A DNA stretch of 64,000 bases, taken from NCBI GenBank assembly GCA_038245295.1, contig JBBRSP010000011.1, positions 64,001 through 128,000 of the forward strand. The letters are read 5' to 3'. Source of the stretch: Candidatus Binatia bacterium. GTDB lineage: Bacteria; Desulfobacterota; Binatia; HRBIN30. Under the pieces are notes generated by a model. The model was not told the DNA's origin and made no database searches. It saw only the letters and a program-made list of their open reading frames with translations. How positions within the stretch are numbered: position 1 is the first letter of the stretch; each line of letters begins with the position of its first letter. The translations under genes and the position numbers were made by a program. Shown here in pieces: positions 1 to 64,000 of the stretch.

Positions 1-1
1 C

Positions 2-775
2 ATGTTGCGCGACGGCGTGCACTCGGGCGCCGCCAGCGGGATCGTGCCCTCGACCTTCCGCATCGCCCGCCAGTTGATCGATCGTCTCGAAGACGGCGCC
101 ACCGGAACCCTACGCGTTCCTGAGCTCTACACCGAGATTCCGGCCGAGCGTCTCGAACAGGCGAGCAAGACAGCGGTGGTCATGGCCGATGACGTGCGTG
201 GATCATTTCCGTTCGTCGATGGCGCGCGGCCGGTGACCGAGGATGTCCGCGAGTTGTTGCTCAACCGCACCTGGCGGCCGCAGCTCGAAGTGGTCGGCGC
301 CGCCGGGCTGCCGACGTTGGAGCACGCCGGCAATGTGTTGCGTCCGCAAACCACGCTGAAGTTGTCGGTACGCATCCCGCCACAGGTTGACCCGCGCGCC
401 GCCGCCACGGCGTTGAAGAAGATCCTCGAGAGCGAGCCGCCGTACGGTGCCACCGTGCACTTCGAATGCAGCGAATGCGCCTCGGGTTGGAGTGCGCCGC
501 CGACGGCGCCGTGGTTGCAACAAGCGATTGAACAAGCGTCGTCCGACTTCTTCGGCCGCCCGCCCTGTTTCATGGGGGAAGGCGGCACCATTCCGTTCAT
601 GGCGATGCTGGGACGGCAGTTCCCCGAAGCCCAGTTCCTGATCACCGGAGTCCTCGGTCCGCGCTCGAATGCGCACGGACCGAATGAGTTTCTGCACATC
701 GGCATGGCGAAGGGATTGAGTGCCAGTGTGGCGCGGGTGCTGGTGGCGCACGTCACTCGGAGAAACGAACGTTGA
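2..775 (+). CDS. M20/M25/M40 family metallopeptidase (5'-truncated by window edge)
   Basis: DGVHSG...VPS dimerisation segment, GEGGTIPF and terminal NAHGPNEFLH metal-ligand motif; N-terminal half is missing. Confidence 0.85.
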   Translation: MLRDGVHSGAASGIVPSTFRIARQLIDRLEDGATGTLRVPELYTEIPAERLEQASKTAVVMADDVRGSFPFVDGARPVTEDVRELLLNRTWRPQLEVVGAAGLPTLEHAGNVLRPQTTLKLSVRIPPQVDPRAAATALKKILESEPPYGATVHFECSECASGWSAPPTAPWLQQAIEQASSDFFGRPPCFMGEGGTIPFMAMLGRQFPEAQFLITGVLGPRSNAHGPNEFLHIGMAKGLSASVARVLVAHVTRRNER

Positions 776-917
776 TGTGAGGAGGCGCTCGTCGTCTAGA
801 GTCGTTTCCCGTTGTGCAAACCTGCACCCCGAACCCAGCACCCTGCTCCTCTGTTGACCGCCTACCAGGTGGGTGTTAGCTGCGCTGCCCCTGAGCCAGT
901 TTCGCCAAAGTGGATAC

Positions 918-990
918 GAGCCGTTAGCTCAGGCGGTAGAGCATCTGCCTTTTAAGTAGATGGTCGCTGGTTCGAGTCCAGCACGGCTCA
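918..990 (+). tRNA. tRNA-Lys(UUU)
   Basis: Cloverleaf: acceptor GAGCCGT/ACGGCTC, D arm GCTC/GAGC, anticodon arm TCTGC-CTTTTAA-GTAGA, T arm GCTGG-TTCGAGT-CCAGC; 73 nt; CCA not encoded (followed by CTT). Confidence 0.97.
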
Positions 991-994
991 CTTT

Positions 995-1030
995 ACAAAG
1001 CCCGGTCGCCTTTTGGCGTCCGGGCTTTGT
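995..1030 (+). terminator. Probable intrinsic terminator hairpin after tRNA-Lys
   Basis: ACAAAGCCCGG (995-1005) / CCGGGCTTTGT (1020-1030) perfect 11-bp stem with inner CGCC-TTTT-GGCG. Confidence 0.7.
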
Positions 1031-1075
1031 TGGGTTCGGGGTGCAGGGTCCGGGGGCTGATGTGCGAGATGTCCG

Positions 1076-3094
1076 TTGTCCGAGCCCGCACCCTGTACCC
1101 CGAACCCGGCACTCGGCGCTGCGCCCGCGGCGCAGCGCTTGTTGAAACTTTCCAGGGGGCGGTGCTACGGCACGGCGACGTTGACGACTACAGCGGCATT
1201 GAGCCCCTCGGCGACTCGTGGGCGCCTCATCCTTTCTGCTCTTGCTCTCGCTGCCATGGTCGCCGTTGCCTACCTTCCGGCGCTCCGTAACGACTTCGTC
1301 AATTGGGATGACACTACCTATCTGATCAAGAACGAGGCGGTCCATTCTCCTGGTGGTTTGGGGCAGATCTGGTCGACCATTGAGATGCCGCGGTTCTTTC
1401 CAAACTATCCAATCGTCTTCACTACCTACTGGCTCGAGTATCGTTTGTGGGGCGATTGGCCGGCCGGTTACCACGCCACCAACATCCTTCTGCACGCCGC
1501 GAACACCTCCCTCGTCTTTGCGCTTGTTCTGGCACTTGGTGGGGCGCCATGGGTCGCTGCGCTGACCGCTGCGTTGTTTGGTCTGCATCCGTTGCAGGCC
1601 GAGTCGGTCGTTTGGATAACCGAACGGAAGAATGTGCTGTCGACCTTCTTCGGTCTGCTGGCGATGTTGGCCTACTTGCGGCATCGCCGCACCGAGCGCT
1701 GGTGCTGGTATGCATTGGCCGTACTGGCGTTTGTTCTAGGGCTGCTGAGCAAAACCGCGTTGGCTCCGCTACCGCTGTCGCTTCTGTTGCTGGAGCGCAT
1801 GCGCAACGGCCGCTGGCAGCTAGAGAGCTTTACGCGTTTGCTGCCGTTGCTGGCACTCGCCGGGGTGGTGAGCCTGATGACGCTGCATATCGAGGATGCT
1901 CCGAATGTCGTGACGCCGGCGGCGCGGCCACTGCTTGCCTCAGCTGTGTTGTGGTTTTACGGCGGCATGCTGCTCGTGCCGTGGAACGTCAGGCCGCTGT
2001 ATCCGATGTGGGACGTGGCGGTCGGCGCGCCCATCTGGTGGATGCCTCTCGTCGGACTCCTGCTTGTTGTCGTCGCGGTGTGGCGCTGGGCGCCGCCGTG
2101 GCGGTCGCGTTGGGGCATGGCTCACTTCGTCTGCCTGTTGTTGCCCGTCCTTGGTCTACGCCCGTTCGGCTTCCACAAGTGGAGCCTTGTCGCCAATCAT
2201 CACGTGTACTTGGCGTCGATCGGTTTCTTCCTGGTGCTCGCGGAAGCTCTTTATCGGTGGCGCCTGGTGCGTGGTCGCGTCGTGACCTTGCTGGTTGGAG
2301 TCGTCCTACTGCTCTGGTGCGGCATCACCGAGCAGCAGATTGCCGTGTGGCGCGACTCTGTAAGTCTGTGGAGCGAGGTTCTGGTGCACAACCCAGGCTC
2401 CGCGAATGCCCAGGTCAACCTCGGCAATGCCTTGCTCGACCTCGGCCAATTGGACGCGGCCGAAGTGCAGCTGCGCCGCGGTCTCGCCGGTTCGTCGGAG
2501 CCGACGCAGACTCACACGAATCTTGGTCGTCTCTTTTTCCAGCGTGGTCAATTCGACGCGGCGGCAGAACAGCTGCTCCTCGCGCTGGCGGGAGCACCGA
2601 ACGATTCCGAGCTACACAAGAGCCTGGCCCTGGTGCGCCGATCTCAGGAACGCCTCGACGAAGCGGCGGACGAGTTGCACACCGCCATCAAACTCCAGGA
2701 TTCTCCCGTGTACCGCCGGTTGTTGGGTGGTGTGCTGTTGTCCCAGGGGCACGAGGCCGAGGCGATTGCCGCGTATCAGGCAGCTCTCGAGGGCGATGGT
2801 TCCGCCGAAACGCGGCATGAGCTCGGCGAGGCGTATCTTGCGGCCGGCCATTTGTCCGAGGCAGCCGCGGCTTTCACGGAAGTCGTGCGCCAACACCCCG
2901 AGTGGCCGGAGCCACATTACAACCTGGCGGTGGCGCTGCGCGGGTTGGGCGATACCGACGCGGCGCGCCGCGAGCTCGGCCTGGCGCTGAGGATCAAGCC
3001 TGACTTCGCTTTGGCGAGCGCGGAGCTGCAGGCTTTGGATACGAACCTCATCGAGCCGAAGGTCGGGCGGGACCCGGGTTCGAGTCCGAACTAA
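1076..3094 (+). CDS. TMTC-like membrane glycosyltransferase (GT-C fold, putative protein O-mannosyltransferase) with C-terminal TPR repeats; true start probably downstream of 1076
   Basis: YLPAL-NDFVNWDD, YP...TYWLEY.LWG..PAGYH.TN.LLH, ALFGLHPLQAESV.WITERKN.LS motifs; about 10 hydrophobic segments; WRDS..LW followed by TPR repeats. Confidence 0.8.
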   Translation: MSEPAPCTPNPALGAAPAAQRLLKLSRGRCYGTATLTTTAALSPSATRGRLILSALALAAMVAVAYLPALRNDFVNWDDTTYLIKNEAVHSPGGLGQIWSTIEMPRFFPNYPIVFTTYWLEYRLWGDWPAGYHATNILLHAANTSLVFALVLALGGAPWVAALTAALFGLHPLQAESVVWITERKNVLSTFFGLLAMLAYLRHRRTERWCWYALAVLAFVLGLLSKTALAPLPLSLLLLERMRNGRWQLESFTRLLPLLALAGVVSLMTLHIEDAPNVVTPAARPLLASAVLWFYGGMLLVPWNVRPLYPMWDVAVGAPIWWMPLVGLLLVVVAVWRWAPPWRSRWGMAHFVCLLLPVLGLRPFGFHKWSLVANHHVYLASIGFFLVLAEALYRWRLVRGRVVTLLVGVVLLLWCGITEQQIAVWRDSVSLWSEVLVHNPGSANAQVNLGNALLDLGQLDAAEVQLRRGLAGSSEPTQTHTNLGRLFFQRGQFDAAAEQLLLALAGAPNDSELHKSLALVRRSQERLDEAADELHTAIKLQDSPVYRRLLGGVLLSQGHEAEAIAAYQAALEGDGSAETRHELGEAYLAAGHLSEAAAAFTEVVRQHPEWPEPHYNLAVALRGLGDTDAARRELGLALRIKPDFALASAELQALDTNLIEPKVGRDPGSSPN

Positions 3095-3199
3095 CATCAA
3101 TCCGACAATGAGGTTTCAGGGTGGAGTGAGAGCGTGGATCCCCTGGCGCGAGACTTGTCGATTTCCTCTGATCGCGCGTTTGAAAGTATACGAACACCT

Positions 3200-3229
3200 G
3201 CGACATTCCGGCGAAAGCCGGAATGTCGC
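3200..3229. repeat. Perfect palindromic hairpin (REP-like or terminator)
   Basis: GCGACATTCCGGC-GAAA-GCCGGAATGTCGC, 13-bp stem with GNRA loop. Confidence 0.75.
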
Positions 3230-3266
3230 CAGCTTTCGAGGCTTCCAGCACTGGGAGATCCCGGTC

Positions 3267-3410
3267 TTCACCGGGATGACGTTGCTCCACTTTGGTTTTA
3301 CGACAGACTCTTTCACCGGGATGACGTTGCTCCACTTTGGTTTTACGACAGACTCTTTCGGCGGGATGACGTTGCTTCATCTCCGTTTATTGACAGTCTC
3401 TTTCGCCGGG
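3267..3410. repeat. 45-bp tandem repeat, about 3.2 copies
   Basis: Unit TTCACCGGGATGACGTTGCTCCACTTTGGTTTTACGACAGACTCT starts at 3267, 3312 (identical), 3357 (diverged) and 3402 (partial). Confidence 0.9.
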
Positions 3411-3510
3411 CTCCAGTGAGTCGTGCCGCCCCACCTTTCAGCCGCGGCGGTGTCTGTAGTATCGGTTGCCGGCGATGCTTGCCGCCGCGGCCGAAGAGCC
3501 GTCCATACCG

Positions 3511-4725
3511 ATGACTCCCGCCGAGCGGGCGAACCAGCGCAATGCGGTGCTCGCCGGGTTTCTCGGCTGGACTCTCGACGCCTTCGACTTCTTCATCCTG
3601 ACGTTAGTCATCGACGATGTCGCGGCCTCGTTCGGGCGCTCGCGCCCAGACATCCTGTTTGCCGTCACCGCGGCGCTGGCCATGCGGCCGCTCGGCGCGC
3701 TCATCTTTGGTGTCATGGCCGACCGTCTCGGGCGGCGCCTGCCGCTGATGCTCAACGTCGTGTTCTATGCGGTGATCTCGATCCTCTCGGGACTGGCACC
3801 GAGTTACACGGCGTTCCTCTTCCTACGGATGTTGTTCGGTGTTGGTATGGGCGGCGAGTGGGGTGTCGGAGCTTCGTTGGCCCTCGAGTCGGCGTCGCCG
3901 CGTTGGCGCGGGCTGCTGTCGGGCTTGCTCCAGGAAGGTTACGCGCTCGGCAATCTCCTCTCGGCGCTGGCCTTTCGGCTTGCCTATCCGTATTTCAACA
4001 CCCTCTATCCGGGGAACGGTTGGCGCGTCATGTTCTTCCTCGGCGGCCTGCCGGCGCTGCTGGCGCTATTCATCCGATCGAAGGTGAAGGAATCCGACGC
4101 CTGGCGCGAGAACCAGACCGACTGGGCGACCTATCGCCAATCACTGCCGCAGTACTGGCGGCGCTTTCTGTATCTCGTGGCGCTCATGGCGATGATGAAC
4201 TTCCTGTCGCACGGCACGCAGGATGTCTATCCAACCCTGCTCGGCTCGATTGGCTACAGCAAAGCGCGCATTGCCGATGTGACCATGCTCTCCGGCGTCG
4301 GGGCCGTGCTTGGTGGTCTAGTGTTCGGTTACTACTCCGATCGCAGCGGACGCCGACGCGCGATGATGACCGCGATGTTCTGCGGTCTGCTGGTCGTGCC
4401 GTTCTGGATCGCCAGTCATAGCCCGGTGCAGATTCTCGTCGGCGTATTCCTGATGCAGTTCTTCGTACAGGGCGCCTGGGGCGTGATTCCAGCGCACATC
4501 AATGAATTGTCGCCGAACCATCTGCGCGGCGTCTTTCCTGGATTCGCGTATCAGCTTGGCGTGTTGTGCGCCGCCAGTATTCCTTACGTCGAAGCCGTGC
4601 TGGGCGAACGCTTCACCTACGCGCAGGCCATGGGAGGACTGGTGACGCTGGTGTTCGTCGGCGCTCTCGTCGTGACCTTCTGCGGCCCGGAGGCGAAGGG
4701 TGTTTCGTTCCGCAAGGGAATGTAG
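3511..4725 (+). CDS. MFS transporter, SHS (sialate/carboxylate:H+ symporter, NanT/Jen1-like) family
   Basis: GWTLDAFDFF, GVMADRLGRR, GMGGEWG and NFLSHGTQDVYPT signature motifs; about 12 TM segments; start approximate. Confidence 0.85.
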   Translation: MTPAERANQRNAVLAGFLGWTLDAFDFFILTLVIDDVAASFGRSRPDILFAVTAALAMRPLGALIFGVMADRLGRRLPLMLNVVFYAVISILSGLAPSYTAFLFLRMLFGVGMGGEWGVGASLALESASPRWRGLLSGLLQEGYALGNLLSALAFRLAYPYFNTLYPGNGWRVMFFLGGLPALLALFIRSKVKESDAWRENQTDWATYRQSLPQYWRRFLYLVALMAMMNFLSHGTQDVYPTLLGSIGYSKARIADVTMLSGVGAVLGGLVFGYYSDRSGRRRAMMTAMFCGLLVVPFWIASHSPVQILVGVFLMQFFVQGAWGVIPAHINELSPNHLRGVFPGFAYQLGVLCAASIPYVEAVLGERFTYAQAMGGLVTLVFVGALVVTFCGPEAKGVSFRKGM

Positions 4726-4745
4726 GGGCGGTTCGAGAACCGCCC
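4722..4745 (+). repeat. GTAG-type REP-like palindrome
   Basis: GTAG followed by GGGCGGTT-CGAG-AACCGCCC. Confidence 0.6.
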
Positions 4746-4778
4746 GGCGACGCCGAGGGGAGGGAGGGGTAGAGAGTC

Positions 4779-5099
4779 ATGAGCATGGTTCGTAGTATCA
4801 TTCGCTTTCAGGTGAAACCGGGTCGTGAGGCCGACTTCGGGTCCGCCTTTCACCGCACGGGAATGTTGACGCGTCCGCGGGGAATCGTCGGATTCCTCGA
4901 CGCCGAGCTCAGTCACTCGGTCGACAACGTCGGTGACTATCTCGTTGTCGCGCGTTGGGAGTCGGCCGAATCCTATCGTGCCTGGCAGGAGGAAGCGCTT
5001 ATTGGAGCGCCGCCGGACGCACTCGACGACCTGTTCGACACGCTGATCGATCCGCAAGCCGGTAGCCTCTACGCGATCATTTCCACCGGCGAGCCCTAA
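4779..5099 (+). CDS. Antibiotic biosynthesis monooxygenase (ABM) family protein
   Basis: RFQVKPGREADF...YLVVARWESAESYRAW pattern; 106 aa. Confidence 0.8.
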   Translation: MSMVRSIIRFQVKPGREADFGSAFHRTGMLTRPRGIVGFLDAELSHSVDNVGDYLVVARWESAESYRAWQEEALIGAPPDALDDLFDTLIDPQAGSLYAIISTGEP

Positions 5100-5114
5100 G
5101 GGTGCGGACTACGT

Positions 5115-5132
5115 CGCAGGCTTCAGCCTGCG
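5115..5132. repeat. REP-like palindrome, CGCAGGCT-NN-AGCCTGCG family
   Basis: CGCAGGCTTCAGCCTGCG; relatives at 7708-7731, 7753-7776, 11730-11747 and 11755-11915. Confidence 0.7.
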
Positions 5133-5206
5133 GTCAGCTGACTGATTCAAAGGTGCACAACGACCCCGGGGCTTCCTTTCGAGTGTTCTTGCGATAGGGA
5201 CGCCGC

Positions 5207-6451
5207 ATGGAAACGATTCGACGCGAGGTTCCGAACGGGGTGATCGAGGGCAGCTACGATCCGCGCTTTGCCGCTGTGGCGGCGGAGTTCGAGCGCAACT
5301 TTCGCGAGCGCGGTGAGGTGGGTGCTTCCGTCTGTCTGCACCACGATGGCCAGACGGTGGTCGACCTGTGGGGCGGGCTCGCCAATCCCGACGCGGGATT
5401 GGCATGGACACGCGATACCGTGTCGATCGTCTTTTCGTGCACCAAGGGGGCGACAGCGATCTGCGCTCACATGCTCGCATCGCAGGGCAAGCTCGATATC
5501 GACGCGCCGGTCGCCGAGTACTGGCCGGAGTTTGCATGCAACGGCAAAGAGAACGCCACGGTCAAGATGATGCTCGATCACTCGGTCGGACTGCCGGCTT
5601 GCAAGACCTTCCTCAAGATGGGCGGCGCCTACGACTGGGACTACATGGTTGAAACCCTCGCCAACGAGGAACCGTTCTGGGAGCCTGGGATCCGCAACGG
5701 CTACCACATGATTAACTTTGGCTGGACCGTCGGGGAGCTGGTACGGCGTGTCTCCGGTCGGTCGCTCGGAACTTTCTTCCGGGAAGAGATCGCCACGCCC
5801 CTGGGCATCGATTTCTGGATTGGTCTGCCGGAGGAGATCGAGCCGCGTGTTGCGCCGATGCGTATGCACATGCCGCAGCCGGGCGAGCCGTTGAGCGAGT
5901 TCACGACGACCTTGCTGACGGATCCACAATCGATTGCCGGCCTGTCGCTGCTCAACAATGGCGGCTTCGATCCGAACGCTCGCGCCGCACACGCCGCAGA
6001 GATTGGTGGCGCTGGTGGCATCTCCAACGCCCGCGGTCTGGCCGGACTCTACACGCCGCTCGCGAACGGCGGATCCTTTGGCGGTGTCACCCTCGCCGAT
6101 GCTCGGCAACTGGCGCGCATGGGCGAGGTTTCCATGGCGACCAACCGCGATGCGACGCTGCTGGTGCCGACGCGTTTTGCACTCGGGTTCATGAAGTCGA
6201 TGGACAACCGCCGGCGCAGCCGCGGCGATCGCGATAGCGCCGTGTTGTCGTCGGCGGCGTTCGGACACGTCGGTGCCGGAGGCAGCATTGGTTTTGCCGA
6301 CCCCAACGAAGGCATGGCGTTCGGCTACTCGATGAATCAGATGGGCGCCAGCATTCTCTTGAATGAGCGTGGCCAGTCGCTGGTCGACGCCGCGTATCGG
6401 GCGCTCGGCTATGCCTCGAACGACAGCGGGGTTTGGCGCCGACCGTCGTGA
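5207..6451 (+). CDS. Serine hydrolase, beta-lactamase-related (family VIII esterase-like)
   Basis: FSCTKG (SxxK), WEPG...GYH, FGHVGAGGS.GFADP. Confidence 0.88.
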   Translation: METIRREVPNGVIEGSYDPRFAAVAAEFERNFRERGEVGASVCLHHDGQTVVDLWGGLANPDAGLAWTRDTVSIVFSCTKGATAICAHMLASQGKLDIDAPVAEYWPEFACNGKENATVKMMLDHSVGLPACKTFLKMGGAYDWDYMVETLANEEPFWEPGIRNGYHMINFGWTVGELVRRVSGRSLGTFFREEIATPLGIDFWIGLPEEIEPRVAPMRMHMPQPGEPLSEFTTTLLTDPQSIAGLSLLNNGGFDPNARAAHAAEIGGAGGISNARGLAGLYTPLANGGSFGGVTLADARQLARMGEVSMATNRDATLLVPTRFALGFMKSMDNRRRSRGDRDSAVLSSAAFGHVGAGGSIGFADPNEGMAFGYSMNQMGASILLNERGQSLVDAAYRALGYASNDSGVWRRPS

Positions 6452-6569
6452 GTTCCCGAATTGGATCAACAAGCACTGAAGCGCGCCCTCTCCCGCGTCG
6501 AACGGAACCAGGGACGGCGGGAGAGGGGATGCTTTGCCCGCGTATTCTCTGTTCGAAGATGGAGTGGCT

Positions 6570-7646
6570 ATGAAGGAGCCGCAAGCAACGAGTGATGCGC
6601 CGCTGACCAAGGGCCACTTTTCGGTGGCTCGCGTCTTGGACGGTTGGTACGTCGCCTGTCGCAGCACCGATCTTGGCAGCGCGCCGCTGGCGCGCATGAT
6701 CTTCGATCTACCCGTGGTGTTGTTCCGCGATACGGCGGGGCGTGCAGCTACCTTGCTCGACCGCTGTGCGCATCGCAATGCGCCGCTGTCGCTCGGAGCG
6801 GTGGATGCGGTCGGACATCTCGCGTGCCCCTACCATGGATGGCGCTTCGACGGTTCCGGCACCTGTCGCGAGGTTCCCGGGTTGGTCGATGACAGAGACG
6901 CGGCCGGGCGTTGTGTCCCGTCGTTTGCCACCTGTGAGCAGGACGGTTTCGTCTGGATGTGGGGCCGGGCCGATGCAACACCGCTCGGCACGCCGGTGCG
7001 CATTCCGTTTGTCGACGACGACGCCTACTTCAAGGTGCTGCGTGAATACGACGTCGAGTGCACCTTGCACGCGGCGCTCGAGAACGCGTTGGATGTGCCA
7101 CATACGGCCTTTGTGCACCGCGGTGACTTTCGCGGCAAAGGCAGTCGCGAGATCGAAGCCGTGCGACGCCGGATTCCTGGCGGCATCGAAGTCGAGTATG
7201 TCGGCGAGCCACCGTTGTCGGGCCGTCTGACGGACGACGCGGGGCGACCAATCGTCACGCAGCATTGGGATCGCTTCTTCCTGCCGGGTGTGGCTCAGGT
7301 CGAATACCGCACCGATGCGCGCCACCAGATCAGCACGCTGCCGCATACGCCGATGAGCGACTTCCGTACACGCTTCTGGTTGGTGTCGTGCTGGAAGATC
7401 GCGCCGGAGAGGCGCGCCGAGATGGGGCCGCGCATCGAGAAGCAATTGGATCTGATCCTGGGCCAGGACGTCGAGATCCTGCGCCAACAGACACGCCGCA
7501 TCCGTGAGCTCGGCGGCGAGTCGTTTCGTTCGACGCCGCTCGACCTCATGGGCCCGGAGATGCTGCGTATGCTGCGCCAGGCCGAACGTGGGTTGCCGAC
7601 GGATGCGACACCGATTGATCGCGGCGTCACGTTGCGGGTGTTCTGA
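6570..7646 (+). CDS. Rieske non-heme iron oxygenase alpha subunit (VanA/KshA-like)
   Basis: CAHR...CPYHGW Rieske motif; ENALDVPHTAFVH mononuclear Fe motif; GGAG before ATG 6570. Confidence 0.88.
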   Translation: MKEPQATSDAPLTKGHFSVARVLDGWYVACRSTDLGSAPLARMIFDLPVVLFRDTAGRAATLLDRCAHRNAPLSLGAVDAVGHLACPYHGWRFDGSGTCREVPGLVDDRDAAGRCVPSFATCEQDGFVWMWGRADATPLGTPVRIPFVDDDAYFKVLREYDVECTLHAALENALDVPHTAFVHRGDFRGKGSREIEAVRRRIPGGIEVEYVGEPPLSGRLTDDAGRPIVTQHWDRFFLPGVAQVEYRTDARHQISTLPHTPMSDFRTRFWLVSCWKIAPERRAEMGPRIEKQLDLILGQDVEILRQQTRRIRELGGESFRSTPLDLMGPEMLRMLRQAERGLPTDATPIDRGVTLRVF

Positions 7647-7707
7647 TGCGCTTCGGCGGGCAATCGCCGCCCGAGGTTCTCAAATCAATCAACCGATGTC
7701 CAGCTGA

Positions 7708-7776
7708 CCGCAGGCGGAAGCCTCGCCTACCACTTAGCTGCGTTGAGGATCGGTAGGCGCAAGCTTCAGCTTGCGG
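7708..7776. repeat. Pair of oppositely oriented GTAG REP-like palindromes
   Basis: CCGCAGGCGGAAGCCTCGCCTACC (GTAG on minus strand) and GTAGGCGCAAGCTTCAGCTTGCGG (plus strand). Confidence 0.65.
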
Positions 7777-7836
7777 TGGCCACTTCCCCCGGCGGTCCGA
7801 ATTGGGATACGAAGCGCCGACCAACGGAGGACGACC

Positions 7837-8634
7837 ATGGCCGAGACAGACCTTTCCAAACCGGATGCACTGGCCGACTTCGAGCGCCGGCAGATCACCC
7901 TGCTGGGCAAAGAGAAGCTTGTCTTCGTCGCCGGCAAAGGGCCGGCGGTGATTGTCATGACCGAGATGCCGGGGATCTCGCCGCACGTGGCGCGTTTCGC
8001 GCGGTGGATCCGCGATGCGGGTTTCACTGTGTGGATGCCGAATCTGTTCGGTGATCCCGGCCGGCCACTGTCGGCTGGGTATACCATCCGCTCGATCGTC
8101 AAGGCGTGTATCAGCTCCGAGTTCCGCGCCTTTGCGGCCAATGCCTCAAGCCCGGTGACACAGTGGCTGCGCGCCCTGGCGGCCGACGTTCATCCGAAGT
8201 GTGGCGGGAAAGGCGTCGGCGCCATCGGTATGTGTTTCACCGGCAACTTCGCCCTGTCGATGATGCTCGAGCCGGCAATGCTGGCGCCGGTGCTATCGCA
8301 GCCGTCGTTGCCGCTGGCCAGTAAGGGCGGCATGCACATCGCCCCGGAGGAGCTGAAGGCCGTGAAGGAGCGCCTTGATCGTGAGAACCTCACGGTGCGC
8401 GCCTATCGCTTCGAAGGTGATGCGTTCTGTCGCAACGAACGCTTCGCGGCGTACCAGCAAGCCCTCGGCGATCGCTTTGAACCGCGCGTTCTACCCGACA
8501 GCGCCGCCAATCCCGATTCACCGCTGAAAAACCCGCACAGCGTGGTCACGGTGAACCTGATCGACGAGAAGAATCAGCCGACGCGCAAGGCGGTCGACGA
8601 AATCATCGAGTTCTTTCGGATGCGGCTTGCCTAG
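7837..8634 (+). CDS. Dienelactone hydrolase family protein
   Basis: EMPGI, GAIGMCFTG nucleophile Cys motif, PHSVVT His; GGAGG SD before ATG 7837. Confidence 0.85.
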   Translation: MAETDLSKPDALADFERRQITLLGKEKLVFVAGKGPAVIVMTEMPGISPHVARFARWIRDAGFTVWMPNLFGDPGRPLSAGYTIRSIVKACISSEFRAFAANASSPVTQWLRALAADVHPKCGGKGVGAIGMCFTGNFALSMMLEPAMLAPVLSQPSLPLASKGGMHIAPEELKAVKERLDRENLTVRAYRFEGDAFCRNERFAAYQQALGDRFEPRVLPDSAANPDSPLKNPHSVVTVNLIDEKNQPTRKAVDEIIEFFRMRLA

Positions 8635-8803
8635 GCGCTGAAGCGGTCCTTGGTTTGGGGGCGGGCGTTACCTGCTCCGACGACTACGGGGACCGCAAGG
8701 ACTACGGGGACTGCAGGGACGCTGCTGCGTGTTCACTTCGATTTCACGTTCGATTCATTCTGTCTCCTTTGTGAACTCCATCTTGGGGTGTGCCGCGATA
8801 AGG

Positions 8804-11104
8804 TCAGCGCGCTGCTTCGACGCGCGCCGCGACGTATTTGTGCCAAGGCGTTCCGGCGATCCAGTCGCGATCCTCGGAGGCGGTCAGCTCGTTGGGCGCA
8901 ACCCCGGCCATGGCGCGCGGGCCGCCGTCGAGGGGGTAATCGATTCCGAGGCCGTTGGGCAGCGAGACGTGTCCGGGCTGCATCGTCGGTGAAACCTCGA
9001 CCTGCACTTCGACCGCGGCACGTTTGGTGGTGACACGGGCGCGCCCACCGTCGGAAATGCCCAGGCGCTCGGCGTCGGCCGGGTTGACGCGGAGGGCGCC
9101 GGCGGCGTCCTGTTTGCGCCAGGTCGGATCACGAAAGATGGTGTTGGCTGTGAAGGCGCGGCGCTCACCTGCTGAAAGAACGAACGGAAACTCGACGTTG
9201 GTGCCGGCTCTCCGTTCATTGGCTAGCTGCGATAACTCTTCGAGCATTTCCGGAACCACCAGGTTGATGCGGCCGCCCGGTGTGCGGATGCGGGCCCAGG
9301 AGTCTTCGTATTCGTCGACGGTAAACACCAACCCCGACGGACTGTTGATGATCGCTTCGAAGAGTTTCTCTCCGGGTTCGAAGCCTTCGCCGGTGAAGCC
9401 GGCGCGGCGCACCGACTCGGCGTTCTGCATGGCGCAAAGGTGTGCGGCGCCCCAAAGAGCCGCGGCCGCGGCGGCGCCGTCGGGAAGTGTTTCCCCGAGC
9501 GTGCGGTAGAGCACGACGGGCACGACCTTGGAGATGCGAGGGTTAGTCGCGTTCGCCGCGAAGAAGGCTTCCGCAAATGCCTGGCGTCCCTCTTTGAGCG
9601 CGGCGCGCAGCGGGGCCAGGTCCGCGTCGCCGAGTGCTCCGATGGCCTCGACCAGGCGGGCATGGATCTCCGGCTCCGGCAATGTCTGGGGCGGCGCGGC
9701 AAGGAACGGATGACGCAGATGGAAGACGTTCTTCGGGAAGTCGAAGTTGAAGAAGGTCGCTTCAAATTTCTCGAACTGCGACGGCGCCGGCAGAATATGG
9801 TGCGCCAGGCGCGCCGTTTCCGTCATCGCGACGTCGATCACGACCAGCGTGTCGAGCGCTTGCAGCGCCTGCCGCATGCGTTGGCTGTCGGCGAGGGAAT
9901 GGGCTGGGTTGCCGCTTTCGACGATCATGGCGCGATAGCGCTTCGGATGATCGGTGAGGATCTCCTCGGCGATGACATTGCACGGCACGAGTCCGGCGAT
10001 GATCCGTGCGCCGACGACCGGGCTGGTGCGGCTGTTTGGGGCCTGTTCGGGGCCGAGTTGATCAGCGCTCGTCGACTTTGCCAGATTGATGAGGCTCGTG
10101 AAGGCGTACTGCGTACCGGGCTTGCCGAAGTTGCCGGTGAGCATCCAAACAAGCTTCTCCAGGTAACTGGACAGAGTCGAGTGACGATTCATCTGGATGC
10201 CGAGGTCCTCGGCTACGGCGACGCTGCTCGCCGCGGCGATGCGGCGGGCGGTTTGGCGGACCAGGTCTTCCGCAACCCCGGAGAAGGCGCAGTACTCGGC
10301 CACCGGTACGGTTTGCAGGGTTGCCGCGACGTCGTCGAAGCCGTTGGTGTGCGTCGCCAGCCAATCGCCGGCGACGAGGTTCTCCTGTACGAGCACGGCG
10401 GCAAAGGCCGCCAGCAGCCAGGCGTCGCAGCCGGGTTTCACTTGTAGATGAATGTCGGCGAGCTCGGCGGTTTCGGTCCGACGCGGATCGATGACGATCA
10501 AGCAGCGGGCGGGATCCTTGGAGATCTCGCGCAAGGTATGACGGGCCCGCGGCAGGCCGTGAGAGTGCCAGGGATTCTTGCCGACGAACAGGGCGACCTC
10601 GGTATGTTCGAAGTCGCCGCGAACGTTGGTGCCCATCATGCGGCCGTTCACCCACATCTCGCCGGTTTTCTCCTGCGCCAGAGCGTTGGAGCGGTAGCGG
10701 CCGCCGAGAGCGCGGAAGGTCGAGTTGCCATAGCCACCGCCGAGGTGATTCCCCTGGCCGCCGCCGCCGAAGTAGAAGATCGATTCGCCGCCGAAGTTGT
10801 CGCGTACCGCCGTCAGGCGCGCGGCGACCTCACGAATCGCGGTGTCCCAATCGATCTCCTCGAAGGTGCCATCGGCTTTGCGGCGCAGCGGCGCGGTGAT
10901 GCGGTCCGGGCCGTTCTGGTAGTGGTCGAGGCGTAGCGCCTTGTTGCAGGTGTATCCTTGCGAGGCGGGATGGGCGCGGTCGCCGCGGATGCGCGTGAGA
11001 TGGCGGTTATCCGGTCCGCCGAGATCGACCTCGATGCCGCAGTTGCACTCACAGAGGATACAGGCAGTCTTGTGAAAGCCATCCTTCGTCGTCGGCTCGT
11101 TCAT
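8804..11104 (-). CDS. Molybdopterin (bis-MGD) oxidoreductase catalytic subunit, cytoplasmic
   Basis: N-terminal TACILCECNCG...C 4Fe-4S motif, VIDPRRTETA, C-terminal MopB-binding domain; AAGGAG SD before ATG 11104; no Tat signal. Confidence 0.9.
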   Translation of the reverse strand: MNEPTTKDGFHKTACILCECNCGIEVDLGGPDNRHLTRIRGDRAHPASQGYTCNKALRLDHYQNGPDRITAPLRRKADGTFEEIDWDTAIREVAARLTAVRDNFGGESIFYFGGGGQGNHLGGGYGNSTFRALGGRYRSNALAQEKTGEMWVNGRMMGTNVRGDFEHTEVALFVGKNPWHSHGLPRARHTLREISKDPARCLIVIDPRRTETAELADIHLQVKPGCDAWLLAAFAAVLVQENLVAGDWLATHTNGFDDVAATLQTVPVAEYCAFSGVAEDLVRQTARRIAAASSVAVAEDLGIQMNRHSTLSSYLEKLVWMLTGNFGKPGTQYAFTSLINLAKSTSADQLGPEQAPNSRTSPVVGARIIAGLVPCNVIAEEILTDHPKRYRAMIVESGNPAHSLADSQRMRQALQALDTLVVIDVAMTETARLAHHILPAPSQFEKFEATFFNFDFPKNVFHLRHPFLAAPPQTLPEPEIHARLVEAIGALGDADLAPLRAALKEGRQAFAEAFFAANATNPRISKVVPVVLYRTLGETLPDGAAAAAALWGAAHLCAMQNAESVRRAGFTGEGFEPGEKLFEAIINSPSGLVFTVDEYEDSWARIRTPGGRINLVVPEMLEELSQLANERRAGTNVEFPFVLSAGERRAFTANTIFRDPTWRKQDAAGALRVNPADAERLGISDGGRARVTTKRAAVEVQVEVSPTMQPGHVSLPNGLGIDYPLDGGPRAMAGVAPNELTASEDRDWIAGTPWHKYVAARVEAAR

Positions 11105-11192
11105 CGTGGTTGCTCCTTCCGCGGTCCGTTTCTTTACAGAACGCTTGCCTATCCGGGTGCGTTTCTTAAAGCAACTGGCTATAGAGAGATTC

Positions 11193-11711
11193 ATGCCGCG
11201 AACGTCATTCGCCAGTTGGCCCTGTTCGATTGCCCGGACCGTCGATTTGATGGGGGATGCGTGGAACGCGCTGGTCTTGCGCGAGATCCTGTACGGCGCA
11301 ATCCGTTTCGAGCCGATCCAGAAGAATCTCGGCATCGGACGCAACGTTCTCACGGATCGGCTACAGCGCCTAGTGCGCGAGGAAGTGTTGGAGCGCCGCA
11401 AGTATCAGGAGCATCCCGAGCGCTTCGAGTACCTTCTTACGGAGAAGGGGCGTGATTTCTCCCGTATTCTCCTGGCGATGATCGAATGGGGCGATCGTTG
11501 GCTGGATGGTGGACGTGGTGCACCGATCCACCTGCGTCATCGCGGTTGTGGACGCCTGACGCACGCCGAGGTCGTGTGCGCCGAATGTGGCAAGCCTTTG
11601 GAGGCGGACGACGTGCGGGCCGAGCTTGGTCCGGGCTTCCCGAGCAAGCTAGCGTCCCATCCGGTGGTGCAAGCGCGCTTTGGCAAGACGCGGCGGAAAC
11701 CCTCCGCCTAG
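11193..11711 (+). CDS. HxlR-family winged-helix transcriptional regulator
   Basis: CSIARTVDLMGDAW...RFEYLLTEKGRD...WGDRW; C-terminal H..CG...C..CG; divergent from the Mo-oxidoreductase. Confidence 0.9.
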   Translation: MPRTSFASWPCSIARTVDLMGDAWNALVLREILYGAIRFEPIQKNLGIGRNVLTDRLQRLVREEVLERRKYQEHPERFEYLLTEKGRDFSRILLAMIEWGDRWLDGGRGAPIHLRHRGCGRLTHAEVVCAECGKPLEADDVRAELGPGFPSKLASHPVVQARFGKTRRKPSA

Positions 11712-11770
11712 TTCGGGAACGTTGCGCACCGCAAGCCAAAGCTTGCGCTAGAAGGTAGGCGCAGGCTGAA

Positions 11771-11904
11771 GAGGCTGTCTCAAAACCTTGCGGAGCCGGC
11801 TTCGACAGGCTCAGCCTGAGCGGGTGCTCGGTTGATTTTCAAAGACATTTTGTCCGCTCGCCCTGAGCCCGTCGAAGGGTGAGCCTATGTTTTGAGACAG
11901 CCTC
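11771..11904. mobile_element. 134-bp MITE-like element inserted in a REP-like palindrome
   Basis: Terminal IRs GAGGCTGTCTCAAAAC / GTTTTGAGACAGCCTC; no transposase; flanked by the two arms of a CGCAGGC...GCCTGCG REP. Confidence 0.7.
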
Positions 11905-11962
11905 TTCAGCCTGCGGCCTGTGTTGCCGGCGCAGGTTCCGAGGCGGGTGGGCTGCAACCGCG

Positions 11963-12568
11963 TCAGAAGCGCAGCATTTCGAACGGCGTTACGCCGGGTG
12001 GCAGCGGTGGTTGTGCCAGCAGCGTTTCCAGCGCTTCACCGCTGCGATAACGCTCGACCAGCTCATCGGGATCGCCGATGACGCCGATGGGGTTATTGGC
12101 GAAGGTGCCGTTGCGCATCCAGGCGTTGGCGGCCTCGGCGTCGGCGAAGTTGTCGACTTGCAGCTCGACGCGACTGCCGTCCGGGTCCTTGTAATAGATC
12201 GACGTCGTCATGCCGTGGTTGATGCACCAGTAGGGCAGGATGTCGGCGGCCTTCAATCTCGTATAGGTGTACAACAAGTCGCCCAGGTCGGCGTGTGTGA
12301 AGGCGATGTGATCGGTGCCAGCTGCCATCGCGGGTTGGTCCTCGAGGCCGGGGACGTGCGCGATCGCGACGCGGTGGTGTTCGTTGTCGTAGGTCAGAAA
12401 CGCCAGCATCCCGTCGCCGTGGACGATGTGGGCTCCCAGGAACGTTTGGTACCACTCGAGCATCGCTTCGAAGCGCGACGTTCGGCGCACGATGTGGGCC
12501 AGCTGAACGGGTGCGACCGGGCCGCGCGATGGCGCCAACTTGGCGTTGCGATCTTCTGAATGGCTCAT
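11963..12568 (-). CDS. VOC/glyoxalase superfamily protein (BphC-like extradiol dioxygenase-related)
   Basis: LAHIV, AFLTYDNEHHRVA, DHIAFT, INHGMTTSIYYKDPDG..VELQVDN. Confidence 0.85.
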   Translation of the reverse strand: MSHSEDRNAKLAPSRGPVAPVQLAHIVRRTSRFEAMLEWYQTFLGAHIVHGDGMLAFLTYDNEHHRVAIAHVPGLEDQPAMAAGTDHIAFTHADLGDLLYTYTRLKAADILPYWCINHGMTTSIYYKDPDGSRVELQVDNFADAEAANAWMRNGTFANNPIGVIGDPDELVERYRSGEALETLLAQPPLPPGVTPFEMLRF

Positions 12569-13371
12569 GCTCTAGCCTCCTTGCCTTTTGTGAACTTGCG
12601 TGTTGGCGACGACGCCTGCGGCGCCGTCGCTACGGTTGAATCCAACAGGATGCGCTCCAGCGCCTCGGCGTGTGCCTCGACGAACTCCGCGCGGCGCGGG
12701 TCCTTCTTGCTCAGTCGTCGGACCTCGGGTGCCATGGCGAAGATGAGAGTCGCCGCGCCGATGAAGATGTAATGCAGGTGCAACGGGTCGAATTTGGGCA
12801 TCAGGCCGGCGGCCTGCGCGCGGCGGATGAGAGCCGTCGAAAAATCGTACAGCGGACGCGCGCACTCATCGACGATCCATTTCATGCGTGGGCCGTCGTG
12901 TTTTCCTTCCTGGACCATCAACTGATTCAACTCCGGGTGTGCCGCCGCGAAGCGGACGAAGTGTTTGATCATGGCGCGCACTTGCGTCGCGGTATCGACC
13001 CCGCCGAGGGCGGCGAGTTGGGCGCCGACCTGGCTCTCCACTTCGGTGAACAGCGAGCCAACGGCCGCCTTCCACAGCGCTTCCTTGCCGCCGAAGTGGT
13101 AGGCGATTAAGCCCTGGTTGACCCCGGCGGCGGCGGCGATGGCGCGCGTTGAGGCGCCCGCGTACCCGTGCGTTGCAAAGGCCTGCAGGGCGGCATCGAT
13201 GATCAGCCCGCGTGTCTCGGCGCTACGCGGTTGCGAATTGGTCGTCGGACGGCGGATGGGCCTGGCCGCGGCGTCTTTTCGACGCGGTGGTCCTGTGCGA
13301 GTCGTGCCGCTGCCTGATCGCTCGCGTCTCATGGGGGCAATCCTCACATTCCTCTCCGTCCGGGTTCTCAT
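12565..13371 (-). CDS. TetR/AcrR family transcriptional regulator (start uncertain)
   Basis: IIDAALQAFATHGYAGASTRAIAAAAGVNQGLIAYHFGGKEALW HTH; stop overlaps start of the VOC gene. Confidence 0.9.
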   Translation of the reverse strand: MRTRTERNVRIAPMRRERSGSGTTRTGPPRRKDAAARPIRRPTTNSQPRSAETRGLIIDAALQAFATHGYAGASTRAIAAAAGVNQGLIAYHFGGKEALWKAAVGSLFTEVESQVGAQLAALGGVDTATQVRAMIKHFVRFAAAHPELNQLMVQEGKHDGPRMKWIVDECARPLYDFSTALIRRAQAAGLMPKFDPLHLHYIFIGAATLIFAMAPEVRRLSKKDPRRAEFVEAHAEALERILLDSTVATAPQASSPTRKFTKGKEARA

Positions 13372-13394
13372 GCGTCGTTCGTTGTTCGCTGTGT

Positions 13395-13440
13395 TATTCG
13401 ATCGACTAGCAATGATGTCGTTTGTTAGTCAAGTGAGCAA
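13395..13440. promoter_or_regulatory. Two imperfect palindromes, candidate TetR operators
   Basis: TATTCGATCGACTA (13395-13408) and TTAGTCAAGTGAGCAA (13425-13440) in the AT-richer divergent region upstream of tetR. Confidence 0.4.
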
Positions 13441-13576
13441 TTTGGCGCGAGAGGGGCGGGTCTGACTATGCCTTCCTTAGCTTGATGGAGTTTGGCGGCT
13501 CGGTCCGGTTGAATCGTCCGGCAGCGCTTGTTCGGGCGCGCCTTGCTGGGCTAACAGGTCGGCGCGGAGGAACAGC

Positions 13577-15112
13577 ATGAAGAAGCCAGTCCGGCGGCCG
13601 CGCGGCGCCGCGCGTTTCGTTTTCGGCATCGTGGCGGCGTTGATGGTGTGTACGTTCGGATGCGGTGATGACGGTGAAGGTGGCAGTGTCAGCACCTCGA
13701 TGCGCGGCGCCACGGTGGCTCGACCCATGGTTGAAGGGCCGGTGACTGGTGGCAACGGCGTGCCATTCCTGGCGACCACCACCTTCGATCTGGCGCAGGT
13801 TGGTTATTCGCAGGCGGAGTACTTCATCTCCGGTCGTGCCAACGCCTACAAGAATGGCGCAGACGGCCTGCTGGGCGCCGACGGTAAGTGGACGATCAGC
13901 ACCGCCGACAGTGCCGCGTACAAGACGCGTATTGTTGTGTATCGGCCGATCGATGCGGCGAAGTTCAATGGAACGGTCGTGGTCGAGTGGTTGAACGTCA
14001 GCGGTGGCCTCGACGCGGCGGCCGACTGGATCCAGGCGCACGTCGAGTTGACCCGCGGCGGGTTTGCCTACGTCGCGGTGTCGGCGCAGTATTTGGGGGT
14101 TGAAGGTGGAACCTCGCTACTCGGGCTGCCCGCCATTCCGCTCAAGACGAACGACCCGGTGCGCTACGGATCCTTGACGCATCCGGGCGACAGTTTCTCC
14201 TACGACATCTATTCTCAGGCCGGACAGGCAATCCGTCGCCCCGTCGGAGTAGATCCGCTGGGAGGGTTGGCGATCAAGGCGGTGATTGCCGCGGGTGAGT
14301 CTCAGTCCGCATTCCGCATGGTGACATACATCAACGGCATTCACCCACTTGCCGATCTTTACGACGGGTTCCTCGTGCATAGTCGCGGCAACTTGCCGGC
14401 AGCGTTGTCGGAGACGCCGCAACCCCAGGTGGATGTCCCGGGAACGGCGATGATCCGCGATGACCTCAATGTTCCGGTACTCATGTTCGAGACCGAATCG
14501 GATTTGACTTTCCTGGGCTACCTGCCGTTGCGTCAGCCCGACAGCGAGCGCTTCCGCCTCTGGGAAGTGCCCGGTACCGCACACGCGGATACGTATACGA
14601 CGGTCACGGGAGGAACCGACCTCGGCAACTCACCGGATGCGGCCAACATCGTTCTGACGACCATGCCGGCGCTTGGCTTCACCTGTCGTAAGCCGATCAA
14701 TTCGGGCCCGCATCATTATGTGCTGAACGGCGCCGTCGCGGCCCTCAACCGTTGGGTGCGCAACGGCACGCCGCCGCCGACGGCGCCACGTGTGCAGGGA
14801 ATGGCCGGGCCGCCGATTCGTGTGGTACGCGACACCAACGGTAATGCGCGCGGCGGGATCCGCACGCCGCAGGTCGACGTTCCGATCGCCACCTTGTCCG
14901 GCGAGGGTCAAAGCGGTTCGATCTTCTGTGCCTTGTTCGGGACGACGGCGGTCTTCGATGATACCAAGCTGAAGACGTTGTACCCCGACCACGCGACCTA
15001 TGTGTCGCTTTACGGCGCGGCAACCGACAGCGCCGTACGGGCCGGTTTCCTTCTCCCCGAGGACGCGGCGTTGATGAAGGCGGCCGCGGCATCCTCGGAT
15101 GTGGGCAACTAG
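13577..15112 (+). CDS. Secreted or lipoprotein alpha/beta-hydrolase domain protein
   Basis: Signal with FGC lipobox-like site; FNGTVVVEWLNVSGG, GESQSA nucleophile elbow, VPGTAHAD, GNARGGIRTP. Confidence 0.8.
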   Translation: MKKPVRRPRGAARFVFGIVAALMVCTFGCGDDGEGGSVSTSMRGATVARPMVEGPVTGGNGVPFLATTTFDLAQVGYSQAEYFISGRANAYKNGADGLLGADGKWTISTADSAAYKTRIVVYRPIDAAKFNGTVVVEWLNVSGGLDAAADWIQAHVELTRGGFAYVAVSAQYLGVEGGTSLLGLPAIPLKTNDPVRYGSLTHPGDSFSYDIYSQAGQAIRRPVGVDPLGGLAIKAVIAAGESQSAFRMVTYINGIHPLADLYDGFLVHSRGNLPAALSETPQPQVDVPGTAMIRDDLNVPVLMFETESDLTFLGYLPLRQPDSERFRLWEVPGTAHADTYTTVTGGTDLGNSPDAANIVLTTMPALGFTCRKPINSGPHHYVLNGAVAALNRWVRNGTPPPTAPRVQGMAGPPIRVVRDTNGNARGGIRTPQVDVPIATLSGEGQSGSIFCALFGTTAVFDDTKLKTLYPDHATYVSLYGAATDSAVRAGFLLPEDAALMKAAAASSDVGN

Positions 15113-15130
15113 CGCGTATCGGCTGAGGCA

Positions 15131-15457
15131 TTACTCGAAGGAGCAGATATATTCGGCGATGCCAGTGTCGACGGCGATATCGAACGACGAGTTGCCCGGA
15201 ACCTTGAAGAAACTGCCGGCTCCGTAGGTGCTCCATTCGCCGCTGCCGGCGACGCGGACGCGACAGGTGCCGCTAGTAATGTCCATGCGTTCGGCGGCAC
15301 CGGTGTTGAATGTGAAGCTGCCGGTGTAGATGAGGCCAAGGGTTTTCTTGACGCCGCCGTCGAGCAGTACCGTGTGGCTGACGACTTTGCCGTCGAAGTA
15401 GACGTTGGCTTTGCAGTCGACGCTGACGTTCTCGAAGCGGGTTGGTTGATCCGACAT
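15131..15457 (-). CDS. ppnP: Pyrimidine/purine nucleoside phosphorylase (DUF1255/YaiE)
   Basis: KANVYFDGKVVSHT...KTLG...F.T...ERM...G.C.V...F.VPGNSSF...YICSF. Confidence 0.9.
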   Translation of the reverse strand: MSDQPTRFENVSVDCKANVYFDGKVVSHTVLLDGGVKKTLGLIYTGSFTFNTGAAERMDITSGTCRVRVAGSGEWSTYGAGSFFKVPGNSSFDIAVDTGIAEYICSFE

Positions 15458-15618
15458 TTTTTCGGTCTCCTATCTCGATCTAGAGTCGACGGCTCTTAGC
15501 AAAGGGCCGAAGCACGGAAAGTGGGCGCTCTGAGTGGTCAGACTTGGAGTTTTCGCGGCGATCGAGTAGACGTCGCGGGCATCGGCTCGGCATTTTCAGC
15601 GAAGCAGAGGAGACCCCC

Positions 15619-16278
15619 ATGAGCATTCGTGTCGTTTGTATTTCGCGCAGTATCGGCGCCGGCGGTGAGTTGGTTGGCCAGGCCATCGCGCCGCTGCTCG
15701 GATATCAGTACGTCGATGAACAGATCATCGAGAAGGCGGCGTCGCAGGCGCAGGTCGACCCGTCCCAGGTCGCGGCGACGGAGCAGCGCCAACCCCTGCT
15801 CCAACGCTTGCTCGATAAACTGGCGCTGGCCGCGGAAGTCGTTGGGCCGGTCGGTTGGGCCAGTGGTATTCCAATGGAAGTCATGATCCCCGTTGCGTCG
15901 GTGCAACGAGCCGTGCCCGACGACCTGCGGGCGATGATTCGTTACGCGATTCACGAGGTGGCGCGTCAGGGCCATGCGGTGATCGTCGCGCATGCGGCGT
16001 CGATGGCTCTGGCCGGAGTCGATGGTGTCTTGAGGGTTCTGGTCACCGCTTCTCCCGAAACCCGCGCGGCCCGTCTGGCGGAGGCCCAGGGCGCGACCCA
16101 AAAGGCCGCTGCCGAGGTTATTGCCACTTCCGATCGCGAGCGCCGCGATTACTTCCAGCGCTTCTACAACATCAAAGAAGAACTACCGACGCACTACGAT
16201 CTGGTCATCAATACGGACGTTCTGTCACCCGATGCGGCGGTGGAACTGATCCGTGTCGCGGCGCAGCACAGCGTCTGA
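15619..16278 (+). CDS. Cytidylate kinase-like family protein
   Basis: [13 protein letters not shown]-loop variant, [30 protein letters not shown] before ATG 15619. Confidence 0.85.
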
Positions 16279-16343
16279 AGTCGACCGTTCAACATTCCCA
16301 GTGGCCGGATAGGGCTAACTTGTGGTGCTGGCGTGAATTTTCG

Positions 16344-16373
16344 TTGACTGCTGCAACACGGGGCTGGTACGGT
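16344..16373 (+). promoter_or_regulatory. Candidate sigma70 promoter for the surface-protein locus
   Basis: TTGACT-18 bp-TACGGT with TGG immediately before the -10. Confidence 0.4.
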
Positions 16374-16412
16374 CGCGTTGTTTCACGTTCTAGGATGAGG
16401 GGAGTTTCCAGC

Positions 16413-18713
16413 ATGCGGCATCATCTTGTTGTCTTCGGGGCGGTATTGGCGATTGCTTTATCTTCCTTGCAGGCCAATGCACTGACGATTCAGGAGTTCG
16501 CAAAGTGCCGCAAGGCCCTTGCGAATGGGACACGCGCTCTCGCGTTGAAAGTCATCATCGAGCAAGTAAAGTGTCACCAGAAACGCCTGCTGGGCACTGA
16601 CCCTGCCTACCCGCCGTCGCTCGACTGCAACACCATTACGTCTCTCCCCGTGAAAGCCCAAAACTCAATTTTGGCCAAAGAGCTGAAACTGACTACGTTG
16701 GCACAGAAGAAGTGTGACGCCGTACCCGATTTGTTGCCGGCATCGCAATTCGGTTACACGGTTTGTCTGGCATCGTCGCTGCCAGCGATGTTCCCCTGTC
16801 ACACGATACCGATCACCGCGAATTACAGCAGCGTTGCCGCCTGTTTGGCCTGCGAGGCCAAGGCCGATGCGACCTCGGCAACAATCGCGACGTACGGTGC
16901 TTTGCCCAATCCCCCGGTGCAAAGCGGCAAGACCCTTGCCTATAGCTGCCAGGACGGGATCGGTAAGAGTTATAAGGGCTATTTTGCGGCGCGCACCACG
17001 TTGGACCAGGCTTGCGAGTACAAGGTCGACCTTGGTACCCTCAATGGCGTCAACTGTCTTGCCTACGATCCGAAGTTGAAGATCGACAAGCAGCAGAACA
17101 AAGCGAACGACCGTATCGCGTTGGCCTGTAATGATGCGACGTTGGCGGCCCTGACGAGCTGCAGCTCGACTGAGGCCGGCGAGTTGGCTTGTTTCGACCA
17201 AGTTGCCAACGGGTTTACCGATTCGACGTTCTTCAACATCTACAACCCGCGTTCGCTCACCGCGACGCCGCTGCCCAGCTTTACCCCGACAGTCACGCCT
17301 ACACCCACCGTGACAGGGACCCCGACCGACACCGCGACGTCGACCGAGACGCCGACCGACACGTCGACACCGACGAGTACGGCGACACACACCCCGACCG
17401 TCACCCACACCTCGACGATCACTCAAACTTCGACCCGAACGCCAACAATCACGCGCACACCGACTGTGACGCGAACTGCCACACCGACCGACACCGGCAC
17501 ACCGACGGAGACACCGACGCCGACCGAGACAGAGATTCCCGGAGCGCCGACCCGAACACCGACCAACACGCCCACGGTAACGAGGACGGGAACGCCGACG
17601 CGGACACCGACGCCCACGGCGACGATTACCGATACACCGACGTCCACGGCGACGCCGACGCCGACATCGACCAGCACGTCGACAGGGACGCCGACGAGCA
17701 CCCCGACGAACACGTCGACCTCGACCGGAACACCTACGTCGACCTCGACCCCGACGGTGACCAATACAGCAACGATCACCGCGACGCCGACGCTGACGCC
17801 GTTGGCGAAGCTATGCACGCTTGGTGGCGGGTCAGCGAGTCAAGCGAGCATTCAATTTGACGCGAGCTACATCATCGTCAACATTGGACGTCCAACCTCG
17901 AATATCACTGGCAGCGTAGGTCTCGAGTTCTTCCCACAAGCGGTCGACGGGACGCGCGTCGTCAAGGTGCCCGGCTCCTCCGTCCATCTCAATCAGCTCG
18001 TCTTCAGCATTTCCGGCCTCGCCACGATCAACGCCTGTGTCTTGTCGCAGGTGGACGTCAACAATGTGCCGCTCGACGGATTCGGTACGATCGACTGCGA
18101 CGGCGGCGCACCAAACTACGACTATACGGTTGAGGTTGATCACAACACGTCGACAGCACCATCGACGCCTCCCGGTGGGTTCCCGCAAGACGCATCGTGC
18201 ACTCAAACCTTCATTGATCCGGTGACGGGTGGCACATCGTCGGCATGTCTGGAAGCCTCGGTGGCAACCTGCAATGCCAAGAATATCCACCTCGGAGTTT
18301 GCAACAGCGCGGTCCACACCACGTATGCTCAGCCGACACCGACACCACTACGTGCCTTCCCCCCCGGTGGTCTGACGATTCGTCTCCCGCTAGCCCTCAA
18401 GGTCCTCAGTAGTGGAACTTGTTCGAGTGGTGTCTTCGGCGCCACCGCTAACGTCGATGCCTTCCTGACCACGGGCCAAGCGCGTGGCATTGTCTACCAG
18501 TCGAATAACTCGACGAAGAAGATGGACGAGGGACAATCGGTCAAGGGCGGCACCGCGAAGACGCAAGTAACCGGAACTCCGCTCACGGCATTCTGCAGCA
18601 ATCCCACGGGCAGTACGCTCGCCGGATCGAAGATGGTGACGGCCTTCCCCGTGCTCGATCTCGATACAACCGCCGGTGATACGGTGGCGACGGTCGAGCT
18701 CACCTGCCAATAG
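16413..18713 (+). CDS. Large secreted protein: Cys-rich helical N-domain, about 180-aa Thr/Pro linker, Cys-containing beta-rich C-domain
   Basis: Sec signal [23 protein letters not shown] after GGAG; duplicated C(R/Q)xx(L/I)...C...C...C unit; TPT linker at about 17260-17800. Confidence 0.8.
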
Positions 18714-18737
18714 GCCGATAGACGGTCAGTGCTTCAG

Positions 18738-18776
18738 AAGACCGCGGCGCACATCAGTGCGCCGCGGTCTTTTTTT
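18738..18776 (+). terminator. Rho-independent terminator
   Basis: AAGACCGCGGCGCAC-ATCA-GTGCGCCGCGGTCTT followed by a T-run. Confidence 0.88.
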
Positions 18777-18830
18777 GTCTGGTGTTCAGGTAGCCGTGAT
18801 GGCATGAGGTGCCACGGAGGTGCGCCCGGA

Positions 18831-21140
18831 ATGCAGGCGCGAAGCGGTCGGTTGTGGTGGGTTCTATTGGCGGCCGGTGCGACCATCGTCAGCGCAGCGG
18901 CGTCGGTGAATGCGGCGCCCTCTATCCAGGTCGGAACTGGGATCGGTGGCCCGGGCGGCCTCGTGGTAGTGCCGACATCCCTCTCCGGGAACGGCGCCGC
19001 CGTTGTTGCCACGAGCAGCGATATTTCGATCGACACATCGCGGTTCCTGCTGCGTACGTGTGCGATCAATCCAGGTCTGGTTGGTCCGCCGGCCAATGCG
19101 GTGTTCTCCGGCCCCACCCCATACTGCAGTAGCAGTGAGATCTTGTGTGCCGGCGATGCCGATTGTCCGCCAGCCGAACACTGCAATCGACTTCGCCTCA
19201 AGATCCAGAGTCAGACGAACTCGGTTGTTCCGGACGGTGAGCTTTTCCACTGCACGTTTGTCATCTTCGCGGCGACGCCACCCGGTGGTTATCCGCTGCA
19301 CAATCTTTCGACGGCAAGCGACGCGCTTGGATCGCTAACGACTACCTCGTTGGACGGTCAGATCCTGGTGATCAATGGGCTGACGCCGACGCCGACGTTC
19401 ACCCGGACGGCGACGCTGACGCGCACTCCGACCCCGACCGCGACGCGTACGGCGACGGCATCCTCGACCGCGACCGGTACGCGGACCGCAACTCGAACAC
19501 TCACGCGGACAGCCACAGGCGCACCGAGCTCGACGCTGACACCGTCGGTGGCGCTACCGCGTGTCCACCTCGATCTTGCCGGCGCTACCGGCGAGCCTGG
19601 AGCAACCCTTACGGTTGCGGCGACCCTTCTCGGCGAAGGCCTGTCCGTGGCGCGAACTTCCAATGACCTGATGTTTGACTCGGACCGATTCTCCGTGCGC
19701 AACTGCGCCATCAACCCGGTTCTTTCGGACATGACCCCAAATCAGCAGCTCACGGGTCCGTCGCTGCTGTGTGGTGAAACCGCCGTGGCCTGTAGCGGCG
19801 ACGCGCAGTGCCCGCTCGGCGAGCGTTGTCAACGCCTGCGTGTCGGGACGACCAATACCGGTGGATTGACGGTGCCGGATGGGTTTCTGTTTTCGTGCAC
19901 GTTTGTCATTTTTCCCGGTGCAGAGGCGGGTGTCTATCCGCTGGTAAATTTGGCTACGGCACGCGATGCGCAAAACGTCGTGCTCCCCGGTACGACCGGC
20001 AAGGATGGTGTGTTGAAGGTTGTCTTGCTTTTGTCCCCGACGCCGACGCCATCGTTGAGCCCGACGCCGTCGACGACGATGACACCGACGACCTCCCCGA
20101 CCGTATCGCGCACGGCCACGCCATCGAAGACGGCGACCTCGACACAGACATCCACGACGACCGGCACCGCGACTGTGACACGATCGCCGACGCGCACAGG
20201 CACCTCGACGCCAAGCGCGTCGGCAAGTCGGACGGAGACGGTTACCCGCACCCCAAGTGCGACCGCCTCGGCAACACCGAGCGCGACAGTGTCGCGAACC
20301 GCGACTGCCTCACCCTCGCCAACGGTGTCACGATCGACGACCCCGACACGATCGGCCACAGGCACGCCGACGGCGACGCTGACGCGGACGGACACTACAA
20401 CCTCGACGCCATCGCGGACCGCGACGGTGACGCGTACCGGCTCGCCGACGGCTTCATCCACCAAGCCGGCGACTCGATCGCCAACGTCGACGCCGACATC
20501 GGCATCGACATCGACATCAACCGCATTACCCACGGCGACCTTCACCACAACGCCGACTGTGACGTCGACCGCGACCCTGACACCGAGCTCGACGCTGACG
20601 GCGACGCCGATACCGAGCCCAACGGCAACGCTGACGGCGTCCGGTACACCCAGCCCGACGGCAAGTTCAACGTCGACGCCCAGCACCACGCCAACCAGTT
20701 CCCCGACCGCCCAGCCAACCCTGAGCTCAACCCCGACGCCTTTGCCGAGTCACAGCCCTACTGTGTCGGCGTCGCCGACGGAAAGCCCGACGCCATTGCC
20801 CACCGAGACTTCGACCGCGACCCCGGTGGCGACCGCGAGCCGTAGCCTCACGCCAACCGCTACTCCGACGCCCATCTCGACTGTCTCGGCAACCGTGAGC
20901 GCGACCACAACGGCGAGCCCCACGCTCAGCCCTACGGCGGTCGTGTTGTGCGTCGGTGACTGCGACGCGGATGGGATGGTGACGGTCGACGAAGTGTTGC
21001 GTCTGGTGCGTATTGCGATCGGCGAAGGACCGATTGGATTGTGTGCGGCCGGCGATGTCGACGGCAACGGTCTAGTGACGATCGAGGAGATCGTCCGCAG
21101 CGTTAACGTGGCGCTGGAAGGCTGCGACGCTGCGGGTTGA
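18831..21140 (+). CDS. Secreted scaffold-like protein: 2 cohesin-like domains, about 300-aa Ser/Thr/Pro stalk, C-terminal dockerin-like domain
   Basis: Signal peptide ending SVNA; two homologous beta-domains (G.PG...V...TS.D...D..RF....CAINP...RLR...VPDG.LF.CTFVIF.....G.YPL.N...A.DA....DG); GDCDADGMVTVDE / GDVDGNGLVTIEE paired Ca-loops; GGAGG SD. Confidence 0.8.
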   Translation: MQARSGRLWWVLLAAGATIVSAAASVNAAPSIQVGTGIGGPGGLVVVPTSLSGNGAAVVATSSDISIDTSRFLLRTCAINPGLVGPPANAVFSGPTPYCSSSEILCAGDADCPPAEHCNRLRLKIQSQTNSVVPDGELFHCTFVIFAATPPGGYPLHNLSTASDALGSLTTTSLDGQILVINGLTPTPTFTRTATLTRTPTPTATRTATASSTATGTRTATRTLTRTATGAPSSTLTPSVALPRVHLDLAGATGEPGATLTVAATLLGEGLSVARTSNDLMFDSDRFSVRNCAINPVLSDMTPNQQLTGPSLLCGETAVACSGDAQCPLGERCQRLRVGTTNTGGLTVPDGFLFSCTFVIFPGAEAGVYPLVNLATARDAQNVVLPGTTGKDGVLKVVLLLSPTPTPSLSPTPSTTMTPTTSPTVSRTATPSKTATSTQTSTTTGTATVTRSPTRTGTSTPSASASRTETVTRTPSATASATPSATVSRTATASPSPTVSRSTTPTRSATGTPTATLTRTDTTTSTPSRTATVTRTGSPTASSTKPATRSPTSTPTSASTSTSTALPTATFTTTPTVTSTATLTPSSTLTATPIPSPTATLTASGTPSPTASSTSTPSTTPTSSPTAQPTLSSTPTPLPSHSPTVSASPTESPTPLPTETSTATPVATASRSLTPTATPTPISTVSATVSATTTASPTLSPTAVVLCVGDCDADGMVTVDEVLRLVRIAIGEGPIGLCAAGDVDGNGLVTIEEIVRSVNVALEGCDAAG
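20034..20940 (+). repeat. Low-complexity Ser/Thr/Pro (TPT/SPT/TAT) coding repeat
   Basis: About 300 consecutive codons dominated by T, S, P and A. Confidence 0.9.
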
Positions 21141-21205
21141 ACGCATGCGGCTTCCAAAGTGTCGGCCGCTATGCTTGACGGCGACACAGTAGGAACATCC
21201 GACCA

Positions 21206-22195
21206 ATGGCAGGAATCCGCGATCATATTCGGTTTGATAGTGTGTGGTGGAGAAAGTTCGCTTACCTCGGGAGTGCGCATGCGCCGGAGTGGTTCAAGCG
21301 CGCTGCTCCGCCGGCAATTGGGGCGACGATCTTTGCTTTGGCGAGTGGGCGCCGAGAGGCGGCCATTGAAAACATGATGCGGGTCCTCGGCACCAACGAT
21401 CGCGTCGTGGCACGCCGAGTCGCACTTCAGATGTTCCAGTGCTTTGCCCAATGCCTGAGCGAAACCCTCGAAAGTTACGGTTTGGGGACGGAAGGCGTGC
21501 GCTGCGACACACCTGCGGTGAACCCGGTGGCCGAGGCCCTGGAGGCGGGGCGTGGCGCCATCCTGGTGACGGCACATCTTGGCAACTGGGACCTGGCAGC
21601 CCATGCAATCCAGCACCGTGGCCATGCCATCAACGTCGTCATGGGCCGAGAACCCAATGAGACGGCGCAGGGTTACGGACAGCAGGCCCGCGAGGCGGTT
21701 GGGGTGCGTGTCATTTATTCCGACACTTCGGTTTTCGCCTCTTTGAACATGATTCGCGCTCTGCAACGCAACGAAATCGTCGCGCTGCAACTCGACCGCC
21801 TGCAGGGGCCACGCATGGTCGCTCAAGAGGTCCCATTCTTTGGGCGCCCGACGCCGTTTCCCGTTGGCCCATTTGCCCTTGCGCGGCTCAGTGGGGCTCC
21901 GCTGATTCCGGTGTTTGTCCCACGTCGCGGCAGGCGCCATTACGAATTGAAAGTCGGACAGCCATACTATGTGCGCCGCGGCGGCGATCGCCAGACGTTA
22001 CGTCACGTGATGGTCGAAGTGGTGGCCTACCTGGAATTGATTATCCGCGAACACCCAGACCAGTGGTTCCAATTCGCGCCGTTCTGGCCGTCGGTGGATA
22101 GCCCGAGGATCGCCAACTGCGGCACGCCCCCAGACGGCCGCGGCGCTGAGCTGAACCAACCGGGACAATCCGAGCACGCTGCCAAGGTACGTTAG
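21206..22195 (+). CDS. Lysophospholipid/lipid A late acyltransferase family (LpxL/HtrB-like)
   Basis: GRGAILVTAHLGNWD (HX4D), FFGRPTPFP.GP..LARLSGAPLIP, IREHPDQWF. Confidence 0.88.
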   Translation: MAGIRDHIRFDSVWWRKFAYLGSAHAPEWFKRAAPPAIGATIFALASGRREAAIENMMRVLGTNDRVVARRVALQMFQCFAQCLSETLESYGLGTEGVRCDTPAVNPVAEALEAGRGAILVTAHLGNWDLAAHAIQHRGHAINVVMGREPNETAQGYGQQAREAVGVRVIYSDTSVFASLNMIRALQRNEIVALQLDRLQGPRMVAQEVPFFGRPTPFPVGPFALARLSGAPLIPVFVPRRGRRHYELKVGQPYYVRRGGDRQTLRHVMVEVVAYLELIIREHPDQWFQFAPFWPSVDSPRIANCGTPPDGRGAELNQPGQSEHAAKVR

Positions 22196-22224
22196 CGTTT
22201 CTTGCCCCTTCCGCCGTTCTTCCC

Positions 22225-22926
22225 ATGACGCAAGATCCAAGCAACATACGACCCGCCGTGCTGATTCCGGCTCTCGAGGCGGCTACAACACTTGATGCCG
22301 TCGTGCAGGGGTGCCGCGACCTCGGCTTCCATGTCCTGGTCGTCGATGACGGGTCCAGTGACGGTACCGCGGCGATCGGTCGGGCCGCTGGAGCGTCGGT
22401 CCTGGTTCACGAACGCAATCGCGGCAAGGGTGCGGCACTGATGTCCGGGATGCGGACACTGGCGAAAGAGGGATTCACGCACGCCGTAACCGTGGATGCG
22501 GACGGGCAGCATCTCCCTTGGGAAATCAATAAGTTAGTGCGGAGTGCCGAGCACCAACCGCGGGCCATCGTGCTGGGTGATCGCCAGATGGCCAGCATTA
22601 CTCAGGCGGCGCGTTCCAACCAGTTTGGCAACCGCTTCGCGAACCGTTGGGTGGAGATTGCCTGCGGCGTTGCCCTGCCCGACACCCAGTCCGGCCTACG
22701 AGTGTACCCGCTGCACGCCACATTGGGGCTCGGCCTGCGCGCGGATCGATTCGCCTTCGAAACGGAAGTGCTGATTCGGGCTGTGCGTCAGGGCATCCCG
22801 ATTACGTCTGTTCCCGTTGCCGTTTACTACCCGCCGGCGGACCAACGGACCAGCCACTTCCGTCGCATCGTCGACACGGTGCGCATCATCGGAGTCGTCC
22901 TCGGGTTGATCTTTCGGATCTGGTGA
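22225..22926 (+). CDS. Glycosyltransferase family 2 (DPM1-like)
   Basis: VLIPA, VVDDGSSDGT, NRGKGAAL, TVDADGQH, DTQSGLRVYP, FETEVL. Confidence 0.9.
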   Translation: MTQDPSNIRPAVLIPALEAATTLDAVVQGCRDLGFHVLVVDDGSSDGTAAIGRAAGASVLVHERNRGKGAALMSGMRTLAKEGFTHAVTVDADGQHLPWEINKLVRSAEHQPRAIVLGDRQMASITQAARSNQFGNRFANRWVEIACGVALPDTQSGLRVYPLHATLGLGLRADRFAFETEVLIRAVRQGIPITSVPVAVYYPPADQRTSHFRRIVDTVRIIGVVLGLIFRIW

Positions 22927-22973
22927 CGCCTCAAAACCGACAAAATTTCCAACTGTTACCGGACAGAATCGCG

Positions 22974-23002
22974 TTGACAAGAGCTCGATACGGTGGCACC
23001 CT
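22974..23002 (+). promoter_or_regulatory. Candidate sigma70 promoter
   Basis: Perfect TTGACA-17 bp-CACCCT with extended -10 TG, upstream of the beta-propeller/dockerin gene. Confidence 0.45.
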
Positions 23003-23178
23003 CGCGCAGTTTTTGTGTATGACCCCCATTCCGGCCCGCGGATGTGGGTTGGGTCGTGGGGATGTACGCACGCGACGGAAGTGCGAAAGATGGCGGTTCG
23101 GTGGGTGCCAGGTACCACCGGAAAGTCTGGAGCGAAATGGTGAAGAGAAGCCTTCAAATGTCTGAAGTGAGGTGCGGC

Positions 23179-25683
23179 ATGCGGCAGTTGACTACGCAAT
23201 TGGCGAGGGTCGGGTGTGCATTGGCCGTCACGGCGTCGATTGCCGCGGCACAAGTTGGTACCCCGACCCCGATCAGGTTGGTGAGCGCGAATTCCTCCGG
23301 CTTGGCCGGAAACGGCCCGAGCAACGGCATCGCCGTAAGTACCGATGGTGGGATCGCTGCGTTTTACTCTGACGCGACCGATCTGGTGCCCGGCGATACG
23401 AATCAGATGCGCGACGTTTTTGTGCGAGATCTCAGCACGGGGCTCACTGAGCGTGTTAGCGTCAGCAGTAGCGGTGCCCAGGCAAACGGTGTCAGTCACA
23501 ATGCCTACGGTGGAGTGGCCATTTCTGGAAACGGACAGATTGTCGCGTTCTACTCCCAGGCCAGCAATCTTGTGGCGAACGATACGAACCGTTTTGCTGA
23601 CGTATTTGTTCGTCTGCGCGGATCCAGTTCGACGCAGCGAGTAAGTGTCGCTTCGGACGGTACCGAGGCCAACGGAGCGAGCGTTCTGCCGAGCATCAGT
23701 GCCGATGGTCGCTATGTCGTATTTCAGTCGGAAGCATCAAATCTCGTCGCCGGTGACACGAATCGGGTTACCGATATCTTCGTTCACGATCGGGTGACGG
23801 GCACGACGACGCGCGTTTGCAACGTCCAAGGTGACCTCTCGAGCTCGACGCCAGTGATCAGCGCGGACGGCAGCACCATAGCCTTTGCTTCTTCGGCGAC
23901 GAACCTCGTAAGCGACGATACCAACAATCATCTTGACATCTTTGTCTGCGACCGGGTGTCCGGCGTGCCTGAGCGAATCAGTCTTTCGTCGAGTCAGGAC
24001 GAAGGCAACGGAGACAGTATCTTACCGGCCCTCAGCGCCACCGGTCGTTTCGTCGGCTTCAAATCGCTTGCGGACAATCTGGTCGATGGCGATCGCAATG
24101 GATCCGTTGACGTCTTTGTTCGTGATCGACAAATGGGCAAGACGGAACGGATCTCGGTTGGTGTCAACGGTGGCGACTCTTCCGACGTGAACTTCCCGCC
24201 TACTCTCAGCAATGATGGTCGGTTCGTTGCGTTTGCTTCTTTTGCCAACAACCTGATCCAAAACGATTACAACCATTCCGTCGACGTCTTTGTTCGTGAC
24301 CGGCAGATCGGCGTCACCGTTGCGGTGCGTAACGACGCCGGCGACTTGCCAAACGGCAGCGCGCCGGACGTACCACCGAGCATCAGCGGCGACGGCAAGC
24401 AGGTCGGCTTCACGTCGCTTGCGACAAATCTTGTGGTTCCAGATCGCAATGAAGCGACCGACTCTTTCGTTGCAACCAACCCCTTCTATGGGCCGGGAAG
24501 CTGCCCCGACGGCACATGCCCCGACGGCAATGTCTGTGTTGCTGGATTCTGCGCGGTTCCGACCAAGACGCCGACGATCACGCGTACACCGACGCCGACC
24601 AAGACCGGCACGGCAACCAAGACACCGACCCCGACAGCAACCTTCCGGAGCTGTACGGATGACAGCCAATGCCGCGCCGACGAACACTGCCGCGCCGGGT
24701 TCTGCAAGAAGAAGCGCCCGTGCGACGACACCGATCCGACGATTGATCGGTTGGCGTGTTTTGGCGATCGTGAGACGTGTATCGACAACCTCTGCGAGTG
24801 TGGCGGGGATTGTAACCGCGACGGGGTTGTCCTGACCAACGAGATCACGAAGGCCGTGTTGATCCTGGCGGGAATCGAACCCATCACCAGTTGCACGGCG
24901 GCGGACATCAACTCTGACGGACAAGTGTTGGGCAACGAAATTACACTGTCTGTCATCAACCTGGGCGAGGGCTGCACGCAAGAGGGGCAACCGCTGATGT
25001 TCGCCCACGACCGTGGGGAGAAGGTCGCCCTGAAGGTTTCCTCCGGTACGAGCGGGCAGGGCAGCACGATCCCGGTGACGGTCGATATGTCCGGTGGCGG
25101 CGGCGACGTGGCCACGGCGCAGATCGATCTGCTGTTTGACCCGACCGTCTTGCACGTGCCCAATCCAGGTGCCGCCTGCCACCTCGACGATCGCTTGGCG
25201 TCCAACCACATTCTGGCGGCGACAATCACGGATACACCACCGGCCCCTCCGGGGTTGGCGCGTTTGCGCTTGTTCGTCGGAGACATTGTGGCTCCGATCG
25301 ACACCTTTGCCGACGGCCGCCTGGTGACGTGTGAGTTCGAAGTGGCGGCCGAGGCTCAACCCGGTATGTCGTTCGTCGTCGGTGATCGCCTGAACATCGG
25401 CGATGCACGCGGCAGCGTTTTCGATGCGGAGACGGTTGACGGCAGCGTCACGGTTTCTGGTCCGGCTGCCACCCCGACCCCAGCGGCTGGCGTGACGTGC
25501 GCTGGTGACTGCGACGGCGACGGCGAAGTCTTCGGGAATGAAATCACACAAGCGGTGCGGATTCTCGCCGGTGAAGCGCCACGGGCGGAGTGCGAAGCGG
25601 CCGACGCGGATGGTGATGGCGAAGTCTTCGTGACCGATGTCACGCAGGCCATCATGCATCTCGGACGCGGTTGTCCCCGCTAG
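23179..25683 (+). CDS. Secreted modular protein: 7-bladed TolB/PD40-like beta-propeller, Cys-rich repeats, dockerin-like, cohesin-like, dockerin-like
   Basis: Seven repeats RVSV...N..S..P.ISADGR.V.F.S.A.NLV..DTN...DVFVRDR; dockerin-like domains at 24799-24975 and 25498-25674; cohesin-like domain at about 25021-25458 (IPVTVDM...VATAQIDLLFDPTVL); GAGGTG SD. Confidence 0.82.
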   Translation: MRQLTTQLARVGCALAVTASIAAAQVGTPTPIRLVSANSSGLAGNGPSNGIAVSTDGGIAAFYSDATDLVPGDTNQMRDVFVRDLSTGLTERVSVSSSGAQANGVSHNAYGGVAISGNGQIVAFYSQASNLVANDTNRFADVFVRLRGSSSTQRVSVASDGTEANGASVLPSISADGRYVVFQSEASNLVAGDTNRVTDIFVHDRVTGTTTRVCNVQGDLSSSTPVISADGSTIAFASSATNLVSDDTNNHLDIFVCDRVSGVPERISLSSSQDEGNGDSILPALSATGRFVGFKSLADNLVDGDRNGSVDVFVRDRQMGKTERISVGVNGGDSSDVNFPPTLSNDGRFVAFASFANNLIQNDYNHSVDVFVRDRQIGVTVAVRNDAGDLPNGSAPDVPPSISGDGKQVGFTSLATNLVVPDRNEATDSFVATNPFYGPGSCPDGTCPDGNVCVAGFCAVPTKTPTITRTPTPTKTGTATKTPTPTATFRSCTDDSQCRADEHCRAGFCKKKRPCDDTDPTIDRLACFGDRETCIDNLCECGGDCNRDGVVLTNEITKAVLILAGIEPITSCTAADINSDGQVLGNEITLSVINLGEGCTQEGQPLMFAHDRGEKVALKVSSGTSGQGSTIPVTVDMSGGGGDVATAQIDLLFDPTVLHVPNPGAACHLDDRLASNHILAATITDTPPAPPGLARLRLFVGDIVAPIDTFADGRLVTCEFEVAAEAQPGMSFVVGDRLNIGDARGSVFDAETVDGSVTVSGPAATPTPAAGVTCAGDCDGDGEVFGNEITQAVRILAGEAPRAECEAADADGDGEVFVTDVTQAIMHLGRGCPR

Positions 25684-25716
25684 GTTCGGGCCATGGACGT
25701 TCTAGGAGGCAACACG

Positions 25717-27210
25717 ATGAGGAATCGGATGCAGAAGACCGGGTACCGGGTGGCCGTAGCGGCATCGCTCGCGGCCTTGTTGGTAGGTCCGGCGTCGGCA
25801 GTAGTTACGATTCAGGTGTCGACCAGCGACGGCGCACCCGGTGGAACGGTGATCCTTGGGTTGGGGCTGCGCCGCGACCCAGGTGACCGTTCGGTGGCAA
25901 CGGCGCAGACCGATGTGATTGTCCAGACAAACCAAATGAAGTTGGTTGGTACTTGTGCCGGGACGACGCAGGCCTGTTCGGCGGCCGACGAGTGCGGCGA
26001 ATCGGGCACCTGCACCTTGCCCTGTGAGAAGGAAGCGCGTCTAACCCAGCATAGCTTCGCAGCGACGCTACCCGCGTTTCAGAATTTGCCGGCGGGGCAG
26101 CAGCGCTTCAGAATGGCGATCGTCGACACGCAGTTCCCGATCGACACACTGACCGACGGGGCGCTGGCTACCTGCGTGCTGCATGTCCCGGACAACGCGG
26201 CATTGGCACCTCTGATCGTGACTACCGATCGCCTGAACGTTGGCGACGAACGCGGCAATGTCGTGCCGGCCGAAGTGGAGATCGCTGCTGGTATGATCAA
26301 GTTGCGAACTCCCACGCCGACCGCCACGATTACGCAGACGCTGGCGCCCTCGGCAACAGCGACGCCGGTTGGGACCCTGCCGACGTCTACACCAACTCCG
26401 ACGCGAACCGGAGGCAGCCCGACTCCGGATACAGCTCCCTGTCCGGCTCAGCGACCTGCGCCCTCGGGCCCAGCTCTTTATGTCGCCGACCAGACGTTGG
26501 CGGCGGGCGCCACGAGTGGGACGATCGAAGTGCGACTAGCGGCTTCCGATAGCCAGGTTGCCGGGACTCAAAATGATCTCGAGTTGCCGGCGAATATCCG
26601 GATCAAGGCGAAGGCGAATGGTCGCCCGGATTGCACCGTAAATAGTGCCATCAACAAGGGGGGGACCTCGTTTGCCTTCCGGCCCACAGGCTGTAATCCC
26701 GCGGCCGGCGAATGCTCGGTACGGGCTCTCGTCTTGTCGACGGAAGATACGAACCCGATCACACTCGATCTGCTCTACAGTTGCAACGTGACCGTCGCCA
26801 GCCGTGGCGGCGGGGTCGCGGTTACGGGAGTGATCCTCAGCACGCCAGAAGGCACGCGTGTTCCCGGAGCTAGCGGACGCAGTGGTGTGATCTGTGTTGA
26901 GGCATCGATAACTCCGACGCCGACGCCGACGCCGAGTTCGAGGCCTGCCACTCCCACGCCGACCATCACGGTTCGTACGCCGGCGACGCTTACTCCAACG
27001 ACGGTTGCGACGGCGACATCGACGGTGCGGGCGACAGCCACCCGCACACTCATCCCGGCGACCAATACGCCAGCACTCAACAACGGTGGTGGCGGCGGCG
27101 GTGGTGGATGCAACTGCGCCGTTTCGCCAGCGGAGGCGGCTAACGGCCTGTCTTCGATGTGGCTCGCCTTGCCGGCGCTGCTCCTGCAGTGGCGTCGTCG
27201 TCGGCGCTAG
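25717..27210 (+). CDS. Surface-anchored scaffold-like protein: 2 cohesin-like domains, Thr/Pro linkers, C-terminal MYXO-CTERM-like sorting signal
   Basis: Signal ending PASA; VATAQTD and VAGTQND beta-domains; C-terminus GGGGGGGG-CNCAV...MWLALPALLLQW-RRRRR; GGAGG SD. Confidence 0.82.
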   Translation: MRNRMQKTGYRVAVAASLAALLVGPASAVVTIQVSTSDGAPGGTVILGLGLRRDPGDRSVATAQTDVIVQTNQMKLVGTCAGTTQACSAADECGESGTCTLPCEKEARLTQHSFAATLPAFQNLPAGQQRFRMAIVDTQFPIDTLTDGALATCVLHVPDNAALAPLIVTTDRLNVGDERGNVVPAEVEIAAGMIKLRTPTPTATITQTLAPSATATPVGTLPTSTPTPTRTGGSPTPDTAPCPAQRPAPSGPALYVADQTLAAGATSGTIEVRLAASDSQVAGTQNDLELPANIRIKAKANGRPDCTVNSAINKGGTSFAFRPTGCNPAAGECSVRALVLSTEDTNPITLDLLYSCNVTVASRGGGVAVTGVILSTPEGTRVPGASGRSGVICVEASITPTPTPTPSSRPATPTPTITVRTPATLTPTTVATATSTVRATATRTLIPATNTPALNNGGGGGGGGCNCAVSPAEAANGLSSMWLALPALLLQWRRRRR

Positions 27211-27234
27211 CCGATTGTTCCCGACCTGTTTGTT

Positions 27235-27266
27235 GCCGGGAGTGCTCGAGGCACTCCCGGCCCTAC
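27235..27266 (-). repeat. GTAG-type REP-like palindrome (may also act as a terminator)
   Basis: GCCGGGAGTGC-TCGAG-GCACTCCCGGC followed by CCTAC. Confidence 0.65.
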
Positions 27267-27330
27267 AGTCCCCCCGCACAGTCGACCGGTTCGGCATCCA
27301 GGCCGCGCCTAAGGGTAGTAGAGGCGGCGA

Positions 27331-28665
27331 GTGAAACATTTGAAGGAGAGCTTTGATCGCCGCTCTGCGGTGGTGGGGATCATCGGCCTAGGATATGTCG
27401 GGCTCCCCCTGGCGGCTACGTTCGCCGAATCCGGGTTTTCGGTTGTTGGCTTCGACATCGATCCGAGCAAGGTCGACGAGCTGCTTGCCGGGCGGAGCTA
27501 CATTCGCCACATTCCAGCCGAACGGATCCAGCCGCTGCTCCGGTCTCAAGCGGCGCCGCCCGGTCAACCCGGCTTTTTCCCGACAACCGACTTCGCGCTG
27601 TTGAGTGGGTGCGACGCCATCCTGATCTGCGTTCCGACGCCGCTCACGCAGAACCGTGAGCCCGACCTCTCGTACGTAACCAGTACGGCGGAAGCGATTG
27701 CCCGTCACCTCCGTAGCGGACAGCTCGTCGTGTTGGAGAGCACGACCTACCCGGGAACGACCGACGAGGTTGTCCGCGATACCCTCGAAGCTGGCGGCCT
27801 GCGTCTTGGCAAAGATTTTTTCCTCGCCTACTCCCCGGAGCGCGAAGATCCGAACAACGCGCTGTTCAACACGCGCTCCATTCCAAAGTTGGTGGGTGGC
27901 TGTACCCCGCTTTGTGGTGAGCTCGCATCGGCTCTTTACGCCGCCGTATTGGATCGCGTCATTACCGTCTCATCGGCGCGCGTCGCCGAGTCCGCCAAGC
28001 TCCTCGAGAACATTTATCGTTGCGTCAACATTGCCTTGGTCAATGAGCTTAAGGTCCTGTTCGACCGCATGGATATCGATGTCTGGGAAGTCATCGACGC
28101 AGCGGCCACGAAGCCTTTCGGGTTCACCCCATTCTACCCGGGGCCCGGCCTCGGCGGTCATTGTATTCCGATCGATCCGTTCTACCTCACGTGGAAGGCG
28201 CGCCAGTACGAGCTCACGACGCGCTTCATCGAGTTGGCTGGGGAGGTCAACCAGGGGATGCCGGCCTTCGTCATCACTAAAATTATGGAGGCGTTGAACG
28301 ACCGCGGTCGCAGCCTGAAGGGCTCGCGTGTTCTCGTTCTCGGTGTTGCCTACAAGCGCGACCTCGATGATACCCGCGAATCCCCGGCGCTGAAGCTGAT
28401 CGAACTGTTGATTCGCAAGGGCGCTGACGTTTGTTACCACGATCCTTACGTTCCGGCCTTGAAGCCGTCGCGACATTATGATTTTAACATGTGTGCTGTG
28501 AGCTTGACTCGCGAGGAGATGTGCGGCGCAGACGTAGTGGTCATCGCAACGGACCACACGTCCTACGACTACCAGCAGGTCGTGGAAGCCAGTCGGCTCG
28601 TAGTCGACACGCGCAATGCCACGCGGGGTGTAACATCGGGACGCGAGAAGATCGTCCGCGCTTGA
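27331..28665 (+). CDS. Nucleotide-sugar dehydrogenase (UDP-GlcNAc 6-dehydrogenase, WbpA/WecC-like)
   Basis: GLGYVGLPLA Rossmann motif, ICVPTP, LESTTYPGTT, KLLENIYR, GGHCIPIDPFYL catalytic Cys. Confidence 0.93.
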   Translation: MKHLKESFDRRSAVVGIIGLGYVGLPLAATFAESGFSVVGFDIDPSKVDELLAGRSYIRHIPAERIQPLLRSQAAPPGQPGFFPTTDFALLSGCDAILICVPTPLTQNREPDLSYVTSTAEAIARHLRSGQLVVLESTTYPGTTDEVVRDTLEAGGLRLGKDFFLAYSPEREDPNNALFNTRSIPKLVGGCTPLCGELASALYAAVLDRVITVSSARVAESAKLLENIYRCVNIALVNELKVLFDRMDIDVWEVIDAAATKPFGFTPFYPGPGLGGHCIPIDPFYLTWKARQYELTTRFIELAGEVNQGMPAFVITKIMEALNDRGRSLKGSRVLVLGVAYKRDLDDTRESPALKLIELLIRKGADVCYHDPYVPALKPSRHYDFNMCAVSLTREEMCGADVVVIATDHTSYDYQQVVEASRLVVDTRNATRGVTSGREKIVRA

Positions 28666-28796
28666 CGATCAACAGGAGAACAATGTGGGCGGTGGCGGGA
28701 GTGACGGGTCAGTGGTTCTGGGAAGATTTGTTCCGTCCCAGGGTCGAGACTCGGCTCCGTCGGCGACTCCTTCATGGTTTTTTGGGCAGATGTTCC

Positions 28797-28856
28797 TTGA
28801 CAACGCGGGAAGTTTTTGAGTATGTATGCGCCCACTCCGCCCTGGCGAGGGTGGAG
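28797..28856 (+). promoter_or_regulatory. Candidate promoter (-35 TTGACA) and 5'-UTR hairpin for the tandem secreted paralogs
   Basis: TTGACA 28797-28802; AT-rich GAGTATGTAT at 28818-28827 (exact -10 ambiguous); hairpin CTCCGCCCT-GGCG-AGGGTGGAG at 28835-28856. Confidence 0.4.
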
Positions 28857-28940
28857 ACTCTGTTCGAGGTTCAATAGCAGTATGAATCCCGTACAGAGGG
28901 TAGTGAGGGCAGGTTCGGTCGACTGGAAAGGAGGAGGGCA

Positions 28941-30056
28941 ATGCGAACGGTGAAGTGGAACCTATTACTCTCAGGCCTCGTAGGAATGGCGGCCCTGGGA
29001 GTCGTGGCGTCAGGGGTGCAGGCTGACGTCACTTCGGAGAAGGCGGCTTCGATCCTCATCTTTCCAGCCGTCACAACGGCGGAGCAATTTGGGACCCCGA
29101 CAGATACGGTCATCCAGATTGCAAACACGAGCAACTCGATGGTTCACGCCCACTGTAACTATGTGGATGCGAGCCGCTTCGACAGCATCACGGGGCAGCC
29201 GTGCAACCTTCCTAGCCCGAGCTGCATCGCAGCCTGGCAGGAAACTGACTTCGACATTTGGCTCACCAAGCAACAGCCAACCCACTGGGTTGTGAGCACT
29301 GGTCGCCGTGTTGATCCGACGGACGGTTTCGACCTAAACGGGTCTGGCTTCGATCCTGGGCATGTCCCGCCGATGGCGAACTTCAGCGGTGAGCTCAAGT
29401 GTGTCGAGGTTACAGCCTCGGGTGAGCCCGTCGCTGGTAATCACCTCAAGGGTGAAGCCGAGATCGTTCTGCCTAGCGAGGCTGGAGACATCTCCAAGTA
29501 CAATGCAATCGGCATTGAGGCGAACCCGGATGCGACGCCGGCGAATCCTTTGCTGCTCGACGGGAATGTGTACAACGCCTGTCCTGCCAAGCTCTGGTAC
29601 AACCATGCGGCTGATGATTCCGACACGATCTCCCAGATCGGGGCACCGACGACCAACCGTGTTGGCGCGGTACTGGTCCCTTGCAGCGAAGACTTCGAGA
29701 ATCAGATTCCGAAAAGCGTTACGGTCCAGTTCAAGGTCTACAACGAGTTCGAAGAGGTCTTCTCGGCGAGCACCACCGTCACTTGTCTCCTCTCGACGGT
29801 TCTCTCGGATATCGACAGCCCGAGCAACAACAGCGCTTCGGTGTTCAACGAAGCCGTCCTTGGAACTCCGTTTGCGATGTCGGTCATCACGCCGGTGGCG
29901 CAGCCAGACGGTAGCTCGGGCGGAGTGGTAGGCATCGGCCTCCATGCCTTGTACCAAGGCGGACAGGTCGCGCTTGCGGCAACCAGCCTCCACGGCACTG
30001 GCGACCTGGTTCCTGCGGCGGGCCCAGATTCAATCTATCTGGCCCCTCGTGAGTAA
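28941..30056 (+). CDS. Secreted Cys-containing beta-rich protein of unknown function, paralog 1
   Basis: Very strong SD AAAGGAGGAGG; signal ending VQA; end-to-end similarity to the next gene. Confidence 0.85.
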   Translation: MRTVKWNLLLSGLVGMAALGVVASGVQADVTSEKAASILIFPAVTTAEQFGTPTDTVIQIANTSNSMVHAHCNYVDASRFDSITGQPCNLPSPSCIAAWQETDFDIWLTKQQPTHWVVSTGRRVDPTDGFDLNGSGFDPGHVPPMANFSGELKCVEVTASGEPVAGNHLKGEAEIVLPSEAGDISKYNAIGIEANPDATPANPLLLDGNVYNACPAKLWYNHAADDSDTISQIGAPTTNRVGAVLVPCSEDFENQIPKSVTVQFKVYNEFEEVFSASTTVTCLLSTVLSDIDSPSNNSASVFNEAVLGTPFAMSVITPVAQPDGSSGGVVGIGLHALYQGGQVALAATSLHGTGDLVPAAGPDSIYLAPRE

Positions 30057-30108
30057 TCTCGAGCGCAACGTGCCAACGCACTCGTTTAGGACCGAAAGGA
30101 GAAGGGCA

Positions 30109-31260
30109 ATGCGTACGGTGAAGTGGAATGCCATGCTCTCGAGCGCGGTCTGCGCTCTAGGGGGTATCGCGGTGTGGTCAGGGGTGGCGCGCGCTGATGT
30201 CTCGTCAACCAACCCGGCAGCGATCCTCGTTTTTCCGAAACTCGTTTTCAGCACGGGCGCATCGACCGACACGATCGTTCAGGTGTCGAACACCGCCAAC
30301 CATCCGGTTAACGTTCGCTGCTTCTATGTCAATGCAAATGGGCACTGCTCGAACAACCCCAGCTCGATCTGTGATCCGTACACCCTCGAAGGTTCGACTT
30401 CGTGTGGCAGCACGGGCTTCTGCATCCCTGGCTGGCAAGAGACGGACTTTGCGTTCCGTCTGACCTCCAACCAACCGATTGCCTGGCCGCTCAGCGCCGG
30501 TGCTGCGAACTTGCCGCTGGCCGACCGCTCTGGCCCGACTGGCGAGTTTAACTCGGGTTCGATTCCTCCAGCCCCTGAAGACCCCATCCAAGGCGAGCTC
30601 AAGTGTATCGAAGTCGGCGACGACGAGCTTCCTGTCGATCAGAACGACCTTATCGGCAACGCGTCGATTGAGGCGCACCGCACTGGAGCGGCCGTCGATA
30701 TCCGCAGCTATAATGCGACCGGCATTCAGGCGATCGAGGGCGCGAACAATCGTGACAACACGCTTGTCCTCGGCACCGAGTACAATGGTTGCCCGAATAT
30801 CTTGGTTCTCGACAACTGGTTTGACAACGCCATTCATCCAGTGACGGGTGCCCAGATGCGCAGCGAAGTGACATTCGTTCCTTGCTCGGAAGACTTCAAC
30901 TTCCAAGCCCCGCAGCCGGTTACTGTCCAGTACCTGGTTTTCAACGAGTTTGAGCAACGCTTCTCGACGAGCAAGCCGGTTACCTGCTTCCAGGAGATCC
31001 AGCTCTCGGACATCGATACGCGTCTTGGACCGACCGATGACCGCTTCTCGATCTTCAACGTTAACGTGCAAGGCACATTGACCGGCCAGACGACCGCTCG
31101 CGGCGTCCAGACCAGCTCTCAGACCAGCGGCACGGGATTGTTGGCGGTCTTGGAGGAGTTCTCGAACGGCCGCTCAGCAGCCAGCGAGGCGCATCAGCGT
31201 GGTACCCGTACCCAGCGTGATGTGATCCTTCTCCCGTCTGCCCAGCCGTCGGGTCTCTAG
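30109..31260 (+). CDS. Secreted Cys-containing beta-rich protein of unknown function, paralog 2
   Basis: SD AAAGGAGAAGG; same MRTVKWN start; shared WQETDF, GELKC.EV, VPCSEDF, NEFE..FS, LSDID motifs. Confidence 0.85.
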   Translation: MRTVKWNAMLSSAVCALGGIAVWSGVARADVSSTNPAAILVFPKLVFSTGASTDTIVQVSNTANHPVNVRCFYVNANGHCSNNPSSICDPYTLEGSTSCGSTGFCIPGWQETDFAFRLTSNQPIAWPLSAGAANLPLADRSGPTGEFNSGSIPPAPEDPIQGELKCIEVGDDELPVDQNDLIGNASIEAHRTGAAVDIRSYNATGIQAIEGANNRDNTLVLGTEYNGCPNILVLDNWFDNAIHPVTGAQMRSEVTFVPCSEDFNFQAPQPVTVQYLVFNEFEQRFSTSKPVTCFQEIQLSDIDTRLGPTDDRFSIFNVNVQGTLTGQTTARGVQTSSQTSGTGLLAVLEEFSNGRSAASEAHQRGTRTQRDVILLPSAQPSGL

Positions 31261-31291
31261 TCCACCGATTAGACGCTTAGGTTCATTCCCT

Positions 31292-31324
31292 AAGGGGGGC
31301 CGCGCTTTGCGCGGTCCCCCTTTT
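31292..31324 (+). terminator. Rho-independent terminator
   Basis: GGGGGGCCGCGC-TTT-GCGCGGTCCCCC followed by TTTT. Confidence 0.8.
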
Positions 31325-31386
31325 GCTATTTGGGAACATCGATTGAAGAGCGCTCCCAGCGCTGTCAGAGAGAGGGCACGAACAAC

Positions 31387-33285
31387 ATGCGTGGATGGAC
31401 CGTCAAGGACAGCGCTGAGCTCTACAACGTAGCTCAGTGGGGTGCCGGCTTCTTCGGAGTCAATGAAAAGGGTCACGTATCTGTTTGCGGGGGCGGCGAT
31501 GACGGGCCGTCGATTGACCTTTTGGAGCTGGTGCTCGATCTGCGCCAACGAGGCCTCCGTACACCCCTGCTCGTCCGTTTCTCGGATATCCTCGCGGCAC
31601 GCGTTCGCGGGTTGTGTGCCTCCTTCGGCAAAGCGATCTCAGAGTATGGCTACCAGGGAAATTATCGAGGCGTCTATCCGATCAAAGTGAACCAGCAGCG
31701 CCATGTGGTCGAGGAGATCGTCCGGTATGGGGCGGCGGAACGCGTCGGCCTGGAAGCCGGGAGTAAACCGGAGTTGCTCATCGCCTTGGCCATTCTCGAC
31801 ACCCCGGGGGCGGTGATTATCTGTAATGGGTACAAGGACCGCGCCTACATCGAGACCGCGCTGTTGGCGCAGCGGCTCGGGCGCACGCCGATCATTGTCG
31901 TGGACCGCGTGCACGAGGTGGAGCTGATCATACGCACGGCCCGCGAGCTGAACATCAGGCCCAACATTGGGATGCGGGCGAAGTTGACGGCAAAGGGCGC
32001 CGGAAAGTGGATCGAATCGACCGGGGATCGGTCGAAGTTTGGCCTCACTGCAATCGAGATCGTCGATGCAGTGGAGCAACTCCGGGCAGCGGGCATGCTC
32101 GATTGCCTGCAGCTGCTGCACTTTCACATTGGCTCGCAGATCACGGCGATTCGCGCCCACAAAGAGGCGCTGCGGGAAGCGACTATGGTGTTCGTCGGGC
32201 TACATCAGATGGGTGCGCGTCCACGCCTCGTAGATGTCGGGGGCGGGCTGGGCGTCGACTACGATGGATCCCAGACGAACTTCCACTCGTCGATGAACTA
32301 CTCGGTGCAGGAGTACGCGAACGACGTCGTGGCCTCGATCCAAGAAGCGTGCGATCGAGAAAAGATTCCGCATCCAGATATCGTTACGGAGGCGGGCCGG
32401 GCGATGACCGCCCACCACTCGGTTCTCATCTTCGATGTTCTGGGCGTTCACGAGATGCTGTCCGGGAAGCCGCCTGAGGCGGTCCTCGAGGATGATCACA
32501 AAGTGATCAAAGATCTTGCCGAGGTGTACGCCGGGGTGTCGCAGAAGAATGTTCAGGAAGCGTACCACGATAGCCTGCAGCTGAAGGAGGAAGCGGCCAC
32601 CATGTTCTCGTTGGGCTATCTAGACTTGCGGGCCCGAGCCCGGGTCGAACGATTATTCTGGGATTGCTGTGAGAAGATCCTGCGTATTGTTCGCGAGGCG
32701 CCGTATGTACCGGATGATCTGGAGCCACTCGAAAAGGGCCTGGCCGATACATACTACGGGAACTTCTCGGTCTTTCAGTCGGCGCCGGACCATTGGGCGG
32801 TGAAGCAATTGTTTCCGGTCATGCCGATTCATCGGTTGGAGGAAAAGCCGACGCGTCGAGGCGTTTTCGCCGACCTGACCTGCGATAGCGATGGTAAGAT
32901 CGACAAGTTCATCGACCAGCGCGACGTGAAGGACGTTCTGGAACTGCATCCCTGGAATGGCCAGCCCTACTACATTGGTGTCTTCCTCGTCGGAGCGTAT
33001 CAGGAGATCCTTGGGGATCTACACAACCTGTTCGGAGATACGGACGCGGTCCACGTGCGACTCGGGCCTGACGGCCGCTACGAGATCGAACACGTCGTCG
33101 AGGGTGACGAAGTTGCCGACGTGCTTCGTTATGTGCAGTATGACAAGGGCGCGTTGGTCGAACGAGTTCGCCGGACGATCGAGGATGCGATGCGTGCCGG
33201 ACAGATCACCTTGGAGGAATCCGCACGCCTGCGTCGCTACTACGAGCAAGGACTTCAGGAGTATACCTACCTGCAGCACGAGTAG
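31387..33285 (+). CDS. speA: Biosynthetic arginine decarboxylase
   Basis: VYPIKVNQ (PLP Lys), GLEAGSKPEL, LHFHIGSQI, DVGGGLGVDYDGS, DLTCDSDGKID, GAYQEILGDLHNLFGD. Confidence 0.97.
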   Translation: MRGWTVKDSAELYNVAQWGAGFFGVNEKGHVSVCGGGDDGPSIDLLELVLDLRQRGLRTPLLVRFSDILAARVRGLCASFGKAISEYGYQGNYRGVYPIKVNQQRHVVEEIVRYGAAERVGLEAGSKPELLIALAILDTPGAVIICNGYKDRAYIETALLAQRLGRTPIIVVDRVHEVELIIRTARELNIRPNIGMRAKLTAKGAGKWIESTGDRSKFGLTAIEIVDAVEQLRAAGMLDCLQLLHFHIGSQITAIRAHKEALREATMVFVGLHQMGARPRLVDVGGGLGVDYDGSQTNFHSSMNYSVQEYANDVVASIQEACDREKIPHPDIVTEAGRAMTAHHSVLIFDVLGVHEMLSGKPPEAVLEDDHKVIKDLAEVYAGVSQKNVQEAYHDSLQLKEEAATMFSLGYLDLRARARVERLFWDCCEKILRIVREAPYVPDDLEPLEKGLADTYYGNFSVFQSAPDHWAVKQLFPVMPIHRLEEKPTRRGVFADLTCDSDGKIDKFIDQRDVKDVLELHPWNGQPYYIGVFLVGAYQEILGDLHNLFGDTDAVHVRLGPDGRYEIEHVVEGDEVADVLRYVQYDKGALVERVRRTIEDAMRAGQITLEESARLRRYYEQGLQEYTYLQHE

Positions 33286-33309
33286 CCCGAAGGCCGTAGC
33301 GACCGTTGC

Positions 33310-36135
33310 TCACGCTAGAAGCTGCTCCAAATACGCATCGGTATTGCTTCGGATCCGTCGGCTCTTGTCGTCGAGATCTTCCTCCACAGGGCGCTCATCC
33401 GGTGTGACCTTGAATAACGGCTGTCCTTTTCGCACAACCACGCCGCTCTCGGGAACCAATACCTCGTCGATAGTACCGGCAAAGGTCGCATGGATCTTGT
33501 TGAACATCTTCATGACTTCGACGATGTACAACGGGTCTCCCGCCTTGAAATGAGAGCCCTTTGTGGCGAAGGGCGGCATCGTCGGTGAATCTTGACCGTA
33601 GTACGTTCCACCCATCGCAGCGACGATCTCGTCTGCTCTCGTCGTCGGAGGTGGCACGAGTACCTTGCGCATCGCATCCTGATGCGCCGGTTCCAGGAGC
33701 CGTTGCGGGATTTCAACGGTGAGATCGCCGTTCAAGCGGAGATCATAGAAGCCGACTCGGTCAGCGATCAGCGGCAAGATTCCTAGAATTTCCATCCCGA
33801 GTTGGTTGCCGGCGTGAGCGTTACGGATCTTCTCCCACAACCCTGCGTCAATCCCGAACAGCGGAGCGCTTCCCCGCAACGCGGCGTCCGTCGAAGCCCA
33901 GTCCGTACCGTCCGGTAGAAGCTTGCTCAGCGCTTCATAGAAGTCTTCGGCCTCTTCCAATAGCTGCCTGTCGTGATCCCAAATCCTGTGTGCTGCCGGC
34001 TCGCCAGGCTGGTCGTCGAGATGGAGCAGGTGGTACGTTGCCTGCAGAACGTCGATCGGATTGCGGAGCCACTTCACGTGTCGTTCGCGCACCTCGAAGT
34101 CGTGACGATGCTCGCTCAGCCACGCGGCCAGGAAGTGCGGCTCTTCGATCAACATCGTGAGCGGGCGTTCGACCAGAGTTTCCTTGATATCCAACACAGC
34201 TCGCGTTGCTGCGACAGCGGCATCGCCGCCTTGCTGCGCAGCAGCGACAGCGTGTTTCACGATGCGCTGGAAGGCGTAATCGAAGTCGACTGACTGTGCT
34301 TCGCGTGCCAGCTCACCGACCAACGTAAGATACGGCACCACAAATTTGGTCGTCGGCTTGGCCCACGCGTCGCGGCTGGTGAACCACGTGACAATCCCGA
34401 AGAGGAACTCGCGGTTCGTGGCCAGGTCCATTCCACGCAGCGTCGTCCGTCGCAGGATCTCCGCCGTCTTTGCAAAGCTCTCTTGTCGTCCCTCACCGGT
34501 GGCCAGCAATAGAGCAATGTTGGAATCGTACGCGCCTGCCAAACGGTAACGCATGAAGAGATCGGTATCGGGGTTCTTGATCGAGATCCCTTGGTCGTCG
34601 CGAATCTCACCGTCAATGGCATCCGACCAGGAGATAATGACCCCGCCAGCGGACGGCGTCAGAGCACGATCGGTCGCGTTGAGCCGCACTTCCAGGGCCG
34701 CGGCGTGACGCGGAACTCGTATGGGCTTCGGGAGCCTGTCCTTGTGCTTGCCGATGATTGCCATGCACTCGACGAGGGAATGGATGTCGAAGCTGTCGGT
34801 CGGGTCCTCAGGGTTCACGAAGCGCAGGGCGTAACAAAGCTCCGAGACGCGGTGTTCCACCTGGATGCGGGTGTTGACCTCCATGAAATAGTGGCGTTGA
34901 CCTTCGACGATACATTCGAAGGTGGACGCCGAGTCGAGTCCAACCGCGCTGCCAAAACGCTCGGCCTGTTCTTCCATGCGCTTCAGAACAGCCAGGTCCG
35001 CTTCGAGAATCGAGGCTCGTTTGTGGTCGGAGCCACGCTTGGCGCGGTCGATCTCTAGCTGCAGGCCCTCTTGAGTGACCGACACTTCGACGAGCTTCTG
35101 TTCGTACATTTGGAGCGAGCAATCGCGCCCACCGAGGGACAGGCACCACTTCCCATTGCCGATGATCTGAATCTCGTTGTGCCGAGTCTCTTCGACATTC
35201 AACTCGATCAACATGTTCTTGTTGTCGCCGGCCCCAGTCGCCTTGACTTCATTGAGGACCTCGCGCGCCAGGCCAGCGACATTCTGGGCGTCAGAGAAAA
35301 TCCGTTGCCCCTTGCCGCCGCCTCCGCCGATGGCCTTGAGTCGAAAGCGTCTGCCAGGGTTGTCTCGGAGAAGTACCGCGGCTTCGTTTTGGATCTGCGC
35401 GCACAAATCCTCAATGGAGAAGAGCTCGATCCCTTTGGCGTAGGACGCATCGAGGAGGCTCTCGGCCAACTCTTCCAAACCGACTCCGGTGTCGTGTAGG
35501 CTCTGGACATCGATTCCGTGCCCGGTCGCGGCCTGCTGAAGGGCGGCGCGCTCTGGGAACTTTGCCAAGAGCGTGCGGACGGTTGCGTCGTTGATACCCG
35601 GAGTGACCGAGACGGCATTGGCGATTGCCGTTCGTTTGGCCTCATCCTTTGCCCCGGCTGCCTCTTGGGTGCGAGAGCAAGGTCCGATGAAAACCACTCC
35701 GGCGTTCTCCAGGGTGCGAACGAAGTCCGCGTCCTCGGCCATGAAGCCGTACCCGGCAAAAATAAACTTGTACCCGTGTGTGCGGCAGATTGCGATGATC
35801 TGCTCGACTCGCTGCACACGCTCTTCCTTGGTCGCGCCCGTGTAGTCGGGGATTGGATGTACGTTGCGCGGATCCATGACCCGCAATTCCGGGGACAGGG
35901 CGCGCGGAAACACAATACTGTCGCGTTCTGATAGGAGGATGCCGACGTTGGTCATCCCCATTTCGCGGAAGACGTCGATCGCCTCCTTGCGGATGGGGCC
36001 ACGGCAGACAATGAGAACACTCATGTCCTCGCTGGCGAAGGAGCGTACCCAAGCAGAGGCCGAGGTGCCGAGCCGACGATCGCGGTGCACCAGGGGATTG
36101 TTCGAATAAGCGTCGTAGGGGCGAGGGTCGCGCAT
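33310..36135 (-). CDS. Acyl-CoA carboxylase large subunit: biotin carboxylase fused to biotin carrier
   Basis: FAGYGFMAED, KAIGGGGGKGQR, GGRDCSLQ, YFMEVNTRIQVEHRVSE; C-terminal EVMKMFN biotinylation motif. Confidence 0.9.
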   Translation of the reverse strand: MRDPRPYDAYSNNPLVHRDRRLGTSASAWVRSFASEDMSVLIVCRGPIRKEAIDVFREMGMTNVGILLSERDSIVFPRALSPELRVMDPRNVHPIPDYTGATKEERVQRVEQIIAICRTHGYKFIFAGYGFMAEDADFVRTLENAGVVFIGPCSRTQEAAGAKDEAKRTAIANAVSVTPGINDATVRTLLAKFPERAALQQAATGHGIDVQSLHDTGVGLEELAESLLDASYAKGIELFSIEDLCAQIQNEAAVLLRDNPGRRFRLKAIGGGGGKGQRIFSDAQNVAGLAREVLNEVKATGAGDNKNMLIELNVEETRHNEIQIIGNGKWCLSLGGRDCSLQMYEQKLVEVSVTQEGLQLEIDRAKRGSDHKRASILEADLAVLKRMEEQAERFGSAVGLDSASTFECIVEGQRHYFMEVNTRIQVEHRVSELCYALRFVNPEDPTDSFDIHSLVECMAIIGKHKDRLPKPIRVPRHAAALEVRLNATDRALTPSAGGVIISWSDAIDGEIRDDQGISIKNPDTDLFMRYRLAGAYDSNIALLLATGEGRQESFAKTAEILRRTTLRGMDLATNREFLFGIVTWFTSRDAWAKPTTKFVVPYLTLVGELAREAQSVDFDYAFQRIVKHAVAAAQQGGDAAVAATRAVLDIKETLVERPLTMLIEEPHFLAAWLSEHRHDFEVRERHVKWLRNPIDVLQATYHLLHLDDQPGEPAAHRIWDHDRQLLEEAEDFYEALSKLLPDGTDWASTDAALRGSAPLFGIDAGLWEKIRNAHAGNQLGMEILGILPLIADRVGFYDLRLNGDLTVEIPQRLLEPAHQDAMRKVLVPPPTTRADEIVAAMGGTYYGQDSPTMPPFATKGSHFKAGDPLYIVEVMKMFNKIHATFAGTIDEVLVPESGVVVRKGQPLFKVTPDERPVEEDLDDKSRRIRSNTDAYLEQLLA

Positions 36136-37895
36136 CAGTGAAACTCCCGCTGTACGGATTGCCAGGGGCCGGCTTCGTAGTGGTTGAGAAGGAACCGCAG
36201 GCGCTGGCCGAGCACAGAGCGCAGGTCCGTGGGCATGACGATTTCGGAAATCGAACCCAGGCTAAGGGCTTCACGCGGGTTCATGAGCTCGCGCTCGTAC
36301 CGTTGATTGAACTCGACTTCCTGCGCTTTGAGCCAGTCGCTGGCTTCGCGCTCGGCTTCTGTCTTTGCCGCGCCCGGAGCCAGGCCGGCGGCGATACGCG
36401 CCGCCGTGCCGTCTTTCACCATGGAGGCGGCCTTGGCGCGCACCTGTTGGAGCTCTTTTTTGTATGTGTACTCTTTGCCCGCTGTTCCCATGACGGCAAC
36501 GCGTGTCGTCGGCAGCGCCAGAACCAAGTCAGCACCCGTGGCGTAAGAGTTGAAGGCTGCGTAGGCGCCACCGAAAGCGTTGCGTAGGATCAACAGGATG
36601 CGCGGTGTGCGCAGATCGATGATTGCATCCAACATGGCTCGGCCGGCTTGAACGATGCCTCGGCTCTCCTGGTCGCGGCCCGGTAAGAATCCGGTCGTAT
36701 CTTCCATGAAGATCACTGGGATGTTGTAGATGCTGCAGAAGCGTACGAAGCGGGCAATCTTGTAGGCGGCGTCGATGTCGATTTGACCGCTCGCTACCGC
36801 GCTGTTGTTCGCCACAAATCCGACGACGTGGCCACCCAATCGTCCGAAACAAGTGATGGCATTGCGAGCCCGATCCGGTTGAATCTCGAAGTAGTCCCCG
36901 TGATCACACACCTGCTGGATGATGATCGAGACATCGAACGGGGTATTGAACCCACTCGGTGAATTCAGAGCTTTCCGTAACATCGTATCGATCTCGGTCG
37001 TACGCCGCTCAATTGAGTCGGAAGTGTTTTGAAACGGCGGCGCAGCCTTATTGGAAGCCGGCAGATAGCTGAGGAGACGTTGCGCCGTGCGCAAGGCCGC
37101 GACTTCGTCGGCTACGGTGATGTCGGTCACACCACTCGCCCCGTGCACACTTGGACCGCCGAGTTCCTCGGGGGTGACATCCTCGCCCAGGACACTCTTC
37201 ACCACACCGGGGCCGGTGAGTCCAAAGAATGTTCCACTCGGCTGAATCATGAAGCTGCCTTGTCGAGGCAGATACGATCCACCACCGGCGTTAAAACCAA
37301 ACATGCACATGATGCTCGGCACCACACCGCTAATCTTGCGCAGCGCGGTGAATGCTTCGGCATACCCATCGAGGCCGCCGACACCAGCCGGAACAAATGC
37401 TCCGGCGCTATCGTTCATGCCGATCAGGGGAATTGCGCGGTCACCGGCCAGATAAATGAGGTTCGCCAACTTGCGACCATTGGTCGCATCCATTGAGCCG
37501 GCGCGAACCGCAAAGTCATGTCCGTAGAGGGCGACATCGCGGCCGCGAATCTGGACAATCGCCGTGACGATCGACGCGCCATCGAGATTGGGCCCCCAGT
37601 TCTGATACAGGATCGCCGGCTGGGTTCCCTGGTCCTGCAGGACATCGATGCGCTCCCACACCGTCATCCGATCTTTGGCGTGTTGCCTCAGGACTTGAAT
37701 CGCGCCAGCCGCTGCTTGCGGTTTCCGGCGTAGTTCCTGGCCCTGTGCCAGAGCGAGATCGTACGGACTTTGCGTTGCCGTACCGACAATCTCTGGGATT
37801 GCCAAAGGATTGCTGAGGGAGGGGATGGCGAATGCGCTCCGAGTCTCTTCCACGTTGGAGGCGCCGCGTCCCTTCGTACTGGCTTTTGCTGCCAT
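36135..37895 (-). CDS. Acyl-CoA carboxylase carboxyltransferase subunit
   Basis: [47 protein letters not shown] translational coupling to the BC-BCCP gene. Confidence 0.92.
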
Positions 37896-38128
37896 TCTGA
37901 GTGGCCCTTCTGCTACCGTTGCTATGGTTCGCTGTCGCTAGACGACCGGCGTTTCTAACAGGTTACTCGCCCGCGACAAGGGTGGGGCTCGCTTGGTACC
38001 GGGCCGCTTCACCGTCGAGTAGACAAATGGTAAATCGACCACGGAGTCAAGTTCCCCGAAAGGGGCAGAAACTGGGTTTCGAGAGAGGCATGACCTGGGG
38101 TATGAATCCGCGACACTCGGGAGGATCT

Positions 38129-38536
38129 ATGTTCGACAGGGAAATTACATGGGCAAGCGTCATTCTGGCTGCCGTCGTTCTGCTGAGCGCTGCGTCATCC
38201 CGTGCCTGGGCCTGGGACGTGGCCTCGATCGCGCAGCGCGATACGATCCGCCTGCAAACCGATTGCCCCGGCGAGGGCCCGTACACCTTTCCCGTGTGGG
38301 TGGTCGCGGTAGACGGACACGTGTTCGTGCGTCTTGGGTCCCGGGCTGCGGATCGTGTCGAGTGTGCGGGACATTCGACCGTGGGTGTCGAGATCGGTAC
38401 CCAGCACTACGATGTCCGCTGGTACGCCGCGCCCGAACTGGTGTCGCGGGTGGATGCCGCCATGGCGGCCAAGTACCCAAGCGATCTGCTGATCCGGTGG
38501 TTTCCCCATCGCCTCGTTGCTCGCCTCGATCCTTAG
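38129..38536 (+). CDS. Small exported protein, DUF2255/pyridoxamine-oxidase-like split barrel
   Basis: GGAGG SD, signal ending AWA, PVWVVAVDGHVFVR.G and VDAAMAAKY motifs. Confidence 0.55.
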   Translation: MFDREITWASVILAAVVLLSAASSRAWAWDVASIAQRDTIRLQTDCPGEGPYTFPVWVVAVDGHVFVRLGSRAADRVECAGHSTVGVEIGTQHYDVRWYAAPELVSRVDAAMAAKYPSDLLIRWFPHRLVARLDP

Positions 38537-38563
38537 ACCCGGTTCCTTGCCGCCATCCATGTC

Positions 38564-39019
38564 TTATTTCATGGGATCAGGCGGAACGTCGATGAAGTCG
38601 ACGCCTTGACCGGCGGCGATGCGGTGTTTGGCAGCATAACCAGCGTGAACCTCAAGCACGTAGCGGGATGGGAGCCCGACGCTCCGCGGGGCCAGTGTGA
38701 ATGGTTGTGCATCATTGATGATCCCGACAATCTGGCGGCTGCTGTTGATGAAAATCATGTCGAGAGCCGTCGGCGTGTTTTTCATCCAAAAGGACTGCTC
38801 ACTTTCCTTGGGAAACAGGAAGAGCATTCCGGCGTCGGCACCGAGGTTCGTCCGATACATCAACCCTTGCATCCGCATCTCGGGTGAGTCGGCGATCTCA
38901 ACGACGACAGGAACCTCGCCTTGCGGTGTGTGGATACTTACCTTGGGCTTCGCTTCGCAAGCAGCCAATAACGTCACCAGTGCCAACGCCGCGAAAAAAT
39001 TCGCATTACTCCTGTGCAC
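38564..39019 (-). CDS. DUF192 family lipoprotein
   Basis: LAAC lipobox; VEIAD....QGLMYR....GMLF.F.....FWMKNT...LDMIF, YVLEV; GTG start inferred. Confidence 0.9.
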   Translation of the reverse strand: MHRSNANFFAALALVTLLAACEAKPKVSIHTPQGEVPVVVEIADSPEMRMQGLMYRTNLGADAGMLFLFPKESEQSFWMKNTPTALDMIFINSSRQIVGIINDAQPFTLAPRSVGLPSRYVLEVHAGYAAKHRIAAGQGVDFIDVPPDPMK

Positions 39020-39107
39020 TCGGGCGACGCTACCTTGCAATGAAAATGCCTTTCTCGTAGGACTCGTCGTAGTCGCTACCCGCGCATAATCCGGAGGTTG
39101 ATAGCCA

Positions 39108-41201
39108 ATGTCGTGGAGTCCGTTCATCTTCGCAGCTCTCATTGCCGGTGCCTTGGGCTATCTGGCGAAAACTCTTTACGGCCGAGTGCAGGTTCTGCTC
39201 AAGGTCCAAAAGGTTGATCGCTTCGATAACATTCCGGAGCGCATCAAAGCAGTCCTCGTTTACGCTTTTGGTCAGAAAAAGTTCGTCCAACAACAGCCCC
39301 GGCCGAATACGCGCATCAGCGAGCAGGCTGCCGGGTGGCTGCATTTCTTCGTATTTTGGGGTTTTGTCATCCTCGGCGAACAAGTGATTACCATGTTCGG
39401 TCGCGGTTTCTTCCCCAACTTCCAGGTTCCGCTCATGGGGGCGAGCCAACTGGGTGGGCCCTATTTCTTCTTGAAAGACATGATGGAGGTCGTGGTCTTC
39501 GTCTGTGTCATCATCCTGCTGTATCGCTGGTTGGTCACTCACCCGGCCCGTCTCTACGGATACAAGCCCGCTGAGAATCGTCTCGCCGGCCAATCGCACG
39601 GCGAAGCCTATCTGATCCTGTGCTTAATCGGCTGCATCATGATCGGCGGGAAGCTCTACGATGCCGGGCGTATGGTCTTCTTGGCGAACGATCCGGAAGT
39701 TCAGGCCGAGATGTGGTGGCAGCCGGTCGGCCACTTCGTGGTTGCGCCAATGCTCAACGCCATCGGCGGCGCCAGCTTCGCGAAACTGGCCAGCGACTTC
39801 GGCTGGTGGCTGCATAACTGCGTCATTCTCGCTTTCGTCAACCTCCTTCCATTATCGAAGCACTTCCACATCATCACGTCACTGCCGAACGTGTTCTTCG
39901 TTAAGACCGAGCCGAAGGGCGCCCTCAGCAAGCAGGATCTCGAGAACGCGACGACGTTCGGCACGTCCCACATCAATCAATTCACCTGGAAGCAGGTTCT
40001 CGACATGTACTCATGCACCGAGTGCGGTCGCTGTTCGTCGCATTGTCCGGCAACGCATAGTGGCAAGGAGCTCGCACCACGTCAGCTGCTCCTCAATCTG
40101 CGCGACTACCTTTACGAACACGAGAAAGAGGCTGCCAACGTTCCGATCCCAGCGGCCGGGCCGGGCGAAGCCGCCGCCGAGGCGGTGAACGTCGGCGAAA
40201 ACATTGTCGGCGAGCGGCTCATCCATGATGAGGTCTTGTGGGCCTGCACGAGCTGCCGAGCTTGCGAAGAAGCCTGTCCGGTCATGATCGAGTACGTCGA
40301 CAAGATCGTCGATATGCGCCGCCACCTGGTTCAGGAGGAAGCACGTTTTCCTGCCGAGCTGACCCGTACCTTCAAGAACATGGAGACGCAGAGCAATCCA
40401 TGGGGTGTCGATGCGATGACCCGCGACGCATGGGCCGAAGGGCTTGATATTCCCATGTTCGCGGACAAGCCGGACGCCGAATTTCTCTACTACGTCGGCT
40501 GCGCCGGCGCGTTTGATGACCGCGCCAAAAAGACCACGCAGGCCGTTGCCAAGGTTCTGAAGAAGGCGGGTGTCGACTTTGCCATTCTGGGCAAAGAAGA
40601 GATGTGCAACGGCGAAACGGCCCGTCGCATCGGCAATGAGTACTTGTTCCAGACCATGGCGACGATGTGTGTTGAGACGATCAACAACTACAACGTCAAA
40701 AAGATCATCACCAACTGTCCACACTGCTTCAACACTTTGAAGAATGAGTTCCCGCAGTTTGGCGGTAACTACGAAGTTCAACACGCGGTAGACTTCGTGC
40801 GCCAGCTGATCGGTGAGGGGAAGGTGGAGTTCAACGTCAACGGCGCCCAGACGGTGACCTACCACGACTCGTGTTACCTCGGTCGGTACAATGAGGTTTA
40901 CGAAACACCGCGCGAGATTCTCGGACTCATCCCGGGGGTGACTCTGAAGGAACCCGAGCGCAACAAGAAATTCGGGATGTGTTGCGGCGCCGGCGGCGGC
41001 CGCATGTGGATGGAGGAAGAACCTGACAAGCGCGTCAACATCAAGCGCGTTGAACAACTGCTCGAAACCGAGCCGAATACGGTCGCGGTGGCTTGCCCGT
41101 TCTGCATGACGATGATCGACGACGGCATCAAGGCCAAGGGAATGGAAGAGAAAGTCCAAGCCCTCGACGTCATGGAGATGGTGGCGAGCAACATGAAGTA
41201 G
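39108..41201 (+). CDS. fadF: Membrane Fe-S oxidoreductase, FadF/ETF:(mena)quinone oxidoreductase-like (heme b domain, 2x4Fe-4S, 2 CCG domains)
   Basis: TM region with LHFFVFWGF, WWLH, SKHFH; CTECGRCSSHCP and CTSCRACEEACP; YHDSCYLGRYN, CCGAGGG, CPFC. Confidence 0.88.
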   Translation: MSWSPFIFAALIAGALGYLAKTLYGRVQVLLKVQKVDRFDNIPERIKAVLVYAFGQKKFVQQQPRPNTRISEQAAGWLHFFVFWGFVILGEQVITMFGRGFFPNFQVPLMGASQLGGPYFFLKDMMEVVVFVCVIILLYRWLVTHPARLYGYKPAENRLAGQSHGEAYLILCLIGCIMIGGKLYDAGRMVFLANDPEVQAEMWWQPVGHFVVAPMLNAIGGASFAKLASDFGWWLHNCVILAFVNLLPLSKHFHIITSLPNVFFVKTEPKGALSKQDLENATTFGTSHINQFTWKQVLDMYSCTECGRCSSHCPATHSGKELAPRQLLLNLRDYLYEHEKEAANVPIPAAGPGEAAAEAVNVGENIVGERLIHDEVLWACTSCRACEEACPVMIEYVDKIVDMRRHLVQEEARFPAELTRTFKNMETQSNPWGVDAMTRDAWAEGLDIPMFADKPDAEFLYYVGCAGAFDDRAKKTTQAVAKVLKKAGVDFAILGKEEMCNGETARRIGNEYLFQTMATMCVETINNYNVKKIITNCPHCFNTLKNEFPQFGGNYEVQHAVDFVRQLIGEGKVEFNVNGAQTVTYHDSCYLGRYNEVYETPREILGLIPGVTLKEPERNKKFGMCCGAGGGRMWMEEEPDKRVNIKRVEQLLETEPNTVAVACPFCMTMIDDGIKAKGMEEKVQALDVMEMVASNMK

Positions 41202-41232
41202 CACCCGGCGCTGCGCGAGCGCTACTGAAACG

Positions 41233-41266
41233 GAAAAAGGGCAGCCGGTGACGGCTGCCCTTTTTC
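41233..41266. terminator. Bidirectional rho-independent terminator
   Basis: GAAAAAGGGCAGCCG-GTGA-CGGCTGCCCTTTTTC between the convergent fadF and etfA. Confidence 0.92.
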
Positions 41267-41288
41267 ATTTGGAGTGTTCGACGCGTTG

Positions 41289-42254
41289 CTACTTGAGCTT
41301 CTTCACTTCTTCAGTCATTTCCGGCACGGCCTTGAACAAGTCGGCGACCAGGCCGTAATCGGCAACCTGGAAGATCGGCGCCTCGGCATCTTTGTTGATG
41401 GCGACGATGATCTTCGAGTCCTTCATGCCGGCCAAGTGCTGGATCGCACCTGAAATGCCGACCGCAATATAAAGCGCTGGTGCTACGACCTTACCGGTCT
41501 GACCAACCTGCAGGTCGTTGGGAACGAAACCCGCGTCGACAGCCGCGCGGCTGGCGCCCATGGCGGCGCCGAGCGCATCGACCAGAGGCTCGAGAACCGT
41601 CTTGAAGTTCTCGCCCGACTTCAGGGCCCGACCACCGGAGACGATGATGCTGGCCTCGGTGAGGACCGGACGATCCGATTTGACTTCGTTGAAGCTAACG
41701 AACTTGGTCTTCTTGGAGTCGGCGTCGATACCCGCAGCGACCTTCTCGACCGCACCCTTGCTACCGCCCTTGGCCGCTGGATCGAAGGCCGTCGTGCGGA
41801 CGCTTACCACCTTCTGAGCGCTGGTAATGCTCACTGTCGCAATGGCATTGCCGGCATACATCGGCCGCTCCAGGCTGCCGTCGGCATTGAATGCCATGAC
41901 ATCACTCGCCATGCCGGCGCCGAGAAGGGCGGCGACGCGCGGGAGAAGATCCTTGCCCACTGCCGTGGCGGCAGCGACGAGTGTCGCGGCTCCCTTTTCG
42001 TTCACCACCTGAGCCAACGCGGCCGCGTGTGCGTCGGCCGTGTAATTGGCGAGGGCGGCATCGTCGACGACGTAGACCTTGACGCCGTATTCGGCGACTT
42101 CGTTCGCGACGGCATCGACGCCACTACCGAGGACGACGGCCTGGCACTCGCCGCCACTCTTCGCCGCTGCGTCTTTGCCCGCCGCGATCGCTACCTGCGT
42201 TGTCTTGAGAACCTTCTGAGCGTGATGCTCTGCAAAAACGAGTACGTTTCCCAT
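41289..42254 (-). CDS. etfA: Electron transfer flavoprotein alpha subunit
   Basis: [50 protein letters not shown]. Confidence 0.97.
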
Positions 42255-42266
42255 GGTTCAACTCCA

Positions 42267-43061
42267 CTAGATGGCTTTGGCTTCGTTGTGCAGAACCTGC
42301 ACGAGCTCTTGCACCGACTCGACCGTGCGGCCCGCTTGACGCTTGGGCGGCGGGCTCAATTTGAGAATTTTGGTCTGCGGGGCGATATCAACCCCGAGGC
42401 TGTCTGCGGCGATTTCCTTCAGTTCCTTCTTACGCGCCTTCATGATGCCGGGGAGCGAAGCGTAGCGCGGTGTATTCAAGCGGAGATCCACCGTGATGAC
42501 CGCCGGCAGGGGGCACTCGAGGGTCTCCAGGCCGCCATCGACCTCGCGCATAACTTTGGCCGTGCCGCCGGAGAGTTGAATGCCCGGTTGGCTGTTCTTT
42601 TCGGCTTCCGAGTCGAGGCTTTCCGCCTTCGAGGCGAACGTCGCCTGCGGCCAACCAAGGAGAGCTGCCAGCATCTGGCCAGTCTGATTGCTGTCGTCGT
42701 CGATCGCCTGTTTGCCCATCAAGACTAGGTCAGCCTTTTCATCGGTGGCCAGCTTGTGGAAGATTCGCGCCACCCCGAGTGAGTCGAGATCGGCCGGAGC
42801 GAGCACCAGGATTGCCCGGTCCGCACCCATCGCCAACCCAGTACGCAACTGCTCAGAGGCGACTTTGTCGCCGACGCTGACCAGTACAACCTCCGCACCG
42901 CCACCTTTTTCCTTGATGCGCAACGCTTCTTCGACGGCGATTTCGTCGAATGGGTTGACGACGTACTTCAGGTTGGTCGTATCGATGCCCGTGCCGTCAG
43001 GTTTCACCTTGATCGCGGCATTGGGGTCCGGCACACGCTTCACCGTGACGAGAATCTTCAC
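42267..43061 (-). CDS. etfB: Electron transfer flavoprotein beta subunit
   Basis: KILVTVKRVPD, NPFDEIAVEEA, GKQAIDDD, LNTPRYASLPGIMKA; GAGGAG SD before GTG 43061. Confidence 0.97.
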   Translation of the reverse strand: MKILVTVKRVPDPNAAIKVKPDGTGIDTTNLKYVVNPFDEIAVEEALRIKEKGGGAEVVLVSVGDKVASEQLRTGLAMGADRAILVLAPADLDSLGVARIFHKLATDEKADLVLMGKQAIDDDSNQTGQMLAALLGWPQATFASKAESLDSEAEKNSQPGIQLSGGTAKVMREVDGGLETLECPLPAVITVDLRLNTPRYASLPGIMKARKKELKEIAADSLGVDIAPQTKILKLSPPPKRQAGRTVESVQELVQVLHNEAKAI

Positions 43062-43223
43062 AGGAGCCTCCTCTTGAATTTGGGGGAATCTCAGGACGTC
43101 GGCGTAGCTAACATAGGGGTATTGACCACTCAAGATAGCGCCGAACCAGAAGCTCTTATCGATCCATTAAGCGGTGTACGAAGCCTGTCCCCCGAGGTGG
43201 GACAACACACGGCGTAGCCGGTT

Positions 43224-44003
43224 CTACTCTGGCGTCTCGAAGCCGAGCCGGGCGGAGAGATCGCGGCCAGCCTTGAGCATGACGGGAACCAGTTCCTTCT
43301 CGATTCGCTCCTGGGATAGGCGGTAACTTGGCCCGGCGATCGCCAGGCTGGCGACCATGGTCCGCGTGTAGTCGCGAATTGGCACGGCGATCGAGCGTAC
43401 GTCCTCGACATGCTCGCCAATTTCAACCGCGTATCCGTTCTCGGCGATCTTCACGAGGTGTGCGTCGAGCGCGCCTCGGTCGATAATCGTCTTCTCCGAA
43501 AACTTTTGGAGGATGTCGGGCAGCGCGTCACGTAGTTCGGCCTCACCACAGGCCAAGTGCAGCTTACCGACTGCCGTGGCATGGAGCGGCAGGGGATCGC
43601 CAACCTGCGCCACGAGCCGCACCGACTGCTCAGGTTCACATGCTTCGAGCGGAACGATGGATCGGTTGCGCAACACAGCCAGCAACGCCGTTTCACGGGT
43701 CGCTTGCGCAACCTCACGCATGACCGTGCGAGCCTGGCGCAGCAAGCCGAGCTGGTTGACGAAACGTTCCCCGAGGCGCAGGCAGCGCACGCCCAGGCGA
43801 TAGTTTTCGGTCGATTTGTTTTGTTCGATGTAGCCGCGTGCTTCCAGCGTGGCCAGGAGTCGGAATACGTTGTTCTTGTGCAACTTGAGGCGCTTGCTGA
43901 GGTCGGTCACCCCCAACTCATCGTCGCCGCGAAACTGCTCGAGGACGTCAAGCGCGTGCGAGACGGCAAGTATCGTGTAGTTGCTCTTTTCGCGCCGAAC
44001 CAT
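43224..44003 (-). CDS. IclR family transcriptional regulator
   Basis: AVSHALDVLEQF...LGVTDLSKRLKLHKNNVFRLLATLE HTH; PLHATAVGK; IAVPIRD. Confidence 0.93.
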   Translation of the reverse strand: MVRREKSNYTILAVSHALDVLEQFRGDDELGVTDLSKRLKLHKNNVFRLLATLEARGYIEQNKSTENYRLGVRCLRLGERFVNQLGLLRQARTVMREVAQATRETALLAVLRNRSIVPLEACEPEQSVRLVAQVGDPLPLHATAVGKLHLACGEAELRDALPDILQKFSEKTIIDRGALDAHLVKIAENGYAVEIGEHVEDVRSIAVPIRDYTRTMVASLAIAGPSYRLSQERIEKELVPVMLKAGRDLSARLGFETPE

Positions 44004-44123
44004 TGCGTCCTCCCGCCAGCCTGAGAGACCGTTTTACTAGATGAGTTATTGGATGGATGCAATTCGCATCGTAATTCGGGTCTGTGATCCGCGGTGCCGT
44101 CGCCGTCGCCATGGCGTCGTCAC

Positions 44124-44152
44124 TTGAAATGGTTGGCCGCCGTTCCTATACC
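44124..44152 (+). promoter_or_regulatory. Candidate sigma70 promoter
   Basis: TTGAAA-17 bp-TATACC about 30 bp upstream of the 44184 start. Confidence 0.4.
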
Positions 44153-44183
44153 GGCCGCGACCCTTCATGTCGGGAGGTAAACC

Positions 44184-44924
44184 ATGGAAATCTCAGCAGG
44201 AACGGTTGGTATCAAGAGACCGGACGGCACCATGACCGGGTGGCTGGCCCGGCCTCAGGGTGACGGTTCCCACGCCGCGATCATCGTCGTCATGGAGGCC
44301 TTTGGGCTCAACCCACACATCAAGGATGTTACCGAACGATTAGCCAAACAGGGCTACGTCGTCTTGGCGCCGGACGTTTACTATCGCGAAACAAACGGCG
44401 TCGCTGGTTACGACCAGCTTCCCGACGCGCTGCGCCTGATGAGTTCGCTCTATGATGCAAAGGTCCTCGACGACATGGCCGCAGCCGTCGCGTTCCTGCA
44501 AGCCCAGCCGTCAGTTCGTCCCGACCGCATCGGCATGACCGGCTTCTGTATGGGAGGGCGCATCACGTTTCTCACCGCCAGCACCAACCCGGCAATCAAA
44601 GCAGCCGCGCCGTTTTATGGCGGCGGGATCAGCACGGTGATGCAAGGCGACGAACATACCCCTAAGCCGCCACTCGCGTATGCCGACTCGCTGCAAGCGC
44701 CAATGATCCTGTTCTTCGGCGAAAACGACCCCTTTATCCCGCTAGATCACGTGGCCGCCATCAAAAATCGTCTGGCCGATCTTGGCAAAGAGGCCGAGAC
44801 CATCGTCTATCCGGAAGCCCCGCATGGGTTCTTCTGCGAGGAGCGCGATTCCTATCGCCCCGAGGCGGCCGCCGACGCCTGGCAACGCTTGTTGACGTTT
44901 TTTGCCAAACATCTCAATCACTAG
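44184..44924 (+). CDS. Dienelactone hydrolase / carboxymethylenebutenolidase family
   Basis: EAFGLN, GFCMGG, FGENDPFI, APHGFFC catalytic triad motifs. Confidence 0.92.
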   Translation: MEISAGTVGIKRPDGTMTGWLARPQGDGSHAAIIVVMEAFGLNPHIKDVTERLAKQGYVVLAPDVYYRETNGVAGYDQLPDALRLMSSLYDAKVLDDMAAAVAFLQAQPSVRPDRIGMTGFCMGGRITFLTASTNPAIKAAAPFYGGGISTVMQGDEHTPKPPLAYADSLQAPMILFFGENDPFIPLDHVAAIKNRLADLGKEAETIVYPEAPHGFFCEERDSYRPEAAADAWQRLLTFFAKHLNH

Positions 44925-45650
44925 ATGCAACCTGTCGCGATTCGCCAACCCGCCGTTGCGGCGCCCATCGTGCTGACCTGCGAGCACGCATCGTGCGCGA
45001 TTCCTCTCGAGTATGATGCCCTCGGCCTCGGCCACGACGAGATCGCGGACCATATTGGCTGGGATATCGGCGCTGCGGATTTGACGGCCACACTGGCGGC
45101 GAGCCTCGATGCCGCCGCCGTTTTCTCCAGCGTCTCGCGGCTCCTGATTGATTGTAACCGATCGCTCCTTGACCACGATCTCATCGTCGAGCACACCCAT
45201 GGCGTCCATGTCCCAGGGAATCAAAGGCTCGACGCCGACGAGCGGGCACGTCGGCTGCGCGACTACTACGATCCCTACCACGTGGCGATCGACGCACTGC
45301 TGCAGCGCCACGGCGCGGCGAATTTGTTGAGCGTCCACAGCTTCACGCCTGAATTGAACGGCCGCGAACGGCGCTTCGATGTCGGCGTTCTGTACGATGA
45401 ATACGAACGGGATGCCCGTCACGTCGGGGAGCACATCGCCGAAAGTGGCCTGCGGGTGCGCTACAACCAGCCCTATTCGGGCCTCGACGGTCTGATCTAC
45501 AGCGCCCGGACGCACGGTGCGAATCACGCTCGGCGTTACATCGAGCTGGAAGTAAACAACGTGCTGCTGCGCGATACGGCAAGCATTAACCGGATCGCGG
45601 CGATTGTCCTGCCGGCGGTACGTTCTTGGATGGAGGCGTCATGCGGCTGA
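44925..45650 (+). CDS. N-formylglutamate amidohydrolase family protein
   Basis: CEHAS, HIGWDIGA, SRLLIDCNR, PYH, SVHSFTP, NQPY, ELEV. Confidence 0.9.
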   Translation: MQPVAIRQPAVAAPIVLTCEHASCAIPLEYDALGLGHDEIADHIGWDIGAADLTATLAASLDAAAVFSSVSRLLIDCNRSLLDHDLIVEHTHGVHVPGNQRLDADERARRLRDYYDPYHVAIDALLQRHGAANLLSVHSFTPELNGRERRFDVGVLYDEYERDARHVGEHIAESGLRVRYNQPYSGLDGLIYSARTHGANHARRYIELEVNNVLLRDTASINRIAAIVLPAVRSWMEASCG

Positions 45651-46546
45651 TACTGATCGGGCAGGCGGCATTTGCCGAACAGGTTCTGGATCGTTTGCGC
45701 GATAAGGGTCACGAGATTGCCGCGGTTTACTGCCCACCCGATGGCACGGGCAAGCCGGATCCGGTGAAGGTGCGAGCCCAGGCCCTCGGAATTCCGGTGC
45801 ACCAGCATGCGTCGCTGAAGAAGCCCGAGGTGCAACAGGAGTTCGTTGACCTGAACGCGGATCTTGCCGTCCTCGCCTATGTCACGCAAATCGTGCCGCA
45901 GGCCGTCTTCGAAGTGCCGCGACTCGGCAGCATCTGTTTCCACCCGTCGCTGCTGCCGAAGTATCGCGGCGGCAGTGCCATTCCGTGGCAGATCATCAAG
46001 GGGGAAACGGAGACCGGCGTCAGTGTGTTCTGGGTCGACCCTGGTATCGATACCGGTCCGCTGCTCGTGCAGAAGACCGCGACGATTGGCCCAGAGGACA
46101 ACGCCGCCACGCTCTATTTTAACAAGTTGTTCCCGATCGGCGTCGACGCCGTGGTCGAATCGGTCGAACTGATCGCCCATAGCAAGGCCCCACGTCTGGT
46201 TCAGGATGAATCGAAAGCCACCTACGATCCGCTATGCCGCGACGAACACGCGGCGATCGATTGGTCGTGCCCGGTGGAGGACGTTTACAACCGGATCCGT
46301 GGCTGCGATCCGAATCCAGGCGCCTTCACGACAATCAATGGTGCCAAAGTCCGTCTATTCGATGCAAAGCTGGTCGAAGGCCGGTTCCGAGTCGGTGTGA
46401 TCGAGGATATTTCTGCCGATGGTTTGCTGATCGGCGCCACCGGAGGCGCGGTGCGTATCAAGCGTGTCCGCGGTGAGGGTGCGAAGCTGAGCGCCCTCGA
46501 CTTCAGCGCACAGACGGGGCTGGGCGCCGGTACGAAGCTAGGGTAG
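45641..46546 (+). CDS. Formyltransferase family protein (Fmt-like; resembles the 10-formyl-THF dehydrogenase N-terminal hydrolase domain)
   Basis: IGQ..F, FHPSLLPKYRGGSAI.W, FWVD.GIDTG, TLYFNKLFP.G, KAPRL.Q.E..ATY, IRGCDP.PGA. Confidence 0.85.
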   Translation: MRLILIGQAAFAEQVLDRLRDKGHEIAAVYCPPDGTGKPDPVKVRAQALGIPVHQHASLKKPEVQQEFVDLNADLAVLAYVTQIVPQAVFEVPRLGSICFHPSLLPKYRGGSAIPWQIIKGETETGVSVFWVDPGIDTGPLLVQKTATIGPEDNAATLYFNKLFPIGVDAVVESVELIAHSKAPRLVQDESKATYDPLCRDEHAAIDWSCPVEDVYNRIRGCDPNPGAFTTINGAKVRLFDAKLVEGRFRVGVIEDISADGLLIGATGGAVRIKRVRGEGAKLSALDFSAQTGLGAGTKLG

Positions 46547-46576
46547 GCCCTTCCACCTGGGTGGTGGCCCGCTACC

Positions 46577-47050
46577 TTAGCCGCCGTACTCCAGCACCAT
46601 GAGCACCTGGCCGCCGTTGATCATGTCACCGGCGGCTACGCGTACTTCCCGCACGGTGGCCGCAGCTTCGGCACTGAGACGGGTTTCCATTTTCATGGCT
46701 TCCAGAACGACGAGTCCGTCACCGACCGCCACCTTGTCTCCAACCTGGACCAGGACCTGAAGGATCTTGCCTGGCATCGGTGCGGTGACTTCGGGGGCGG
46801 CGACATGCTCCATCGTATGTTCGGCGCCGCTGTGTGGCTCGAACCGGTGCACCTCGCCGCCGATCGCGACCAGCCGGGCTTGCCCATCGCGCGCCGTTGC
46901 CACCGTATGCTGATGGCCGTCGACGACGAGAGCCTCGCCATGCAGACGAACCTCGTGGGTGTGCCCGTCGATCTCGACCACGTATCGATCACCGTCGGCT
47001 CGCACGTCGAGCTCGATCACTCCGTGTTGGTCGCGCAGGCTGATCTTCAT
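46577..47050 (-). CDS. Biotin carboxyl carrier protein (C-terminal part of a split MCC-alpha-like subunit)
   Basis: VTAPMPGKI...LEAMKME biotinylation motif; ATG 47050 directly follows the BC stop. Confidence 0.92.
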   Translation of the reverse strand: MKISLRDQHGVIELDVRADGDRYVVEIDGHTHEVRLHGEALVVDGHQHTVATARDGQARLVAIGGEVHRFEPHSGAEHTMEHVAAPEVTAPMPGKILQVLVQVGDKVAVGDGLVVLEAMKMETRLSAEAAATVREVRVAAGDMINGGQVLMVLEYGG

Positions 47051-47054
47051 TGCC

Positions 47055-48551
47055 CTACGCCTCTCCCACGCGCCAATGCCCGAGGGTCTGCCACGGCGTG
47101 GCGACTTGGTGAGGTCCACTTGTCCCAGCGGCCGACGGTTGCTTCGCACGTTGTGCCTCAATTGCTGCGGCGATGGCGGCGATGTGGCGATGACGTTGTG
47201 GATTCTCCCACTTGGGGAAATGTTCGGCGATGAAGTGGGTTTGCGTTGCGCCTTCCGAAAATGCCGTGTGTTCCAATACATCAATGAGGAAGGGAATGGC
47301 CGTGGTGCATCCAAGGATCACGTAGTCGCGCAGCGCGGTGATCATGCGGCGCCGCGCCGCTTCGCGTGTCTCACCCCATACCGCCAGTTTTGCCAGCATC
47401 GGGTCATAGAAAATCGGTACGGTGAATCCCTCGGCGACACCGGAGTCGACGCGTACGCCGGGCCCACGTGGTTCGCGCAGGCGCGTGATCGTCCCAGGAC
47501 TCGGGAAGAACTGCTGCGCCGGGTCTTCGGCGCAAATGCGGCACTCGATGGCGTGGCCGCGTGCGACAATATCTTCCTGACGCAACCAGAGCGGTTCACC
47601 CTGCGCGATGCGCAGCTGCGCTTGAACGAGATCAATGCCGGTAACGAGCTCGGTGATCGGATGCTCGACCTGGAGGCGCGTGTTCACCTCGAGGAAGTAG
47701 AACGAATCGTCGGGGGCCAGCAGGAACTCGACCGTGCCGGCGTTGCGGTAGTTGACCGCACGGGCGATGGCCAGAGCGGCATCGGTCATGGCGCGACGGA
47801 TCGCCGGGCTGACAGCGGGGGAGGGCGTCTCCTCGATGATCTTCTGGTGGCGGCGCTGAATCGAACACTCACGCTCGCCGAGATGCACCACATTGCCGTG
47901 ATGATCGGCGAGAATCTGCACCTCGACGTGACGCGGGCGCTCCACGTAGCGCTCGAGGAAAACACGCCCGTCACCGAAGGCGCTCAGCGCCTCGCGTCCA
48001 GCTGCGGCGAATGCTTCGATGAGATGGACCGCTTGGCGCACGATGCGCATTCCCTTGCCACCACCACCGGCCGCTGCCTTGATCAGGAGTGGATATCCAA
48101 CCTTTCCGGCGGCAGCAGTCAGAGCGGCGGGTTCCGTGGGCGGAGCCTCGTCGGCCGGGACGACGGGTACGCCGGCGGCGACGGCCATGCGTCGCGCGTT
48201 GGTCTTGTCTCCCATCGACTCGATTGCCGCCGGCGTTGGGCCGATGAAGATGAGGCCGGCATCGATCACCGCCTGGGCGAACGCGGCGTTCTCGGCCAGA
48301 AATCCGTAGCCTGGATGGATCGCGTCGGCGCCGGTGTGTTTGGCCGCACCGATCAGCTTGGTGATGTTCAGGTAGCTTTCGCTGCTCGGCGGCGGCCCAA
48401 TGCACACCGCTTGATCAGCGGCGGCGCGATGTGGCGCCTCGGCGTCGGCTTCGGAGTAGACCGCAACCGTCGACAGGCCCATCTCGCGGCAGCCACGTAG
48501 GATTCGGATGGCAATTTCGCCGCGGTTGGCAACTAGGACTCGTTTGATCAT
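47055..48551 (-). CDS. Biotin carboxylase subunit
   Basis: VLVANRGEIA, IHPGYGFLAEN, GGGGKGMR, ERECSIQRRHQK, FLEVNTRLQVEHP. Confidence 0.96.
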   Translation of the reverse strand: MIKRVLVANRGEIAIRILRGCREMGLSTVAVYSEADAEAPHRAAADQAVCIGPPPSSESYLNITKLIGAAKHTGADAIHPGYGFLAENAAFAQAVIDAGLIFIGPTPAAIESMGDKTNARRMAVAAGVPVVPADEAPPTEPAALTAAAGKVGYPLLIKAAAGGGGKGMRIVRQAVHLIEAFAAAGREALSAFGDGRVFLERYVERPRHVEVQILADHHGNVVHLGERECSIQRRHQKIIEETPSPAVSPAIRRAMTDAALAIARAVNYRNAGTVEFLLAPDDSFYFLEVNTRLQVEHPITELVTGIDLVQAQLRIAQGEPLWLRQEDIVARGHAIECRICAEDPAQQFFPSPGTITRLREPRGPGVRVDSGVAEGFTVPIFYDPMLAKLAVWGETREAARRRMITALRDYVILGCTTAIPFLIDVLEHTAFSEGATQTHFIAEHFPKWENPQRHRHIAAIAAAIEAQRAKQPSAAGTSGPHQVATPWQTLGHWRVGEA

Positions 48552-48566
48552 CGCGTTGCCCCGGGC

Positions 48567-50174
48567 CTACATGCGGAAGACGCCCGGCTTGGTGTCCGGA
48601 ACCGGTGCGTTGCTGGCGGCGGCGAGGGCCAGCCCAAGAATATCGCGTGTCTTGACGGGATCGATGACGCCGTCATCCCACAAGCGCGCCGTGGAGTAGT
48701 AGGCGCTGCCTTCCTCCTCGTATTTGGCGAGGATCGGTCGACGAAACTCGTCTTGCTCCGCCTGAGTCATGTCCTGCTTCTTGGCGGCCAATTGCTGCAG
48801 CTTGACGGTCAGCAACGTGTTGGCGGCCTGCTCGCCACCCATCACCGAGATCCGCCCGTTGGGCCACATGAACAGCAGTCGTGGCTGGTAGGCACGGCCA
48901 CACATGCCGTAATTGCCGGCGCCATTCGAGGCGCCGATGACGACGGTGAACTTCGGTACGGCAACCGTGCTCACCGCATGCACCATCTTGGCGCCGTCTT
49001 TGGCGATACCGCCGTGCTCGTACTGCTTGCCGACGATGAATCCGGTGATGTTCTGCAGAAACAGCAGCGGCACTTTGCGTTGCCCGCATAGCTCGATGAA
49101 ATGAGCCGCCTTCAAGGATGACTCGGAGAACAGGATGCCGTTGTTGGCGACGATTCCAACCAGGTAACCGTGGACACGTGCGAATCCGGTGACCAGCGTT
49201 GTGCCATAACGCGGCTTGAACTCGTGTAGGCGACTGCCGTCGACCATGCGGGCGATGATCTCGCGCACGTCGAACTGGCGTCGTGCGTCGCGCGGCAGAA
49301 TCCCGTAGATCTCTTGCGGATCGTAGGCCGGATCTTCGGCAGCCTCGTGGTCGAGAGAACGCGCCGGTGCGCGGCCAAGATTCTCGAAGATCGAACGGGT
49401 GAGCTCGATGGCGTGTTCGTCATTGGCGGCAAGGTGATCTGCTACGCCGGAGATGCGCGTGTGTACGTCACCGCCTCCGAGATCCTCGGCCGTGACTTCC
49501 TCGCCGGTGGCTGCCTTTACCAACGGCGGACCGCCGAGAAAGATCGTCCCGGTACCCCGCACGATGATTGTCTCATCGCTCATCGCCGGCACGTAGGCGC
49601 CGCCCGCCGTGCACGATCCCATGACAACGGCAATCTGCGGGATCGCCGCCGCGGACATACGTGCCTGATTGTAGAAGATACGGCCGAAGTGCTCGCGGTC
49701 GGGGAAGATCTCTGCCTGCATCGGTAGGAACGCGCCGCCGGAGTCGACCAGGTAGACGCACGGTAAACGATTCTCGAGGGCGATCTCCTGCGCGCGCAGA
49801 TGTTTCTTGACAGTGAAAGGGTAGTAGGTGCCGCCCTTGACGGTGGCGTCATTGGCGACGATCACCGTCTCACGCCCGTGGATGGAGCCGATACCGGTAA
49901 CCACGCCGGCCGACGGTGCCTCGTTGTTGTACAGGCCATTGGCGGCCAGAGTCGAGAGCTCGAGAAACGGGGAATCGGGATCAATCAAGGCATCGATGCG
50001 CTCACGGGCCAGCAGCTTGCCACGTTCCTTGTGGCGTCGGCGCTGATCTTCCGGCCCGCCCAGTTGCGCCTGCGCCAAGCGCTCTTGCAGCTCCTTGGCG
50101 AGTCCCAGATGGTGCTGTCGGTTGTCCGCGAACTCGGCATCGGAAGGACGAACTTTCGATTCGATACGTCGCAT
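48567..50174 (-). CDS. liuB: Methylcrotonyl-CoA carboxylase-type carboxyltransferase (beta) subunit
   Basis: [63 protein letters not shown], terminal GVFRM. Confidence 0.9.
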
Positions 50175-50210
50175 CGGCGGCTGCAATAACAATGTTGCGA
50201 ACGGCCGTCA

Positions 50211-50819
50211 CTAGCCGGTGACGTAACGGTGCAACATCCACAGGGTTGCGACTGTCATGACGGCGTATGTCCACCACCACCACTCGTTCGTGGCCTCATC
50301 GGGCGACACATCCGCGTCCGCCTTGTTGGCTACTTCGGGCTCGATGGCTTCCAGGGCCTTAGCATCAAATGGCAGACGCCAGCGCAAGCCGCAGCGCTGA
50401 CACCGATACACGTGCGGCGAGCGCCACGGCATCAGGGCCGATTTGAGCTGATTCGGGGGGAGCGATAATACCGCCGGCAACGACATAGGCAGCAATAGAA
50501 CCAGGGCGGCAGACGATGTAGTTCGATTGAGCAGCTTTAGCTCCGCGCTACCGCAACGCGGGCAGACATCCGTCGGCAGCTCGGTTCCGGCGGTGAGGCT
50601 GTTGAGGATTGACAGAGCTTCCTCTGCCCTTGCTTGATGGACTTGAACCCCAATACCGCCGAGGGCGAGCGAATACTGCCAGTTCAGCGAAGCTAGATGT
50701 TCTTCAGGCAGGAATGCCTCGATGCCCGCTGCCTCGAGCGTGGCACGTGCCATCATCGCCGTGGCAACATCGGCAAAACGCATGATCACCACCAACCCAT
50801 CGGGGTCCATCGTGAGCAT
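50211..50819 (-). CDS. DUF2007 domain membrane protein with a CxxC...CxxC putative Zn ribbon
   Basis: LEAAGIEAFL..E......ALGGI.VQV....AEEA; CPRCGS and CQRCG; hydrophobic segments. Confidence 0.75.
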   Translation of the reverse strand: MLTMDPDGLVVIMRFADVATAMMARATLEAAGIEAFLPEEHLASLNWQYSLALGGIGVQVHQARAEEALSILNSLTAGTELPTDVCPRCGSAELKLLNRTTSSAALVLLLPMSLPAVLSLPPNQLKSALMPWRSPHVYRCQRCGLRWRLPFDAKALEAIEPEVANKADADVSPDEATNEWWWWTYAVMTVATLWMLHRYVTG

Positions 50820-50870
50820 GCTAACAGGCGTGGCGGAAACGTCGACGTGGCGATTGATGTGGTCGTCGCC

Positions 50871-52400
50871 TCAGACGATCAGGGTGAACGTTGTCCCACT
50901 CTGGCCTGACTCGAAGCTTACGCTGCCGCCGCGGGTCTCTGCGACGGCGCGGACGATGGCCAAGCCGAGCCCGGTGCCGCCGGCATCGCGTTCGGTCGTG
51001 AAGAAGCGTTCGAAGACTCGGGCTCGATTGCCGGTGCTGATGCCGGCGCCGCGATCGTGCACTTGGAAGGCAACTTGGGCGTCTCCGAACTTGGCAACGC
51101 TAAGGTCCACCGGTTCCCCGGCGCCGTGGCGCACGGCGTTGTCGAGTAGATTGCGCAACGCCATCTCGAGATGATCGCGCTGCATGGTAAGCCGCTCCGG
51201 TGCGAGGCGTAGGTCGACCCGGACCTGATCGCCATAACGCTGCGCCAAGCCGCGACAGAATGGACCCAGCGCCAACTCCTCGGCGGTTTCCGGAGCACTC
51301 TGGATGCGTGCGAGTTGCAGCAGGCGTGACACCAGACGATCCATGCGCTCGGCATCGGCATTGATGTTGGCGAGGAAGCGTTGCTTCTGCTCGGGACTCA
51401 TCTGTTCTCCGCTGTCACGCAACAGCTCGATGGCTCCTTTGATTCCGGCCAGCGGGGTCTTGAGTTCGTGGCTGACGGTAGCGGCGAACTCGGAGATGTA
51501 TTTGGCGCGATCGCTGAGCTGCGAAGTGACGCGCTGCAGGGCCGTCGCCAGACTTTCGACTTCCGCCGGGGCGAAGCCTTGAGGTATCAACGTGCCTACC
51601 GGCTCGCCGCGCGCCATGGCTTCGGCCGAGGCGGTGATGGCGCGCACCGGGCGAGCGATCCGACGCGAAAAGAAGAGACTGACCGCCACTGTTACGGCGA
51701 TGCACAGGAGGGCTGCCGCCAACACGGTGAAGCGTAGCTTCCAAACCGCTTCGAGCGGACTGCTGCTGAGACGGGACAGATAGACCACGCCTGTAACCTC
51801 GGATCCTTCTCTTACTGGCAGCGCCATGAACACGCGCACGGAGCTACGCCGACTGAGGCCGGCCCATTGAATGAACTTGGCGCGCGGCAGACGTGCACGA
51901 GTCAACGCCGCATAGTTTCCATCCAAGGCCTGCCGCACCTCGGGTAGGTCTCCAAGGCAGGCACCGAGGTCACTCGCTGTCGTGGCAACCACGCAGCCCT
52001 GCGCATCGAGAACCCGCAACGAGCCTAGATTGGCCTGGCGCGCTCGCTGAAGGAGGGCTTGGATGCGCGCCCCGGCCACCCAGGCCGGACCGCTGCGATC
52101 GGCAGCCCAATGAGTGGGCACCGCGGCGGGGGCGGCAAACTGGTAGTCGAGGGATAACACGCCGTCGATCGGTCGCAGCCCTTCGCGGTGCGGTGCATCG
52201 ATTCGCCCGGGATCGCTGGCAAGCTGTTGCTCCCGCCATGTTTCGCCGATCAGCAGGGCTTCGGCGATCAGCTGCTGCTCGGTTACACGGACCAGGTGAC
52301 CGTCCCACAGGTGGAGGAAGGTCACCGCGAACACCGGCAGCAACAAGATGAACGCATTGGCGAGCAGCAGCAGGTAGCGGATGCTGAGGCGCGTCTTCAT
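50871..52400 (-). CDS. Sensor histidine kinase (CreC-like; TM-periplasmic-TM-HAMP-HisKA-HATPase)
   Basis: VSHELKTPL H-box, NLLDNA, DRGAGI, FERFFTT, GTGLGLAI. Confidence 0.95.
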   Translation of the reverse strand: MKTRLSIRYLLLLANAFILLLPVFAVTFLHLWDGHLVRVTEQQLIAEALLIGETWREQQLASDPGRIDAPHREGLRPIDGVLSLDYQFAAPAAVPTHWAADRSGPAWVAGARIQALLQRARQANLGSLRVLDAQGCVVATTASDLGACLGDLPEVRQALDGNYAALTRARLPRAKFIQWAGLSRRSSVRVFMALPVREGSEVTGVVYLSRLSSSPLEAVWKLRFTVLAAALLCIAVTVAVSLFFSRRIARPVRAITASAEAMARGEPVGTLIPQGFAPAEVESLATALQRVTSQLSDRAKYISEFAATVSHELKTPLAGIKGAIELLRDSGEQMSPEQKQRFLANINADAERMDRLVSRLLQLARIQSAPETAEELALGPFCRGLAQRYGDQVRVDLRLAPERLTMQRDHLEMALRNLLDNAVRHGAGEPVDLSVAKFGDAQVAFQVHDRGAGISTGNRARVFERFFTTERDAGGTGLGLAIVRAVAETRGGSVSFESGQSGTTFTLIV

Positions 52401-53074
52401 TCGCGTAGCCGGTAGCCTATCCCGTAGACGGTCTCGACGGGATCGGCGCCGAGGTCGGAAAACTTACGCCGTAGACGACGAATATGACTATCGATGGTTC
52501 GATCGGTGATGGCGTGGTCGAGCCCATACGCCAGATCGACGAGCTCGCCGCGTGAATACACTTTCCCCGGGTGACCCATAAGCGAACGTACAAGGCCGAA
52601 CTCAGTGGCCGTCAGGACTACCTCCGTGCCCTTCCAGAGGCAGCGATGGCGCGACACATCCAGGACCAGATCGCCACGTCGAAGCGGAGTCTCCTCTGGA
52701 GATGCTCCGGCATCGCTGCCGCGCCGCAGGATGGCTTTGACGCGGGCCACCAGCTCGCGCGGGCTAAAAGGCTTGGTGACATAGTCATCGCCACCCAACT
52801 CGAGGCCGAGGACGCGATCAATTTCGTCGTCTCGACTCGAAAGGAAGAGGATGGGGACGCGGCTTTTCTCGCGAAGCTTACGGCAAACTTCGATGCCGTC
52901 GAGCTCCGGCATGAGGATATCGAGTACGACGACGTCGGCCGGATGGTCGGCAAATGCTGCCAGGGCAGCCTTGCCATCGGCCGCTTCGCGTACCGTGTGT
53001 CCGGCTTGCACAAGCGCGAAGCGCAGCACCTCGCGGATGTGACCGTCATCGTCGACTACGAGAATCTTCGCCAC
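52397..53074 (-). CDS. OmpR-family response regulator
   Basis: ILVVDDD, LDILMP, DDYVTKPFSPREL, RTIDSHIRRLRRK, TVYGIGY; overlaps the kinase start. Confidence 0.96.
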   Translation of the reverse strand: MAKILVVDDDGHIREVLRFALVQAGHTVREAADGKAALAAFADHPADVVVLDILMPELDGIEVCRKLREKSRVPILFLSSRDDEIDRVLGLELGGDDYVTKPFSPRELVARVKAILRRGSDAGASPEETPLRRGDLVLDVSRHRCLWKGTEVVLTATEFGLVRSLMGHPGKVYSRGELVDLAYGLDHAITDRTIDSHIRRLRRKFSDLGADPVETVYGIGYRLRE

Positions 53075-53410
53075 GCATCACCCCTCTATACGGAAGTCCA
53101 CGTCGCGCCAACGCTCAAACCAGGACGCCATGCACGACCTGAGGTCAGGCTCTCCCCTGTGAACGGAGTTGGCGAAGGGCGAGTTGGGTCAAACTCGTGC
53201 ACGCCACGGCACAGCAAGGTCGATCCCCGTGCGCCGCCGGAACCTTGGTGGTGTCATGTAGTCTCTACATGGTCGCTGGCGAATTGTAATCGTTGCAGAC
53301 CTCCGTGTGCTTGAACCGCACACGTTGCGGAAGGCGGCGCGATGGCACGCGGAGCTGATCAGTGCCGGGACGATGTGCAACTGAGCCGATTCGACGGCCC
53401 ACACCTCGCC

Positions 53411-54109
53411 TCAGTTTGGCTGATCGCCACTCTGGTGAGGGCTGTGGGACGGCAGGGCCTGCGCCGACGTCCACGACACCGCTGGAGTCTGCGGCGTGGC
53501 GCAGGCATTTCCAACCGGGGTACAGGCACTCCAAGCCTCGGGCGGCAGGGGATCATCCCCGTATCGACTCCGCTGGCATAGCCCACTGGCGCGACGATAG
53601 AGATTCTCGATCGCGACGGCCTCGACCTCGTGTTCCCCAGGGTTGATGCCACGGCAGTCTTGCACGGCGTGGACGATCTCGTGCAGCAGCGAAGCAGTGG
53701 GGTCGCGGTAGACTGGTTCTGTGACGTCGCCGTCGCACCCTTCTTCTAGTTCCGTACGCAGAGAAGGGTTCCAGGAAATAACGCCGGTTTGGCGGTCGAA
53801 TACATTTCGACCAATTTCCGAATCGGCACAAATTTCAAAACGCCGCCCAGGGCACTGATCCAACTCTTCCAACAAGGCGGCAATCTGCAGGGGTTGTCCG
53901 CAAGCATCCGCGGTAGTTTGCAGCGTCTGCAGGGCAGGCGTGACCACTTCGACGGCCTGTGCCTCGACGATCAACTCCGCGGCGGCGGATCGGTGCAAGA
54001 CCGCCACGAGGGTGGCACACAGCAGCCGGCGCAGTAGGCGACTCCGGCAGCTGGCTAGCCACTCCCCTGGGACAGTCCGCGACGGGGCGGGTTCGGTCTC
54101 GTATTTCAT
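53411..54109 (-). CDS. Hypothetical Cys-containing protein with HExxH zincin motif (start uncertain)
   Basis: SLLHEIVHAVQD...EVEAVAIENLYR; possible signal RRLLCATLVAVLHRSAAA. Confidence 0.6.
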   Translation of the reverse strand: MKYETEPAPSRTVPGEWLASCRSRLLRRLLCATLVAVLHRSAAAELIVEAQAVEVVTPALQTLQTTADACGQPLQIAALLEELDQCPGRRFEICADSEIGRNVFDRQTGVISWNPSLRTELEEGCDGDVTEPVYRDPTASLLHEIVHAVQDCRGINPGEHEVEAVAIENLYRRASGLCQRSRYGDDPLPPEAWSACTPVGNACATPQTPAVSWTSAQALPSHSPHQSGDQPN

Positions 54110-54320
54110 CTTCAAGATCGGTTCGCACCTGTGTCCGCCGGTTGTCGTGCGGACGGAATTTTCCTTCACATACTCGTCTTCGACAGGCAACCGAAAAAGG
54201 CGAAAAGGCGCTTCCAGGAATTCCGACGCCCTTCGCGTTGACGCTTCGAAGCAGCTGTCGCCGAGGCGATCGGAGATTCAGCGTTGAGTCAGGCGGATTC
54301 GCACATTAGGGTGTCACACC

Positions 54321-55034
54321 ATGAAACGCCGCCTTCTAACCGCCGCTGCCGCGTGCACCGTTGTCGTGTTTGCGACAACGGTCCCGGCATGGGCTCACGG
54401 CAACATGCCGCCCTACATCGCCTTCTGGGGGCCCTTCAGTGAAGCGGCAACTCGCTGCCAGCGTATGCTTGGGTTGGCGGCGCAGCGCTGCGTCGGCGAG
54501 GTGTTGGCTCTGCCACGCACCTGTCCGGATTGTGATGCGGCTGAGCTGAGCGCGGCACGGGAAACAGCCATCATGGCCGAGGAGGAGCCAATCCGCTCTG
54601 CCTGCGTGGAGGCCAGTAGCATCGAGTTGGGCTTTCGCGGGGTCGATGAGGCGCTATCGGATCTGCGCCGTACCTGTACCAATGAGCCTGTCACAGTCGG
54701 ACAACTCGTCCACGCCGCCGCCGATGTTGCTGCGAGCGCGGATTGTAGCGAACGTACCAAAGCTCTGGCGGAGATGTTGCTCGAAGACGCAATTCATGTG
54801 AAGCGCGCGACGCTGGACGTCATCGCTACGCGCTCACTGCAACCGAGCCAGCGCTTGGCGCGCATCAACCGTGCCGCTAACCGTCTCGCCAAAATGCGCA
54901 CCCGACTCGATGGGTTGTTGGCCGAAGTTTGCGTGAGCCCGCCACCGGCGAGCTTCCTGGTTCTGATCGAGTTGCGCGCCGACTGTGTTGTCGACGGCGC
55001 CTACTACCAGTCCGCCTACCAGTGCCCGCGATGA
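54321..55034 (+). CDS. Secreted Cys-rich helical hypothetical protein
   Basis: Signal MKRRLLTAAAACTVVVFATTVPAWA; about 10 Cys in the mature part; RCQRMLG motif. Confidence 0.7.
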   Translation: MKRRLLTAAAACTVVVFATTVPAWAHGNMPPYIAFWGPFSEAATRCQRMLGLAAQRCVGEVLALPRTCPDCDAAELSAARETAIMAEEEPIRSACVEASSIELGFRGVDEALSDLRRTCTNEPVTVGQLVHAAADVAASADCSERTKALAEMLLEDAIHVKRATLDVIATRSLQPSQRLARINRAANRLAKMRTRLDGLLAEVCVSPPPASFLVLIELRADCVVDGAYYQSAYQCPR

Positions 55035-55129
55035 GCGTGGCCGCAGCGTGGAGTGATCGTTGCTCCCACCAGGGTGGTTGTGTGTAAGTCGCACGGGGGA
55101 CAGGCAATGCCGCCCTCCGCGATCGATTC

Positions 55130-56542
55130 TCAGTTGCCGTGACGAATGGTCGTGGTCTGCACCGCGTCCTTCGTCACGCAGGTGATGGCTTCGTTCTGAC
55201 TATCCGTTGGGAAATAGAAGCCGAACCAATTGCAGTGCTCGTTGGTGTCCGTGAAGGGCCCGAATTTGAAGTCGTACGGCGTCGTATTCTCCCACTGACA
55301 TTCCCACTCGAGACCCTGGCCGGCATCGAACAGCGGCATGTTGTCGACTGGATAAACCAGGAAAGGCGGATCACTGTATCCCTGGTAGTCGTACAGCTTC
55401 TCGCCGCGCTCGCCATTGTCGAAGCGGTAGGTGGTGAAGTGACGACCGCGGAAGTGGTAGTGGCCGGTTTGGGCCATCAACGTGATGTCTTTGGGGAAGG
55501 TGCAGCCGGCGGCCTTGGTTGTCACCGAGTGAGCTGGGACGAACACATCCTTGTCTTGCCCGAAGATTGCCCCGGCGTTGGCAACGATGGTTCCTGGCGT
55601 CGCGGCGTGGATGTTCATCACGACTTTTCCCTCACCGCGGGTTTCCAACGAGCCGATGTTGACGAAATGGGTTTGCACCAGCAGCTGCTCCCCGGCCCTG
55701 AAGTGGTACCCGATGCCGCTGGGGAGTTGCCAGTCGGTAGCGCGGAGTTGGCTTGCCGCCACCAACTCCCACTTGTCGAAATCGACTGCCGTATTGCAGG
55801 TTTCGAAGCCATCCGGGATGTCGAGTGTCGAGTCGTAGGGGCGGTACAGGTGAATGTGGTGGCTGCCACCACTGACGGCGATCTCGAAACGAGTGGCGTC
55901 TAAATCGACATCGGATGGCAACTTCAGGTAGTGGCAGCTCGTCTCTTCTTTGCCATCCGGGATTGCCGCAGCCGTGACCTTGAGCTGCACACCGCGCAGC
56001 GGCGGCGGCAGGTTGATGTCGTTGCTGCCGGCATCGCCAAGGCCAAGCGGTTTACCATCATCGCCGGCTACTACACCGTCGTGCGGAGCTCCGGCGGCAA
56101 TCCAGGCGCGGATCACGGCGACCGTGTGTGTCGGCAATAAGGCCGCCCCGTAGGGCATCGAGGTTCCTTCGCCGGGGTCGAGAGTGTTCGCCAATTTCGA
56201 TAGCAGCAGACTCTTGCTCGGGTCGCCGGGCATGACCCTCATGTAACCGTGGGCGGCGGCAAGCGGGTTGGAGGGAGTCACTCGCATCAGGGCATCCCAG
56301 GAATCGCCATTGTCGAGCACAAGCGCGCCAGCCTGACCGACATGACTATGACAAGAATCGGAGGAACAGCTTACGTTGAATACTTGTGTCTGAATTCGCG
56401 AGAACGTCGAGGCGGAAGCATGCGCGTCGGAGTTACTGACGCTGCCGCCGCAGCCGGCGGCAACAACGAGGACCATCAGTCCACACGCCCAAACGCGTTG
56501 GTGGAGGGGGTTTCGCGCATGCCGAAATGTCTTCGAGCTCAT
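55130..56542 (-). CDS. Lipoprotein: c-type cytochrome-like domain fused to a PHM/DBH-like copper monooxygenase
   Basis: AAGC lipobox; CSSDSCH...PGDPSKSLL...MP...WI.AGA; GSHHIHLY, QTHFVN, GHYHFRG, WEC.W.N, NEHC. Confidence 0.75.
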   Translation of the reverse strand: MSSKTFRHARNPLHQRVWACGLMVLVVAAGCGGSVSNSDAHASASTFSRIQTQVFNVSCSSDSCHSHVGQAGALVLDNGDSWDALMRVTPSNPLAAAHGYMRVMPGDPSKSLLLSKLANTLDPGEGTSMPYGAALLPTHTVAVIRAWIAAGAPHDGVVAGDDGKPLGLGDAGSNDINLPPPLRGVQLKVTAAAIPDGKEETSCHYLKLPSDVDLDATRFEIAVSGGSHHIHLYRPYDSTLDIPDGFETCNTAVDFDKWELVAASQLRATDWQLPSGIGYHFRAGEQLLVQTHFVNIGSLETRGEGKVVMNIHAATPGTIVANAGAIFGQDKDVFVPAHSVTTKAAGCTFPKDITLMAQTGHYHFRGRHFTTYRFDNGERGEKLYDYQGYSDPPFLVYPVDNMPLFDAGQGLEWECQWENTTPYDFKFGPFTDTNEHCNWFGFYFPTDSQNEAITCVTKDAVQTTTIRHGN

Positions 56543-56639
56543 TGCGCCGCAACTCTAAAGAGCGGCCACACTAGGGTCAACCGCAAAGTTTGAAGTAGAC
56601 AGCTGATTCCGGGCACGCGAATGGGCGATTTATTGCGGA

Positions 56640-57959
56640 TCACGGCCAAAACAGGCGATTGGCCTCGTCACGCAATGCATCCTGGAACTGTGGATGAGCA
56701 AGTTCGATCAGCGCCAGAGATCGTTCCCGCTGCGACAGGCCCTGCAGGTTCACCATGCCATATTCGGTGATGACGTAGTCGACGAACGTGCGCGGCACTG
56801 TGACGATGGTGCCAGGGGCGAAGGCCGAGACAATGCGAGAAACGGTTCCTTGCCGCGCCGTCGAGGGGAGCACGTGGATGGCGCGACCGCCGGGTGCGTA
56901 CAAGGCTCCCATGGTCCAGGTCAGTTGGCCGCCCGGGCCCGTGTACATGACCGGACCAATCGATTCCGACGCGACTTGTCCTGTCAGGTCAATCGCTGCC
57001 GCTTGGTTGATGGCCACCAGGTTGCTGATTGAGGCAATCCGCGGCAAGTTGTTGCACCACTCGATGTCGTGCAAGGCGATCTTGTCATTGCCATCGCAGT
57101 ACGCGAAATCAGAACCCGGCACGATGAACGACGCGGTGGCGAGGCCCGGGTGGGAGGTCTTGCACCGACCGTTCGCGACGCCCGACTTGATCAACTCGAC
57201 GCCGGAAGCAACCAGGATCTCGGCGTCAATTCCGAGGTCGTTCTTTTCCTGCAGGTAACCGCCCATGGTTGAGGACAGGGTGCCGGTGCCGATCTGGATC
57301 GTGTCACCGTCGTTCACCAATGTGGAGACGTAGGCGCCGACGACTTCGGTTACCTCGATGCGCTCGGGTGTTAGCTCCGGCAGGGCAACCGGCTGCGGCT
57401 CGTCCTTCTGCGCGACGATCACGTCAAACTCGGACAGGTGGACGCGATTCTCACCGCCGGTGCGTAGGACGTTGCGCCCGACCTCGGCGATGCTGATTTT
57501 GGCCGCCCTCAGCAATTGCTTCGAGTGCCACAGGCTATAGCCAAAGCTCACATACCCTTCGGCGTCGGGTTCCGAGACTAGCGCCATGAAGACGTCGGCA
57601 TTCCAGATGTTGCGGCGCCCACCGGCCTGCACGCGCGAGCCGATGCTGTAGTCGGTGATCGCAAAATCGGCACGCCGCGACTCGATCGGTGGACGAATCA
57701 AGACGCCGATGAAGTCCGTCGCGAAGTCGATGTGGCCTTCCCATCCTGGCTCTGTCGTGGCGAAGGGCAGGGGCGAGCGGGATGCGCCCTGCATGACGCG
57801 CACGCCACGCAGTTCGCCGCGGCGGCGCCCCAACGCGTTGACCAGGGTCAACGGAACGGGACCCATCGGCAGTCGGACGAGATTTCCCGACTCGATGCGT
57901 TGAGCCGCGTCGTCAACGGAGACGAGACGGTCGCGAAACGTATTCTGCCAGCCGCTCAT
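56640..57959 (-). CDS. Acetyl-CoA hydrolase/transferase (4-hydroxybutyrate CoA-transferase-like)
   Basis: DGDTIQIGTG, DLGIDAE, AIN.A..IDLTGQV.SE, GPGGQ, VDYVITEYG, ELAHPQF. Confidence 0.9.
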   Translation of the reverse strand: MSGWQNTFRDRLVSVDDAAQRIESGNLVRLPMGPVPLTLVNALGRRRGELRGVRVMQGASRSPLPFATTEPGWEGHIDFATDFIGVLIRPPIESRRADFAITDYSIGSRVQAGGRRNIWNADVFMALVSEPDAEGYVSFGYSLWHSKQLLRAAKISIAEVGRNVLRTGGENRVHLSEFDVIVAQKDEPQPVALPELTPERIEVTEVVGAYVSTLVNDGDTIQIGTGTLSSTMGGYLQEKNDLGIDAEILVASGVELIKSGVANGRCKTSHPGLATASFIVPGSDFAYCDGNDKIALHDIEWCNNLPRIASISNLVAINQAAAIDLTGQVASESIGPVMYTGPGGQLTWTMGALYAPGGRAIHVLPSTARQGTVSRIVSAFAPGTIVTVPRTFVDYVITEYGMVNLQGLSQRERSLALIELAHPQFQDALRDEANRLFWP

Positions 57960-57977
57960 ACTGCGTCGTGTGTCGAC

Positions 57978-59222
57978 TCAGCCAGCTTTCGCTTGCTTGC
58001 CAAACAAGATTCCGGCGACGCGGCGGATCTGGATCTCGTCGGAGCCTTCGGTGATGCGGTAGCGGCGATGATGGCGATAGATATGTTCGAACGGTTTATG
58101 GCGCGTGTAGCCGATGCCACCGTGCACCTGAATGGCCTGGTCGGCGGCATTCACCGCGAGACGGTTCGCCCGGTAGTTGCACATCGAGACCTTGTCGCTG
58201 ACTTCCATGCGATGCTTCTGATCCATGAGCCAGGCCGTCTTGTAAACCATCGTGCGCACCATTTCACACTCGGTGTGGAGCTCCGCGAGGGGAAACTGGA
58301 TGGCTTGATTGGTCCACAGGGGTTTGCCGAAGACGATGCGCTGCTTGGCGTAGGCGGCGCTCTCATGGACACAGTATTGCGCCACCCCGACGCTGGATGC
58401 GGCCTGGCGAATGCGATTCTCGTGGACGAACGATTGTGCCAACTGGAGGCCGCGGCCTTCCTGGCCAAAGATCGCCGAGTTCGGCACGCGCACATTCTTC
58501 AGTGTCACTTCCGGGTGATCACTCGGCATGTTGAACGTCCACCACATGAAGTCGACGCTGAAGCCAAGGGAAGTCACCGGCACAATGAAGCACGTTATGC
58601 CCTCGGCTTCGCCCGACTTACCGCCGCTGCGCGCGAAGACCAGGTCGTAGTTCGCGGAGTGCAATCCAGAATTGAAGCGCTTTTGGCCATTGATCACCCA
58701 GTCGTTGCCGTCGCGTACCGCCGTGGTCTCGAGCCACGTCGCATCGCTGCCATGGTTTGGTTCCGTGAGGCCAAAGCCGAGCCGGTATGTTCCGGTGATC
58801 ACGCCCGGCAAAAATTCCTTCTTCTGCTCCGCGGAGCCGAACTCCATGAGCATGTGGACGATTGGAAAGTTGCCGACGATCGACGCCTCATTCTGCAAGT
58901 CGTTGTGTAAGCCAAGGCCTTTGGCGGCAAGATGTTCGCGTACCACCGCCATCGCCAGATTGCCGGCGGCCTGTCCGCCGACTTCCTTTGGCAAGGCGTA
59001 CCGGAGATGCCCGGCTGCATCGGCGCGGCGTCGCATCTCGCCGAGTAGCTCCTCCCACTCGTGCCGCGGTTGGCCGTCGTTCTCCCAGTCGGTGCGGGCG
59101 TGTTCGCGCCGATGGTCGAAGAATTGTGGGTGCGCGTCCTCGAGTGGCTTGATCTCGCGTGCGATGAACTCGTCGAGCTCGGTCAGCTTGGCTGTGATCT
59201 CGGTCGGGATCGAAAAGTCCAT
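57978..59222 (-). CDS. Acyl-CoA dehydrogenase
   Basis: FGLTEPNHGSDA, INGQKRF, AIQVHGGIGY, RYRITEGSDEIQ. Confidence 0.95.
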   Translation of the reverse strand: MDFSIPTEITAKLTELDEFIAREIKPLEDAHPQFFDHRREHARTDWENDGQPRHEWEELLGEMRRRADAAGHLRYALPKEVGGQAAGNLAMAVVREHLAAKGLGLHNDLQNEASIVGNFPIVHMLMEFGSAEQKKEFLPGVITGTYRLGFGLTEPNHGSDATWLETTAVRDGNDWVINGQKRFNSGLHSANYDLVFARSGGKSGEAEGITCFIVPVTSLGFSVDFMWWTFNMPSDHPEVTLKNVRVPNSAIFGQEGRGLQLAQSFVHENRIRQAASSVGVAQYCVHESAAYAKQRIVFGKPLWTNQAIQFPLAELHTECEMVRTMVYKTAWLMDQKHRMEVSDKVSMCNYRANRLAVNAADQAIQVHGGIGYTRHKPFEHIYRHHRRYRITEGSDEIQIRRVAGILFGKQAKAG

Positions 59223-59234
59223 GACGTTCTCCCT

Positions 59235-59846
59235 CTACAACGGCGTGCGGCGCAGATCGGATTCTTCCTCTTCGCTGCCGCACGCACTGTGATCGAGCTC
59301 AGCCCGCAGGAACTTGCGAATTTGCTCCGGTGACGGCACCTGCGCGGCGGAGTGGCGCCGCTCGGATTCGGCGCCGGTGAGCAGGGTGACGAGCTTCTCG
59401 AGATCCTGGTGCGCCCCGGAGTCGTCCTTCAACAATTCGTCGCGCACATCGGCACTGGCGTACCAATACATCTGCAGCGGCAGGGCAAATTGATGGGCGA
59501 TTATCGGCACATCGATGGTGCCGTGTTCAATCAGGAATTCCATGTCGCGGTAGAAGTCCATGACCTCGCCAAGCTCATGGCTTGGGTGGCCGCCGAGAAG
59601 GCCATCGGCGGCGACGCCACGCAGGCTCAGCATGCTGTCCGAGTTCCAGTCGGCGTCGAGGCGCCACAGGGATTCGAGGGATGTGTTGAATTCGAGGTGG
59701 GCCGCCTGTTGTTGCATCTGCCGCGCAACCATCAGGGCCACCGCCAGGGCGGCTACTGCCGTGATGCTGGCGGCGAGAGCCGTAATCGCCGCCCAGTTTA
59801 CGCTGCCGGTTTGTGAGAGGAGAGTGCTGCGCTTGCCTAAGCCCAT
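59235..59846 (-). CDS. Hypothetical membrane-anchored protein
   Basis: C-terminal part of ORF 59235..60674; N-terminal TM WAAITALAASITAVAALAVALMVA followed by a soluble helical domain; start approximate. Confidence 0.6.
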   Translation of the reverse strand: MGLGKRSTLLSQTGSVNWAAITALAASITAVAALAVALMVARQMQQQAAHLEFNTSLESLWRLDADWNSDSMLSLRGVAADGLLGGHPSHELGEVMDFYRDMEFLIEHGTIDVPIIAHQFALPLQMYWYASADVRDELLKDDSGAHQDLEKLVTLLTGAESERRHSAAQVPSPEQIRKFLRAELDHSACGSEEEESDLRRTPL

Positions 59847-59986
59847 GGGCGCCGTCGGTATAGAGGAAGGCGCGCGATGCACAAGGCCGGGCCGCCTCTT
59901 GGCGCGCGCCAGGCTTAGGCAGGGGCTTGGGCTCAGGCTGCACCTTCTTTGCCTTCGCCGTTGCCCCCGCCTTCGCTCGCCCATAC

Positions 59987-61108
59987 TCAGGCAGGCTCGG
60001 CGGCGATCATGGCGCCGAGCCTTGCCAGTTGTGGTGTTGCTGCTCCGAGGGTGAACTCGATTTGTTTGAGCCAGAGGAAGTAGCGGTGAATCGGGTAATC
60101 GATGTCGATGCTGATACCGCCGTGGATGTGCAGGCCGGCGTGGCCGATGCGACTGCCGCCTTCGCAGGCCCAGTACTTGGCCGTCGCCACCTCCTTGGGG
60201 GACGGTAGCTCGTCGGCGAGGCGTGAAACCGCTTGGAGCATTGCCACGTTGACTGCCTCGTTGTCGATGAACGAATCGGCCATGCGCTGGCCAACCGCTT
60301 GGAACATGGCGATCGGCTTGCCGAACTGTTTGCGGTTGCTGGCGTACTCCGCCGTTAATCGCAACGCTTCCTGGCAGGCACCGGAAGCGATGGCGCAGTA
60401 GGCGACGGTCACGCGGTCGACGATCCAATTGAGGACCGTTGCGGCCTTGTCGAGCGGCCCGAGCAGGGCATCGCGGCCGACAACCACCTCTTTCAAGTCG
60501 AGGTGAAACTGCCCTTCCCAGTTCATCGGGTCCTGCTGCGTCATGGAAACACCGGCAGCTTTCGGGTCGATGAGGAAGACACCGATTTCGCCGGCGTCGG
60601 TGCGCGCCGCCACGAGCAGGGCCACCGCCCGATGGGCCATCGGGACACACGTCTTCGTTCCGTTGATCTTCCACCCTTCGCCGCTGGGTGTCGCTGTGGT
60701 CGCGGGATGGCGTTCGTCGGTGTTGAGCTCGCTGAGAGCGGCGCCGAGCAAGGTGCGTCCTTCGACGACGCCAGGGAGAAACTTTGACTGCTGCGCTTCC
60801 GACCCGAACCGGGCGATCGGCATGGCACCGCCCACAATGGTTGGAACCAGCGGCAGCAGCGGCAGCTTCTTACCCTGTTGCTCGAGGATGAGACACATCT
60901 CCAGGAATCCGCCGCCGCTGCCGTTGGCGCTTTCGGGCAAGGCGGCGCCGAGAAGGCCCGCCTTGGCTACTTCCGCCCACAAGGCGGTGTCGTAACGATC
61001 GGCGCTGCGCTCGACGGTCTTGAGGCGCTCCAGGGCGCTGTGGTCGCCAAAAATCTGCGCCGCCAGGTTCGACAGCGCTTGCTGGTCTTCGGTGATTGAA
61101 AAATCCAT
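59987..61108 (-). CDS. fadE27: Acyl-CoA dehydrogenase, FadE27/ChsE5-like partner subunit
   Basis: MDFS.TE.Q start, degenerate AALSE flavin motif, R.QFGKPI..FQAV, HIHGGISIDIDYPIHRYFLW.KQ.E..LG; lacks the usual terminal GxxE. Confidence 0.75.
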   Translation of the reverse strand: MDFSITEDQQALSNLAAQIFGDHSALERLKTVERSADRYDTALWAEVAKAGLLGAALPESANGSGGGFLEMCLILEQQGKKLPLLPLVPTIVGGAMPIARFGSEAQQSKFLPGVVEGRTLLGAALSELNTDERHPATTATPSGEGWKINGTKTCVPMAHRAVALLVAARTDAGEIGVFLIDPKAAGVSMTQQDPMNWEGQFHLDLKEVVVGRDALLGPLDKAATVLNWIVDRVTVAYCAIASGACQEALRLTAEYASNRKQFGKPIAMFQAVGQRMADSFIDNEAVNVAMLQAVSRLADELPSPKEVATAKYWACEGGSRIGHAGLHIHGGISIDIDYPIHRYFLWLKQIEFTLGAATPQLARLGAMIAAEPA

Positions 61109-61131
61109 TACGTGTTCTCCGGGTCCTTGGC

Positions 61132-62319
61132 TCAGCTGAAGGCGCGCGGGGCGACCGGCATTCCGAGCCCGAACAGGCAGATCAGGTCGCGCTGCAGCTC
61201 GTTGGTGCCGCCGCCGAAGGTGAGGATGTGGATCGAGCGCATGAAGAAGCCGACCCGACCGTCGGCCACCGCATCCGGGGAGCCGCCGCGAATCGGACCC
61301 GCGGCGCCCATCACTTCCAGCATCAGACGGCATGCTTCGAGGTAGAACTCGGTGCCGAAGACTTTGATCCCCGAGGCATGTGCGGGGCTAATCGGCAGCC
61401 CTTGTTCCGCGCCCCAGGCAATCTTGAAGTTCATCAGGCGCAGAGCATCGAGGCGGGCGTAGATGCGCGCCAGGTTCAGCTGCACCCACTCTTGATCGAT
61501 GACACGTTTGCCGTTGGCAAGGCGGGTTGCCTTCGCCCAGCGGACGGTATCTTCGTAAAGGCCTTCGATCATGCCCGAGCTGCACAGGGTGACACGTTCG
61601 TGGTTGAGCTGATTGGTGATCAGCTTCCAGCCGCCGTTGAGTTTGCCGACCAGATTCGACGCGGGCACGCGCACGTCGTCGTAGAAGGTCTGGTTGGTAT
61701 TCATGTCGCCCATGTTTTTGATCGGCACGCAGCGAAAGCCGGGCGTGTTGGTGGGCACGATGATCATCGAGATGCCCTTGTGTTTCACGGCCTCCGGATC
61801 GGTGCGCACCGCCAGCCAGATGTAATCGGCATCGGTCGCCAGAGAGGTGAAGATCTTCTGACCGTTGATCACCCACTCATCGCCATCGCGCACCGCTTTG
61901 CACTGCAGCGACGCGAGATCCGTGCCGGAGGCGGGCTCGGTGTAGCCGATGGCGAAGTGCAACTCGCCCTTGAGAATCTTGGGCAAGAAGAAGTTCTTCT
62001 GTTCGTCGGTACCGAACTGCATGATCGTCGGCGCCACCGAGTTGACCGTCAGCATCGGCACGGGCGCGCCGGCGCGCATCGACTCGTCGAAGAAGATGAA
62101 CTGCTCGATCGGCGTCATGCCGCGGCCGCCATATTGCTTGGGCCAACCGATGCCGAGCCAGCCGTCGCGGCCCATTTGCAAGACAACCTCGCGGACGATG
62201 GGTCCGACACCTTCACTTCGCCGCACTTCGGCGATGATCTCCGGCGTCAGGAGCTTCTTGTAGTAAGCGCGCAGCTCCTGGCGCAGCGCTTCGTGTTCTT
62301 CACTGTAGGCGAGTCTCAT
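61132..62319 (-). CDS. fadE26: Acyl-CoA dehydrogenase, FadE26/ChsE4-like
   Basis: MG.DGWL..GWPK.YGG, AGAPVP.LT.NSVAPTIM, KLITNQLNHERV, ID.EWVQLNLAR, KVFGTE, ILTFGGGTNE.QRD, as remembered for mycobacterial FadE26. Confidence 0.82.
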   Translation of the reverse strand: MRLAYSEEHEALRQELRAYYKKLLTPEIIAEVRRSEGVGPIVREVVLQMGRDGWLGIGWPKQYGGRGMTPIEQFIFFDESMRAGAPVPMLTVNSVAPTIMQFGTDEQKNFFLPKILKGELHFAIGYTEPASGTDLASLQCKAVRDGDEWVINGQKIFTSLATDADYIWLAVRTDPEAVKHKGISMIIVPTNTPGFRCVPIKNMGDMNTNQTFYDDVRVPASNLVGKLNGGWKLITNQLNHERVTLCSSGMIEGLYEDTVRWAKATRLANGKRVIDQEWVQLNLARIYARLDALRLMNFKIAWGAEQGLPISPAHASGIKVFGTEFYLEACRLMLEVMGAAGPIRGGSPDAVADGRVGFFMRSIHILTFGGGTNELQRDLICLFGLGMPVAPRAFS

Positions 62320-62421
62320 GGTTGGGCTTTCGTCTGAGAAGGGTTCGGGGTGCCGGGTGCCGGTTAGCGAAGGTTCCCGGACCCCGCACCCGCGCATAGT
62401 GTTGGGTCGAGTCAGAGCGGC

Positions 62422-63327
62422 CTAGTCAATTTCCTTGCCGTCCATGCCGGCGTTCTTGCGCGCTTCGGCGACGAGCTTTTCGACGATGGGGCCGAGTTTG
62501 GTCGGATCGTCGACGGGCTTGACGGTCGGACCGCGATGCCAGCCCTCGGCGACGCTCAGGATGTGGCCGGATGATTCGAAGATGCGGCCGCTGACGCCGG
62601 ACGACTCTTTGCTGACGAGCCAGGTGACGATCGGTGCGATCCAGCGTGGATGCATGCGATCCTTCTCTTCCTCGGAGGCTTTGCCCATGCCGAGGTCTTC
62701 GGTCAGGCGGGTCAGCGCCGCCGGCGCGATCGCGTTGACGGTGATGCCGTAGCGGCGCAATTCGCGTGACGCGATGATCGTGAAGCCGGCGATACCGGCC
62801 TTGGCGGCGCCGTAGTTCGTCTGCCCGGCATTGCCGTAGATACCCGACACCGAAGTCGTGTTGATGATGCGCGCGTCGACCGGTTTGCCGGTCGTCTTCG
62901 ATTTCTCGCGCCAGTAGACGGCGGCGTGATGCGCCGGGCCAAAGGTTCCCTTGAGATGAACTTTGATGACCGCGTCCCACTCCGCCTCGGTCATGTTGAT
63001 CAACATCCGGTCGCGCAGGATGCCGGCGTTGTTGACCACGGCGTCGAGCGTGCCGAACGTGTCGACGGCTTGCTGGATCATGTTCTTGGCGCCCTCGAAA
63101 CTCGACACGTCGTCGGCGTTCGAGATCGCTTCACCGCCCGCCGCCTTGATCTCGGCGACGACTTCGTCCGCCGGTCCCGCCGAAGCGCCACTACCATCAC
63201 GCGAGCCGCCGAGGTCATTCACCACGACCTTGGCTCCGTGCTTGGCAAGCATCAGAGAATACTCGCGGCCGATTCCGCGTCCGGCGCCGGTTACGATGAC
63301 CACACGTCCTTCACACAACTTTGCCAT
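62422..63327 (-). CDS. SDR oxidoreductase (HSD17B4/3-hydroxyacyl-CoA dehydrogenase-like)
   Basis: TGAGRGIG, VVVNDLGG, NNAGILRDR, GQTNYGAAK (YxxxK). Confidence 0.93.
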   Translation of the reverse strand: MAKLCEGRVVIVTGAGRGIGREYSLMLAKHGAKVVVNDLGGSRDGSGASAGPADEVVAEIKAAGGEAISNADDVSSFEGAKNMIQQAVDTFGTLDAVVNNAGILRDRMLINMTEAEWDAVIKVHLKGTFGPAHHAAVYWREKSKTTGKPVDARIINTTSVSGIYGNAGQTNYGAAKAGIAGFTIIASRELRRYGITVNAIAPAALTRLTEDLGMGKASEEEKDRMHPRWIAPIVTWLVSKESSGVSGRIFESSGHILSVAEGWHRGPTVKPVDDPTKLGPIVEKLVAEARKNAGMDGKEID

Positions 63328-63480
63328 GGCTTCCTCCTCGATTGGATCGCGGCGGCCGCGAAGGCGACCGAACGCTTGTTTGGCTTAGGCCAGGAGCGTC
63401 GACGAATCAACACGGGCAGCACGCAGAACAGGCCGTCGAGGCTTGCATCGTGCTCGGCGGTCTCGTACAGCCGCGCCACC

Positions 63481-64000
63481 ATGAATCGACTGCTCCAAGT
63501 GGTGCTGACGCTGTGTGTTTTGAGTGCCGCGGTTATGGCGGACGGTTTCGGCGGCCCGCTGCCGGTGCGCAACTACGCGCCGATTCAGCAGCTCTTTTTG
63601 AATCTACCGTTCGAGCGCGCCGTCACGCAGGCGCCGGGAACGTTCCGTCTGTCGATCGAGTCGGTCGAGAGCAACGTCATCTCCACCGAACAAGGGTACG
63701 TCGAGGCGTTGCTGAAGTTCGAGCAGAACCGCACGACGATCGGCGGCGCCTACGGCATCATGCCCGGCTGGGACGTCGGCCTGGATGTCCCGCTGATCTC
63801 GCGGTACGGCGGCTTTCTCGATCCGGTCATTGATAGCGTCGAGGACCTGTTCGGCAGCTTCAATGTCGAACGCAAACGATTTCCCAACAACTCCTACGGC
63901 GGTTTGCATGTCAGTCGGAACGGCCAGCCGCTTTTCCAAGGCCACAAACAGTACCTCGAGCTTGGCGATATCTTCGCCGGCACGAAATACGAGCTCTGGC
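63481..64000 (+). CDS. DUF3187-like exported/outer-membrane protein (3'-truncated; absent from the ORF track)
   Basis: Open frame from ATG 63481 to the window end: MNRLLQVVLTLCVLSAAVMA signal, GPLPVRNYAP, VP.ISRYGGFLDPVID, ELGDI. Confidence 0.7.
   Translation, partial: MNRLLQVVLTLCVLSAAVMADGFGGPLPVRNYAPIQQLFLNLPFERAVTQAPGTFRLSIESVESNVISTEQGYVEALLKFEQNRTTIGGAYGIMPGWDVGLDVPLISRYGGFLDPVIDSVEDLFGSFNVERKRFPNNSYGGLHVSRNGQPLFQGHKQYLELGDIFAGTKYELW

Follow-up and report, generated by a model that had tools for sequence, protein, structure and literature searches.

What do cohesins and dockerins do where they serve no cellulosome? The available text of PMC5244752 calls their role outside cellulosomes an open question, and a locus in an uncultured diderm bacterium of the class Binatia raises it anew. 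Within a stretch of 64,000 nucleotides (the window), an earlier note had recognised three neighbouring secreted proteins, here A, B and C, and read them as a single hierarchy of anchor, adaptor and cargo with a non-cellulolytic role, an interpretation that is partly supported by the analysis below. We consider it probable, from sequence and fold models, that the locus belongs to a non-cellulolytic cohesin-dockerin system in which C, predicted to be lipid-anchored at the surface via its MYXO-CTERM tail, probably provides calcium-dependent sockets for dockerin-tagged proteins.

All three open reading frames were confirmed (Table 1); their N-termini resemble signal peptides, and their starts are preceded by purine-rich elements. 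A promoter scan found sites no commoner than in shuffled sequence (5 vs 3.3). Profile searches, fold models and repeats bore out the inventory first drawn up from the letters: five domains resembling cohesins, three resembling dockerins, a propeller of seven blades and a MYXO-CTERM tail. The three genes are not contiguous, because an acyltransferase and a GT2 glycosyltransferase sit between A and B. The supposed lack of carbohydrate-active enzymes likewise holds for hydrolases at the locus and no further, since GT2 is itself a carbohydrate-active class and a dockerin-bearing GH10 is encoded elsewhere in the genome. An Atlas search with the 371-aa neighbour protein returned unnamed clusters only, and an S-layer lead for the two secreted paralogs downstream is weak (score 0.76).

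Table 1. Features of the locus, with positions counted from the first nucleotide of the window.
Feature	Position	Strand	Description
Protein A, adaptor-like	18831..21140	+	769 aa; signal peptide, two cohesins, Pro/Thr stalk, common-class dockerin
A cohesin 1	18915..19373	+	A class; Cys-rich insert
A cohesin 2	19557..20024	+	A class
A stalk	20028..20942	+	305 aa, 70% Thr/Pro/Ser
A dockerin	20949..21137	+	Common class; four conserved Cys, two disulfides predicted; pLDDT 91 model and alignment
Lipid A/PIM-type acyltransferase	21206..22195	+	Between A and B here; not between them in G007
GT2 glycosyltransferase	22225..22926	+	Between A and B
Protein B	23179..25683	+	834 aa; signal peptide, propeller, Cys-rich/PT stalk, Doc1-cohesin cassette, terminal Doc2
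B seven-blade TolB-like (PD40) propeller	23266..24474	+	Seven repeats; bounds approximate
B Doc1	24799..24984	+	Private class; internal cohesin always next after Doc1
B cohesin	25021..25458	+	Predicted docking face near-invariant; Pfam above cut-off
B Doc2	25498..25680	+	Private class; covaries with next gene's first cohesin
Protein C, predicted anchoring scaffoldin	25717..27210	+	497 aa; two cohesin-like domains and MYXO-CTERM-type tail
C cohesin 1	25801..26307	+	Private class; candidate receptor of B Doc2
C cohesin 2	26467..26901	+	Expanded class; candidate receptor of common dockerin
MYXO-CTERM-type sorting signal of C	27100..27207	+	Gly run, two Cys, hydrophobic helix, Arg5
UDP-sugar dehydrogenase	27331..28665	+	Conserved neighbour downstream of C
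Two paralogous secreted proteins, no known family	28941..31260	+	Conserved downstream of B-C pair

The Pfam and TIGRFAM checks proposed in the earlier note recover the modules in part: the B cohesin, B Doc2 and the C tail pass, and A and C are left with neither a Pfam cohesin nor a Pfam dockerin match. Only B's cohesin, among the five, exceeds the Cohesin cut-off (PF00963, 28.5 vs 24.1 bits), the four in A and C having no match at the gathering score, which paralogs of the C-coh2 and A-like classes do pass. The model of the B domain has the nine-stranded cohesin beta-sandwich, aligning 138 residues with 6kgc_A (Z 19.0, rmsd 1.8); its top 20 structural matches are all cohesins, with the next fold at Z 10.4. 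An Ig or pilin reading of the beta-domain was rejected on this basis (Z at most 10.4 vs 12.5-19 for cohesins). For the A and C classes, the predicted fold rests on matches of their family profiles to solved cohesins (E 1e-7 for C-coh1, 2.6e-8 for C-coh2 and 1.4e-8 for A). The tree places the B cohesin with C cohesin 1 (support 89/81), and sets apart both C cohesin 2 (96/90) and the A pair (97/91). Strands 8-3-6-5 form the cohesin docking face according to the available text of PMC5429695. This face is more conserved than the opposite one in the B cohesin (entropy 0.80 vs 2.27 bits) and the C-coh2 class (1.38 vs 2.47 bits), with a borderline excess in the A class (1.72 vs 2.19, p 0.049). In the C-coh1 class it is not conserved above the opposite face (2.15 vs 2.20 bits); instead, this class covaries with B Doc2.

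The dockerins, which here carry four conserved Cys, call for similar care. Pfam Dockerin_1 (PF00404) matches B at its last dockerin (24.5 vs 22.9 bits), and the A dockerin misses the cut-off. The A model (pLDDT 91; helices 13-23 and 45-57) finds only dockerins among its top 13 structural matches, the best being 2ccl_B (rmsd 2.9, 59 aligned), albeit with modest Z-scores (best 6.7) and Foldseek E-values above 0.001. Positions 1, 5 and 12 of the calcium loops are mostly D/N/E, and the two loop/helix repeats are modelled in dockerin rather than EF-hand-pair geometry. The dockerin profile drew mostly weak EF-hand matches from PDB sequences (best E 1.5e-4; one dockerin at E 0.017), and an EF-hand reading was rejected on fold, given the 13 dockerin matches and the superposition of EF-hand pairs at about 11 Å. 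Thus the structural matches of the B cohesin and A dockerin models support the original view that these are true cohesin and dockerin folds. Two dockerin classes are present: a hydrophobic-G/T-N-E recognition motif occurs in B's two alone among the genome's 120, and A carries the common class.

Comparison across genomes redraws the hierarchy. The B-C pair is maintained throughout the order: in 18/20 loci the gene next to B has a tail or begins with a cohesin (the remaining two are not B orthologs), whereas A adjoins B in 2/52 genomes. A close A ortholog was found in one of 51 other genomes, G007, directly upstream of B. In place of one three-gene assembly, B and C thus read, by sequence, as a conserved pair with its own code; A would be a lineage-specific adaptor, and cargo is found genome-wide. 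As a homolog search with C-coh1 gave only two proteins, orthologs were drawn from genome loci. The charge of B Doc2 and that of the next gene's cohesin switch together in 29/29 pairs, which amount to three independent contrasts only (sign test p 0.25) among neighbouring genes that are inherited together. In 19 pairs a non-Arg, mostly hydrophobic residue at Doc2 loop position 9 lies opposite a cohesin with basic strand-6 residues; in the other 10, Arg at that position faces an acidic cohesin. The source genome is of the first type, and G046 is an example of the second. The switch is absent from B Doc1 and from B's internal cohesin, and in G003 both pair types occur in a single three-gene chain, each matching its neighbour. 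Partial distance correlations with the C-coh1 face did not separate Doc1 from Doc2 (0.51 vs 0.52). C cohesin 1 would accordingly form a private pair with B Doc2, and such small soluble domains, with cognate partners predicted and a natural charge switch to supply swap controls, make a non-cellulosomal role testable. For protein engineering, they could offer plug-and-socket pairs that are new, orthogonal and probably stabilised by disulfides.

The partner of B Doc1 may be B's own cohesin, closing an internal clasp or reaching from one B to the next. The latter would let B self-assemble into chains or a lattice pinned by C, forming a structural coat or adhesive layer beyond cargo display alone; such assembly can stand beside the main reading, from which it differs in the role given to the Doc1-cohesin cassette, and we regard it as possible, with considerable doubt. 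The cassette is conserved with its 12-residue linker and recurs in other architectures, the face of the internal cohesin is near-invariant, in the source genome a single code is common to Doc1, Doc2 and the two private cohesins, and the UDP-sugar dehydrogenase and two secreted paralogs are conserved downstream. The Doc-Coh-Doc model has a pTM of 0.78, against rough estimates of 0.54 if the dockerins are unplaced and 0.71-0.79 if at least one is placed; this fits an intramolecular clasp equally well, and the paralogs' S-layer lead is a weak one. The meshwork first suggested would be possible for B.

How C might hold such partners depends on its tail (G8-CNC-TM-RRRRR), which scores 22 bits against a TIGR03901 cut-off of 20 (26.9 bits in the genome search) and has the invariant Cys, helix and C-terminal Arg cluster of that family. 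The MYXO-CTERM helix is described without proline or charged residues in the available text of 10.1101/2023.06.07.544157; that of C, like those of its orthologs, contains Leu-Pro. The genome encodes a candidate myxosortase (G000 C3, near 111259-111876) just passing the myxosortase core model (NF040914, 100.7 vs cut-off 100 bits) and below the MrtX/C/P equivalog cut-offs, the type II secretin GspD (555 vs 351 bits) and BamA. These myxosortase-family and type II secretion genes support the proposal of a MYXO-CTERM-type anchor in a diderm. In their available texts, neither 10.1101/2023.06.07.544157 nor PMC11980579 mentions Binatia; the former does not mention cohesin or dockerin and restricts MYXO-CTERM and myxosortase to Myxococcota within its authors' genome set, so that sorting of this type would here be extended beyond myxobacteria. 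Modules, tail, sorting genes and genome-wide expansion are given by sequence and fold, and from them we infer the route: after export, C would receive a lipid on its tail Cys, the myxosortase would cleave it and type II secretion would carry it to the outside, these steps and the resulting surface exposure all being predictions. Were the complexes instead assembled in the periplasm or at the inner-membrane side, they would organise the envelope rather than serve external display, which would suit both the TolB-like propeller of B and a cargo that includes a MauG-type peroxidase and a sugar dehydrogenase, usually periplasmic proteins. We think this unlikely, as MYXO-CTERM proteins in Myxococcus reach the surface through type II secretion (PMC11980579, available text) and GspD is present; moreover, OmcA/MtrC-family cytochromes, also among the cargo, are described as surface proteins in Shewanella, and a beta-barrel-like ORF and multihaem genes follow the cytochrome gene here.

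This locus forms a single node in a larger, genome-wide system whose cargo pool is not local. The count of dockerin-bearing cargo that had been called for gave 120 dockerins in 119 ORFs, outnumbering the 36 cohesin-like domains by about 3:1. Both families occur in 42/42 genomes of the order and in 3/208 elsewhere in the class (the same genomes in two of the three cases). Multi-cohesin scaffoldins with a predicted cell anchor, a defining feature of cellulosomes, comprise C (two cohesins), G000 C12 (three, tailed) and G000 C31 (five, lipobox), and in a second recurring gene set tailed scaffolds of the C-coh2 type come immediately after genes with the common dockerin. On such neighbourhood and co-occurrence alone, C cohesin 2, like its paralogs in further anchored scaffolds, would bind the common dockerin of about 118 proteins, among them A, propellers, peptidases, esterases and multihaem cytochromes, so that one tag could, we propose, replace individual lipid anchors. 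A crude signal-peptide filter, too rough for reliance, accepted 71/110 dockerin ORFs against 32% of background ORFs. It is likely that some 120 dockerin-tagged proteins are clipped onto predicted lipid-anchored surface scaffolds.

Most of this cargo is not carbohydrate-active. One dockerin-bearing GH10, one CBM96 protein and one heparinase-like protein were found among the 108 ORFs scanned; a further 57/108 lack a Pfam match, and sugar enzymes could go unrecognised among BNR propellers or beta-helices. A divergent polysaccharide-degrading cellulosome is nevertheless very improbable: GH9 and CBM3 were not found in this 96.6% complete genome with positive search controls, and the three GH5 matches in the genome are not among the listed dockerin ORFs. 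The GH48 search, which gave no match in the control genomes either, was uninformative. The glycoside-hydrolase-dominated cargo with GH9 and CBM3 that characterises cellulosomes is therefore not seen, and the predicted non-cellulolytic role is upheld.

Clostridial and ruminococcal cellulosomes (type I/II/III pairs) share with this system the folds, the anchor and adaptor layout, more than one specificity class and many dockerin-tagged proteins. They use SLH or sortase anchors, whereas here the host is diderm, the anchors are predicted to be of MYXO-CTERM or lipoprotein type, the dockerins have four conserved Cys and the cargo includes cytochromes, peptidases and propellers. The 'Planctosome' of freshwater Nemodlikiaceae (PMC6461901) is likewise a non-cellulosomal anchor-adaptor-cargo system predicted in a diderm from genomes only; it differs in its Lamin-tail anchor, one cohesin and peptidase cargo, and its available text describes no order-wide pool of such size, paired code switch or redox cargo. 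The cellulosome-like complex of Ca. Stygibacter (Cloacimonadota; PMC8542988, available text) similarly joins a multi-cohesin scaffoldin to dockerin-bearing hydrolases in an uncultured lineage; its scaffoldin is single and large, bears CBMs and is anchored by a CTD, and its cargo consists of biopolymer hydrolases. The Myxococcus MYXO-CTERM/TraA system, as far as the texts of 10.1101/2023.06.07.544157 and PMC11980579 go, shares the Cys-containing tripartite tail, a myxosortase-core protease and the type II secretin; here the helix has a proline and the passenger is a scaffoldin. Our literature search found no report of Binatia with dockerin, or, among the papers listed, of Binatota or MYXO-CTERM with both module names, and the main texts of PMC11557425, PMC8262859 and PMC12133095 held nothing linking Binatia to these modules (the supplements of PMC11557425 could list Binatia). 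ANME archaea show a comparable expansion, from dozens to over 100 cohesin/dockerin domains without cellulolysis, for which a role in multihaem cytochrome adhesion has been speculated; the available text of PMC5244752 gives domain counts only, whereas here a dockerin is fused to a decahaem cytochrome, replacing the lipobox.

That exchange offers comparative support for an anchoring role. In Shewanella, OmcA/MtrC cytochromes carry an N-terminal lipoprotein anchor. The OmcA/MtrC decahaem cargo protein here (G000 C5:221448-218779; TIGR03507, 380 vs 209.3 bits; 10 CXXCH) belongs to a set of 30 loci in which that N-terminal place is occupied by a dockerin in 10 and a lipobox in 20, never both (0/30), with at least three changes between the two forced on the tree. 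The DUF3604 loci show the same exclusivity (dockerin 4/30, lipobox motif 7/30, both 0/30), and as 19/30 have neither, the tag is optional there. One might suppose that the modules no longer pair, dockerins being calcium-binding stability tags and cohesins spacers, both spread by domain shuffling; the excess of dockerins over cohesins would be compatible with this, and PMC5244752 (available text) describes non-cellulosomal module function as unknown, yet a matched charge switch, one-sided face conservation and the dockerin-for-lipid-anchor exchange would not be expected, and we judge it quite improbable. With pairing retained, as in our preferred reading, the exchange would mean that extracellular electron transfer can run through decahaem cytochromes hung on scaffolds. 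In its broadest form, which we advance tentatively and hold somewhat more doubtful than not, the whole order would use cohesin-dockerin pairing as a general surface-sorting route: outer-surface proteins, even decahaem cytochromes of the MtrC/OmcA type, would have a 60-residue dockerin instead of a lipid anchor, and enzymes, adhesins and electron-transfer proteins would hang as an exchangeable coat on lipid-anchored scaffolds. The second, orthogonal and repeatedly re-coded pair, B-C, would meanwhile build a polymerising propeller layer. A further substitution is seen in P0098 and seven Coh-Doc-Coh proteins, in which a MYXO-CTERM-like tail replaces the last dockerin of their relatives.

The cohesin-dockerin system of Binatia is genuine and spans the order. 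The genome around the window (6.6 Mb, 96.6% complete) encodes BamA and a type II secretin above cut-offs, so the host cell is diderm, and the named relatives of the B and C proteins are Candidatus Binatia, one of them labelled bacterium HR30, which points to HRBin30 as the probable order. The modules that the earlier note had read in proteins A, B and C were borne out on ORFs and domains, with Pfam matching only the B cohesin and last B dockerin, and NCBIfam the MYXO-CTERM tail of C. Its placing of the three genes as neighbours holds for the region, but genes for an acyltransferase and a GT2 glycosyltransferase lie between A and B. Structure prediction and Foldseek, which it had named as checks, confirmed that the B domain is a cohesin: the AlphaFold2 model of B Doc-Coh-Doc (93 sequences, pLDDT 94, pTM 0.78) best matched 6kgc_A (Z 19.0, rmsd 1.8 over 138 residues), cohesins filled the top 20 structural matches, the next fold stood at Z 10.4, and Foldseek was concordant. 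For the A dockerin (66 sequences, pLDDT 91) the top 13 structural matches were dockerins, with modest Z (6.7 at best) and Foldseek E-values that were not significant. The other three cohesin classes, compared as sequence profiles, match solved cohesins (E 1e-7 to 1e-8) and each other.

Features of the locus and of related loci (window positions are on contig C11 of the genome studied, G000)
Location	Feature	Remarks
16395-18713	Secreted 772-aa protein	Cys-rich N-terminal part, Pro/Thr stalk, C-terminal domain of no assigned kind; no Pfam or NCBIfam family match
18736-18773	Strong terminator-like hairpin	5' of A; pattern match only
18831-21140	A	Adaptor-like
23179-25683	B	Propeller, Doc1, cohesin, Doc2
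25717-27210	C	Predicted anchoring scaffoldin
28941-31260	Two paralogous secreted proteins, ~36-40% identical	Kept after B-C pair; family unassigned in Pfam and NCBIfam; S-layer (Slr4) lead is weak (score 0.76)
31292-31322	Terminator-like hairpin	After downstream genes; pattern match only
C12:37619-33301 (L059)	Two common-dockerin genes, then three-cohesin tailed scaffold	Order recurs in relatives
C31:68228-72184 (L061)	Predicted lipoprotein scaffoldin	Five cohesins, two CHRD domains
C21:55310-64205 (L063)	Separate cluster	Six-cohesin protein, tailed Doc-Coh protein
C10:23488-24855 (L146)	GH10 with C-terminal common dockerin	Sole clear glycoside hydrolase cargo
C7:143720-146359 (L198)	Nine-haem cytochrome	Ig domain, C-terminal common dockerin
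C5:221448-214689 (L254)	Dockerin-led OmcA/MtrC decahaem gene	Then beta-barrel-like ORF, then 7-, 4- and 12-haem ORFs
L057:11419-12840 (G028, a relative)	Group II intron reverse transcriptase-like ORF, by eye	Between C and UDP-sugar dehydrogenase

Gene order was sampled at 20 loci, chosen by their matches to B: in 18 of them B is followed by a gene starting with a related cohesin, and the matching gene in the remaining two is not B; a UDP-sugar dehydrogenase and two paralogs of no known family usually lie next downstream of the B-C pair. The second cohesin of C (C-coh2), present in the genome studied and at three of the 20 loci, is an add-on. Of the 51 other genomes from the order, one (G007) has a close ortholog of A, 50% identical, and there it stands directly upstream of B; A is therefore lineage-specific but no chance neighbour.

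In the first dockerin repeat, calcium-loop positions 9-11 are mostly T, I/V and D in 104 common dockerins and mostly F/L, G/V and N in 97 B homologs; only 2 of the 120 dockerins in the genome are B-type, both in B. A 64-row cohesin tree groups the B cohesin with the first cohesin of C, C-coh1 (89/81), and places C-coh2 in a second group (96/90) and the A cohesins in a third (97/91). Cohesins dock through strands 8-3-6-5, according to PMC5429695. With strands numbered by their succession in the model, the outward residues of these four greatly exceed the opposite face in conservation in the B cohesin and the C-coh2 class; this excess is borderline in the A class and absent from the C-coh1 class, a lack explained by a change of code. 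Where position 9 of Doc2 is not Arg (mostly hydrophobic), the first cohesin of the next gene is basic on strand 6 (19 pairs, one with a single Arg), and where it is Arg that strand is acidic (10 pairs). Not counted are G049 and G031, in which the partner gene is incomplete, and G006, which has a different gene; the register of the G002, G025, G003 and G023 rows (the last two with shifted columns) was read with the help of alignments. No pair has a switch in Doc1 or the B internal cohesin, and G003 has a chain of three genes in which every terminal dockerin is matched to the cohesin encoded after it. When Doc2 is kept out of the tree, three state changes are seen and all three independent contrasts agree (p 0.25); the covariation is suggestive but falls short of significance, and linkage between neighbouring genes could be an alternative source of it.

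Under a recognition code, C-coh1 would receive Doc2 of B, Doc1 may pair with the B cohesin as clasp or chain (the B model suggests, by arithmetic, that at least one dockerin is placed), and C-coh2 would receive the common dockerin, with recurring gene neighbourhoods in support. By analogy with the Myxococcus model of MYXO-CTERM sorting (lipidation, cleavage and type II export; PMC11980579), C would be lipidated, cleaved and exported by type II secretion; a myxosortase-core protease on contig C3 scores 0.7 bits above cut-off. Non-cellulosomal cohesin-dockerin systems have been proposed for Planctomycetes (PMC6461901), Cloacimonadota (PMC8542988) and ANME (PMC5244752), and our literature search found no paper on such modules in Binatia.

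A dockerin profile seeded from 52 motif matches gave 123 matches in 122 ORFs of the genome at E 1e-3; at 1e-5 it gave 120 domains, spread over 119 ORFs. The genome also has 36 cohesin-like domains, which lie in 21 ORFs; among these are a tailed scaffold with three cohesins (contig C12) and a predicted lipoprotein with five (C31). Across a further 250 genomes of the class, the dockerin was found in 42/42 within the order and 3/208 outside it, and likewise the C-coh2 cohesin; G096 and G188 lie outside the order, yet have both. Counts per relative are lower bounds among the matches listed, with only 5-9 dockerin matches in each of three family-f3 genomes. The separate cluster on contig C21, whose dockerins are of a different, more canonical type, is probably a third specificity.

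Cargo was scanned in 108 of the 119 dockerin ORFs, excluding A, B and nine short ORFs. Pfam matches at 1e-5 were obtained for 51 (three of them EF-hand or cohesin only) and none for 57. Propellers predominate (BNR, NHL, Vgb, FG-GAP, Kelch, lactonase), accompanied by peptidases, a carboxylesterase, a phosphoesterase, a sugar dehydrogenase, a MauG-type peroxidase and two multihaem cytochromes; GH10, CBM96 and a heparinase-like protein occur once each. The scaffold would work like that of a cellulosome, but the cargo sets the Binatia system outside that class, and GH9 and CBM3 were not found in this 96.6% complete genome, in keeping with the earlier note's view that the role is not cellulolysis.

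Dockerins also stand in place of membrane anchors. An OmcA/MtrC-family decahaem cytochrome is dockerin cargo in the genome studied (380 bits vs 209), and among the order's 30 best loci for this family a dockerin directly follows the signal peptide in 10 and a lipobox occupies the same site in 20 (17 by pattern, three by eye), with both together in none; starred branches of the family tree force at least three dockerin/lipobox changes. Thirty DUF3604 loci divide into four with a dockerin, seven with a lipobox motif (one doubtful) and 19 with neither. Of 120 B homologs, eight carry a C-terminal MYXO-CTERM-like tail at the place taken by a dockerin in relatives: a propeller protein and seven proteins of Coh-Doc-Coh layout. 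Seven of these tails were recognised by pattern and that of P0087 by eye. This exchange at both termini is the pattern expected of a surface-tethering tag. Just two of the genome's tails score above the TIGR03901 cut-off; a loose pattern picks out about ten further proteins with similar tails on C3, C5, C7, C9, C11, C14, C22 and C35. The decahaem locus on C5, whose beta-barrel-like ORF has an Atlas lead of 0.93, is by its gene content a predicted Mtr-like porin-cytochrome cluster, and 23 ORFs in the genome carry five or more haem motifs.
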